Notes: generated by a model from the letters alone, not told the origin. A stretch of DNA of 63,414 bases, filler included, from Lenisia limosa (GCA_001655205.1; 9 parts of 9 records of this genome joined end to end with filler, not necessarily neighbours in it), one strand, 5' to 3'. Shown: positions 1 through 63,414, counted from the first letter of the whole stretch. Numbers and translations are program-made.

Positions 1-1574
1 CAATTTGCTACGGGATTTTTTTAAAGAAAATTGGTCAAGACTTATCCCGATCACTGTATATAATTCAGAGAGAGAGAGGTGGAGCAGATACATTCCCTTC
101 GGTCCCAAAAAAGACCGGTTAAATATCGATATTTTACGAAGATTTATCTAGACATCAGTCTTTTTTGGGACCTTCACTTTATCTTTTTCTCACAATTCTA
201 GTTTCCTCTTTCTTTTTGTTTCCTCACTTTTTTTTTTTAGTTTTTTTTATTACATTTATTCTTTTTGTTCACAACGCAGTCACTGTTGCTGGGTCGAAGC
301 TTCAAGTCGCCCATGCCATGGAGGCAATCGCAGTCAAAATGCAGGAGGGCGGCCTTGGCGCATCCGTGGGAGGGGGGTGTATCATGAAGTGCTTCCAGCA
401 CGCTTTCGTTTGGAATCCCGTTTTAATTTTCCTCACTTTTTAGGGCACTTTTGCATAGAACCTACTCTAAGCGTTTCTTTTTTTTTTTGTAATACAGTGT
501 ACTAAGGTAAACCTATGATGCCGGGGTGTGCTGCCGTTTACATATGATAGGGTATTTGTGGTACGTATGTGTCCATATGATATGTGTCTAATACATGCAT
601 GCGAGCTCTTTTTATTATGTTGCGTGGAGATACTATACTACTCCTCCTATTATGTTTCCTATGTTATTTGGTGATCAATTCCTGTGTAAAAGTAAAGCGA
701 GCCACGAGCCGAATCTCCTGGCAAATATTACTCAAAATAGTGAAAATATTGGAGAAATGTGTAAAATGGAAAAGTGGAATATTCTCAATATCGTAGCTAT
801 TTGTCACCAAAATTCACTTTCTCCTTCACCCCTCCGCGTCTTTTACCATTCAACATCTAGGCAATTGCAAACCAAAAAAGGTCTTGATCATCATATCATC
901 AAAACAATAATTAGCGTTCTACCTGTCCCCATCGCCCATCAATCTCTTTATAATATTCCCCAAAGGCAAGTTACTGCTACTGGATTAATGCTAACTTAAG
1001 AATACATTTCAAAAGACCTACCGTAGGAAGCAAAGTTGTCCATTTTTGACAGACATACCATTACAAGTTGCCTTATATGGTAAGACATCCGTTTACCTTA
1101 TGTTTGTCTGGTTTCCCCCCTTACTCAAGGTTTTATTTAAGATATATCAGAATTGTCTGTTAAACTTAACGTAAAGCAGTGTTTTACCTTTAGTGAACTT
1201 ATTCAAGACCCACACCATCTCTCGTAGACCACTCTGCATCTTCTCTTTCTCTGTCATTGTATTATTCGGTCGCTTTGTTTTTTCTACGAAAACTCATAGA
1301 CCTCTAAAAGCCTATATCCCCATATCCATATTCAATGGACCCTTATATCGGCCTTATTACATCATATTACCACCAGGTGGCTAGCCCTGAGCTTCAAAGA
1401 GACCTTTCTATTTTCATTGTTTGCTGTGGATGAGATTTATATCGCGATAGTGTTACTAAGACCCCTGATTAACTGATCACAGACGTATTAATACATCTCA
1501 TCTATTGGTCACTTACATGAATCTTAATTTTTCAAATCACACTTATTTGTACATCTCTATTTTACAAATCACAG

Positions 1575-4500
1575 ATCGGCGTCTTTGTTGGCGCTTTGTG
1601 GATCTCTGTTGGGCTCTTTTGCCGCAGAAGTGAGTGTTTTATGGTGAAGAAGAAGCTATCATTTCATTTTCAAATTTCAACTTCATATAAACAACCCTCT
1701 CCCTATGTCATCTTCACAATTATTACAATTACAATGCCATCTTCACAATTATTACAATTATTATGCCATATTCACAATTACAGCCTTGTGGCAGCTATTA
1801 AGAGACACATCCCTCTCATCTGTCAAAAGACTTCCCTACATCTCAAGGAAAATCGCGGAAAAGAAAGCCAAGGTACATGGTGTACACTATGATCACTCCA
1901 AATGCTGGGCGAAATGTCTAAAAGTGAATTGAGAATTTTGGATTAAGATAAAGGAAATAGAATTTAGAATTGGTAGGATATCTTTCATTCAGATTAATAT
2001 ATATATATTTATATAATATATATATATATACATGTATATATCTGATATATATATACTATATCATATGTGTATATACACTAAAAATAAAGCAATATCCGTA
2101 TTACGACTTATAGCGGTCAGTGTTAGTGTATAATATACTATATTTACGGTTCAGTTTCTTGACCAACTACCCGGACCCAAAGGAGTTCGAAGGAACTGCC
2201 TGCCGCCAGGTATGTAGCTTATATTAATATCTCAATATATCCCAATGTATAATATACCAAGCTATGTACCACCCTTATTACATCTGTTAATTCAATGATT
2301 AGCTGCTCTATTATTCCATTGTTAACTTTCAATTAAACCCGAATATTAACTTAATGTTGTCATGTTTTTGAACTTTGAACTAAGTCCTCTACCACACACT
2401 TGCCCAAATGTAATACTTTCATTCACAATACCAATACTAAATACATAATATTATATAAACCCCAAATTTGATTGTTTCAGTTGGGCTTCGAGATGACGAA
2501 ATCATTGAAATGTTACAACAGGATCGTGACCAGGACAGGCAAAGTTGTGATATAGATAAAGGTTAGAGGGGCTGAAAATGGAAACTCTGAATAAAAAATA
2601 GCGCAAAACTACATTGATATGCTAGCTTGCTAAAACACACGGGAATTGAAAGCATAAACCAATAATTGGTGCTTTTGATGAAGGAAGGAATCCCAAATAC
2701 TACTCATGTGCTAAATTGAGCAATCTTCTGCAAAAAAGATTGTCCTCCAATTCAAGTTCAAAGTTTAATTAATCTAATTTGAGCAATAAATAATATTCTG
2801 GTAGTCGAATAAAACCATCATTTCCCAGGTCATGCATTTGGTTACGTTTACGGTTTCGAAGAACACAGTAAATTCCTCTGTAAAGTCTACACTATGTTCT
2901 CTGACACGAACCCCCTGCATACTAACGCCTTTCCTTGTAAGTAGGAAGTAAGACACTATTACGGCGCATCTACTGGGAATTCTTTTGACACAGTTGGGAA
3001 TCCCATTTTTATTATTATTATTGTTATATCCCATGAAATTAGTCTTTGAAACTGAAAATATATATATAATTCCCGTATAAAATAGGAATTACTCAGAAGC
3101 CACAATCAAAACACCATTTATAAGTAAACGTGCCTTTGTTCTTCATGAAGCCTTATAAATGTACCTTTGTTCTCCATTAAGCCTTGTAAATGTGCCTTAT
3201 TTCTTTTCCTCTTGGTAACTCACTGAAAAGGCATCCAAAGAATGGAGGCCGATGTAGTTCGAATGACTGCCGATATGCTTGGTGCACGAGTGGGGGGTAC
3301 TGAATTTATATTTACTGAAAGGTCACGTCTTATACAACGGTCATCGAATTTCTCTAACTAGACAAGGAAGGAGAGGTTGTCGGTACAATGACTTCAGGAG
3401 GTACTGAAAGCCTCTTATTGGCGGTCAAAGTAGGCTTTCTACACTACGGAGCATTGACTTGGTATTCTTTGATTAAGATGGTACAGTAATATTATTAAAT
3501 TATGGATATGGATATGGTACTACTAAATACCAAGTTGATGCGCCGTATTTCTTCGTACAAAATCGGATTGTTTGTATTTGTCTTTCATTTAATTATGATA
3601 CATTTGTTGATGATTTATTTTCCAAGGCTATGAGGGACTATGCCAGATCAAAGTGGCCTTACATTATTAACCCTGAAATGTGAGGTTGCTATATGTTTAC
3701 CCATATCCACTAGTGATATGATCATATATATGGAGATAACCCGAGCAATCATCCCCAGTATCATTGAGACTTTTTGGTCAATTATTATTGGGCAAAGCCT
3801 TCAATAATTCGCATATTATATTCTCAATTCACGCAACTTTTCCAGTTTGTTATCAATTCACACGTGCTTTATATTTAGAGTGACACCGTCATCAATCCAC
3901 GTCGGATTCGACAAGGCGGGTCAGTATTTTGGAGTGAAAATCGTACATGTCCATGTGGCCAAGGATTTCAGGTGAGGGTCGGATAGGATATAATTTGGGG
4001 AGTTCCAAGTAAGACGAAACTGCTACAGTAATTTCGAAAAACGTAAATTCCACGATAAATCCTTGAATAATATCGATAAAAAAAAAATGCAATTTTTTTT
4101 TATTATATATGCTATCTGTTTGAATTGTAGTAACAAGGGCTTTCCTTGGGTCCCAAACAGACTGAATATCTATTGATTTGATATTATCACGGTCTTGTAA
4201 TACCACGATAGAGCTGATGCTGTTGCTATGAGAAAAGCAATCAACTGGAAGACAATCGGGATTGCTTGCTCTGCTCCTGGCTACCCCCATGTACGAGGAA
4301 GGGTAAAGAGTGACAATAATAAAAATTTGATATGTCTGTGATGATGTTAGCGATAATGATGGTGATGGTGATTTTGATGATGGTGATTTTGGTGATGGTG
4401 ATGATGGTGATACTGATGTCTATTCTGCATGTGTTTATTGTTCACAAAACAGGACATTTTATTTGAGTTTGATGTTCTCTCATGAGAATTAATTTTCCGC

Positions 4501-7500
4501 TATTTTGCTTACAAAACAGCAAGTAGTTGATCCGGTGAATTCTTTGGCAACATTAGCAGTTGAGGTATGCTCTTTGGGACATATTTTGGCTGATTTTCTT
4601 CTTAGAAAGGCTTGCCATTCCACGTAGACGCATGTTTAGGCGGTTTTATTCTTCCATGGGCACAGAGGGGGGTGACAGCCACACCTCCTTTCGATTTTTC
4701 AATGTGGGGGCATTTTGTCTATCTTGGAATTCTACTGTTTCAGAGATCGGGGGTAAGGTTTTGGTTTAGATGTACCTATATATTTGCTATAATATGTATC
4801 ATATGATATCAAATTATGATCTATGCATTTCATTTCTAAAAGTAATTCATTTGATACATATGATCATATACTACACCGACCAATAAGTACATATTAAGGT
4901 ACATAGTATCTATTATTGTTTAATCAATCGTATCAGGACTTGTTACACTCATGTACATTTTTTGAGTTATTAACAAAACAGTCCTGGGGTTACGAGTATG
5001 TCTGCTGATGTCCACAAATTTGGCTTTTCGCTCAAGGGTGCGAGTGTGGTATGACGGTGTGAAATTCCAATAAATTTCTAGACTATTCTTATTCATTTCA
5101 CTGGCACATTGACGAGATTTACAGGTGCTATACACTACTCTCCATTTGTATACATTACAATGCATCTACAGTGCATTGACTTTGGATTCTCATTACAATA
5201 TTGAGATATCCATTAATTTTCATTGGAATTCCAAGTCGATGTGCGTAATGCATAGTAATGTGTAAAAATGCAGAGTAGTGTATAGCACCTGTAAATCTCG
5301 TCAATGTGCCTTAGTATTCACCCCGTTATTAGAAGTTCTTTCCAATCACCCTTACAGATAATGTACCGAAAGTCTTCAGATCTCTTTCCCCACCAAGTGG
5401 GTTGATTATCATATTGTTAGATCTCCGTGCAATTAAGTTTTTTAAGAAATTAATTGACAAATTTTGAAACTAAAAGTGTCTGAAATGGAGTCCCAAGATG
5501 TATCCCTTCAAATTTGCAAATAATTTTTCTAATTTCACGGAGTCATGGGATATTGGAGTTTTTAATGCCAACTTAATGATATTGACATCTTCTTTAAGAA
5601 TGAAATATTACACTGTCATATTTTCAGTACTTTACGGCGAACTGATTTGGGATTCTATGAAATAGTTAGAATTACTATTATTTACATGGGAATCCCACCA
5701 AATTAGGTGGGAATACAAAGAAATTTGATCAAGTCCCAAACACTATATTTGGAAACCGAAGTCGATGTGCCTTGGTGTGGCATGTCTTGGAGATCTAAAG
5801 CCAAATGTTGTAAAATCAGAATATGAAGTCAATCAAGATTCCGAATTAACTATCTAGTGCTTCAGCTATCCAGATTGGAGCGGTGGCCTCTATGCCTCTC
5901 CAACTATCCCCGGGTCTAGACCGGGTATGACTGGGAGAGAGCGATAAATGAATACCTTTGACATGTTCAATAACCCGATAACAATAATTCTGATATGATT
6001 TGACATACTTATCAGGACTTATCTCGGTCAGTGTCACATGTATCTTTAAATAACATATATAATAACATATGTTATGTCGGTAAAACAGTCATCGTTTTCT
6101 ATATCTCCGTGTATATTTTTGTAAAACATGTATTTCTGCAGTAACGCTCAAGCTTGACTGATATGAATGTATACTATGATGTAGCTATATTTATGATGTT
6201 TCTATTAACGATCAAGGCGGACTGATTGCGGCGGCATGGGCTAGTATGATGAGACTTGGAGCAGATGGGTTAGAGGGGTGCTGGTTGGGTGGAGTGGTTA
6301 TGGGGTGATGATGAATGATGAATTTAAAATGCAAAATAAAATATATTAAATTGGTGGGGTGCTGACTGTGGAGTGTGGTGAACATTATAGTATACATAGT
6401 TTATCTATACTATATGAGGTTTCAAATAAATTCAAACTTTTAGAAAATTTTGCCCAAAATTTGGGATAATCCCAACAGATACCGCGCAATCTGCCAGGAA
6501 ATCCAGGCAGCAGCAGATCGAATAGAACAGGGTATTTGCAACATTGACGGACTTTATATACATGGTTCACCTCAGGGGCCAGGTATGACACCTTTACGAA
6601 TTCTTCCTAAGATTGTATTGTTTGTACTGACTTTTGAATGAAAGTGTTTGGATTTCCATTATTGACATGGGAATTCGATGTGATTTTGTGGAAATTTGAA
6701 GTATTTTATAATATTCCCAATAGGAATTCCAAGTCAATAGCCCGAACACATCCCAGGATGTTTATTATACTTAATACTCATAATTGTAATACCCAGAAAA
6801 AAATAATTAATCTAACTTTGACTGACGGATAGATACTCAGAACCATATATTACCTAATCCATAGCATCTAACGAATTTAGCATAACACATATGATATTCA
6901 TATTACATGTATAACCCATCATAAACCTGAGTCCCAAGATTTATTTCCCAGGAATGAGCATTGGATCAAAAGAGGTAGACATTTACACCGTCGCTGATCT
7001 GATGCAAAAGTAGTATGGCTGAACTGTTACTTTATTGACCTGTTTTACCAAAGTTAAGCTCTATTTCGAGAGTCATATTCCCAAAAGCCCCCTTTTAGAC
7101 ACGTTAATTTCGAAATTTGGTTAGTTTTCCCAAAAATGCAACAAACATTAATAACACTGAGTTTTAGCACCGCCACTGCCACCTCACGTCATCTCCACAC
7201 TATTCTAACAAACACATGAACAGTCATACGATCATGTCACTTGTAGATATTGGATAAGTGTCAACTTACTCACATACAGGAATTTTACCTAAATTTGTGT
7301 AAGTAAAATTGTAAAAACCATTTTGGTTAAGACTTAGAAAAAATAAGGTTACTATACTATCAAACACAGGAACAATCTCACTCTCAAATCATTCGGGATA
7401 TTGAATATTTTCAACTTTTTATCAAACACAGAAATGGCTGGCAACTTGAGAGACAGCAATTTCCACCAGGTAAGAAGAGGCAAAACTACGTTAGAATGCA

Positions 7501-9684
7501 GAGATGTGAAGTGATAAATACTTGATAGGTGAAATTGAGCTTTTGCAAATATAGTGAGTGCGAGTGTACATAAACATGAAGGTAAAACTTCAAATATGTC
7601 AGAATATACACTTGCATATATGTATAAGCAACACAATAAAAAATGTCTTGTGAAAACAGCAATTTCACTCCGGTATGAAGAGGACAATTTCCATGAAAGC
7701 ATACATGTATATGGATACATAGAAGGATAGAGTTATGACAAGGTGTCGAAAACCATCAAAATTGGGGTATGAAGAGGTAATTTGTATAACATCAACTATT
7801 GGGGAGGCATGCAGAAAGCTGTCTGCACAGAGTTGTCAGGCAAATGATTGGGTTAATTAATATTGTACTATAACTCTTCAGCCTGCTACAACCTTATTTT
7901 TTCTATTTCTGTATTCTTTAAAAATACACAGAGTGACAGTGATAAGTCCTGACACTTGACCCTTCCCCAAGGTATTCATTTAACTGTTACTGCGCGCCAC
8001 ATGAACCCTGAAGTCACTAACACTTTCCTTTCGGATATGCTGATCGCTGTAAATGAAGCAAGAAGGTCTAAAGGTATGTATGAACATGTATGTACATGAA
8101 TACTGTTAAATACATACTGTTAAATAAGTTATATGGAATACGGCGACTCTATTTAGTCACCAACGCTTATTGCTTCTTTACATAAGATACAAGAGATGAG
8201 AAATGCAACTAATTTTACCTTACCCCATCACTCAATTTCAGCCTCAAACAGTAATCTTCATTAAAATTCACATTTTATATCATTAATTTACATCTGATCA
8301 TTTAACTTATTATTAGTAATTATGTAACTCAATTTTGCAATCTCAATTTCTGCAATCTCAAATTCTGCAACCTCAAATTCTTTTAACTTGATGTAGAGCC
8401 AATTGAAGGGGGCAGCGCTCCAATGTACGGACAAGCCGCGAGTATTCCTGATAGGTACTGCGGTCGTATTCCAACCTATGGATCTTTATGATCCTAGATT
8501 CAATTGAGACTTTACTTCAAAAGAAAACTAGAGATTCACTTTGGTATAAGACATAATTTTTTGAAAAATTCTCGTCACTTCAGTGCATTGACCGAGAATT
8601 CCCAGCAATGTTGGGAAAATAATAAATTACTTTTTTCTATAGTCACATAGGATTCCTATGTTCAATAGAAATCCAACTTTTTCACTCTGTCAATTATACA
8701 TGAATATCCATATCATATCAATCTTCGTGAAATTCAGTTTTTTTCGTGACCCCTCTCATTTACCCCAATACTTGCGGTGCTGTGGAGGTGACAGGTCAAA
8801 ACTATTTCTGTTTTGTTATTATCAGTCATCATATTTGATTGTGGGCTTTGTTTTGTTTCAATTGTCAAAATTTACCCCCCCCCCCCNNNNNNNNNNNNNN
8901 NNNNNNNNNNNNNNNNNNNNNNNNNNNNNNNNNNNNNNNNNNNNNNNNNNNNNNNNNNNNNNNNNNNNNNNNNNNNNNNNNNNNNNNNNNNNNNNNNNNN
9001 NNNNNNNNNNNNNNNNNNNNNNNNNNNNNNNNNNNNNNNNNNNNNNNNNNNNNNNNNNNNNNNNNNNNNNNNNNNNNNNNNNNNNNNNNNNNNNNNNNNN
9101 NNNNNNNNNNATTGATATACACCGGGATAAGACCGCTTTTTTTCGATTTCGTGAGGAAAATCGATCAAGACTTATCACAGTCACTGTATGTACTATATCA
9201 TATGATATACTGTAATCAGTATTACGATGATCCTGTTTTATTTCTCTTATGAGCATGGTGTGGATTCGTCCAAATGAAAATTTGTTTTATTTTTCGTATT
9301 TGTTTTATTTCTCGGTCCTGGAGAAGAGGGTAATTTTCCCTGTTTTACTCGAATTGTCTCAAGGAGTGTAGGAAAAGTAAAGGCGAAATGAAAGTTATAA
9401 ATGCCAGGGTAAAAATGAAAGTTTTTTCTGCCCTGACCAGGACTGAGTTCAAAGAATATGGAACACAATTCAAACGAAAATGAGCTCAAACACAAACCGA
9501 CAGATCTATTGTAATAAACCTGTTGATGCTGTATCATATGCAATGTAAACCTCCACCTCGAGCCGGAGTGAAGCCCAATGTATATGTCAATGAACTCTGT
9601 GTGTTGTCAATACTGTCAACTCTGGTGTATGGCAATGCTGTCAACTCTCTATATAGTAAAAAATTGTTGGCCAGAAGTTTGTGA
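1575..9684 (+). CDS. SGPL1: Sphingosine-1-phosphate lyase (PLP-dependent, group II decarboxylase fold), at least 20 exons; first exon not identified
   Basis: Manually spliced GT-AG exons include 1575-1629 (TM IGVFVGALWISVGLF), 1784-1872, 2155-2209, 2481-2561, 2829-2936 (GYVY..TNPLHTNAFP), 3231-3296, 3362-3429 (MTSGGTESLLLAVK), 3627-3679, 3879-3971 (HVGFDKAGQYFG), 4212-4290 (CSAPGYPH), 4520-4564, ~4605-4704 (FHVDACLGGFILP), 4982-5048 (SADVHKFG, PLP lysine), 5358-5396, 5858-5924 (DWSGGLYASPTIPGSRP), 6217-6268, 6479-6582, 6952-7009, 7432-7469, 7972-8073, 8397-8454 (YGQAASIPDR) and a probable last exon 9504-9684 (SIV...TGA). Confidence 0.92.
9120..9186. mobile_element. Mini-MITE related to the Tc1-like ends (CAGTGAC subfamily)
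   Basis: TA|CACCGGGATAAGAC...GACTTATCACAGTCACTG|TA. Solo right ends of the same family occur at ~31-57, ~11385-11412, ~12764-12786 and ~29453-29486. Confidence 0.7.
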
Positions 9685-10272
9685 ATAAAAGAGGGGTCAG
9701 AAAAAGTGCTTTGAAGGGAATGAAGCGCCTAAATAGCATTAGGTACAAGTGTTCCCCCAGAAAACTATACTTTACAACTTTTCCCCAAAAAAAACGCAAA
9801 CAGAAGGAACAGAAGGAAAAAAGGAAGAAGACAAAGAAAAAGAGCAAAAGAGGCAGAAAAAAGGATTGAGAAAAAACGTGGAGAAAACCGAGAGAAAGCC
9901 ACTGAGGAGATTCTAAATTGACGAAATAGAATCCTACACGCGGCTCTTCTCCCTCTCTCTTTGGCGCAATGTCAGGTTTGTTAACATATGGCTATTTTCG
10001 AACTGGGTTTCCTGTTTCCCTGAGAAACTATATCCTCCATTATAAATACACACTGATGATCTATGTGCAATTCGAATGGAGAGTAATTTTTAAGTATTAA
10101 TTGTAAAGACAGGTGGGTCACTTAATTTAAATTGCAGATATATTGAGGGCTTAGTTCTTGACCAATATGAATCAGATATATAAAGGGTGTAATATGATAC
10201 TCTACATTTTTTCGACTATTATTTTGACCATAATACTAACAGCCATTCTTCACCGTTATTGACCATTAATAA

Positions 10273-10369
10273 GGGTTTCACTTCGGTTCGGAAAAATCAA
10301 GAAAAATATCGATAGTTTTCGAGAATTTATCGAGAATTTTAGTTTTTTTTTCGAACCGAAGTGAAGCAC
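10273..10369. mobile_element. 97-bp palindromic MITE copy
   Basis: GGGTTTCACTTCGGTTCG...CGAACCGAAGTGAAGCAC, same core. Confidence 0.8.
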
Positions 10370-10502
10370 TACTATTAATGATAGTATTTTGACTCTTTCT
10401 AGCACCCCCCCCCCCCNNNNNNNNNNNNNNNNNNNNNNNNNNNNNNNNNNNNNNNNNNNNNNNNNNNNNNNNNNNNNNNNNNNNNNNNNNNNNNNNNNNN
10501 NN

Positions 10503-10590
10503 TTTCATCGTTATTGTCATCGTTATTGTCATCAATATTTTCATCATTATTTTCATCATTATTTTCATCGTAATTGTCATTATTTTCATC
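10503..10590. repeat. 12-bp minisatellite (TTTTCATCATTA-like), left array
   Basis: About 7 degenerate units immediately after an N gap. Confidence 0.85.
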
Positions 10591-10689
10591 ATATGCCCAT
10601 GGAATATTTTTTTGGCATCATTTTCCCTGGGGCTTTTATCATTTTTCGGGAAAATTATGAAAAAATGATAAAACTCCCTGGGATGGAGG

Positions 10690-11100
10690 ATGAGGAGCGT
10701 AGTAAGACGAAGGAGTGGGAGGTTTATAGCCTTGGAAGCATTGCGGTGAGCATAACCCTTGTGCTTGATGTAGCATTCAGTGGACTTGGTGTGCTTGTGA
10801 CCAATCGGAAATGTCGCCTTCAGCTTCAGAAACATACTCGACCATAGCTTCTTTGACAACCTAATAAAAAAATGGAACACTTAATGAGTAAATAAAAACA
10901 ACGAATCTCATACCAACCTTAGTAGTGACGTTGAAATTGATTGAAAAGTGGGCAGTAAAAAGACGCACGAGGTACTTGCTGAAGGAGTTCTTTCCGACAG
11001 GAATAGCCTTGTACCCGTCTTATTCCCATGAAGTCAGAGGAGAAAGGAAGAAGGGGGTGTTGGAAGTGACGTTGGGGTTCTTCTTGACATCGTTGACGTA
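10690..11100 (-). mobile_element. Degenerate tyrosine-recombinase (Crypton/DUF3504-like) C-terminal remnant
   Basis: Minus strand reads TPFFLSPLTSWE*DGYKAIPVGKNSFSKYL, then VVKEAM..., then in a shifted frame GHKHTKSTECYIK. These resemble PFYL..WY..P(V/L)GKN and GH.S.....Y of Crypton-type recombinases. It has an in-frame TAA and a frameshift, and no HxxR motif is seen. Confidence 0.4.
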
Positions 11101-11115
11101 CTGAGTGATGTGGTC

Positions 11116-11230
11116 ATCATTATTTTCATCATTATTTTCATCGTTATTGTCATTATTTTCAGCATTATTTTCAGCATTATTTTCATAATTATTTTCATAA
11201 CTATTTTCATCATTATTTTCATCATTATTT
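11116..11230. repeat. 12-bp minisatellite (TTTTCATCATTA-like), right array
   Basis: About 9 units; reads (NDEN)n on the minus strand. Confidence 0.85.
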
Positions 11231-11680
11231 TGACCCGTTCTAGCCAGTAATGTGCGGGTGTTTGTTATTGCCGTCTTCATCTTCGCCTGCATCCCCCCAA
11301 TCTATTTCCTTGTCAACTCAGCGGTAGGGGGAGCTTACAGGGAAAGGGCTAAGTCTTGGCCGATTTGCACTATAAAGTGATTTCCGAAGGAAAATCGGTG
11401 AAGACTTATCCAGGGTTTGTGGTCAATAAGATGGCAGGAGGCGGAATATGGAAGGATTATATCATGGGGAGATGGAGCATGTAAGCTTTTCCAAAATACA
11501 CGGGTGGGTGCCTCATCTTCGCATTCCATTTCGATGTTCTAAATGCAGCAATTTACACCCCCGTCTTATTCGTTTTACTCTCCTCCCGCTCTCCCACACA
11601 CATCAACTCTTCATTGACATTCCTGCTCTTTGTACCCCCTCCCACAGTTAATAATTTTAACTCGTTGAAAACCCATCTTA

Positions 11681-11780
11681 NNNNNNNNNNNNNNNNNNNN
11701 NNNNNNNNNNNNNNNNNNNNNNNNTTAATTAATTAANNNNNNNNNNNNNNNNNNNNNNNNNNNNNNNNNNNNNNNNNNNN
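11681..11780. other. Artificial contig spacer N44-TTAATTAATTAA-N44 (first of eight)
   Basis: Identical 100-bp construct with the 12-mer at 11725, 17947, 28647, 30475, 55765, 57089, 58459 and 62223. It has stops in all six frames. Confidence 0.97.
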
Positions 11781-13028
11781 CACCGAAGATATCCCGGATA
11801 TCATGGGGTCTCACTTCATCGCAAGGTCAAGTTCTAAGGTGGTGTGGGTAATTTCATAAATCTGATTAAAAAAAATTTGAAGATAGGTGGGGGGGGGTGC
11901 AATAGTAACAGTATATAATGGGACATTGTCTCGCCATGATTTCGGTTGAAGGGAATGTTAAACTGATACATATCAGATGTACACTTGAGAGTCTTCAATA
12001 TGTTATTCATGTCCCGCTTTACATACTAAGACGCTTCAATCTGTTATTCACGTCACTTTAGATCATGTCTGCGCCCTCCAGCCCCTCAATTGGACGAGCG
12101 AACCCTCACGCTTCCAATACCAAAATCTTGACCCCCTACCTTTCCGATAATTCTGCTAAAAACAGAGGGCTGAATGTGGGCATGATAATGTGAAATTATG
12201 AAGGGGGATATGTCTGGACGAAGCCGCTCATAGCTTATTGATGGTACTTGTATTTGTTTCAATCAATTCCCTATCTATCTCCACTAAGGCTTCCCTGCGG
12301 TCCGAAAAAGACCATTTAAATCGATATTTATCGAGGATTTATCGAGATATTCAGTACAACTTGCTTCATGTCTCCTACACTTCATGCATTTCTTACACTG
12401 TAGTTATGGCTGGTAGTATTTACTGGAACGCCAGTTCTCCCCCCTCAGGTGAGCTATCACTCCTTGAAATTGACATACCCATCTGTAGTTTACACTCTTT
12501 TGACCAATTTGTTTTCTCTTTTTGGTATGTTTGTCACACACTCAAATAAACCTTCTATTTACCCCCCCCCCTCCAGTCGCACCACGGGATCCCACTGATC
12601 GTCTCTCCGAGCCTCGCAGCCCTCCCGGTATCCCCAACCGTCATCAAATCTCAAGGCGGAAGCAGATCCCTGCCGTCAGGGTGTATAGCGCTGGTGGAGG
12701 GGGGGGGGGTACAGTGATCGAGAGAAGTCTTGACCAATTTTCCTTGGGAATTCATAGCAAGTCGGACAAGACTTATCCCGGTCACTATATTATACATATT
12801 ATATTATGTGGGGTGGCCTTGATCATCTCCTCACCCGATCAACTCTGTTTCTGCCGTTTTCTGCGGATGTTTCGTGTGGTCAACAGCTGGATCTATATGA
12901 TCTTAGATTCTACAGACTTTACTGCAAAAAACAACTTACCTCACCCCCCCCCCCAGACGTTTGTAGATTCAGACGAGTCATGGACGTCACGCGGCGGCGA
13001 TGGTGCGCTCTTCTCTGTTGAAGTCTAG
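11781..13028 (+). CDS. 3' exons of an unassigned multi-exon gene
   Basis: Exon-like segments with acceptor/donor sites at ~12403-12449 (MAGSIYWNASSPPS), ~12577-12680, and a terminal exon ~12957-13028 (TFVDSDESWTSRGGDGALFSVEV*). No motif recognised. Confidence 0.3.
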
Positions 13029-13187
13029 TTAATGTTGTTTCTTAGGTCCTGTATACTGTGTCTTTCTTGTTAATCCTTCCTCAATTAATGTTTCTCTGCA
13101 TTAAAAGGTCAAGGAGTTGGAACTTTGAGAAACAAGTGTTTGAAAGAACTTCTCAGAACAGGAATGAGGAATGTTGTTTGTATAACC

Positions 13188-16100
13188 CTACGGCCTTAGG
13201 CTAAAGCGAACCGTTTGAATGTGCCAAACTCTTTTGTTGATACTGAAAACATTTCATACATATAATATATAATAAAAAAAAACACAAGCTACTTAGTATG
13301 AGAGAAGATGTGACCGAAAGAGCCAGACTTCACCGAAATGTGGGTCTTTCCCTGGGGGTAAAAAAAGGTATAAAAAATTTTTAGTTAATAAAAAAAAAGG
13401 TAATGATAATTTTTTGCACACAACGCGAACCACAACCAAGCACCCCCCACAGTCAACGCGGCGATTTCGTTCCAAGCACCCTCAACAGTCGTGTCATTTA
13501 CACAGTCAATGTTGACTTGTCCGACCTGGACGTTTCGAGTGTAAGCTCCACAGGCTCCTTGAGAGGTTGAATATGGTGTTATTGTAATAATGTTTGTTTA
13601 CATGTCATGTGTCTTCTGGACACAGTTCAAATATCATCTGATTTGCAGCAAAAACAAAACAAAAGCAGCGGGTCCCTCCTACCGACTCCGACGATGTTGA
13701 AGATGGAAGTTGAAACGGATGTGAACGCGCATGGCGTAGTAACCTGGTGGTCATGAAAACTACTTTTGTTTATGAAAGAATACAATAATAATGGTTTATA
13801 TAGGGTATTGATAAGGGTATTCACAGTTATTTGAGAGCCCGATCGCCTGCATACCAAAGTTGGGGTGTAGGTTGAAGCAGCAACCTCATCGAAGTGGCCG
13901 CCTTGTCCCCACATATACAACTGACCAGCAGAGGTTAGCCCTCCGCCCATGACCCTGAAGGAATCATTGGTAATTTGTTTATGGTATCTCTATGTATTAA
14001 TTTGTTTCCCTAGATTTCTAATGTATATTATTTCTCTTGTTTCAAAAAATAAAATAAAATAACGTCATCTGTAAAAAGTGAGCAATTCATCCAGTGAAAA
14101 AAGACTATTATTGACCTTGGAAACTATCAACATTTTATCGGTCTTTTTCGAACCAAATCCCCAGCTGCAGCCTACCGATTTAGGAAAACAGTCTTAAAAG
14201 TGACTCCATCGGGGACCAGAATTTCTGCCCATCCGCTTGTGTCCTAAATAATCGAATGAAAGATGTAATTGTTAGGGAAAACACTGAAACAATGGCTTGC
14301 GATGTTATGGAGACGAGAAAAACAACAAGAAGTATTTGACCGACCCCCTTCCACACCATCACTACCCAATAGAAATGGAATCCAGAGCATAGCAACCCAC
14401 CCTTGGTGACGGGCAAATGTTAAAGTCCGTGGACCCTCTGCAAAACACCTTGTTGTTTTCTGAGTGTTAACAATTTCTCCACCGAGTAGAAAAATGAGAT
14501 AGTTTCCAAAAAAAAGGATATGTTATCATACACGATATGATTATGTTACACCAATAGAATAAGTTAGGTTATAGAAATTAAAAATAATCACGAAAGTAAG
14601 TTGAATCGATCGGCGGAAGCAATCTCATTTTCATAACCTACCCAATATAATAATGACGGCCTCAGCCACAGTCTGCACCACCTTGATGGCACTGGTTTCT
14701 CCATCAGGGTGTCCAATAAGGTTCAGGTCAACTATCGATCCAACCTGTTTGGTTACAAGACAATGCTTTCCTATTTTGTAATAATAATATCATGTCTTTA
14801 TACCTCGTTTCCACTTGTGATTCATTCAATGTCACTTCATTCATCACTACAAGAGGATATACTGTATCTAGTCGAAGACGGAATAATCAGTATTCTAATA
14901 AATAAAAGAGAAAGAGCACCCCTTCCCACAGTTCCGATTTGCCCAGCAGGGGAGTAACCTCGGCCGAAAAGGTGACCTTCCTCTAGGTCGGGTTAACAAG
15001 GACTGGGATAAGAAATTGGCAAGAGACAGTACTCAAAATTCTGAGACGGAGAGCTCAATCAAACCTGAAAGGAACAATACGCCATCATTTGCACAAATAA
15101 CATCTTTGATTGAAAATGAAGAGGGGACCGTCGGGAGGAGGTCAAGGAAAGCCTTCGTAGTCATGAGCAGCGGCCGTGAAATTGACGTAGTGTCCGAGCT
15201 GATTTGTTAGTGTCCAAGCGCTGTCAACGTAACTGGCGGTACTGTATATGGTGACAATAGCAAAAATACAATTATATAATCACACAATCCTTTTTATCTG
15301 ATATACTCTCCCTACCTATTACGATATCCACACTTACAATTGAACGGCCTTGTAGTTGTTACCGCCCCATCCGTAGATTGAACCGTCTTCTGAAAATTGT
15401 TAGGAAAGTGCCCATTCGTATCAAAGAGTTGATAATTACGATCTCTCCCTCCCATTAGACCCCCATTCAATTTGCTATCAGTGTTGACAGGTCGTTAGCG
15501 TTATGTGATCTCCTGATCTATCACCACCAAGGTTCCAGCTATCTGGTATAATACTGGAATAGGAAGAAATAGCATATGGTACTGAAAGAGTTTTATTTCT
15601 TCCCTGAAGAAATCAATGAACAATCTTGCAACCAAAACCCATGATTACGAACGGGGAATGCCATACCTACCCGTTCTGGCGAAGGTAAAGCGCCAGCCTG
15701 TGAACAGTTGAACCACCTTCGGTAGTGAAAAGGGAGGCTAAATTCACCAAATATACCAAATAGACCAAATAGAGATCAAATGGAAACTTGAATACCACTC
15801 TAATAACTACCTTTGTTAAAATTGTATGGCCATGCAAAGGATGTCTGAGTAGTGATACGATTCATATCAGTGCGATAATTGCACACTACAAAACGTGTAC
15901 TGTGAAAGGGGAGCATTGGTTTCAGTGTGATCATAATATACAATACAAAACGTGTGAAGAACTGTGTGAAGGGACTATTGATTTCATCTTACAACCAACT
16001 TTTTGGTTGGCGAAGAAGCTCCGTGGAATTGCATAAGGACGGGTGACAGTGATATCAGAAGTCTGCCCGTTTCCCAACCCTCCTGCAAAGGATTATGTTA

Positions 16101-17787
16101 ACCATGGCATATACTGGCAATAAGTCTCAAATGAAACAGGATCACAGAGATCTGGGGGCTGTACACGAAAACATTTCATATGACACTATTGTCTGGTACA
16201 ATCTGCATCACAAAGCACAATGTGGCTACTCTGACAAACCGTATCTTTGCACTCCCCATGCTAAAACATCTCCGTTTTCTAGAAGGGGTGAGACACAAAA
16301 ATCGTAAAAACATCGTCAAATTAACCACTCTGAACCTTCAGTTCTAATAAAGAGCTTGAATATGATATGATATATACTGCATGCAGAATATGTAGTATGA
16401 TATGATGATATGTACTATTTATCATGTCATATTCTCTAATTAACAAAACGCCAGACATACTGCTGAGTGTAGTGGGAGTGGCCAACGTAGTCGCAAAGTC
16501 CTTCAAGTCTGCCCCAGGGGAAAAGTTGATACTTGGGTCAAAACCAGTGACATCTGAAGAAGTGACATATCATATACTGTATGTAGTATATTTAAAAAGG
16601 GAATCAAGAGGGTGTCTTTAGGGCTTCTCTTCGGTTCAAAAAAAAGATTGAATTTCTCGATAAATCCTCGAAAAAATTTTACCGGTCTTTTTTGAACCGA
16701 AGTGAAGCACTAGGTGGTGTATTACATGAAAGCCCACCTGTTGCTAGCGTTTGAATGTAATTTGCCTCCGAAGTTCCTGTGCAAACGTAGAGCACTCTAT
16801 CGATGCATTCGGGGCTTAGATGTGAGGAAAGCTTGATTTCTTTCAAAACATCAGAAAATATCAGAGATTGCTCTCATCACGCCGCCACAAACATTATGAT
16901 TCACCCAAATAATAAGGTGAAGGTTTTTGAGTCAGTGGTAATTTTTCTAAAAAAAAAAGACAAGTAACAGGGGTATTTTTAGAACAGTTTCTGTAAAATT
17001 GAATGGTTATTGCGAATTCAACAAAACAAAACAAAAATCACTCGTCCCCCACAATCTCCCCTTGAGTTNNNNNNNNNNNNNNNNNNNNNNNNNNNNNNNN
17101 NNNNNNNNNNNNNNNNNNNNNNNNNNNNNNNNNNNNNNNNNNNNNNNNNNNNNNNNNGACAGTCCCTTCTTTAGGTACTGCAGGGAGGGAGCAGACGACC
17201 TTGCAGGAAATCGAGCCTACTCAGATGACTACTGATCCGTCTCGGTCTAAGGCTATATTCTATGACCGACACAATATTGATGCTGATGAGAAGACTTTAG
17301 GGAATGCGAGGATACCTTAGTCCCATGAATGTACATGTGCTTGTGTGTATACAGATCCAGAAGAGATAAAGATAGCCCCAGCCACCATCGCCTTGCACGT
17401 TTCCACATTCCAGTGTGGCGCCATTGGCAAGCGTAGGCTGCAGGCTGCAGATCTGTCCTGAAATGTCAACATCCACGCTCAAAAACCATATTCATATTGG
17501 GTGACTTTCTATCTTTTTGACTAACCTTGGATAAGCGGATCAGTCGCCTCGGAGGGTGGACCAAACGCTGCTACCAATTCACCAGCGGTATTCACCGAGG
17601 GAGGTCTATTATTGGTAAATTGTGTCGATATTACTTTCAACATTCAAACATTATAATATATCAAGAAATAGTATTGCTAGAGAAAGCTTACTTAACTTAT
17701 TAATCATTCACAATCCCCTTACTTTAGCGAAAAGCTGCCAAAAATAAGACAAGCAACCAAAATAAACAATGATGACGATGCTGTCAT
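13188..17787 (-). CDS. RCC1/BLIP-II-like beta-propeller repeat protein with N-terminal signal peptide
   Basis: ATG at 17787 gives MTASSSLFILVACLIFGSFSLK, phase-compatible with the next exons. Repeated RCC1-like segments: GGLGNGQTSDITVTRP, KVVQLFTGWRFTFART, DGSIYGWGGNNY, IKDVICANDGVLFLSEEGHLFGRGYSPAGQIG, KVFCRGS, LTSAGQLYMWGQGG, ISVKSGSFGHIFSHT. Probable TAG stop at 13188-13190. Some internal exon boundaries are unresolved. Confidence 0.7.
16621..16710. mobile_element. Palindromic MITE copy, opposite orientation, intronic
   Basis: TTA|GGGCTTCTCTTCGGTTCAAAAAAAAGA...TCTTTTTTGAACCGAAGTGAAGCAC|TA. Confidence 0.8.
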
Positions 17788-18009
17788 TGTATTTAGACCA
17801 TAATTGTTGAATAATTGTTGAACTCAAAAGTTTGTTTATATAATTCAGTCATTATAAATTACGGAATTACAAGGGTATAAATAAGTGTAACTCCACTAGT
17901 AANNNNNNNNNNNNNNNNNNNNNNNNNNNNNNNNNNNNNNNNNNNNTTAATTAATTAANNNNNNNNNNNNNNNNNNNNNNNNNNNNNNNNNNNNNNNNNN
18001 NNGGGGGGG

Positions 18010-21000
18010 GGGGGTAAAGCCATCTGTCTTAGCGATCATCTCTTGGGCTAAAGCCGTACAAACTGCGCTGTGTTATAAAAGATGGGTAGTCAGATGAAAC
18101 CAAGAAGAGGGTCCATTCACTCTCAGCATCACTAACTTGCTGCTTTGTCCCGCGATAAGATCGGCAGCGGCCACCGCAGCCGCCAAACTACCCGGCACGG
18201 GGGCTATGGGGTGATGAGGTGCGGGGNNNNNNNNNNNNNNNNNNNNNNNNNNNNNNNNNNNNNNNNNNNNNNNNNNNNNNNNNNNNNNNNNNNNNNNNNN
18301 NNNNNNNNNNNNNNNNNNNNNNNNNNNNNNNNNNNNNNNNNNNNNNNNNNNNNNNNNNNNNNNNNNNNNNNNNNNNNNNNNNNNNNNNNNNNNNNNNNNN
18401 NNNNNNNNNNNNNGAAACTTCCTTTAAAATATCATATTTATGATCCACTTTCTCTAAAGCATTTGAAGACAAGCCTCAAATTCATTCAAATGAGGAAAGA
18501 CTAACCCAACTTTGAAGAATAGCAAATTGGTAATGCATCACCTCCCACCTAGGAACGTCGGGATCGAGCCATGCCCAGCCGCCCATCGGGTCAACGCAGA
18601 GATTATAGCTGTAATTCCAACCACTGCGCCGTGAAGCTTCTCCAGAGGAGGGACCCTCTTGCTGATCTCGCTACACGTCTTGTACTAGAATGTAAAATGC
18701 GTTCCCANNNNNNNNNNNNNNNNNNNNNNNNNNNNNNNNNNNNNNNNNNNNNNNNNNNNNNNNNNNNNNNNNNNNNNNNNNNNNNNNNNNNNNNNNNNNN
18801 NNNNNNNNNNNNNNNNNNNNNNNNNNNNNNNNNNNNNNNNNGGACAAGCCGGCCCAACCCGCGAGCTGCCAACTCTCTAAGGGGGATTATGAGGCAAACG
18901 TTACAGGAGTACGCCATTATAGGAACTGATGTACATCGTATGCCATGTAATTATATCATATCATGGTGCAGTATCGAGCTGTTTCGACAGATCATCATAT
19001 GCCCCGTGAAAGCAATGCATGAGTCCAATGGATTTGGCGCTGACTGAACTGAACCCCCCTCCCCCCTACCCCCTGTGTGCAATAAACATACCTGATGGCA
19101 GGGTCCCAATGCGTAAGCTTTGACGCCACCAGAGTGTCGATGAGAGGCCGGCGATATGCGGAGTAGCTATGGGGGGAGGAGGNNNNNNNNNNNNNNNNNN
19201 NNNNNNNNNNNNNNNNNNNNNNNNNNNNNNNNNNNNNNNNNNNNNNNNNNTTTTAGAAAAGGACTTGTCCACCACTATGGGTCTAAGGAGCGGTCGCGAT
19301 TTGTGAGAAATAAAAATGGAGTCCGGATCTCTCCCACTTAGCCACTTGTGTGGATGTTGTGAGGAAGGCGTTCGTACGGTTGCCGACAAGAAAATAGTCC
19401 GCCAGTTGTACAACCGTGATTCCGTTGGGATAGAGACCCTACAAAGGGGGGGGGGGGTAAATGAGAATATATGAATATCATATACAATTAGTATCTATGG
19501 CAATATCTTAGTATCTACGGCAATATCATATCAGAAAGTTATTCCATATCGATATGTATCTACAGTTATCATAGCATATATAAGTATCTACGGCAATATC
19601 AACCTCTTTTATTTAATTTTGTACCCCTCCACCAGTCTTCCGGTACCCTCTTGAAAAGCAGCGGAGGCGGCTCTTCGACAGTTCACTTCCCGGTCCAAAA
19701 CAGCACAGTTCACCTATCGTGTGACTCAATACGTGGGGTGCAATAGTGATTTGATAGCAGCCTAAGTGGCCATATTATTTGGTATTGCATATGACTGATG
19801 CTGTTCGGGTCTTACAACTCACCAAAGAAGAAGCAATAATGTCGGCATAGGGAGCCATCTAAACAGTAAGGAAAGGGCTGTGTACCATATTGCCATTCAC
19901 AGCCTCCCCCCTCCCTAACATCTTCTTTGTCATACGCCCGCGCAAGGCCCCACGCAATGTAACACGCAGCATCGCGCACGTGACTCCCCACGGAGGCAGT
20001 GGAGGTTGACAGTTCAAATGAAAGGGCCTTGACCAAAATGGGAACCACCTAAGAGCGTCAGCAATAGTCAATTGATTGTCCAAGCAATGCTATTGTGATT
20101 TTAAGGGTTTCTAGTTCTCAACAAAAGCAATCTCGAATATCAATATGAAATGTCCTCCCCAAACCCTATCAAGTAAGTCGATAGGGATGAGGCCCCGGCG
20201 GCACAGCTCGGCAAGAGCTAGACAGTGGCCGTGCCACATTCCATCATCACCACTTGGACTGAACTCGAAAAACATCGACTGGAAGGTAAGGATAAAGTGA
20301 TGCTGGGAAACAGAAGCACGTTACCCCCAACTTAATTTAAATTCCTCAACTTTATCATTAAACATTTCGTAACAGACCCCCGCAGGACCCACCAGGATAA
20401 CGTCTCGCGCCATGTACGAAGGGAGGCGATTGGTGATCCGTCCTAAGCCCTTTGCTGCACTCCAGCGCACTATTGTGTCCTGTGCAATCAGAACTCCACA
20501 CTTAGACCGCAATGAAATTGTAAAAAAAAAAATGGAGCGGGAGAGGGGATGAAAATGTGCCTCTCATATTCAATGCACTGTCAAATCCAAAGTCACAATG
20601 CCCACAATGTCAGAGAGCTTGGCTATGAGCTGTGTTAGCGTCCGCTCCATTTCCTCCCAATCTTGTTGGGACATATCCTGCCCAATGACCGCCATCTATA
20701 GCGATGACACGACAATTTAAACTAACGAAGAGTGTGATATCACTGTGTCCTCCCCCCGCACCTCTTTCAACTCCTCCTCAGTGGGAGTGACAGGGTTCAG
20801 GGGTTTCATCCCATCAGCTGCGGCGGCTTCGGTTCGTTTCACCTGCAAAGATGAGGGCAAAGGAGTAGGGCCAATCCATCCAGACGTTACGTTTTTGATA
20901 TTACCATGGAGTTGTGTTCAGGTTCCAAGACCCAATATCATTGATAGGGAAGTGGTAATGATTTCTGAATAAGCACAGAGCCCACACACGCTCAAGTCTT

Positions 21001-24000
21001 CGATTTTGATATCCTCGAGCGTGAGCTTCTTCCTGGAGTTGCTGTTTTGGTTATCACCATATGTCCAATCGCTGTTCATTCCACCAACTGGCCGCTTCCT
21101 CTGATCCGTTAATGGTAAAAAGAATCACCATAGGATTGTTATTAGAAACACAGAAGATGGGAAAACAAAGCCAATAAAGCCCTGGCCATAGCATCCCACC
21201 TTGAACTCCATCATTCTCTCGAACTCCTCATCATCACTGGGAGGTACATAGGTCTTCAGCCACTCTGTGATCTCCTCCTCAGTCATGCGCTTCATTAAAG
21301 AGAACGTCTCGTCTGTTGCATAAGTGGCGATGACGGTGGAAGGAAATGATGGAGGAACAACAAAAGTAACATGGGGGTGGGACTCACCACGGGGAGGTTT
21401 GATGTGGCCTCGCGCAATAGCCAGAGACATCACCTGCACATAATTAAACTCTGGATATGTACATATAGTATGTATATCATGACTGAAGATATGAAACTCT
21501 CTGAAATGTCCTTTTGGAACATAATTGGGAATCACAACCATGATTTGTTGAGTACACAAAGTTCGTACATTGTTATCCAATAGATTGAACATGACTATCA
21601 CTATTAGATAGTAAAACACTTTGAGTATCAAATAAGCTGGTAGGCCCCAACACTACCTTATCTCTTGCCTCGGCCTTGGTGTAGACATTGTATAGCTTTG
21701 GCTTGGCAGGCATGTTGGTGTTTTCAAAACCTGTACCATTACTACTGTTTTGCCAATACGGCATTAGGGGAGAGGGGGGGGGGTAGAGCAAGCAAAGCAG
21801 CTCTCGGAATTTACCGAGAGAGAAAAAAACAGTATTATTGTGTTCTGCCCCTGCCCCCACCAGGTAATTGAGAGAAGTCATCCGGGGTGTTACTGAGGAA
21901 CTGACGGTTGAATTCCATGATCTCCAGATCTGATGCGGTGGCACTGAGATGAGGGGCAGCTGGAGGGGTTAAGGAAATTACTATTGAAATATCATCTTTA
22001 CCAATAGTAAAAGTAGACCCGAAGGTTGAAAAAAAAACCTGCTGAAGTGGTTCGTACCAGGGTTTGTCAAGATGAAATCGTTCTGGGTATCTGGGGTAAC
22101 AACGGAGCCTGGGGGTACGACGAGACTGTTCAAATCTCTCGGCTGCGAATATATGAGAAGAGAAAAGCAAAACCATGCATAATGACGAGTGGTGCGGGGG
22201 AGGGGGGGGGGGGGNNNNNNNNNNNNNNNNNNNNNNNNNNNNNNNNNNNNNNNNNNNNNNNNNNNNNNNNNNNNNNNNNNNNNNNNNNNNNNNNNNNNNN
22301 NNNNNNNNNNNNNNNNNNNNNNNNNNNNNNNNNNNNNNNNNNNNNNNNATGGTTTAGAACATGAAAAACGGTCACAAGCCAAACCCTACCGGATGAACCG
22401 CTTGATTGACGACAATGCACTTTGTGGGGAGGTTGGAGGGCAATCTACCGTCCTTGAACACCGCCTTGTTAATGATGCAGTGGTCATCGGAGTTGTCCCA
22501 TAACTCGCGAATGTCATCTGGCACCCTATCATGAGGGAACTCCTCACACTGTTAAGGTGAAATATTGGATTTTGAGTTGATCATTATTACAGTGAGTGGG
22601 CTGAATGACGCCGTATTTTTTATCTCCCCTCTTTACCCACCCTTCTCGGGAGCAGAATGGCGGCAGTGTCAACGTCCTGGGCTTTTCCCTCGTTATCGAG
22701 GCGATCGTCGATTTCTGTCCGCTCCTCTGTAGAGAATTAAGGAGTATCATTGGGACAAAGGACAAAATAACAGTAGTGATGCATATACATATATAATTGT
22801 CAGTGAACCATGGAAAGTAACTATTTGATACAAAGAACTATTTGATGTACTCAGTCAATAATTACCTGGGGTATCATCATCAAGAGGCATCATGCGGGAT
22901 CCTAAAAGGTCAAAATACAGCAAAGGGGTGGGAGTGGCGTTAAAGACCAAAATAATGTTGCACAAAGGGGCACTGTCCAAAGCAAACAAACCTCGGCTGT
23001 AACGCCATTTGGCCACTTTAGGGGGGAGGCGAAGAAGTGCGCATCTAATGACATATTATCCAGAGGATATTGCGAAATATATAGCAATGAGAAATAAAAA
23101 ATAAATTGTATCTGGCCGAAGCCGTCNNNNNNNNNNNNNNNNNNNNNNNNNNNNNNNNNNNNNNNNNNNNNNNNNNNNNNNNNNNNNNNNNNNNNNNNNN
23201 NNNNCATTTGCCTGACAACTCTGTGCACACGGCTTTAGAAAGGGAAGAGAAAGCATAACGCCAACCTTTGGATCAGTTTTGCTGACAATTTTCTCACTCG
23301 TGGCGGCAGGGTTCTTGATACATCCCTCACTCTAGACAATGAAAACCGCAAAATGTGAATACAAAAAGGATCTCTGACTGAGGTGGTGGCTTTATTCAGT
23401 TTTGTTGTTTTCCAAGCCATCATAATAATACTTCCAAGCATACTGGTCCAGAATCAGGTGGATGTGAGGGAGCAGAACGTCGCGGTGTCCGACTTTCATA
23501 ATACGGGCCAGTACCACATATGAGCCATTAACCTGTAGCAAATGAGTCGCCCATACAAATCTCCAAAAAAACTGGGATTATCGTAGTATCGAAATCAAAG
23601 ACGCTCAAAATCCAACACTATATCGAAGCAATACAGTCAAAGACATACCATGAACGAGGTTGACTTCGGGTCAGTAATTGTCCCCACAGCTTCCTGAATA
23701 AAGCCAGGCAACAGGCGACTTTGGTCTCTTCTGACAAATCATCAAAAGGGGTGTGCCCCAAAAAGACGGATCTCATGCTACATACCAACACTAATCAAAC
23801 CCCCATGGTAGTTTCCAGACCCCCAAGTCCCATGAAAAAAACATCAAGTCCGGTTGCATAGTGACAGAATCAAACAGTACGGGATAAGTCTGAGATTACC
23901 TTGTGAGATAACGCGCAATGAGCAGTCCAGCCACATCCACTGTTGGTCCTGCGGTGGTTAGAAGTCCAGCCATCCACTGTTGGTCCTGCGGTGGTTAGAA

Positions 24001-25228
24001 GTCCAGCCACATCCACTGTTGGTCCTGCGGTGGTTAGTTATATTGATATTCGTACGCGTATGTAATATGATAATGCCTGTAATGCCTTGTAAATAGTCAA
24101 TGCAGTTCTAATTCATTGGACATATCACCGCCACGTACCCGATTCCAACAGGCTTGCCTTAGCCAGGTTGGGGAGGGTGTCAGCTAGCCATTGGCGTTCG
24201 TGTTTCTAGTTGATGACAGTAATAACAAAACTTTGTTATCCTTTCATGTTGGACAAAATAATAGAGAGAAACAAAAAGCCTTCTTTTGCTTCTGTTGCTA
24301 AATGAGAACGTACAAAATCACTCGTACCAACTCCCCTTTACCTTGGAAGTGAGTGTGTTGAGGTCAAACGGGACAGTGACGAGTGTACACAGCCAGAGTA
24401 GGATGGCGTACTCGGCATGCCAGCCTTCATAAGGACGGTCATCGGTGTCGTCCTGTCTACATTAGAGAGCAAAGTTTTATACCATTGGATGAATCTCATT
24501 CGGCCCTTTCTCATATAGATTTTTTTCAAATATAGATTATGCCTCCTCAAGAAAATAAAAAATACAAATGACTACGTGAATTATGACACGGATTTTATTT
24601 GGCGAAGTAGCCCTGAGCACCCGGGTGTCTCCGCGTTGAGTGACAGCTTGCANNNNNNNNNNNNNNNNNNNNNNNNNNNNNNNNNNNNNNNNNNNNNNNN
24701 NNNNNNNNNNNNNNNNNNNNNNNNNNNNNNNNNNNNNNNNNNNNNNNNNNNNNNNNNNNNNNNNNNNNNNNNNACATTCCAAGTACAGTCTGTGCACACC
24801 GCTACTACCCACAGATCACATACCCCCATACAGATTGTCTTGAAACCGCGGACTTTTGAGAGGATGTAAATCACAAAAGAAACTGCGTAAAGCACTGAAA
24901 GGATCAAGGGAGGTGCAACAAAGAAATTCAACAAATGTCAGCAACGGTATTCCTCGAATACAACCGAATTTGGCCAACCTTCATAGTTGCAGTTGTCAAT
25001 ATTCTTTGCAAGAGATCTGATATGTGTAACGAGAGGGTCAAGAATAGTTCTCAGGTGGGGGTCTAGTAGAGAAGGCTGGTCTTGGTAGATCTGCAATATA
25101 TCAGCAAGCTCAACAGCGGCGAAGAAAGGGAAATGAGTCTGTTTTTCGGCAATAATTCCGCATAATTCAACAAGCCTCTCCTTTTCCTTGACAAAGGAAG
25201 AGAAGAGGGCCGCTTGTTTGTCTTCCAT
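18010..25228 (-). CDS. TBCD: Tubulin-specific chaperone D (cofactor D), N-terminal ~half plus a large internal insertion; 3' part lost at contig spacer
   Basis: Spliced exons give [158 protein letters not shown], all hallmark TBCD motifs in the expected order. Confidence 0.93.
23925..24037. repeat. Tandem triplication (39/37/37+ bp) spanning branch point, 3' splice site and exon start in TBCD
   Basis: Unit GTCCAGCC(AC)ATCCACTGTTGGTCCTGCGGTGGTTAGAA x3; minus strand reads CTAACCACCGCAG|GACCAACAGTGG... Confidence 0.9.
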
Positions 25229-25426
25229 TATTACTGACAATGAGCTTTACCAGCTAATCCTTCATGCAATCCACTCTATATTCAGTGTAATCAAATAATG
25301 TGAATACAAGAGGCCCAAAAGAGGCCAAAACAAGCTGAAACTGGCGTGACAAATGATTGCTTTTGATTAACGTATAACTTCCCCCCAACAAAAAAATAAG
25401 ACCTCTTCCCTTGTATTTGTTTCATA
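25229..25426. promoter_or_regulatory. Candidate bidirectional promoter between TBCD and the LRR-filamin gene
   Basis: Only 198 bp of gap-free sequence lie between the divergent ATGs (25228 minus, 25427 plus). No core elements are assigned. Confidence 0.5.
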
Positions 25427-28400
25427 ATGGATGCACGCTTAGAAGATGCCGAACTTTCGGCGCAACTTGACCTTTCGGAACTTTCTTTGAGACAGATTCC
25501 TGGTTTGCAAATGACGTAATGCCCCTCCGTTGCTCTCCTATCGCTTTTCACTAAGGCCAAGATGTGATCTAACGTATTCAGATAAAGTTTTCACCGAGTT
25601 TACCCACATTATCACCCTTGACGTCAAAAGGTGCTGAAAATGAATTGACGTCGCTTTCCTGTGTATCATTTATTCTTCTTGATGCTAATAATCATATAAT
25701 CATGATCATTATTTCCTATTTAAATATTGAAGAAAGTACCCTTAATCAAACCCAATGACCCATTATAGGAACCAGTTAACCTCTCTTCCCGACTCTCTTG
25801 GCGAGCTTTCGGGTCTTGAGGAGTTGGTCTTGACAAGGAACAAGATCGCAACGCTCCCCCCCTCTCTTGGCACTCTCAAGGTTTGAACACGGAATGAAAC
25901 TTTTCGTCTAAAATCGCTGCTATTCCCTCTCCTTTGATAAATTACCAATATTCAAAGAAACATGGTATCATTAACGCATCACCCTTAGGACCTGCGCACC
26001 CTTGTACTGGGCTCTAACCCGTCCCCATCCTTCACTTGCACACTGGAGTCTCTGTCTGTCCTGGCCACGCTGGACCTGTCCAACTGTCTGCTGTCGTCCG
26101 TGCCGCAGGAGGTTTTCAGCCTGCCTGCCTTGAGGGAGCTGAACCTCTTTAAGAACGACCTGACTGTCCTTCCCCCTCAGGTTGGTGCTGTGTTTTGTGC
26201 ATGCCCCCTCACCTCAGGTTGGTGCTGTGTTTTGTGCATGCCNNNNNNNNNNNNNNNNNNNNNNNNNNNNNNNNNNNNNNNNNNNNNNNNNNNNNNNNNN
26301 NNNNNNNNNNNNNNNNNNNNNNNNNNNNNNNNNNNNNNNNNNNNNTGTGTTTTGTGCATGCCCCCTCAGGTTGGTGCTGTGTTTTGTGCATTGGAGAGTA
26401 TAGTTTCACAGAACGCAATTTGTGAGAAGAATTCCTCGATCATGCTTCAATGTACATATGGCAGAGTTAAACCCAAAGTGAGTCGGTGATGCTTCAGATT
26501 GGTCGCTTGAAGACTCTCAACCATCTCAACATTTCACAAAACAAAATCGCTTGTCTCCCCACCTCTCTATTGGAGCTTGAGGTTTGCAGAACTGTGCAAT
26601 TTTTCGTGTTGTTTTGTAACGTTTCCACCATTCCCAATTGCCTCCACCCAAGGTGGTGTTGATTTGTGAGTTGTGATCCATAAATTTCCTTTTTTTCGCC
26701 TTATATTTAGTGTTATCTCAGGGTTTTGTTTCTCAATTTACCCCCCCTCCCCTCCAGGACTTGAACAATTTGGAGGCAGACGGCAACCCCCTCACCAACC
26801 CCCCGGCTGACGTCGTTGATAGAGGTGTCAGTGCGGTCAAACAGTTCCTGAGAGTGGGTCTTTCTTGGGTTTGTTTTTGGATCGTTTATTTCTAGTCGTC
26901 CTTTCTGTACTCTCCTGCCACTAAAGTATTGCAATTTTAGGGTGTTAGTCGATTGAGCTGTCATGTTACCCCCTTTTACAGGAATCGGCAACAGAAGCTT
27001 CGGTAGACCTTCAGCGGACGCATGTGGACCACACCCCTCTGGCACATGTTTTGGCCGGCGGCACAGTTGTCACAATGGTCACGTGCAAAACCAGCGACGG
27101 TAAGATGCCTTTGTATCTTTGTATGAAATATGTACCAGCATACCATACACTACTATCATCAAATAGTAATTAACAAATTCATTGCTATGATATTTAAATA
27201 TATCGATATAATATACATGTACTACATACATAAAAATGAACTATGATATGTTATCTTAATGGACCAGGATTGCAGGTATCCGAAGGAGGAGAGGACGTAA
27301 ACGCATTTTTAAGGACCGCGTAAGCAGGGTCATAATTTCTTGGACCTGGGCTTTGTGACATATTATGCTGTTTTCGACTTCATCCAGAGAAAAAACATAA
27401 TTACCTATGTCAATTGTTTATTGGCTCTTTTCATTTCAGCTCCTTCTTTTCAAATAATAGTAAAATAGTGTTTTTGTTCCCAGTTTCACCACTTGAATCC
27501 ACTGCACTACAATGTTGACCCCTTAGTGAGGGTGAAAACGGCTGCTTAGTTGTTGACCGTTTGAATGGAACATATTTGGTGTCTTTCATCGCCACCTCCA
27601 AAGGAGATGCTACGCTCCATGTCACTGTATGGGCGGGGGATGACCCAATCATCATTAAAAGTTATTAGGCATGACAGTGAATAATATATCCATGCGGTTT
27701 ATTACATTCTCATTCCTTTTCTCATTTTGCTAAATAGTGATGTGGATTGCCTGATTTGGCATTATATGATGTGGAGCCCTATAGCATAAAATGATGTGGA
27801 GCCCGTATAATTTTTAATTACAGTTCCTCACACACAGATTAATGGCACGGAAATTCCGGATTCCAACATCGCTATGAACATCTTGCCTGGTGGGTGTAGT
27901 GGAATTAATTCAAATGGGGGACATATTTATGTATATATATATTTACTCAGTTGTTAGGAATTTTCATTTAAATGTTGTTGTTGTTTCCTTTGGCCTGGTA
28001 TTTTCGTTCATATTTCCACATTCTTATTTGCGGTCTTAATGCTTTCAGGTCCGGTGGTTCTCTCGAGTTCGCTGGTACAGATTCCGCAGTCCGGCTTTGT
28101 CAACAACCAAATCGCGATACCCATTTTCTTCTGTGACAAGTAGGCAATTGTCACCTTTGCTTTTCTAAATCATCTAGCGTATCTTTTTTTTCAAATCTCT
28201 TTAGGGTCCAAGAACAACACATAATAAAGACAATGGTACAACACCAACATCCATTTAAATGATATTTGATCTCTGATTAAGATTCGGCAACAGAGTGACG
28301 AGTGACGAACCCTCGATTCTCGCCTCCAATCCGGACGGCGACTTTGTGGACACCAGATGCAAAGTATGACGCAGCTCTTTTGTTCAATCATATACCACAT

Positions 28401-28602
28401 GCAAAGTATGACGCAGCTGTTTTTATTCGTCATTTGGCGAACAGCTCAGCTTGACAGTGTTTTGTTTTCTACCAGCTAATACCAAAAAAACCGCTCTGAT
28501 TGGCCAGGAAACTGAGGAAGGCTTTGAGGTCAGTTTTATTCCCGAAACAGTTGGAGCCTTTATCTTTGCCCTTTCCGACTCTTCCGGCGCTCCGATCGCC
28601 TC
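25427..28602 (+). CDS. Leucine-rich-repeat protein followed by filamin/ABP280-type Ig repeats; 3' end lost at contig spacer
   Basis: Phase-compatible exons 25427-25502 (LDLSELSLRQIP), 25582-25630, 25769-25880 (NQLTSLPDSLGELSGLEELVLTRNKI), 25989-26180, 26498-26581, 26758-26853 (GNPLTNPP..VV..G..AVKQFLR LRR cap). Then GGEDV, VVDRLNGTYLVSFIATSKGDATLHVTING, DKFGN and FEVSFIPETVGAF, typical filamin-repeat motifs. Confidence 0.85.
26173..26390. repeat. Tandem repeat of ~31-37 bp spanning the exon end and 5' donor (CCCCTCAG|GTTGGTGCTGTGTTTTGTGCATG)
   Basis: Three donor-containing copies plus a partial copy are visible either side of an N gap; more may lie inside the gap. Confidence 0.85.
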
Positions 28603-28722
28603 NNNNNNNNNNNNNNNNNNNNNNNNNNNNNNNNNNNNNNNNNNNNTTAATTAATTAANNNNNNNNNNNNNNNNNNNNNNNNNNNNNNNNNNNNNNNNNN
28701 NNAAAAGAGTTTGCGAGACAAA

Positions 28723-29563
28723 AGAGAGACAAAACCCTGAAAAACACAGATTAAGGGGGGATACGGGGGGGTGAATAAAATTTGAAAATTTATGGAAGAA
28801 ATAAAAAAGCCCAAATTAACTCTGTTGTTTGACAACATAAAAATCAATAAACTTGATTGAACAAAAGACTAAGAACCATGTTGAATCCCATTAGGCCTAC
28901 CCCGCCACGGGAAGCTTCTCTGACATAAACTAAAGCGGTTAGAATACTGGTAAGATGGATAGCATGTGGTAAGCATAATGACAAGCACAGGCAACAATGA
29001 AATTATATAATAAGAAGAAAATGAAGATGAAGATGAAGAAGCGCAATAATAACAACAAGGAAAAGAGTGACACCCACCTTTGAGAGTTCCTTGTTGTCAG
29101 CGTCCTTCACGGCTTTGTTGATGTTGTATTGTCCGTCACTACGTTATTAGTTATTAGAAGATCACAGCATTACGGAATTATTAGCGGTTATTAGGAACAA
29201 GTTATGAAATAGAAGGAAAATGCTAAAGTACCCCCCCCCCCAACCTGGGCCGTTCTCTGCAGGTGTCAAGGTCGGACATCATCTCCATGGCCTTCTTGAA
29301 CTTGTTGTCTTTGATGAGGTCGTAGATCTGGAACCTGGCAGAGTGAAATGAAGAAAAATTTATGAAACAAAAAAGCCCAAAATCAACTCTGTTGAACCTG
29401 GGGGGGGGAGCTTTTGACTAAAAACTTGACAACACCATTTGCTATGGTGTTACGAAGGAAAATCGGTCAAGACTTATCCCGGTCACTGTATATTATGTAT
29501 ATATTTCGAAATTGGTTGGGTTTCAAAAAGACTCGACATGGTCAACCAATATATATACATGTA

Positions 29564-29611
<48 letters not shown>

Positions 29612-30430
29612 TACATGTAGCTATATATATGATATATCATATCGAAATAAGACCCCCACCATTTGCATTTGGAGCACTCGCAGTATGTTGGCACCTTGCC
29701 CATAGGCTTCTTCTTGGCTTGTTTCTTGGCTGAGGGGGCCGGAGCAGGCTCGTCCTCCTCCTCGTCATCCATGTCATCTTCGTCTTCTTCTGGGGGAGTA
29801 AAATTGGAAAATTTATGAAACTAAAAAGCCCAAATTCACCCTGACAACACACGAGGGTTGATAACAACAAAACAAACAGAGCCCAGNNNNNNNNNNNNNN
29901 NNNNNNNNNNNNNNNNNNNNNNNNNNNNNNNNNNNNNNNNNNNNNNNNNNNNNNNNNNNNNNNNNNNNNNNNNNNNNGGTAGGACGATTCGTTGAAGAAT
30001 ATTGGCGTGGGGCGACATCCATATTAGATTTTTTCCATATTAGACAGATAAATTTGTTTGAAAGCCATACCAGAGGCAACATCTTTGCGTTTGAGATTCT
30101 TCTTAGCTGCAGGCTTTTTCGCAGCAGGCTTCTTGGCAGCAGGCTTAGCGGGAGCAGGCTATGGGGTAAATGGGTAATTTATGCTGGTGGTGGGGGTATT
30201 TCAACATCTGAGAAACACGAGGGTTGAAAACAAGAAGAACAACAAAGAAGAAGAACAAAGAAGAACAAGGAACAACCACAAAGAAGAACAACAAAGAACA
30301 ACAAGGAACATCCACAAAGAAGAAGAACAAAGAAGAAGAACAAAGAACACCTTGCCTACTGAGGCACGTTTAGCAGGGGTTTTGGTGGCGGCAGTGGCGG
30401 TAGTCGCTGTTCCGGTGAAGGGGAGGGCTC
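28723..30430 (-). CDS. Internal exons of a gene with histone-H1-like PAAKK repeats and an acidic tract
   Basis: Exons read TATAATKTPAKRAS, PAPAKPAAKKPAAKKPAAKKNLKRK, EEDEDDMDDEEEDEPAPAPSAKKQAKKK, FQIYDLIKDNKFKKAMEMMSDLD, YNINKAVKDADNKELSK. Bounded by contig spacers on both sides. Confidence 0.5.
29567..29608. repeat. (GT)n microsatellite
   Basis: About 20 GT units. Confidence 0.95.
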
Positions 30431-30744
30431 NNNNNNNNNNNNNNNNNNNNNNNNNNNNNNNNNNNNNNNNNNNNTTAATTAATTAANNNNNNNNNNNNNN
30501 NNNNNNNNNNNNNNNNNNNNNNNNNNNNNNGACGGCTTCGGCCAGATACATCTTTATTATTATTTCTCATTGCTATATATTATAATATATCGTATTATAT
30601 ATTGATGTATCACTCTAAGAAGAATATGAACTTTGTGGAAGCCTTATGCTCGAAAGGTGAATCCTAAAAAATTTCCCTTGTGTGCACCCCTGACTTTACA
30701 ACATATCATATCATGTCATACATAGTATACGTACATATCATATA

Positions 30745-31735
30745 CACTGACCGCGATAAGTCCTGACACGAATGTTTTTCTCAATATTTAAACGGAATTG
30801 TATTTCATTTTCAAATTAAAAGTTGGTTTATGAGACAAGGTGTCCAAATTTTTTGTCTTCCACCATTTTTCAATCTACAAATTATGAAGTGAATCTATTC
30901 ACTAAATTCATCAAAATTGACAGTATTTGGTACTATTTTTTATTATTGAATTTAGTGAAACCCATAGGCTTGTATTTTGAGTTCTGTTAACTATCTGTGT
31001 AGTAATTTTGCAATAGTCAATTCCAGTATTCAGTTCAAATATCAATTATGCTCCTAATCTCATCTTGTTTTGATTCGAAAAAGAGAACTATTTGAAGGAA
31101 AATGTTGGTGAAACATGGTGACATGATGAAATCTCAGGAGGCTGTGAGGAACCTTATTTTTGGCTTTACCATGCCAATGTTCACTGTTCCAAGAGTATTC
31201 ACCAATATTTGAAGAACAAGTTCGACGTTAAATTGATTGAGAATGCCTGGTGTATCCTGGGCAGGAAGATTATCCAACAGGAAGATAACACACCAAGACC
31301 CTTGTTAGCGTCTCAACATAGCATAGGACTCAATTAACCATGAGAAGATCGCAGCCATGCCTCAATGCTGCCGTGACATCATCGTCGCTTTGGGTTGCTT
31401 GACTCACTACTAAGACGATTTTTTATGTTTTGGAAATGTTTTTTTCGTTTTGACATTTATTTATGATATCATTTCTTTTTTTACTTGAAAAAGGATAAAA
31501 AAAAAAACATAATTTTTGGTATAATTGAAATTTAATTTGGCTAAAACAGCCCAAATAATGTCATTTTTAATGAATTTAGTGAAATGATTCACTAAATAAT
31601 CCATATTAGAAAAAAAATTTCAAACAAAAATTTGAACACCTTGACTCATATATCCCACTTTTGACTTGAAAAATGAAGTAAATTTTGAATAAATATAAAG
31701 AAAAACATTCGTGTCAGGACTTATCGCGGTCAGTG
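30745..31735 (+). mobile_element. Internally deleted Tc1/mariner DNA transposon (991 bp)
   Basis: TA-flanked termini CACTGACCGCGATAAGTCCTGACACGAATGTTTTTCT and its reverse complement; imperfect TIRs extend ~190 bp. Internal remnant reads LIENAWCILGRKI and MPQCCRDIIVALGCLTHY*, matching Tc1 NPIEN.W..LKR and SMPRR...VI...G..T.Y. Confidence 0.85.
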
Positions 31736-31839
31736 TATATATTTTTATATCCCATCTCTTTTAGTTTGAAGTAAAGGTTTATATATTAGGTGGTAGAAAG
31801 CAATAACATAATCTTGTTATGTGGAACATACTGTTGATT

Positions 31840-32690
31840 GCTGCTGAGATTTTTGCTTCTTTTTCTTTCTTTTTGAAGTGGATTCACTCAGAATAGAATT
31901 GAGAATGGAACCGTTTTTGGGAGCATGATGATCCTAATGAGACATAAGTGCACTGAGAGCATAAAAACCAACTTGAGATTTGTTCATAAACTGAACATTC
32001 TTCACTCGTTCTTTCTCCTTCTCAAGCTCACTGGCTCCTGAAGGGTTGCTTGAATTTTTTCCCTATTAAGTCAAGAGGAACATAAAAACAACATCCCAAA
32101 TTCAAAAAAGATATCCTCTAACCATCTTTTGATTGTTTTTGTTTCTTTCAAAGGAGGCTTTACGCTCTTGTTCAACAATCCTTTGCTGGTCAGTTCTCCT
32201 CTCTCTGTCGTCTTTAAGCGCCTTCTGTACTTCTTTCCTATAAAAGTAAATCAAGAGAAAGAGGGGAGGGGGTTAGCATACATAGACTGCTCATTTCCCT
32301 GAGTGGTGAGTACGTTCTTTTGCGCAGAGGCCGAGTTGCTGTTGAATTATATATTTGTACAAAGTACTTACGAGCCGGATCTCTTTCCTCCCATAACTGA
32401 CACTTGGTCAATGCCTTACAGCCAGAGCTCTAACGCATTATAGACTCGTTATGACGAATTATATAGAAATATAGAAACAACAAAAACACAACAAAAAGCT
32501 GCTTGGATACACTTGATTGCTTGCTTGGTTTGGTGGTTTGGTTGGTTTGGTTGCCACAGGCAGGCCAGAGGTTGGGTTCGCATTTCCGATCCGCCGCCGG
32601 GTCCTCCTTAAAAAGAAGATGAAATCGTAGTTCCAGTCGGCGAAAGTTTCGCAGTGGTTTCGCATTTTTCGTTGTGAAAACTGGGGGTGT
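31840..32690 (-). CDS. Unassigned small multi-exon gene with coiled-coil-like exons, divergent from DBR1
   Basis: Exon-like segments KEVQKALKDDRERRTDQQRIVEQE and ASELEKEKERVKNVQFMNKSQ with GT-AG boundaries; start not resolved. Confidence 0.3.
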
Positions 32691-32806
32691 AGAAACCCAA
32701 GAAACAAACCCCATGCCCTTCGCCCTTTCTCCGTTCCAAAAAACTCCCTAAAAACCAGCTTTCAAATGAAAAAATATCATTTCTTCTTTTTATCAAGAGA
32801 TATCGA

Positions 32807-35099
32807 ATGGGAGTTAGAGTTGCAGTTCATGGATGTGGTCACGGGGACCTAGACGCCATTTATACCGAAGTCTGTTTGTTGTCTGTTATAGTATTTGTAA
32901 TGAGTACGTATATACTGGTATATGCCATCAATCCCCATTCCATTCTCAATTTTTATTTTTGTAGTTGAAACTGAGGGAGGATGTTGGTGGTAAGATTGAC
33001 CTTCTTCTGATCAATGGTGATTTTGAGGTTTGAGCCTACTTTTGAAATTCGTATCATTTTTTTAAAACACATTAACATATTACGTTATATATAGACTAGA
33101 AATCAAATACAAAACTATAATATTTTTTAATATATCACAACAATCTTCACTTTATTCTTTTAGGCATGTAGAAACGATGGTGATCTACAGCAATTGGCAA
33201 CCCCTCAGAAATACCGCCATCTCACCGACTTTTCAAAATACTACTCAGGCGAGAAGCAAGCCCCGGTTTTGACCCTTTTTATTGGTGGAAACCATGAAGC
33301 AACAAACCACCTCTGGGAACTGTTGGGGGGGGGGGGGNNNNNNNNNNNNNNNNNNNNNNNNNNNNNNNNNNNNNNNNNNNNNNNNNNNNNNNNNNNNTTT
33401 AACTTTTTGTGCAGGGAGTTGATCTTTTAGATACCATGGAGGATGGGTGGCGCCGAATATATACTACCTTGGACATGCTGGAGTGGTAAACTTCGCTGGG
33501 CTTCGGATAGCAGGGATTTCGGGCATTTTCCAGCAGAAAGATGCAATGAAAGGGTACTTCGAGGTGGGCTAAAGTCACTATCTCTGTTATTTTTTGCTTC
33601 AACATCACTTCCTGTTCAATTTTTTTTTCGTTCATCGCGCATCCAGGTCTTTCCACTTAAAAAGAGCCAGTTGAAGAGTCCTTATCACACTAGAGAATTT
33701 GAGGTGTGGAGATTAAGCCATGTAAGAGGGGAAACAAACGATATCGTCAGAAACTATCACGAATCACATTTCTGAACCCTGCTTATGAGATAATATAGCT
33801 GACAGGCCGCCTGGATATCATGATGTCGCACGATTGGCCCAAAGGAGTGTATCATGAAGGAAACAAGCATATTGTTGTGAAGCAGAAGCCGTATGTTCAT
33901 GATGTTTGAGGGGACTTTTGCCGAAATCTCGTGTTTCTCAGCTAACTGGAAACAGGTGTGTCCTACTACAGTAGGAAATCCACATCTTTCTAGTCTACTT
34001 TCGACTTTACAACCCGCCCTTTGGACTGCTGCACATATGCACTGCCGCCTTGATGAGTTTGTTAAACATCAAAATGTGTGTGTGGAGGGGGTGAGGGTAT
34101 CACAGTTTTTGAAAGCAATCAGATTGTTCGTTTTTTAACATCATTACTGTAATCTTTCCTCAATGGTGGGATTTAGAATCGAGTAGCATTGGCATAATAT
34201 GACATGCTATGAATCCTTTACTATTCAGAATTCAGAAACCCACTTTTTGGCTCTTGGAAAATACGCGCCATATCTTGATAACTCGAAATATTTCGAGGTT
34301 TGTTTATTTCTGTACTGACAATCTCTGCCTTTTCAGTGTACTAGGCTCATCCCTTTCAGGTGATAGATTTTCCCGAGGCTTCAGGGAAGCGAGTCTTGAC
34401 TTATGATAGAGAATGGCTTGCTGTTGTTCGAAAGACCCAACCTCAAATGTGGGTACATTGGCCAATCAACCAGCATATCATTGATATGACGCTTTTACCA
34501 GAGGCAACAAGTCCTTTTGTTTTTTATGTCTGTAGTCCACGAGACAGCGTTTCAAGGCAAAGAAGTTATTTTGTTTGAGGGGTTTTTAAAGGCCCTGGTG
34601 TTTGCTGTAGTTTGTCATTGTCTCTAGGAAATGAAACCGAACATTCCGAGTTCAGAACAGCAGTGGGTACAGAAGAACGTTGTGGAGACGGAAAGATTGG
34701 TTGGTTGATATGGACTGTCACCTACTGACTCTTTCTTCACTTCTAACGTTTAAGGTTATTCCAAGAAACTTTGTGCAAACAGTCCCTGCCCACCCGCAAA
34801 ACAGAGTTTTGACCAGTAAGATTTTATTTTTAAACCATCCAGTGTTCTTATAAATATTAGAGATGGAGGTAAATCCGCAAACCTTGCAGTTTTTAGATCT
34901 TTTGAGCTTGGACTGCTCGACAGACCCTTGTGTCAGCGTGAATAGACCTAGAAACGAGACGAAGAGCCAAAAAAGTGAGAATGTTCAAATACTTTTAATA
35001 CCACATTTCTCTATAACCCAACAGAAGCCCCGTGTTATGTGGCCTCTGGCATTCCCTCTGTTGAACTCTATCAAACCCAGAAGCGGGCCCCAAAAGTGA
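32807..35099 (+). CDS. DBR1: RNA lariat debranching enzyme (metallophosphoesterase)
   Basis: Exons 32807-32869 ([19 protein letters not shown]), 32965-33027 (GDFE), 33164-33321 (FIGGNHEA), 33431-33563 ([12 protein letters not shown]), 33648-33721, then [29 protein letters not shown] and NPQTLQFL. All metal ligands are present. The exact 3' end is uncertain. Confidence 0.94.
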
Positions 35100-35659
35100 C
35101 CTTGGATAATGAGTTTCCCCCTTTAAAATGAAGACATGCAATACAGTTTTATCATGACCAGTTTTCCTTTCTAGGGTTCCTGTGACAATTGCATAAACAC
35201 CTAAGTTAAAGAGTATTCAGTTATTCCCTGTCAACGTCACCTAAAATGTTAGCTTCCACACTGTACAAGTTCATAGGATAATCATTTTAATTGGTCACAC
35301 TGGCATACTTTTTTGTGTTTTTTGCAGGAGGTAATGAGGGGGTTGATTTCAATTTTGGCTTCTAAAGGGGGTAACCATTATATTTAGGACAAAACGTCAT
35401 ATTTCCAAATATAGTACCACACTACTTGCATACAAAAGATGGGGCATTTGTATTGAGTTTGGCAGTTTTCAGGGCGTAATGCTCTGGAATGTCAGAAGAC
35501 GTAAATCTAAGATTCTAGCCAGGAAAGAGTTTTGACATCTCAATTTATTTCAGCACCCTTGTACGGATTATTGGCTGAAAGTGAATTATTCCTTGTTGGT
35601 TTGTCACAGAGAAAACAATAACACTAGAAAAATGATCAACCTAGCCCCTTACGCTGATG

Positions 35660-38600
35660 TGGTGCTCTCTGTGGATAGGTGCGGTTCATCTACAGAAAGT
35701 GAGAGGGTACCCGTTATAAACTTGATGGTTTCGAATAAACCAGAAAAATGGTCCCATCTCTACCCCCCAACTGGCTGCGGATGATGATGGAAATGTTGAG
35801 GGTGGAACATTGGCTGTGGGTACTGGTTAGGGTAATGAGGGTACTGCTGTTGTATGTGGTATTGGCTCTGGGCGGGGGCCTAGATGGTGAAACTCAGTCA
35901 GTCAAAATAGAAGTTGCTTTGATGTAGAGCTCCCCCCCCCCCCCCNNNNNNNNNNNNNNNNNNNNNNNNNNNNNNNNNNNNNNNNNNNNNNNNNNNNNNN
36001 NNNNNNNNNNNNNNNNNNNNNNNNNNNNNNNNNNNNNNNNNNNNNNNNNNNNNNNNNNNNNNNNNNNNNNAAGGGGAGCATTAATTAATAAAATACAGAT
36101 TGTGAGAGCCACCCTTTCCCACAATCCTGTTGAGGCACATAGTTTGCTTCGTGTGGGGGGTCCATTTTCTGAGGGCTTGTTGTGTGTCCTGTGGCAGCAG
36201 GCTGAAAAATAAAAAAACACATAAAACGTCACTATAGTACACAAGAGTAATATAAGGCGACAAATGGATACCATACCATTTGGGAGGGTATTGAGGGATG
36301 ACCCGGGGGGCACATTGCAATCTAAAACGAAATAAGGCCAATTTGGCTTATAGCAATATCAGACCCTCTTACATTATGAGTGTGTGGGGGGAGCGGCGAT
36401 GGAGTGGGGTGAGTTGTGCTTCCATAGTAATACTATAGGGCGTTATATAGACATGTTGTAAAAATTACTTGTGGATGTGGCTGATGCACTTGGTACTGGT
36501 GCTGCTGGTAGCGACCATGGTGCGGGATTTCAGAGGGTGCAAGGGGCTGCGGTCTGAGCTGTTCGGAGGCCGATAGCATTCCGACATGTTGGTGAAGCAT
36601 GGGAGTGGTGCTGGCGGGCTACAATGTGTTAGTCCTCATTTTGAAATACACAGATCCAAAATATCAGTTGAGGGAGGGGAGTGAACACCCCGCTGACAGT
36701 ATAATTTGAGGGGTTGATCTGTATGGGGACTGGAGCAAGGTTTTCAATTAAAGAATGGGGTGGAATGGCAGGAACGCTGTGTGTCTTGGGCAGTGTGGGG
36801 TCTGTATCTTGCTGAGGAGAGCGAGTTATTTTCTTTTTCTGCATGTCTTTTGGATGAAGAGGATCTCTTATTGGATCTTCTTCTCTCTTCTCTTTTTTCT
36901 TCTTTTCATTCTCTTCCTGCTTCTCTTCTTGCTTATATTGTTGCTTTTCTTTTTGCTTTTCTCCTTGCTTCTCTTCTTGCGTCCCCTTTTCTTTTCTTTC
37001 CTCTTCCTTTTCTTTGAGTTTCTTGCTCTGGGGGGAGGTTATGTCACATTGGACCTCTGAAGGGTCTTCCTTGACAACACTTGACTTTCCCTTTTCTTTT
37101 ACAACTATCTCGTAACATTCTTCCTTCTGTTCTTCCTTCCCTTCAGTACTGATGTTTGCATCCATACTGCCAACAGTAACACTTTCCTCCTTCGGCTCCG
37201 TAACTTCATCTTTAGAAAAGCAAGTTTTCTCAAAAGGAATTGTCACTGAGGAAGTTTCTTTGCCATCGTCGAAAAGGGACTGTGTGGCAACCTTACGAGC
37301 AGAATCTAATACGATCACAAAATAAGAAGAAAATGGAAACAAACCTTGTTTTTTCTTGCCCTTTTTCCTGCGCTTCTGCAAAACCTGTTGAACATCCTCC
37401 TCAATCTTTTCAGCCACTGTAGTTCGAAGTGATTCCTCCGTAACATGACGCAGAATCTCAGCATCCTAGAGTGGAGTCATACAAAAAAAAAAAAAAAANN
37501 NNNNNNNNNNNNNNNNNNNNNNNNNNNNNNNNNNNNNNNNNNNNNNNNNNNNNNNNNNNNNNNNNNNNNNNNNNNNNNNGGGGGTGTACGGTCGGGCTTG
37601 ACGTTGAGCTTCTTTCCCCAAGCTCCTTAAATGGATAATTGGACTTATCATGTTGTTAAAGTAAACCCTCAATTGTAACAACCTCCTCCAACCTTTAGTA
37701 ATTGGCGCTAATATCGGCTTGGGACTGTGAGCACCTCCAAGTGTCTGAAGAATAATGAGTTACAAGTCGAGAATGAATTCTAAAATAAAGGATCCCCTCC
37801 CCCCCACAGGAAAATGCTCTTTTTCAGGGTCAGCAAATTCGCGTGCAGTGTCAGCTTGTCTTTGCTCTTTCACCCAAACAGGTACAAAGTCAGCTGAATG
37901 TAAATTGCATTCATGTTTGAATAGTGTGATGGTTTGGGTTTTCAAAGAAATAAACCCAAACCATCACAATACCCATTAATCACTTCAATATGACTTTTCT
38001 TGATGCAAGAACACTCACCATTGCCCTCCTGTCCTTGCATTCTTCGTGCTATTTCATGATCATTTTGGTACATCCCTGGGGAACATAAGCAATATGATGG
38101 GGAAATTCATACTTATTCTTTCCGTCTCGTGAGCAATGTAAACAAGGTCATGCTTGAACTTGTGCGTGGTCACAGGACTAAAGAGGTCATTCATTCTCAA
38201 TAACCCCCACGTCATAAATGCTTTCACCGCGATTGCCGGTAGAGAACCCGTTGATTCAATGAGGGCTGACGGCTTGACAGTAGCACGAGGGTTCTGAACC
38301 ATAGTGGTCTTGCTGCACTGCATAAAAAAGACTTACTTAAAAATACTATATTACAATATATGCAATGATTGGGTGAGTTTATACTTTAATCGAAATCTCT
38401 TATAAGCATGATGGTATAGACGGCTCCATTCTACATATAAAATGGGTTTTGAAACAACAAAAAACAAAAAATGATTTAAAAAATAGACTCAGGCCCCAGG
38501 ATAGCGAAAAATATAATATCATATTATATCAAGTATTATACATATGAGGGTGGGACAGCAAATGCCTACACAGTCTCACAGCACGAGGATATAAGGGAGT

Positions 38601-41600
38601 AGACGGCACCTTGTGCCCAGGCCAGAACTCCAGACTTATCAATGCTTCGAGTGGCGTCGTAATGGTTCCTGAAAGTAAACCAATCATTTNNNNNNNNNNN
38701 NNNNNNNNNNNNNNNNNNNNNNNNNNNNNNNNNNNNNNNNNNNNNNNNNNNNNNNNNNNNNNNNNNNNNNNNNNNNNNNNNNNNNNNNNNNNNNNNNNNN
38801 NNNNNNNNNNNNNNNNNNNNNNNNNNNNNNNNNNNNNNNNNNNNNNNNNNNNNNNNNNNNNNNNNNNNNNNNNNNNNNNNNNNNNNNNNNNNNNNNNNNN
38901 NNNNNNNNNNNNNNNNNNNNNNNNNNNNNNNNNNNNNNNNNNNNGCCAAAGGAGTTCAGTTTACCTTTAATGAGAACATTGGCTGTCACACTGAATGGTC
39001 AGTGTAACAAAGGAAACAAGAAAATCAGTATTTCACATCATTTAAAACTTGTATATAATCAGTATTTCACATCATCGCATACTTGTATATAGCGGTGAGG
39101 GCCATCAACTCAACCTCGCCTCCCCAGGCCACAGGGTGAGCCATGTTTTCAAGGTAACTGATGCGGTGAGAACGGAAGGGAGCACTATAAATTCAGCCAA
39201 TCTAACAACCACTCATTAATCATTTCTTCTACCCTCTAGAAGAGACATGTATTGTTGACACTGATAGTTATGGATTTGTCAGCGCCACCCCCCCCCCCNN
39301 NNNNNNNNNNNNNNNNNNNNNNNNNNNNNNNNNNNNNNNNNNNNNNNNNNNNNNNNNNNNNNNNNNNNNNNNNNNNNNNNNNNNNNNNNNNNGATGGCGA
39401 ATGACACGTTGGCGACAGTGTGCGTGGAGTTCTTGTGAACCGTGCATCTAGACGGGTCAAACTTCAAGTGTTTCACTGTCTTGTGTGGATAGCTTTGATA
39501 TAATCTTGACCCCTTCCCTCCCACAGCCTCAGCAAAAGCGCGGAACAGACAAGCGCCATCAGGCAGAGTTCGAATCCTCCGCATCAGATGAGCGTCCAAC
39601 CAGCTATCTGCTAAAATATCCTCCTCTGTAGGGTCCTCCTAGATAGTTGGGCTTGCCTCGGGAATATGGAAAAAGAAAACATGCAATACTCATTTTATGA
39701 AGTTTTGGATTGCTATAATATGATGAATATGGATTAAGAGGGTTTCACTATGCTCATAATTGATACTATGTCACATTTATTGAATGAGAACTTAGGAGCA
39801 TGGATAGGGGGGTCAGGGACTCACCATAAGGGAAATAGGGCTCTCTTCAGGGGGTGCAAACTCATCTTGGGGCCTTCTGAGGAGATGAATTGAATTGAGG
39901 TGGGGTTTCAAAAACGTCAAGAGCATACACTTTAACCCTTGACGAGTTGACGCCTCTCCATTTAGAGCTAAAGCCGGGTGGTGCAGGTGGCATTTCCTTC
40001 TCTTCAGCTTCAGCAGCCTGTTAACGATAAGAATGTAATCAGGTACCCTTGAGTATACTTTCTCACCACTTCCAATCTTTTTCTGGAGTTAAATGTATTA
40101 GGGAATTCGAGAAATAAATTCCCTTTGAAAAGAAAGCAACATACTTGCGAAGAAACTCCAAGGGTTGGGAAATCTTCCACATGATTTTGGACAGGATTCT
40201 TTGGCATTGTTCTAGTTGATATTTGCTTTGGTGCGGGCTTCGGGGAAGTCAAGGGAAGGTCATCGGGATTGGCTTGGGACTTTTTTTCCTCTGCACGTGT
40301 CAAACTTGAAAAAAATTGGGTTGTATTTTTAAATCACAGTTAAGGCACACTCACCATTTCTCATAACAGCCCATGTCTTGCTTGAGGAGCTGAGTGTCGT
40401 ACTGAAGAGTAAGTCCAATTAATATCAGCCATCAAATAGTCACATCGTAACCTTGGATGAACTATAAAAGTTCGGAGAGAATCGTCAAAATAGAGATATT
40501 TAATTAGTCCTAAAAACCCAACGCACTCGGGAGATTGGTTTTTTTCCAAGGCTGCAGGTGAGCGTTGATACTGAGCTTGTCAGAGAAAAAAAAAGAGGAA
40601 AAGCTCCATATTCAGGTAATGATCGAGACAAAGATAAAAGAAAGCACAAAAGGCAGTATTCTTTCCTACCGAAAGTTTGTTATTCTTCTTTGTGACTTGA
40701 GGTCCTTGAGCGCTTCGGCCTTTGTTTTTTCCTTTCTTGCGTCCTGACATTGACCTTTCATTCGATTTTGCTTCCTCTTTTTTGACACCATCTTTCTTCT
40801 CCTCTTTCTTTTCCTCTTTCTTCTCTTCTTTCTTCGGGTTGAAAGCTTTCTCGCCCTTACCAAGGTCCCTTACGGGGGGCTCGGGGGTCAATCTATCTTT
40901 TCTGCTTCCCGAGCCGCGGTGATCATGGTTCTCTTTCGTCTCAGTACAATTGTTGGTGTCAATTGGCGGACTCATTGATTTGCCTGTCAATGAGGTGAGC
41001 AAAGTTCGTATTCAATACCACGTTCCACAACCAAGGAAGAAAGCAACCCACCATCAGGAGACTCAGGATCAGTGTCTGATGTGGCAGCCTTCTTCTTCTT
41101 TCGACGCCGTCGCTTCTTACTCCCAACTACTGCCTGCTGGGTTAAGCTCAAGAGGGGAGAGATCCTTGGGGATTATCAGATGATCACAGAAAGAGATTAG
41201 TCCCCCCCCCCCCAACATTTTCAAGGCATTGGTTTTNNNNNNNNNNNNNNNNNNNNNNNNNNNNNNNNNNNNNNTCTAAGGGAAATAAGTAAAGATCTAC
41301 TATATAACAAAGCTACAAAAACCAGACATACGAACGTCTGATGTATGCTCAATGCCACGTTTAAAGCGCCTAAATAGTGAAATTCGGTGCTTTTTAGAAA
41401 AAAAGAGTTTCTAATTGCACCAACCATACCTCCACTCATGGTGTAAAGTAGCGTGTTTAAATGAGGTGGACTCATCTCCCAAAAGAGTCCATTTTGTTGT
41501 GACCAGTTGATCCTGCAAAGCAAATGAGATTATATCAAATAGTAAGGACATTCCACTATCCATTTACCTTCAAATTGAGTGAACGTGCCTCAAGCAATAT

Positions 41601-42300
41601 CCGCAAGAATTTGATGATGTCTTTAAGAAGCCAACAGAAATACAGCAAATCTTTGTCTTCAATGTACTATATTGTCACTTCACTGGGAAACAAAACTGTT
41701 TAATACCCAATGATTCGATGGAAAATGATGATTAAGGTGCCATACCTCTGTCGAAACGGCGTCGATTGCTTTCTTTTGACTGACGACTTTTGAAAAATCC
41801 GGTATATAAGCTGGGGTAATAATAACGTAAGGAAGAATGAAGTAAAGCAATAATAGACATGGAGCCCAACCAACAATTGTTTGAATCACTCCAAAAGCTC
41901 TTGTTCGTTTGGTGGAGGCGATTGAAAGTCACCATCTGTTGGGTCAATAACGACAACATTGTCCCCACCACTCCACAGGAATTGATCTTGGTTTGTAATA
42001 ATACACATCCACTTTAATCACCTCACCCCAATCCTACATCTTTCAATGCATCTGATTTAAGCATCTTTGGCAAAAAAGGGCTTTTGAACATATACTGCAC
42101 AGTAAGTAATCATTGCAAATTGAAACCTTCGCCCCTCGCCCAACTTCTGGATATTTGGAGCCGGTGAATTCAGCATTATTGAAGACAGTCTCTGGAGGTT
42201 GATGGGTCCTTTGATCATTGTCCACCAGGGCAGGCATGTCATCATCAGAAGATGAGCGCGAACACAACATGTCTTGATCAACCCAGGCAAGCAGGAGAGG
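35660..42300 (-). CDS. Large multi-exon gene with central OTU-like cysteine protease domain and long low-complexity (K/E-rich, P/Q/H-rich) regions
   Basis: Cys box IRTLPDGACLFRAFAEA at ~39525-39575 and His box NHYD at ~38657-38668. Flanking exons include KKRRRRKKK, EDFPTL, the KE-rich ORF 36629-37417 and QYPHYPNQYPQP. Several gaps; could be two genes. Confidence 0.6.
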
Positions 42301-43807
42301 GGGGGGGGGGGNNNNNNNNNNNNNNNNNNNNNNNNNNNNNNNNNNNNNNNNNNNNNNNNNNNNNNNNNNNNNNNNNNNNNNNNNNNNNNNNNNNNNNNNN
42401 NNNNNNNNNNNNNGAAAGCTCAAAGGGTCACAGCAACAATCCTTGAAATGGGATGTCACAATTGTACAGTTGTTTTTTGTTGTTTCTTCCTCCAGGTTGC
42501 TTGATATTATTCTGTGTATTGCGTATATTTATTTTTTATACGCATCAGCTGATTATGGTGCTAAATTTAATAACCTTTTTGAATAATGCATCAATAATTT
42601 GGGGGTATATTCACCCTAGAAACAGAAACAGACTTTTTTTTTGACTTCGTTTTTCTTCCCAATCCTATTTAACCAATATTTACCCGCGCAGAAAATCGCA
42701 TTTTCGCGGGATTTTCGCGGAAAAAACTGGGAAAAAACGGCATTTTCGAGGCGCGGAATTAACAATGAAGAGGAACTTTAGAGTCTAACACAGTGTGGCC
42801 CGCAGCTCAAAAATGGCAAAGTGGGAAGGTGTTGAAAAATGTGGAATGTGGTTTTTTCCATTTTTTCCACGATAAACAGGATTTTTCCTGCTCTTCTCTG
42901 TATTTCAAGTCGTAGAGCTGTTTGATAGTTTGATAGCTGTATTCTATCACCCAGAATAAATCAGCTGAATTTCAACATCGATTTACAGACATGAATTTTT
43001 TTTTCGCTGCGCGAGCTTTACGCGGAACAAAAGGCCGTTTTCGCGGAATCAACGGAATTTTGCAGACATTTTCTGGGAAAACCGCTGTACATAGGACATC
43101 AATGGAACTCGTCTACTCGTTGACTCTACTCCGTTTTCTTAAAAACAAAAAAACAGGGTTGAAACCGGTTCTATACAGGTCCTGCCTGTACTTACTTACT
43201 GACGATCTGACGATAATACAAACTATATGATATTGATATGGGACTTCTAACACTATCTATTTCACACTAAACAGCGTAAAATGGTAGAAGCTGATCTGCT
43301 GTAAAAATACTTTTAGCTCCAGAGAAAAATTGAATCAAGACCGACCCCCTTGGCAATGGGAACTCTGAAATCGTGATATGCATTAGCCTGTCATAACACA
43401 AAGGGCTTAAAAAAATCACGTCCGGAAACGAAAGCGGTATTCATTTGCTTTCACTTGCGGATGTGAATTTAAACAAACCCGCACTATTTCTTCTTTTTCT
43501 CTGTTATAAGAAAGTCGACATAGCGCAGTTTGCGTGACGCAACGTCTGCGCGTGCCGGAGTAAACGCCTCCCACGGCCTGGGGGGGGGGGNNNNNNNNNN
43601 NNNNNNNNNNNNNNNNNNNNNNNNNNNNNNNNNNNNNNNNNNNNNNNNNNNNNNNNNNNNNNNNNNNNNNNNNNNNNNNNNNNNNNNNNNNNNNNNNNNN
43701 NNNNNNNNNNNNNNNNNNNNNNNNNNNNNNNNNNNNTTTGAGCCTCGGTGACGCCTTGATGGTTTTTGACGGAGCTGCTGCTTTGGACCTATGTGGTTAC
43801 GCTTACA

Positions 43808-46800
43808 AAGGGTGCACGTACACTTTTCGAGCTTTGACAACTAGAGAAGGCTGCAGACAAATGTCAGCGTCGAGCTAAACACGTCAACGACGCTAGAGTG
43901 ACACTCAGAGGAAAACACGTGATAAGGCTGACCTGTTTGAGAAGGGCGGCCAGAGAGCTATTGGCTTCACTCCGAGCCAAAGTCACATCTAGGTTCTGAC
44001 TGGATTTCCTGTAGAGTCATAAAGTCTCTTGAAGGAGGTCATTGAGGACTAGCTCAGATGTCCCTTGGTTCTAGAACAAAGAACGGGACTCACATTAGTG
44101 GGGGCTTTAGTTCATGCAAAGAGAACATTTCAGCCATACTCATGGATAGAACCTCAACTAAATACGTAAAATGCTGTTTACTTGTCTTCATTTTTTTTAT
44201 ATGATAATCTTTCACAATTGCAATTGTGTTGCCCACTTCCTGCCCACTGGTCCTCAAGAAATCACTCACCGGTTTTGTGGCTCGAGGCAGCAACAGTAGC
44301 ATTGGCCATAAATGGCGCAGAGAGACGCAAAGTGGCACAAACTACTCTGAGCACTGCCGACACGCGAGACGTAGATCTGTGATCGGAAATAAGATGGTCA
44401 ATTTCCAACCCCTTCTGTAACAGTTTGTAAGATTTGGCTTCAGTCATAAAATATAACAATTCAATAAGCCAACCAATGATACAAACTTTCAATTACGTTC
44501 CCTACTTGCTTATATTCCAAGCTTCTTCAGGTGAACTGAATGCCAACGAGTCAAAAACTGAAAAGCATCAGGGTTGTAAATTACACACGTCAAAGGCATC
44601 CTCCCAAGACCTGTTGCGGCGCGATTTACGGACTTCTCAACCTTATTTATGGCTTTGGAGACTTTGGCCCATCTCTTATGGTCTAAGTTCTGCTGGGTGA
44701 AGATAGGTATGGGGTAGCAGGACATGCAAATAAGAGCTGTTGAATCCATAAATATTTAGAAATCACAAATAAGAAAGTTGTTACAAATTGAAGCAGGCAA
44801 CAATTGACGTTTATTTCAGAAGATATTTTGATATGAACTGAGAATACCAACCTGTACAAGGCTTCTCGACGAACGGTCCTCCATCAACAGCCTTGTGGTC
44901 GCGCTCCGTGCCAGTTTTCCAGGTAGTGATGAGGCCTGGACCGTTGGAACCATTCAGAGACCTCTGTTATACTGTCATATGAATGACCCCCCCCCCTTCC
45001 CACAGAAGTAACCTCCGTACTCTTTAAGCGCATCAGAGTCCCATCTGCGCTGCTCGGCGATTTCTGGCCCTAAATAAATCACTGCATACCCGTAGTGGAA
45101 GTCCATAATTTACCAGGAAGCTTACACCTGCTTTAGTTGCATTAGAAGCGTGGCGCACATCCCGTTCGTCACGGTGTTGAGCAGCCAGGAATTCCGCTAC
45201 CGCATTATTACAACTGACAGCGGCCGCGGAGAGACCATCGGAAGCGGCCTGGCTCGAAGAGATCAGATTCGGATCCAAAGATCCGACAATTGTCTGATTG
45301 AGATCAAAGGTTACATGTGGAATATTAGAATTCATCTATTGTTACAACGTTATATCATGCATATCATATCATATTACATGCGTGCTTATATATTGTACAT
45401 ACACCTTATGATATTATAACATTTGAGCAGAGTTGCTACCAACTAACGTGGAGTTGGCTCAATACCGGTGAAAGCCCATTAATCCTCGAAGCTGCGTCAT
45501 TAAGAGCGTTTGAGACCACAGAGGAGTATGGTCCAGCCTATAACGTAAGTTATTACGATGGATAATCAACAGAGTCACTGACCTGAGCATCGGCAGTTTG
45601 GTGGATGGATGCTGCCGAATGTTGCAGCTGTTTAGTATCAAAAGCACCTGAAGAAAGGGACTGAGTAACCCTGTGTTCGTTAAACTCGCGTCTTTCTGCT
45701 AATAGTATGCGACTAAGCAAACCCACTTGTTACAAACAGTTGCTGCAGCCAGTCCTAAAATAACGATGGGACTTTCAACGGGTGGAGCAGACGTTACCAT
45801 AGACGACTGGAGTGTGAACAAAACGGTTTTCAACCCATTGCTATGCATACCACACCCCATGGGGTAAGTCGTGAGGATGCCTCGGATGCGGGCTTCGACC
45901 TGGGTAGGGGTCAAATTGCGGGAGCTTGATAAGGAATTGGTAATTGGAAATATGTTGTTTCTAAATTTCTTCTATTGTCACAGTAATCTCTCTGTAAACA
46001 ATTCCCACTCTTTGCCTCTTGGGGTCATACGTGTCAGCTCTTCAGTGTTCCATTGAGAAAACCCCTAAAGATGAGTCAGAAAAGTAATTTTCAATAGAAA
46101 GCAAAATAGGAATTGCAAGCGTTCAGGTAAAATATAAAAACTCCAAGTGTACTTCAATACGCAAGTTATTCAAAGGACTATTAGAATATGATTTCTATTT
46201 GCTCTTCAGACTCTTCGATAGACGGAGCGTTGTCCATTCAACTTTTGGTACTTCTTCTCGTGTCCTAAAATGTCAACATGACTACTGAATCCTGCGAAAA
46301 CTTCAGAATAACTGATGTATCTATCAAACCTTGCAAGGATGTATCCGCGTTCCAAGGTGGTGGTGTCTGTAATAGGAATTAATCTGACTTGTCTCAAAAG
46401 GTTATTCAGAAAACACTACAACAATAACCTACTCGTTTTGGTTTTGGTGACTCGTGGAGAGGCTAAAAAGTAATTAAGGGAGGTGCAGTAAGTAATGCAG
46501 AAGAGAGTAAAGAATCTAATTATAAGCTGACCGAGTATTAGGTGAATTCTACTTCAAAAAGGAGCCAACATCACCATCAGAATGACAGGTGTCAAAATTT
46601 CAAGAAGATTCGCATTATATTAGGACTCCGTGTGATTAATTGTTTGAAGAAATTGGCAAAATTTGAAATTAAAGCGTGTGACAGAGTTTACATTACAATA
46701 TGTCTCACTTCAATTAATTGCACGAAGTCCTGAATTATATGATTATTATAATATCAATTCATCATATGACATGAGATGTAGTACTATATCATATGATTAG

Positions 46801-48868
46801 GTCATAAGTATGATAGATATTATTTCATACTATTATAATACCATATTATATGGTATTTTATCTATTATCAGAAGGTGAAGGCCATCAAACCGGTAATCGA
46901 AGAGTTCTTTTTTGAGGCGACTGCGGAGACTGAGGCTGAATAGATAAATAATGTCAAAACCTTCACCTGAAAGTCCTCCATTTTTACAGTCCTCCTCCAT
47001 TTACCTTTTGTTGACTTTGTGACAAGGAATGTAGGAACTTGTCAAACCCAGTCTTAGGAGTGGATGGGACAGGAGCAGCCTGCAACTGTTAATATGATAT
47101 CATATCATCTACATATTGTATCATAATATTATGATGCAATTGAAAGGAAAGAAGAGCCCAGCATACCGGTTTAAAGAGGTCAGGATACTGCGGGGTCACA
47201 TTCTTTCTCGACCGTGTGGGCTGGGGTGACTGTGTTGCATTACTACCCCAAAAACGACTTTTATTGTATCGCTATATCAAAGAAGTTCCAATTCAGAAAT
47301 GCGATGACAATTTTTTACCTTGTAAATGGCAGATGCGTGTCCTCTTCTTGGGGTCTAAAATGTAAGAGTCCATGTAACAGACCTAAAGGTTGACTCGCCC
47401 TACATACTAAAGGTGAGAAATTGGGGTCATTAGACAAAGGCTTGGTAGAGCCCCTTTTAGCCCGGGGCGTGGACCTTGAAGTTGATAAGTTAGCGTGTTG
47501 GCGTGGCGTGGATGGTGGGACCGGCTTTGGCTGTTTCAGGGTTAATTGAAAGATAAGGCATATCATATTTCATACACTTTGTGAACAGGGATGAGGTAGC
47601 ATTTTTGGTTTGACGGTTCGTTTTGCTCTGAGGAAGTAATTCTACCTACTGCACAACAAATATTGCTGCCTCAATGCAAAGTTTGAAGTAGACTCTCAAA
47701 AATCTCAAAGCACATGTTAACACAAATTTTCTCAAATAACACGAGTCAGCCAACCTTGAAGGGGACAATTTTGAAGACTTGGTGATTACATCCAGGTTCA
47801 AAAGGGGAATTGGGGGGGACGGTGTGGACTTCGGAGGAGGGATTGGAGTAGTTGGCGGGTTGTCTTGGTATAGCGAGGGTTCTGCGGAACAAGCGTTTTG
47901 GGGGGAGGAAGAACGGGATGGCAACTCCACAGGTTCAGAAACCTGACTATTATCATGATCGGAATGGTGGGGGAAGATTTGATTGTGAGATAATGGCGGA
48001 CTTTCTCTGTTCAGTAGTGTAGAGCTGCGTTCACGCTCACTTGATGCTGGATGACCAGACTTTGACAGTGACAGATCTTGGCCTCTTATCTCCGGATCTG
48101 AATGTACTTCATCTGACTTATCTTCCGAGTTATCCTGCTCAGAACTACCACGGTGGATATCGAGGGGTGATTCAAGGCTCTCATGCACTGATTCATCTCT
48201 CTCAGAGTGTAAATATGGGGTAGTGTATGAGTCCATGGTAAGGTCCTCTGTGGCTATAGTAGCCGGGGTTACCGGGGTTATGTCAAATGGAGAGGTCGGA
48301 AGCGTTTCCTGAGACTCGGGCAATGCAGTGTCAAACGGTCCCGGTCGAACGAGAGGAGACACGGTTTCTTCAGGTTGATCCATTGATCTATGACTGCAAG
48401 GGGTTAGCTCAACTGGAGTTGGCTGGAAGTTGGAACCCGGGGAATACCCTAAATCAGAATCGAGATTCTCGGATAGGGTTGACTGGGGGCTATTGTCATT
48501 TTGGAAATCTTCTTTCTTGTTTGCCTCCACAAAAGACTCCTGTAATGGTTTATCTTGAACATCTTCGCCAGCTTCTTTATCTTCAGCAGGCTGCTGATCT
48601 AACGATCCAGTTGACGACTTTGTCGACGATGATATCTGGGTACCAGCGCCCAGACCCGGGCTATCAAGTGAACACGACGACATGGAGTCTGTGACGGGAG
48701 GCGAGAATGGGATCGGCCTGCTTAGGTCGGGGGAGACGTTTGACGGCATCATTGCTAAGGACGCCAGAGTCGCAACTATGTCATTTTCCTCATCCCCTAC
48801 CTCCACATCTGGTGTTTGTGATGAGGGATTACCATCGTTGGGGTCATCGTCATGCTCAGACACCATTT
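43808..48868 (-). CDS. Unassigned large gene: long S/P/E/D-rich disordered exon followed by many Ala/Ser-rich helical exons
   Basis: ORF 47646-48875 (409 aa) starts at an acceptor near 48868. Downstream exons with GT-AG ends include LISSSQAASDGLSAAAVSCNNAVAEFLAA, RWAKVSKAINKVEKSVNRAATGLG and TLARSEANSSLAALLKQ, ending VYVHPL*. Confidence 0.55.
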
Positions 48869-49399
48869 CTGTCAATTATAAGCGAGAATTAATATAGAGT
48901 TATGCATCAAATGGACGAAGGGGAACAACATCAAAAAAGGATCTTACAAAAATTAACAACTCTCTTCTTTTCATTTACCTTCATATCATCTTTATGAGTG
49001 TCATCAATAAACGGGAATATATAAAAACAAAAAAAAAAACAAAAAAAATAAGAGACTTCATGTCAATCGACTTTCTCAGTCATTTTAATCCCTTTATATT
49101 TCACAAGTTAACAAGAAATATTACATTTACAAACATTTAACACATTCTAATAGATTTTAGATACAAGATGAGAGAGAAAACATAATTTATACAGTAAATG
49201 TCAAATATGTACTCAGACATAACATATAGCATAAGTGTATTTATCACGTTAAGTAACTACCCACTGAATGCTAACGGCTGAAGGGCCTTGTGTGACGAGG
49301 CTTCAAATTGCTTTTACTACATTACCAACTCAACTAAAATACATTGCAACTGGTCGATTGCAGCTTGATTGTGTGTGACGCCCGATCAGCGATAGGGAT

Positions 49400-52340
49400 A
49401 CGTGCGGGAGGAAGCTTTTTCTGGACGCTCTTCTCTCACTCGCTTCCGCGCATTATACTACTACTTCCTTATGTGCAGCAGAGGAGGGTGAGTTATGGAG
49501 AGAGGGGAAGGGCAAGAGCAAATGCCCCACACGCCCATGAATATTTTTTTTTATAAATGACTGAATTTTCATGCTTTCATGCTTCAACCAACATCCCCAG
49601 ATTATTGATGCATTAAAGTTCAAAGTTTAAAGTTCAACCAGGCTTCAACATCAATGCTATTCGGACTCATATAATATCATTAAAAATTAATTAATTAAAT
49701 GAATTTCAGCGAGTATGTTGTTCCACAGCGGTTTGTTCCGCAGAAAACGCACGTCCCTCCACCAAAGCCCTCTCCAGCCAAACCGTCGAGACAAACCGTA
49801 GATAAGGCCGCAGCTTATCAGAAATATGTGAGTTAACTATTATTTACTTGTTTGGGATGCGTTCAATGGACCCCCCCCCCACCCCTCTCGCCCCTCTCTT
49901 TTCTTAGTCATTGAGACTCTCAATGATAATTTGCTCTTTAACACATGATGGTGGACAGCTTTGGTCTGATATTCCCATCAACTTGTAAAAATGAAGGGAT
50001 TTAAATGACTGAGTCGATTGACGTCTCTTTTATTTTTTTATTTTTTTTTGATACGCTTCCCGTTTATTGACTCTCTGCTAACAATTTGCTCTTTAACACA
50101 TGATGGTGGACAACTTCAGCTTGATGTTCCCATTTATATATATCATCCTTTAGGACTACTTGAAACCTCCGTCATCCATACCTCTGGAGCCGCACCAGCC
50201 CTCAAAACGCGTCATTGTTACGAAACAGCCTGCTGTGCGTCGGGTGGATTGTTTTATGTTTTCTTAAGGCAATAAAGCCCCTTTTTATTGATTACCAACT
50301 TCTTTTATTGTTCAGAATGTGAGTTGATGATTCACGTCAAAGAAGCACTCTTTGATGTTGATCCAATGTGTATTATGTTTGGCCTCAACCTTCCATTATA
50401 ATCTTCAGTCTTATTTTCAGCATTATTTCTTTCATTTTTATCTTCAATTATCCTTTTTTTGACCAGTTTCTTCTGATTTGTTGAGAAAGATAAACAATAA
50501 ACACATATCACTACCTACCTATCAACTTTTTTTTATTATTATGAGAGAATGCTGCTGTTAACGGGTCAGGGAGGCGTTCAAGCCCTTCTCGATAGAGCGG
50601 CGCGTGATCAGCCCAAGTTGAGTCAAGGCAAACTGAGGGAGTTCTCAGCTGACGACATGTATAAGGATTGGAACTTCTTAACCCACCCCGGAGGAAACAA
50701 TCCCAAGGTAGGAAAGTCTTAAGTCGGTACATGGCTATCATGATGGTTTAATCCTCAATATATAGTACGCAGGGTGGGGAGGGCATTCATAAATAACAGT
50801 CCATTACGTTGTGATCTGTACTATAAAACTGTGTACTGGATGAATGAACAACACTGTAGACATAATCCTAGTTTGGTCTTATAGTTTACGCCAAATTAGG
50901 CTCAAGTTGGCGCAAAGGTGCAGAGATCAACACGCAAACTCACACCTATGTCCAACCAAGGCAACTTCGGGACGGGGTTGTCGGGTCTTGGAGGAGTGGG
51001 TAGTGAAGCATCTTCACCAAGTGGCAACTCAGCTCGAATGCAGACGATTGGGCAGAGGAATCAAAGTTGTGAGTGGCTTGTCACAACCTTTAATATTTCA
51101 TATTGCTACATTTTCATTTTAGTGGGAGAGTATTGTTTTAACGCAATACGAAAACGGGTCGTTTTAGTGAAAATCTATAACGAACAATACTATTATTGTC
51201 TATCTACTTCGTCATAGTTTGATATTCTTATTATTAGCGGTGTTTTCATCCGACCCTGAGCCAGCCTTCCGACCCTCAAAGCGAACCACCATTCCAGCCT
51301 TTACTTATTAGAATCATTCATGGTTTTGTACACTAGTTTTGATATGTACTTTATTTACAGCCATCGAATTGTTAAATGATTGCAGTTTGGACTTTAAATT
51401 TCAGAATTGATCCCCGGGCTCTCTAATCATTCGCTTTACCAGAGTGCAACAGTAAGTTAGTCACAGCTCTCCTGAGGGAAACTTCGGAGGAACAAGACTA
51501 CTACCTTAAGCGCGCGCTCTTTAGATGGAACAACAAATAAACACTACATATATCATATACTAATACGTAAAACTGCAGTTTGTCTTGAGCTACAGTGTCA
51601 TCGTGGCTCCAAAGGAAGCTACGGGGGAGGCTGAAGCATCAAAATCTTTTTCATGTAACTTTGAAATTTTGAGCTCTGAATGAGTCAACCAATACCCATT
51701 CCATAAAAATATTACTTCAACATGAGGCTTCAGAAGAATCTACAGTGCCAACTTGGAAAGAGAACTGAACTTTGAGGTCTATACTTGCTCCACCTTAATT
51801 GGCCAACGACTGACTAAAGTGTCAATTATAATACCAAATCAAATAAGGAATACCACGGGTACAAGCATATCATATCAATAAGTGACCCTCCCCGCTCCCC
51901 TCCAACTAATGGGTACGCCTGCTTTCAGACAGCTCTTCAAACGTTGGCGCAATGTAGGGCTGGAAAGGGGGAATAAGAAAGTAATGCATCATGCCATCTC
52001 CTGAGGTAAAAAAAACACACCCTCCACCAAGACGGCTCCACGCATGCACAGTAACCTTGATGTGGTTTGCAATGGGACCAATGACTGAGGTGCACTCATT
52101 TCACTGCAAGAGGAGTTATTTCAACAAAAACAAGTGAATTAGGAGACACACCGCCTGCACACCGTTCTCATAAACAATATACTATATATCATACGATATA
52201 CCATGCCTGAGAATTTACTTTCGAAGTTTCAGAATGAAGGAGGCCCGGACAATGACAACTATTTGGCCCAAAAAGGGAGCTGTCACACGTCCATTGCACC
52301 TATGTCCAATGAAGAACACTCTATGGGAGAGTCGACCATG
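49400..52340 (+). CDS. One or more unassigned plus-strand multi-exon genes
   Basis: Exon-like segments ~49710-49828 (EYVVPQRFVPQKTHVPPPKPSP), ~50151-50231, ~50317-50367, ~50925-51068 and ~51580-51654. No domain recognised with confidence. Confidence 0.35.
51412..51505 (-). rRNA. Isolated ~95-bp fragment of eukaryotic 28S (LSU) rRNA, not a full gene
   Basis: Minus strand GTAGTAGTCTTGTTCCTCCGAAGTTTCCCTCAGGAGAGC...GGTAAAGCGAATGATTAGAG..CCGGGG matches the conserved LSU core CTAGTAGCTGGTTCC..CCGAAGTTTCCCTCAGGATAGC...GGTAAAGCGAATGATTAGAG. Flanks are not rRNA-like. Confidence 0.72.
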
Positions 52341-52719
52341 CATTTGGTGAACAAACCAGTAGGTGGAGCCCAAAATCCATGTTTAATTATACTACCAATG
52401 ACAAAATGACCTCGATTCTGTGGAATTATTAAATGTTTGTCGTTGTGCCCAGCAAAAAATACGGATTACGGATTTTTCTTCTCGTTTTAGAGGCTCTCAA
52501 TCTGTGCCCTTACGACGCCCTACCACCAGCTACCACCCTACCGTAGCAGAATCAGCATGGGGTGTAGAGATTATGGAGGAGATTTTTTTTTCTTGAAAAG
52601 TATACGGGCAAGAAGGGACAAAAGTTAACGGTAGTCTACTCTACAGCAAGGCAGGAAAATACCCATCAGAGTCTTTATGAAAAAGAAGAAATCTAACCTG
52701 AAAAAAAAGGTGTCATGAG

Positions 52720-52775
52720 AGGTCACACCGGGAATCGAATTGGTTCAAACCAGGCCTATTGGCATTACTCAAATC
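52720..52775 (-). pseudogene. tRNA-like relic (Gln-TTG-like 3' half)
   Basis: Minus strand ...CCTGGTTTGAACCAATTCGATTCCCGGTGTGACCT: T-arm TTCGATTCC, anticodon-arm-like CTGG-TTTGAA-CCA, and a T8 run ~12 nt downstream. The 5' acceptor strand and D arm are degraded. Confidence 0.35.
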
Positions 52776-53239
52776 CGAATAATGTCCCCCCACCAGATCT
52801 CTCCTAAGGTGGTGCTGATTCTGAAAACGTCTCTTTTATAATCACTTTATTTCAATAGTCGCGAGGAAGCAACAAAAAGAGGAGGCTCATTCTAAAAAGG
52901 GTAAAGTAGTATAGAGTTCAACCTATCACCAAGCTGCATGAAAAGCAGCTAAGCTATGGCGCTGGGTGAACAATATATATTTTTTATTCCAACCGGGATG
53001 ATAATCCCTCCTACTCTCCTACTAAGCAACTACACCACAGTTTTGATGAAAGAAAGGAGAAGGTTGGGAGAAGGCGTGTAAGGATGGCTGGCGAACGGGC
53101 TGGCTTTGGGGCAATTCTTATGACAAACGATGCGTGGAGGGGGGGTGCTAAGAGTTTGGGGTGGTAACGCCCGCCGGGCTGGGTTGTAAACCAGGTATTC
53201 CGATTGGAGTCCAAAGGGAACATCATTGGTTATCATCAT

Positions 53240-55720
53240 CTACCGATCATCAACCCACCATCCACCTATCTAGCATTTGGAGTCTGTAGCCAGATGCATT
53301 GGAATCCCTGAAATCTTTGCCCTGGAATTTTTTCTATGAAATATCCCGAACTGTGGCGAGTATCGAGACAGGGATGCATCTGGGCAGAGCTGTGTGTAGG
53401 CAATTAAGTTGGCTGCAATAGCAAGCGATGAGCGACAGTGTGGAAAGGGTTGCCTTGCCATAGTTTTTGAAGTAGGGGACGGTAACCAGGAATGGTTTCT
53501 TCTGAGTTTTAGACCATATAAGTCGTACGTGGAGGAAGGACAGGGGCTGCAGTGAGCGTCGGTGTGTTGAGCGAGGCTGATGTCACTCGTGGTGGGAAAG
53601 CGCGAGGAAGTCGTCTTCGGCAAAAGTTTGCCTTTTCTGACCGCTCCGGTGAACAAAATCTAGGCCGTGGCGGCAAATGGGAAGTTGTTTGCTCCGGCCG
53701 CGGAATCATGAGAGAGCCCATGAGCCCCGGGCTGATGTGGATTGGTCTCCCGGATTTGCCGAAGGAGAGGCGCTTGTAGACCTTGAGCATGGTTGTGGGT
53801 TTAGTGGTGGAAAGATGAGGCCCTTTTGGACCATAACTAGTTTGAGGGCCGCAATGTATTGGTGGACCGTCTTATGTGAGCCTACGGTAAGAGCACAAGA
53901 GGAAATGAAGGACTGAAGGGTTTCCTTGGAGGGGGGCCAAGGGTTATGTGCAAGCGATTTGCACAAGTGGACGTAGCGGCTAGCGACGTTTTTGTATTGC
54001 TGTTGAGAGGACGTGGCGACGGAGTTTGAAGACAGGGTGTTTCTGATAGACGAGAGGAATTCGCGCGCTTCAGCGGGGGACTTCCCGACGAGAGAGGGGG
54101 GAGTTGTTTAGCTGATGCCCCCGGCAGACCCGCTCGAGCCCCCCCCCCGAGTCCCCGCGTCGACTCATTCCTCAAGCCATGATAGATGGTCGATGTCTAT
54201 GATTTTGAGGGACAGAAGTGGACTCTGTTTACGACGGGACACAGCATTGGCAATGGTGTTATTCTCAGTAGAGATCCAGCAGATGGTGAGGTCAATCTCG
54301 TGTCGGATGGACAGTAGGACCAGACCAGAATCCTAGGTCGGATTGGTCTTAAGTCGGAGTTTCGGTCAAAAATCCGACTTAGGCTTACTTTTTATTATCG
54401 TTGTTTTGAGTTAGAATTTGAAAATGGTTACATTTTTTGCTTTCAAAATAGATGAAAATTAGTAATATGAATAATAATATTAAAAATTATTTGAAGTATA
54501 TGTGTTTTTTTGATGGTTAGTATGATAGAAAGTGACCAAAGACCCATTTCAAAATCCTTTATTCGGAGTTCGGAGTTTTGAAATGGAATTCCGGAGTTCT
54601 TAAGTCGGATTCTGGTCAAGTCCTAATGGACAGCTGCAGGGCTTGGTGTATGATCTCGTTGAGGACCGGGTCGCGGCCCGGAGCTTCTTCCACGCTGCGA
54701 CAACCGAAACGTTGTCGCATGCCAGGCACAAAGGTTTGCCCTTGAAGATGTGGCCCCAGAGGGAGATTGCTGCGAGAATGGGCCACACTCCTTGATGTGG
54801 CAGAGGGGTCGGGTGGAGACGCTTTAAAAGCGGATCTCGGGTTTCCACAGTTAGGACACCACCAAGGAGGCCACAGCCGGCGGCGTCAGTGCAGATGTCA
54901 GCCTCATATTGGTTCGAGATGTCAAACGACGTGACGGACAGGAGGCGCTGTTCGGATCACGAGGGTTTGGACAGGAAGTTGTGGAACGTTTCGAGGTCTC
55001 TCGCTTGGGGGGAAGTTTGACTGCGAACTTAGAGCGACCGGAGACTGCCAGCATGGCTAAAACAGACGTAAGAGTGTGTTTCAGGTTTAGAGCCGCAGTG
55101 ACCGCCCAATTCATTTGGCCGGCGACCGTTTGGAGCGTGTTACGGGAGACTAACTCAGTGGAGAGAGTCTCGCAGATGGAGCGGGTGTATTTGAAGCGGA
55201 AAGCATTAGGGAGGAAAAAGATAGTTCTGTTGACAGCGATAGTGGTGTCTCCGACGCCAAGAAGGGTGAGGATGTTTGTAGTTGGGGCCACCTTCTATGG
55301 CTTGGGGGATGTCGATTGCAAACCACGTCATGGATAGCGATTTCAGCGGCGAGAGAAGATGTGTGAGCGGTGAAGAAGTCATCCAGGTAGCAGCCCAAGG
55401 TGTCAATGGTGACCCTGGGAGATGACACAGAGGGGAGTGTTAAGGCCTGGGCCGAAAGAGGGGATTTTGTTCGGCCTAAGGTGGCCGGACAAAATCTGCG
55501 CCAAATGAACAGCATGGCAAGGGAAAAGTGATGGAAGGATTCGGTGTGGCCGAAGGGGAGGCGTAAGTAACAGACAAGTGTACCCTTGGGGGTTTTGAAA
55601 CCCAGAACGAAGGATTGTCGATGAGTCATCAGGCCATGGATCGGAACCAATCGCGGAAGAGTTGTCCCCTGAAGGGGGAGTATGTGGCCTAATACCACCG
55701 ACGGGTGCTAAGGGATGGGT
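53240..55720 (-). mobile_element. Degenerate DIRS/Ngaro-type tyrosine-recombinase retrotransposon (RT - RNase H - YR); 5' end lost at contig spacer
   Basis: RT: YLRLPFG (~55550) and CYLDDFF (~55380). RNase H: CTDAAGCG, AAISLWG..F.GK....ACDNVSVV, and WISTENNTIANAVSR. YR: VATSSQQQYKNV...PWPPSKETLQSFI, FTGAVRKG, PTSKT and LQMLDRW. Multiple frameshifts. No methyltransferase seen between RH and YR. Confidence 0.88.
54315..54625. mobile_element. 311-bp hAT-type MITE inserted in the retroelement RNase H domain
   Basis: Perfect 8-bp TSD ATGGACAG (54307-54314 and 54626-54633); 19-bp TIR TAGGAC(CA/TT)GACCAGAATCC; subterminal AAGTCGGA repeats. Removing it with one TSD copy restores LQLSIRHEIDLTICWISTENN. 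Confidence 0.88.
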
Positions 55721-56588
55721 NNNNNNNNNNNNNNNNNNNNNNNNNNNNNNNNNNNNNNNNNNNNTTAATTAATTAANNNNNNNNNNNNNNNNNNNNNNNN
55801 NNNNNNNNNNNNNNNNNNNNAACACAATTTGTCCATAGATGTGACACACCCCACGGCTGGATACAACAAAACAAACACAGCCATAGGCCAATAACTTCAA
55901 CTAGTGTTTATAAAAACCCCAAGTCAATGCGCCGTAGTGTTCATGAGAATCCCAAGTCAATGCTCTCTAGACCCACCTTTGTGCGAGGTTTGCCGGGATT
56001 GAAACGCCACCAGTTGGACGTCTGAGAAATCCTCCTGGAGTTGCAATGAATGGGTGGGAAACTGAGAAAGCAATATGATACTATGAGTGAATATAAGTAG
56101 GGCTTCCCTCCGGTCCCAAAAAGACCAGCTAAATATCGAAATTGATCGAGGACTGTCTCTATAGATCTAGTTATTCATAGATAGGGACAAAAACCCGACA
56201 ACTAAGCCTTCTGTGTATTGTGTTTGTTGGAAAAAAAAAAAAAAAAAAAANNNNNNNNNNNNNNNNNNNNNNNNNNNNNNNNNNNNNNNNNNNNNNNNNN
56301 NNNNNNNNNNNNNNNNCTTAGGAAGCCCTTCTTTGTTGAAATTCCTCAGGTTCAGAGTATAGAACTGCCACCCCAGACGAGCCGTTGGAACAGGTGAAAC
56401 AAAATTTCCGTCTTGAGCTTGCAGTACAATTGACAGTTCAGAATCTAGACTTATGAAAAACTGAAATCTGAGAGGGAAAAAGAATCAACCAGGGTTCGAA
56501 TGTAATTGCTCTCATAAAATTACGTCCCACCAACGCACTTCTAAAGAATCGGTGCAATTAACTAATTTACATGTATATGCCGCAAGTT

Positions 56589-56675
56589 GAGCTTCACTGA
56601 TCGAAAAAGAACGCATCGATATATTTCGAGGATTTATCGAGAAATTCAGTCTTTTTCCAGATTGCGGTGAAGCCC
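56589..56675. mobile_element. Palindromic MITE copy
   Basis: GAGCTTCAC...TCGAGGATTTATCGAGAAATTCAGTCTTTTT...GGTGAAGCCC. A half copy lies at 56100-56152. Confidence 0.7.
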
Positions 56676-57337
56676 TCTCAAAAGAGAGTCAACCAGGCAC
56701 ACCTTCTTGTAAGGCTGAATAGAGCCAAAATGACAGCGATGTGAAGGTAGACCAGTCGTGCGCTGTAGACTTCAACTCCAACGCAGCTGTTCTGGACATA
56801 ATTAGGAATTGGGGCTGTATTTCGGATTCCGGAGCTGTGATTGCTGGGAGTAAGATCCGCCAGGTGCGGAGGCTCAAATCTCAGTAATCTATATGATAAC
56901 ACTTCAATTGAAAGTTGCAGGAAATAAAAATAAAAAAAAGAGGAAGCTCTCAAGAAACCTCAGAAACACAGCAGAAACGAGTGAATTATTGGTGAGCGAT
57001 TTGAACGAAATAGCGGAAATTTAACGAGGCTTTTAAAATTTTAGNNNNNNNNNNNNNNNNNNNNNNNNNNNNNNNNNNNNNNNNNNNNTTAATTAATTAA
57101 NNNNNNNNNNNNNNNNNNNNNNNNNNNNNNNNNNNNNNNNNNNNTCGCCGTCTTGTAGGCGGGATATAACCTGGGGGTTATTACAGGTTTTAGGAGGGGA
57201 TATAGGATCTAACCTGCTTTGGGGGTTTATTCATTAAGGATCTAGATTGGGGGTTGTTGAGGGGTGTTATGATGGAGAACTTGATGAAAGAAAGAAAAAC
57301 ATACAATTAACTATACATATGTCACTTTCTTTGTGTG

Positions 57338-58010
57338 CCCCCCCCCACTTGATGAGGAAGGAGCTTCTCTAACAGCTCTGTGGCCTTGCGTTTGAGCGAG
57401 ATTTCCGTTCTTTGAGTGTCTTGCATTACTGAAACCATAGTGTTGACGTCCATCGCAAATCGACCTGGAGTGTAAGGGGAATGGATGATGGATGGATCTG
57501 AAAGGGAGAAATAAGAAACAGAGGATCTCGTATATTATATAGCAATGAGAAAAAGAAAAACAAGGTTGTATCTGGCCGAAGCCGTTCACACCATCACGCT
57601 TAAGAGATATTGGATTATAGTACAATAATAATTCACCCGGTCGTTTGCCTTGCAACTCTGTACACACAGGTGCATGCGTGCCTCCCCCACCTCCGACTAA
57701 TTCACGCTCAACCCCTAATCCACTCATCTACTCAAAAAAAAAAATTCACCAAGAAAAATCTACCCCACCGCCCCCTTAAGAACATATTTTGGGACTCTTC
57801 AGACCCCCCACACACACACACAAAAACACACAGAAAGACACACACATCCACAGAAACACCACAGAAACACACACAATGATAAAGTACAAAGTAGTTTATC
57901 TCTATTTTCATATCATCTTCCACGCTCAACTCTCCCCCACCAATTTCATCTCGGGACTTGACATTTAGGAACATATTTCGGGACTCCTCGTTTCCGAATT
58001 CCTCACTGGT
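57338..58010 (-). CDS. Internal exons of an unassigned gene
   Basis: GT-AG bounded segments YTTSEEFGNEESRNMFLNVKSRDEI and RFAMDVNTMVSVMQDTQRTEISLKRKATELLEKLLPHQ. Confidence 0.35.
57535..57692 (-). repeat. ~200-bp dispersed repeat family with a GGC-TTCG-GCC hairpin (most complete copy)
   Basis: Shared blocks GGGGAGGCA(T)GCA, CAGAGTTG..AGG.AAA.GA, ATCCAATATCT, AGCGTGATGGTG, ACGGCTTCGGCCAGATACA and TTTCTCATTGCTATATA. Other copies at 7801-7910(+), 23079-23234(-), 30531-30595(+), 58090-58212(-) and 63268-63404(+). Confidence 0.8.
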
Positions 58011-58816
58011 TGTGTACTGAGAAATTTGGGCGACCTAGGGGGGGGGGGTGAGTAAAAATGGGAAAAAATAGACTCTAAATAATAAAAACCATATTAAATA
58101 ATAAGGTTGTATCTGGCCTAAGCCATCCACACCATCAAGCTTATCAGAGATATTGAATTATAGTATTAATTCACTCAATTATTTGCCTTATAGCTATGTG
58201 CACTCTGCATGCCGCTGTAGAAATGAGACAAAAATAAGAGTATCAGGCCGATACATATATAGATATTTTAACGGTCTTTTTCGGACCGTAGGGAAGACTT
58301 GGTAATACCTTCCCACCTGGTGGCCCAGAGACGTGACTTTGTAAATGACTGAAAATTCAAGGAGGACTAGGATCAAAACGAAGAAGAGCAGGAAGATAGC
58401 TCCAACTCCTGGGGNNNNNNNNNNNNNNNNNNNNNNNNNNNNNNNNNNNNNNNNNNNNTTAATTAATTAANNNNNNNNNNNNNNNNNNNNNNNNNNNNNN
58501 NNNNNNNNNNNNNNTATTGTTGAATGTGGCCTTTTATGACGGTTTTTGTGTGTTTTTGACAGTATTTGGGCCATAACCAGAGAGCTTAGGTCTTAATTTA
58601 GTTTAGACCCAACGAAATGAAATAGGCATTTCACCCTTTGATTAACTTTCGAAAACAAAAGGAAAATCGGGTTTCTGATGATTTTATATGGACAACTCAA
58701 GCTGTCCGGGAGTTTTGATGCGTCTGGTGAATTTTGAATCCTCAAATATTACCTCTCCGGAAAATTCTTTATCGAAGTTTCCTTCGTTTTACCTCTAGTA
58801 TTTACCCCCCCCCCCA

Positions 58817-59586
58817 GCGGCTCAACAGCACAACTGAAGAATCAACGGGGACTGATGATTGTACGCAGTGCAGCAAATGCCCAAATTGCAGGGCGCTTTT
58901 CGACCATCTTCGACTTACTAACGCCAATCTCAAAATCAAAAACAGAATGCTGCAAAAGGTGGGGGGTCTATGGTGGCTTTTTCTGGACAACAGATAACAT
59001 ATTGCAATCTTATAACTATTTATTTTTATTGTAAAAAAAAGGGGGGGGGGTGGCAAACGGTTATGCACCCTCTAATTCACAGGTAGCCGCGTATTTTCAG
59101 AATGTCTGGATAAACCCTTGATATCGATAAATCCCCAATAAATTAAATTTCTCCGTCTTTCTTGTTTTTTTTTGGCTATCTTCTGAGCTCTGTTGGGATT
59201 GGTGGGACTATAGACTTAGTTTTGTGGGGCAACATTCTTTATTCCCTAAAAATACGACCCATTAGTAAAAAACATCATGCTGTCCACAGATTGTTGCAAA
59301 AACATCGCTAACCAGACAGAATCCTTGTACAAGTGCCCAAGGCTCACCCTCGACTCACAGCAGCCGTCATACCATAATGCAGGTATTGAGTGGTTGATTC
59401 CGGAGGGTTTTTTTTTATGTGTATGTTTCATAAATTATCCACTTTTACCCTCTAGGCCTCAGGAGCATCCAACCCAGCCTGGAAATTTGCCCGGGACGAA
59501 TTCAAACCGTCCGCAGCCTCCGGGCCATATAGCCGCTTCCGAGCCGACAGCACCGAATCCCCGCGGCCGCGACAGAATAGTGGGTG
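58817..59586 (+). CDS. 3' exons of an unassigned gene (CxxC-x-CxxC then coiled-coil-like)
   Basis: Exon ~58817-58957 reads DDCTQCSKCPNCRALFDHLRLTNANLKIKNRMLQK, followed by phase-0 exons ~59289-59381 and ~59456-59586 ending in TGA. Confidence 0.35.
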
Positions 59587-59781
59587 ATTTCAGATAGAAT
59601 AGTGGGTGTGCTTTTTAGAGTGACAGGTGACCTTTCCATGAAGCCAATTAGTGTATTCCGGCTTGTTAAAAAAAAAATCATCTGTAGTTGATTAATTGTT
59701 TCAACAGACACTAAAATAATCATATGACCCATCCCATTTTTAGATGAGTCCCCCCCCCCCTTTTTTTTTGTATGAAATGTA

Positions 59782-59859
59782 CACTAACCGCGATACGTCC
59801 TGACAAAGATATTGAACTTTATCTTTAGTCAATCGTGTCAGACCTTACCACGGTCAGTG
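59782..59859. mobile_element. 78-bp mini-MITE with the same ends as the 30745-31735 Tc1 element
   Basis: TA|CACTAACCGCGATACGTCCTGAC...GTCAGACCTTACCACGGTCAGTG|TA. Solo ends also at ~2104-2122 and ~6011-6034. Confidence 0.8.
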
Positions 59860-60282
59860 TATTTTCTTGTCCTCAAAAATATATTATTATTTTTTATTTA
59901 TTTTTTGCAGTAAGTCTCTCTTGAAACTAGGGTCATAAAGATCCAGCAGCAACCTGCGATCAAAAAAAAACAAATAGAAGTCACCCATTTAGGCAGTCAC
60001 AAGGCAAAAGCCCCTGTACCCCCCGCAGGGCCGATCGATGCAATATTGGAGGACGTTGCCACCCCCGTAGTCCGGGGAAGGTGGGTGTATGGGTAAACGA
60101 TTTACACGTGAACTGCAGATTTCAGGAATCGTTTTCAACATTTTTTTTTTTTTTTCCCTACTTAACTGGGTTGTCTAGTACTGTTCAAAGTCATATCACC
60201 CTATTACTTTTAGGGACATTTTAAGAACTATCATTTTCTATGCAATGATATGTTACATCTTATTATCATCGTTAACCCCTTA

Positions 60283-60368
60283 CCATCTTTAAATGTGTCA
60301 TTACCTTGTCATTATCATCTTTAAATGTGTCATTATCATCTTTAAACGTGTCATTATCATCTTTAAAC
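60283..60368. repeat. 21-bp tandem repeat (ATCATCTTTAAATGTGTCATT) x3-4
   Basis: Direct inspection; continues into a degenerate ATC/ACC-rich tract to ~60500. Confidence 0.8.
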
Positions 60369-61096
60369 AGGATAATCGTTAATTCTTATCATTGTTTAGC
60401 AACCCCATCAACATCTTTAGCCATCCTATCACCATCTAACCATTATCTTCTTTCACCATTATCATCTTTTTATCACCATCTAACCATTATCATCTATAAC
60501 CGCCTCTTAGATCCCGATCCCTCACCGCCCTGGAGTCCCCAGCCCCCCTCAGGAGCATGTCAAGGAAGAAATCGATAGCCAAAGTGGCGCTGGCGCCCCG
60601 AGGAGTTGCGTGTCCCTCCACCGGTGAAATCTCTGAACTTCATAGTCGTGGGTTTTCATGGGGAAGCGATTATGCTGGTTCACTCGTGGTGGAAATTCTA
60701 CAAAATAAACTAAATTTTAGAAAATAAGCTTATTCACTAGAAACAGTGCTTTTCATCGAACACTGATTTGTTCTTATGGCTGTACATGTATTGTTTTGTT
60801 TCCCCTAGATTATAGTTAATAATACAGATGTATATATCGATATACATATACTATATATTTCTAGACAAAACATTAATCACGGGACAAAACTGTGAATCAC
60901 TTGTTTTTGAAAATACTATATGCTTGTTCTTGTTTTATTTCTGGTTTTAACATAAAGCGTTCATTTTTACCTATTTTCAATTCAAAAAAAGTTCTCTCCC
61001 AGTAAGCATCACTTATTGTTTGTGAATGTGAAAATGAATTAAATCCCAATTCAAAGATACAAAAAAAAGACAAAGAACATTACAGAAAAAAACACA

Positions 61097-61858
61097 TCAC
61101 TTCTTCAGCGTGCGAGTACGAACTGGGGTCTTGCGCTTGGCTGGGGCTTTGGCACGGTTAATCTATATTAGTTATTAGAGTCACAAACGTTCCTGGTAAA
61201 ACAGTGCCATACTTCCCCCTTAAAAATAAACCAACCTTGGGTTTGTTCGTTGGGACCTTTTTGGTAGAGAGGGAAATCCAAACCACAAACCAGAAGCTTG
61301 AAGAGGTCCGAGTGGGCCTTGACAAAGCGAGTGGCCCACTTGGCGGAGAAAGCGACATCTTTTCCGGTGGACTTCAGAACGGGTTCAGAAGCCTGCAATA
61401 GTTACTGGATTCTCAACAACCCCACTGGAGGGATTCAGAAAAAAAATAAGCATCACCAAGACAATATAACACCCCTTCAAACTTTTTGACGAAGTAGTTT
61501 CATTGAGGGGGGACGGCGACAAAACTGTTCCTCAACAATCCAGGAGATCAGGGGGCCTAGGAGACCATCAGGGAGCTTAGGGTTTCTGCCACCTTTTGAG
61601 TCACCAACAATGACGTTCTTTGTATTAGACTTGCAAAGACGGCTGATGGTGGGCTGGGGGGATGCCTGTAGCACAAGAGAGAGAGCGCTGAGAGTAACGG
61701 ACTCCTTGTGCGTAGGCCTCCTTTTGAAGGGAATCAACCTTCTCCTGGCTCGAAAGAGTTTCAAAGCCTTGAATACGGCGCTTTACACGCTTGAGGAAAT
61801 CTGCTTCTTTGCGAACCTTTTCAGAGAATTCATGCTTCTCAGCTATAGGGGCTACCAT
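61097..61858 (-). CDS. CENP-B/pogo(Tc5)-type tandem HTH DNA-binding protein without a DDE domain, three exons, one homopolymer frameshift
   Basis: Exons 61483-61858, 61291-61392 and 61097-61162. YSQRSLSCATGIPQPTISRL (psq-like HTH, needs -1 at the G6 run 61646-61651), GRNPKL linker, LISWIVEEQ..RPPSMKLLRQKA...FSAKWATRFVKAH (HTH_Tnp_Tc5-like), then a basic tail and TGA. Confidence 0.65.
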
Positions 61859-62378
61859 GTTTATAATACACTAATTTACCAACAATGAGAGGACTTTCAG
61901 GAAAAATGAACAACTTTTTCCATTTTGATTTATATGAACGCCATTGAGTCGGCGCGCATTCACTAAATTCAAAAACTTCTCATTTCTCGAGGTAGTCACC
62001 CATATTTTGACTTTTTTTTTTCTTACAAACATTTATTTGTCACCTGTGCCATTTATTTCACTACACAAAGTACTCAAGCATCTCAAAATACAGTGAGTCC
62101 AAAAATCGTGTTTATATGCAATAAAGAGGGACTTTCCTTATTATGTAAGTTTATTATATTGTATCAACCTAAGAGACCNNNNNNNNNNNNNNNNNNNNNN
62201 NNNNNNNNNNNNNNNNNNNNNNTTAATTAATTAANNNNNNNNNNNNNNNNNNNNNNNNNNNNNNNNNNNNNNNNNNNNAGTTATTTGGACCGTTCATGCC
62301 ATTTGCTCGGGATCTGTGCTCTATATGGCGACCAGAGTTCCCCTCCACCCTAAAACTCCAGGGTAGGAGGTGATGGAT

Positions 62379-62473
62379 GGGTCTCCCTTTGGTCCGAAAA
62401 AGATCGTTTAAATATCGAATCTCTCGAGGATTTATCGAGAGATTCTGTCTTTTTTGGGACTGGAGGGAAGCCC
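62379..62473. mobile_element. Palindromic MITE copy (CCC variant)
   Basis: CTCCCTTTGGTCCGAAAAAGA...TCGAGGATTTATCGAGA...GTCTTTTTTGGGACTGGAGGGAAGCCC. Related copies at 92-172, 12288-12358 and ~58260-58298. Confidence 0.7.
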
Positions 62474-62822
62474 CAGGTATCACCCTTCTTTTCTTTTTAC
62501 CAATGATCAGATCTTGATCACCCCCCACCAACACAAAACCGCTCTTGCTCCCAACTCCAGACATCGCACACATTTCTCACCAAATAGGTTCATCTTTGAG
62601 TACTTCCACATGCTTCATTGGGGATCTTGTAGGAGTGGTTTCGGTCAACTAACTTACCATTTACCTATTCACTCTCAGACATCCCATGAATTAATTTCAG
62701 CACTTGGGCAGGCTAAATGACCTTGGTCTTTATAAGCATATTGTTTCGCAGTTAGATGCTCTCTTTTTCTCCCTTTTGAATTTATCTTCGAGAAAAAGAG
62801 CAATAATATCATAGTATAGTTA

Positions 62823-62919
62823 GGGCTTCACTTCGGTTTGAAAAAGACAGGGAAAATATCGATAGATTTCGAGGATTTATCGAGAAATTCAGTCTTTTTT
62901 TCTAACCGAAGTGAAGCCC
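62823..62919. mobile_element. 97-bp palindromic MITE (best copy), PIF/Harbinger(Tourist)-like ends
   Basis: Perfect 16-bp TIR GGGCTTCACTTCGGTT / AACCGAAGTGAAGCCC with inner AAAAAGAC/GTCTTTTT; core ATCGA..TCGAGGATTTATCGAGA; preceded by TTA. Confidence 0.8.
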
Positions 62920-63034
62920 CTTGTTGATAATTATTAATTAGGGGTTTCACTGTTGTCCTAGTCAGTGTTATCACATAACACCATCATTTTGACCCTAATC
63001 ATTCCCTTATTTAACGCGCTTTTGACGCTTCAGG

Positions 63035-63140
63035 CCTCCTTGCTCAGATCGCGTGCATCTGCTTCTTCTTTTCCTTCATCATTCTCCCTGCGGTTCTCGG
63101 GCCGAGCGGGATTATTCTGGTCCAGTTCTTCATGGTTGCC
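63035..63140 (-). CDS. Probable terminal acidic exon of a gene extending beyond the window
   Basis: tag|AATATGGC...: EYGNHEELDQNNPARPENRRENDEGKEEADARDLSKEA*. Confidence 0.3.
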
Positions 63141-63414
63141 ATATTCTATGGTGAGACGGGCTTGGTTTTAACCCGAAAAGACCTGATGAAATATCAGTGT
63201 CAGGAAAAAATATGGTAGAGATGAAATAATATGAACCTAGGGATACAATATACTATCATATGCGGCACACAAAAAGCTGTGTGTACAGAGTTGTAAGGAA
63301 AATGATTGAGTGAATTAGTATTATACTGTAATCCAATATCTCAAAAAGCGTGATGGTGACGGCTTCGACCAATCTTTTTTTTTTTTTAATTCCTCATTGC
63401 TGTATTGGGATGCC

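Follow-up and report, generated by a model that had tools for sequence, protein, structure and literature searches.

The gene for tubulin-specific chaperone D (TBCD) of Lenisia limosa probably contains a block of eight exons (22548 to 20762, 768 nt or 256 codons, with both ends at phase 0) that would lengthen one surface loop of the protein several-fold. The explanation that we prefer, with a probability of about 0.6, is that these are real internal coding exons of TBCD, forming a phase 0-0 module within an intron of the ancestral linker, and that they likely encode a largely disordered excursion. All positions refer to the window, i.e., the whole stretch of 63,414 nucleotides (filler included) that was analysed, made of records of this genome joined end to end. 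A preliminary description of the window had proposed an insertion of ten exons and about 280 residues; the eight exons (256 aa) withstood the analysis, while those at 22866-22901 and 22641-22726 fit a normal loop and are better left out of the extra block. Inclusion of the block in the TBCD mRNA, its disorder and any function it may have are things that we infer from the sequence. This is a gene-model observation from a single genome of a sparsely sampled organism.

The TBCD gene and its exon chain

In tubulin biogenesis TBCD serves as a scaffold that is essential and highly conserved. Its counterpart in yeast is Cin1, and Pfam covers it with PF23579 (ARM_TBCD), PF25767 (ARM_TBCD_2nd) and PF12612. 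Judged by similarity, the gene is TBCD, as had been recognized from the start: exon 20393-20479 matches PF25767 with 40.3 bits (cut-off 29.7), and tblastn showed colinearity with 120 orthologues. These orthologues and P0002, the closest library match (the 1209-aa TBCD of Basidiobolus ranarum), gave ordered HSPs from 10001 to 19881 on L001, a gapless assembly of the same locus; positions 14614-14988 of L001 (the end of exon 20606-20695 plus exon 20393-20479) align with up to 120 orthologues. Identity of the canonical exons is ca. 40% both with TBCDs of fungi and with those of animals, and reaches ca. 58% at most with L004, the best metagenome locus. The N-terminal exon has diverged strongly. 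An exhaustive HMMER search with it among 1.84 billion representatives found no close relative in the library, and returned a single non-self match (a fungal TBCD) together with P0001, a read-through fragment of this same locus, whose match to PF23579 was marked as weak. The WRYxRG motif and the second motif that flanks the linker are both conserved here. The gene is truncated at the edge of the piece, and a second stretch that does not align lies within it, at 16380-19418 of L001.

The ten extra and three canonical exons of the preliminary description were all recovered at their coordinates on the minus strand, all 13 of them GT-AG (Table 1). AG...GT flanks every one of them, and once joined they keep an open frame of 373 codons. 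They are of uneven quality. Exon 22866-22901 has a negative codon log-likelihood ratio (LLR) and follows a 90-nt intron that lacks in-frame stops, whereas exon 22641-22726 has the highest codon LLR of all (+17.9 bits). Exon 20990-21100 has the sole non-consensus donor of the chain (AGC/GT). Besides, the exon boundaries are not unique, as a dynamic-programming search of the real sequence gave other in-frame chains as well.

Table 1. Exons of the proposed TBCD chain, in transcript order, and the intron that contains an assembly gap.
Position	Strand	Feature	Basis
22992-23044	-	Canonical TBCD exon, N-terminal edge of the loop	tblastn match with residues 315-333 of P0002; AG/GT flanks
22866-22901	-	36-nt exon, probably start of the ancestral acidic loop; weakest of the chain	TAG acceptor, CAG/GT donor
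22641-22726	-	86-nt acidic exon ending LLPRR at phase 0, probably ancestral loop	Codon LLR, phase
22390-22548	-	Extra block, first exon, starts at phase 0, 53 aa; the part with the most hydrophobic and strand-like character	CAG acceptor
22143-22389	-	Intron containing an assembly gap, true length 165 nt	L001 12822-12986
22058-22142	-	Extra block, exon 2	AG/GT flanks
21861-21959	-	Extra block, exon 3	AG/GT flanks, codon score
21657-21730	-	Extra block, exon 4	AG/GT flanks, codon score
21388-21433	-	Extra block, exon 5, followed by a 75-nt stop-free 3n intron	AG/GT flanks, codon score
21200-21312	-	Extra block, exon 6, acidic, helical by composition prediction	AG/GT flanks, codon score
20990-21100	-	Extra block, exon 7, starts RKRP, basic and polar	AG/GT flanks, codon score
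20762-20842	-	Extra block, last exon, ends at phase 0, GAG/GT donor	AG/GT flanks
20606-20695	-	Canonical TBCD exon, C-terminal edge of the loop	Phase 0 start
20393-20479	-	Canonical TBCD exon	Pfam PF25767 ARM_TBCD_2nd, E 3.1e-10

Length of the loop

That the loop is unusually long had been claimed with reference to animal TBCDs and is confirmed by direct comparison. From the end of WRYSRG to RWSAAK there are 330 aa in the full model, versus 51-82 aa (median 58) in 119 orthologues, the loop being short in every orthologue of the sample. If the eight exons are skipped, the frame is maintained and the loop shrinks to 74 aa, within the range of the orthologues. In other words, the short linker (about 50-80 aa) between WRYxRG and RWSxAKG is absent from the full model and reappears when the block is left out. 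Exons 22866-22901 and 22641-22726, which contribute 40 acidic residues, are probably the ancestral acidic loop; in human TBCD, too, WRYxRG and the second motif are separated by an acidic linker. At the genomic level both motifs are 2440 nt apart here. Among 20 metagenome TBCD loci in which the two were credibly found, the distance was 168-432 nt in 19 and 1030 nt in the remaining one. Comparison of a script-built model with the 120 orthologues and 43 metagenome TBCD loci (tblastn and blastp) gave only noise over the insert; on these alignments the block is absent from the sampled orthologues, and a lineage-specific expansion of the loop is probable. No relative carrying the block was found, and conservation is therefore unusable as evidence.

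The same figures bear on another possibility, which we consider unlikely: that the exons are real but make up a mostly skipped cassette or an alternative 3' end. The main isoform would then join exon 22641-22726 to exon 20606-20695, giving the 74-aa loop, and a minor isoform would either include the block or stop after exon 20762-20842 when its donor is not used. By phase arithmetic the direct junction is feasible, with donor and acceptor both at phase 0 and a block of exactly 256 codons between them, and the skipped form has a loop of orthologue-like length. Read-through of exon 20762-20842 also meets an in-frame stop after 14 codons, at about 20720. However, the strong periodicity and the codon usage described below suggest sustained selection on the reading frame of the block, and the intron that results from leaving it out would measure ca. 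1.9 kb, some eight times any other modelled intron of the gene (66-223 nt). The block being symmetric (0-0), it could be either constitutive or an alternatively spliced cassette.

Coding signal

The preliminary description had relied on phases that chain without stops. The open frame is there, but its value as evidence did not survive: when the dynamic-programming search was run on 100 dinucleotide shuffles of the interval, 98 of them yielded in-frame GT-AG chains of at least 890 nt with no more than 10 exons, which makes a phase-compatible exon chain no better than chance. The support for coding comes from features that had not been used at that stage, namely triplet periodicity, splice-site consensus, the contrast in GC between exons and introns, and codon usage. 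In the proposed frame the chi2 of codon position by base is 73.5, while 1000 stop-free shuffles gave 9.1±4.6 with a maximum of 28.2, and the intervening introns gave 2.5-3.9. Nine of the ten donors have G at -1 (p = 3e-5) and nine of the ten acceptors are CAG (p = 5e-4), with an upstream pyrimidine fraction of 0.64 at the acceptors used versus 0.49 at all AG sites. The GC content is 46-59% in the exons and 31-50% in the introns. Codon log-odds, computed with a table trained only on the canonical TBCD exons (ca. 430 codons), amount to +27.8 bits in the proposed frame and to -102 and -101 in the other two, with z = 2.2 against composition-matched stop-free shuffles; the introns are mostly negative. 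The codon usage of the chain resembles that of the canonical exons, GC3 is 62% in the block and 53% in the canonical exons, and for two of the exons (22866-22901 and 22058-22142) the best score falls in a different frame. From these signals the extra exons are probably real coding exons.

This evidence makes it very improbable that the interval is a plain long intron on which an exon chain was over-fitted. Chains of equal length do appear in nearly all shuffles, and for this one neither a homologue nor RNA was found (by Pfam, exon searches and one RNA run with a single 280-nt TBCD contig). Yet the periodicity is far beyond the null maximum, the splice consensus is enriched at both types of site, and there is a sharp switch at every boundary, where hydrophilic, protein-like exon translation alternates with the hydrophobic translation of pyrimidine-rich introns.

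We also considered that the middle exons might belong to a separate gene on the same strand, nested in a long TBCD intron, the in-frame link being an artefact of the choice of splice sites. The ease with which in-frame chains arise by chance would allow this, as would the lack of similarity of the block to TBCD or any of the 120 orthologues and its somewhat higher GC3. Nevertheless, upstream of its acceptor the first exon of the block has just one open codon and lacks an ATG, an in-frame Met comes only in the third exon, the last exon ends in a donor, and the 92-nt intron that precedes the block showed no separate start exon. The block is bounded on either side by consensus splice sites, contains no stop and has no in-frame ATG in its first two exons; it thus behaves as a set of internal exons, and the flanking exons on its strand are those of TBCD only. 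A nested gene thus appears improbable.

Assembly and transcript data

The scaffold of the window has two gaps, at 22215-22348 and 23127-23204, the second next to a highly repeated 50-nt element, and foreign DNA could have entered the TBCD locus through a misjoin at these gaps or close to them. We regard such a chimera as extremely unlikely. L001, a 30.4-kb contig, is colinear with the window and 100% identical across all pieces, and one contig of the sequencing run is unbroken over 19251-22214, with even contig depths (25.9-27.2); the two assemblies probably go back to one set of reads, and so their agreement is not that of fully independent data. The first gap falls within an intron, and L001 has 53 intronic bases in its place; with only these real bases there, the intron is 165 nt long, hides no exon and keeps the frame continuous.

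The sole polyA RNA run of the organism, a metatranscriptome from the same study, yielded one 280-nt TBCD contig from downstream exons, with a joint at 19437/19632 that skips 194 nt, and gave no coverage of 20393-23044.

Composition of the block and search for relatives

The block has 19% Asp+Glu and 8% Pro and is poor in aromatic residues. Its entropy, 3.6-3.9 bits per 40-aa window, agrees with the earlier remark that most of the insert is not of low complexity. The further suggestion that a folded domain had been inserted found no such backing: by charge and hydropathy the acidic, proline-rich block falls on the disordered side of the boundary except at about loop residues 60-140, and AlphaFold2 gave a pLDDT of 58.6 for the largest exon (22390-22548) folded alone. 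There are two stretches of different character, one short and more hydrophobic (exons 22390-22548 and 22058-22142), the other acidic and probably helical (exons 21388-21433 and 21200-21312). That these stretches, or the block as a whole, might form a compact domain of a kind not described before, gained by a deep-branching eukaryote through insertion of exons in its TBCD ring as a partner-binding or regulatory module, seems to us rather doubtful.

Relatives of the block were sought with several methods. Of the eight insert exons with at least 20 aa, searched one by one in Pfam, none matched a family at E<=10, and a PDB sequence search with exons 22390-22548 and 22058-22142 singly gave nothing at E<=10; the acidic pair with its intervening intron gave one chance-level PDB match (E 1.9). 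For exon 22390-22548 there was no candidate in a word search among proteins of 29-93 aa, no usable match in the ESM Atlas and no relative in a scan of JGI metagenomes. A word search with the acidic pair within its 175-aa open frame returned only P0122, a read-through call of the locus itself, and viral and prokaryote scans contained no relatives. Thus, relatives are undetected by exon-by-exon Pfam, PDB, word, metagenome, viral and prokaryote searches, which are a weak test for distant ones.

The faint resemblance to PIWI motifs noted in the preliminary description was not borne out by Pfam or by any PDB chain at E<=10, with single-exon queries of 22390-22548 and 22058-22142. Identity with the PIWI domain (PF02171) is not supported, a profile match being absent at that threshold for both candidate exons taken singly. 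As for the catalytic tetrad (DEDH/DDH), no alignment to a PIWI profile was obtained from which its positions could be assigned, and the motif spacing given in the preliminary description is too compressed.

A possible origin and its meaning

The sequence of events that we favor would start with an ancestral phase-0 intron within an acidic linker of low conservation that connects the WRYxRG helix of the HEAT-repeat ring to its RWSxAKG helix. This intron would now bear the eight-exon, phase 0-0 module, and its splicing into the message would extend the surface linker from ca. 74 to 330 residues. The flanking HEAT repeats are both untouched, so that the core of the chaperone could remain functional. 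Most likely, the added chain would act as an excursion that is flexible and for the most part disordered, and that may carry short docking elements, rather than as an enzyme-like domain.

If expressed, the 256-residue module would show where the TBCD ring tolerates large excursions and could mark a lineage-specific regulation or localisation of the chaperone; if the compact domain were true, it would provide an extra partner-binding or regulatory module for the tubulin-folding machine. The main practical value lies in annotation, as TBCD here needs RNA-guided modelling, and the case also warns against taking phase-compatible exon chains alone as evidence.

Comparison with known systems

TBCD forms a ring of 26 HEAT repeats that acts as a scaffold for TBCE, Arl2 and beta-tubulin (PMC12881605), and recent cryo-EM shows this ring closed, with little space for additions. 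The L. limosa gene is like its 120 orthologues in the colinearity and ca. 40% identity of the canonical exons, and unlike them in the linker of its full model. The likeness to the RNase-H-like domain of PIWI/Argonaute proteins is limited to short and loose look-alikes (IVV ... PPGSVV ... DFIL); taken whole, the block has an acidic, proline-rich and hydrophilic composition, and its stretch from KDG to IVV spans ca. 10 residues, whereas several tens of residues separate the corresponding motifs in PIWI domains. With its eight short exons and symmetric 0-0 phase, the block resembles an acquired exon module more than an expansion of repeats. Large, lineage-specific loop insertions are common in the proteins of protists, and largely disordered ones are a general phenomenon in their conserved proteins. 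The block differs from these in not being of low complexity. It resembles them in being hydrophilic, acidic, non-conserved, absent from orthologues and located in a linker at the surface of a protein that is both essential and conserved, and the second unaligned stretch of this TBCD hints at the same habit.

Exon chain and coding signal

The gene is TBCD; its exon 13 matches Pfam ARM_TBCD_2nd, and 120 orthologues align colinearly along the locus. The novelty is this TBCD variant, the protein itself being already known. Our preliminary description had listed thirteen exons with GT-AG flanks in one open frame, and the coordinates, flanks and frame were all verified: on the minus strand each exon is bounded by AG and GT, and together they form a single frame of 373 codons (...[10 protein letters not shown] to ...ARDVIL). 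The flagged gap falls within the intron separating exons 4 and 5. We closed it with L001, a gapless 30.4-kb ENA contig of the same locus that was found via the coding location of P0001 (a read-through protein call) and to which every window piece is 100% identical. There the gap is filled by 53 bases of ordinary intron, which establishes the continuity and frame of the chain; the true length of this intron is 165 nt, with no hidden exon. The window assembly and L001 probably share the same source reads, and their agreement excludes a scaffolding error, though not all conceivable assembly errors. Contig depth is even over the region.

Coordinates of the TBCD exons discussed and of other features of the locus
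Feature	Position	Strand	Remark
Exon 1	22992-23044	minus	
Exon 2	22866-22901	minus	36 nt
Exon 3	22641-22726	minus	
Exon 4	22390-22548	minus	first of the eight-exon block
Exon 5	22058-22142	minus	
Exon 8	21388-21433	minus	
Exon 9	21200-21312	minus	
Exon 11	20762-20842	minus	last of the block
Exon 12	20606-20695	minus	
Exon 13	20393-20479	minus	
Flagged gap	22215-22348		
RNA-confirmed joint	19437/19632	minus	GT..AG
Dispersed repeat	23074-23126		about 50 nt; minus-strand intron just upstream of exon 1
Scaffold gap	23127-23204		57 nt in L001
Tandem repeat	23924-24037		39 nt, about three copies, 95% alike; between N-terminal TBCD exons
Second unaligned stretch	L001 16380-19418		3039 nt; window 18003-~18500 and past the piece's edge
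TBCD ATG	25228	minus	
Leucine-rich-repeat gene	25755-~26900	plus	head to head with TBCD

Stop-free phase chaining, originally taken as support for the exons, proved to be at chance level. Dynamic programming over in-frame GT-AG chains between two canonical exons (up to 10 exons, each 30 nt or longer, and introns of 60-400 nt) allowed up to 1379 coding bases in the real sequence, and chains of at least 890 nt were possible in 98 of 100 dinucleotide shuffles, so that phase compatibility is no evidence. Decisive evidence for coding comes from independent features, namely periodicity, splice sites, GC and codon usage. The codon-position by base chi2 of the ten extra exons was 73.5 in the proposed frame, against 9.1±4.6 (maximum 28.2, n=1000) in their stop-free shuffles and 2.5-3.9 in the intervening introns; position 1 had 66% purines, position 2 had 37% A, and GC3 was 62%. 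G occupied -1 in nine of the ten donors (background 0.25, p = 3e-5), CAG acceptors were equally frequent (9/10; background 0.34, p = 5e-4), and pyrimidine tracts were enriched upstream of the used acceptors. GC was 46-59% in exons vs. 31-50% in introns. With a codon table trained on canonical TBCD exons only, the ten exons scored +27.8 bits in the proposed frame and about -100 bits in either alternative frame (z = 2.2 against stop-free shuffles of equal composition), and most introns scored negative. We put the chance that the exons are coding at about nine in ten, the individually weakest being exons 2 and 5.

A probable lineage-specific module

Between the end of WRYxRG and RWSxAK lie 51-82 residues (median 58) in 119 of the 120 orthologues and 330 in the full model. 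Phase is 0 at both the exon 3 donor and the exon 12 acceptor, and the eight exons between them sum to 768 nt (256 codons); without these the loop would have 74 residues, a length between the orthologue extremes. Both of the leading "extra" exons are acidic, as is the normal human TBCD linker. Taken together, these observations identify the lineage-specific part as the eight exons from 22548 to 20762, which form a module with symmetric 0-0 phase. Thus, of the ten-exon insertion proposed initially, eight exons are indeed extra and the first two fit the normal acidic linker. The motifs lie 2440 nt apart here. Of the 20 metagenome TBCD loci with credible matches to both motifs, 19 have them 168-432 nt apart and the other one 1030 nt. 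Regex motif matches in two further loci, L021 and L022 (WKFIYG), were spurious and kept out of the 20. None of the 43 metagenome TBCD loci fetched had similarity to the block.

The block starts at a CAG acceptor with a single open codon upstream, has its first in-frame ATG only in its third exon and ends in a GAG|GT donor, and therefore resembles internal exons. The only neighbouring exons on its strand are those of TBCD. Cassette skipping of the block is fully compatible with this anatomy; if never used, it would leave TBCD with an intron of 1.9 kb, where modelled introns measure 66-223 nt and the sole RNA-confirmed joint spans 194 nt. An alternative end after exon 11 is also compatible, with a stop 14 codons beyond that exon when its donor is unused. 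From the internal-exon appearance and the intron lengths, we favour inclusion of the block in the TBCD pre-mRNA. The organism's only RNA run gave one 280-nt TBCD contig, on downstream exons, and nothing over the block region.

What the block encodes

The joined model served to check the frame, to compute statistics and for local comparison against previously retrieved sequences, and database and fold searches used single exons or open frames. Pfam had no match to any insert exon searched separately (E<=10), word searches gave nothing recognisable for exon 4 and only the self match for exons 8-9 in their open frame, and nothing recognisable came from ESM Atlas, PDB sequence searches or metagenome, viral and prokaryote scans. 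The faint PIWI motifs once suspected are unsupported by Pfam or PDB. An exhaustive protein search with an N-terminal TBCD exon returned P0001 and one fungal match (48% identity over 40 residues), and found no close relative of this TBCD in the library. On the searches above, the insert may lack distant relatives. It is not low-complexity, in agreement with the preliminary description of most of it. It contains 10.3% Asp, 9.1% Glu and 7.9% Pro, and aromatic residues are scarce. By charge-hydropathy the loop as a whole plots as disordered, with only about residues 60-140 of the loop on the folded side, and AlphaFold2 modelled exon 4 alone with low confidence (pLDDT 58.6). The best reading is of a mostly flexible surface excursion, perhaps including a small structured element and a helical stretch of acidic character; a folded domain, as initially proposed, may yet be present.

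Other features of the locus

Seven of the 12 introns in window 20480-22991 have lengths divisible by three (90, 165, 75, 99, 147, 66, 126), an excess that is not significant (p about 0.07), and exons 8 through 13 have one genomic frame in common. This explains the read-through "proteins" that a prokaryote-style gene caller contributed to public collections: the 291-aa P0122 and the 175-aa P0001, the latter with TGA as Trp. At the dispersed repeat, contig depth is about 9000 vs. 26-37 nearby and many contigs end; it probably caused the adjoining scaffold gap. A tandem repeat is also found within TBCD, and the leucine-rich-repeat gene and TBCD diverge from a common upstream region about 500 nt long.

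The second stretch without orthologue alignment has a counterpart of 155 residues in P0002 (Basidiobolus ranarum TBCD, the closest library match), and the matching inter-HSP distance is 1119 nt in L004, the best metagenome TBCD locus, vs. 3513 nt here. It contains several open segments, acidic or hydrophilic, with positive codon score, and may be a second lineage-specific expansion.

In summary, the acidic linker between repeats of this TBCD probably carries a lineage-specific module of exons, of modest significance unless RNA inclusion or a fold is shown. Protist orthologues of conserved proteins commonly carry large loop insertions, and a second long unaligned stretch is present in this gene too.
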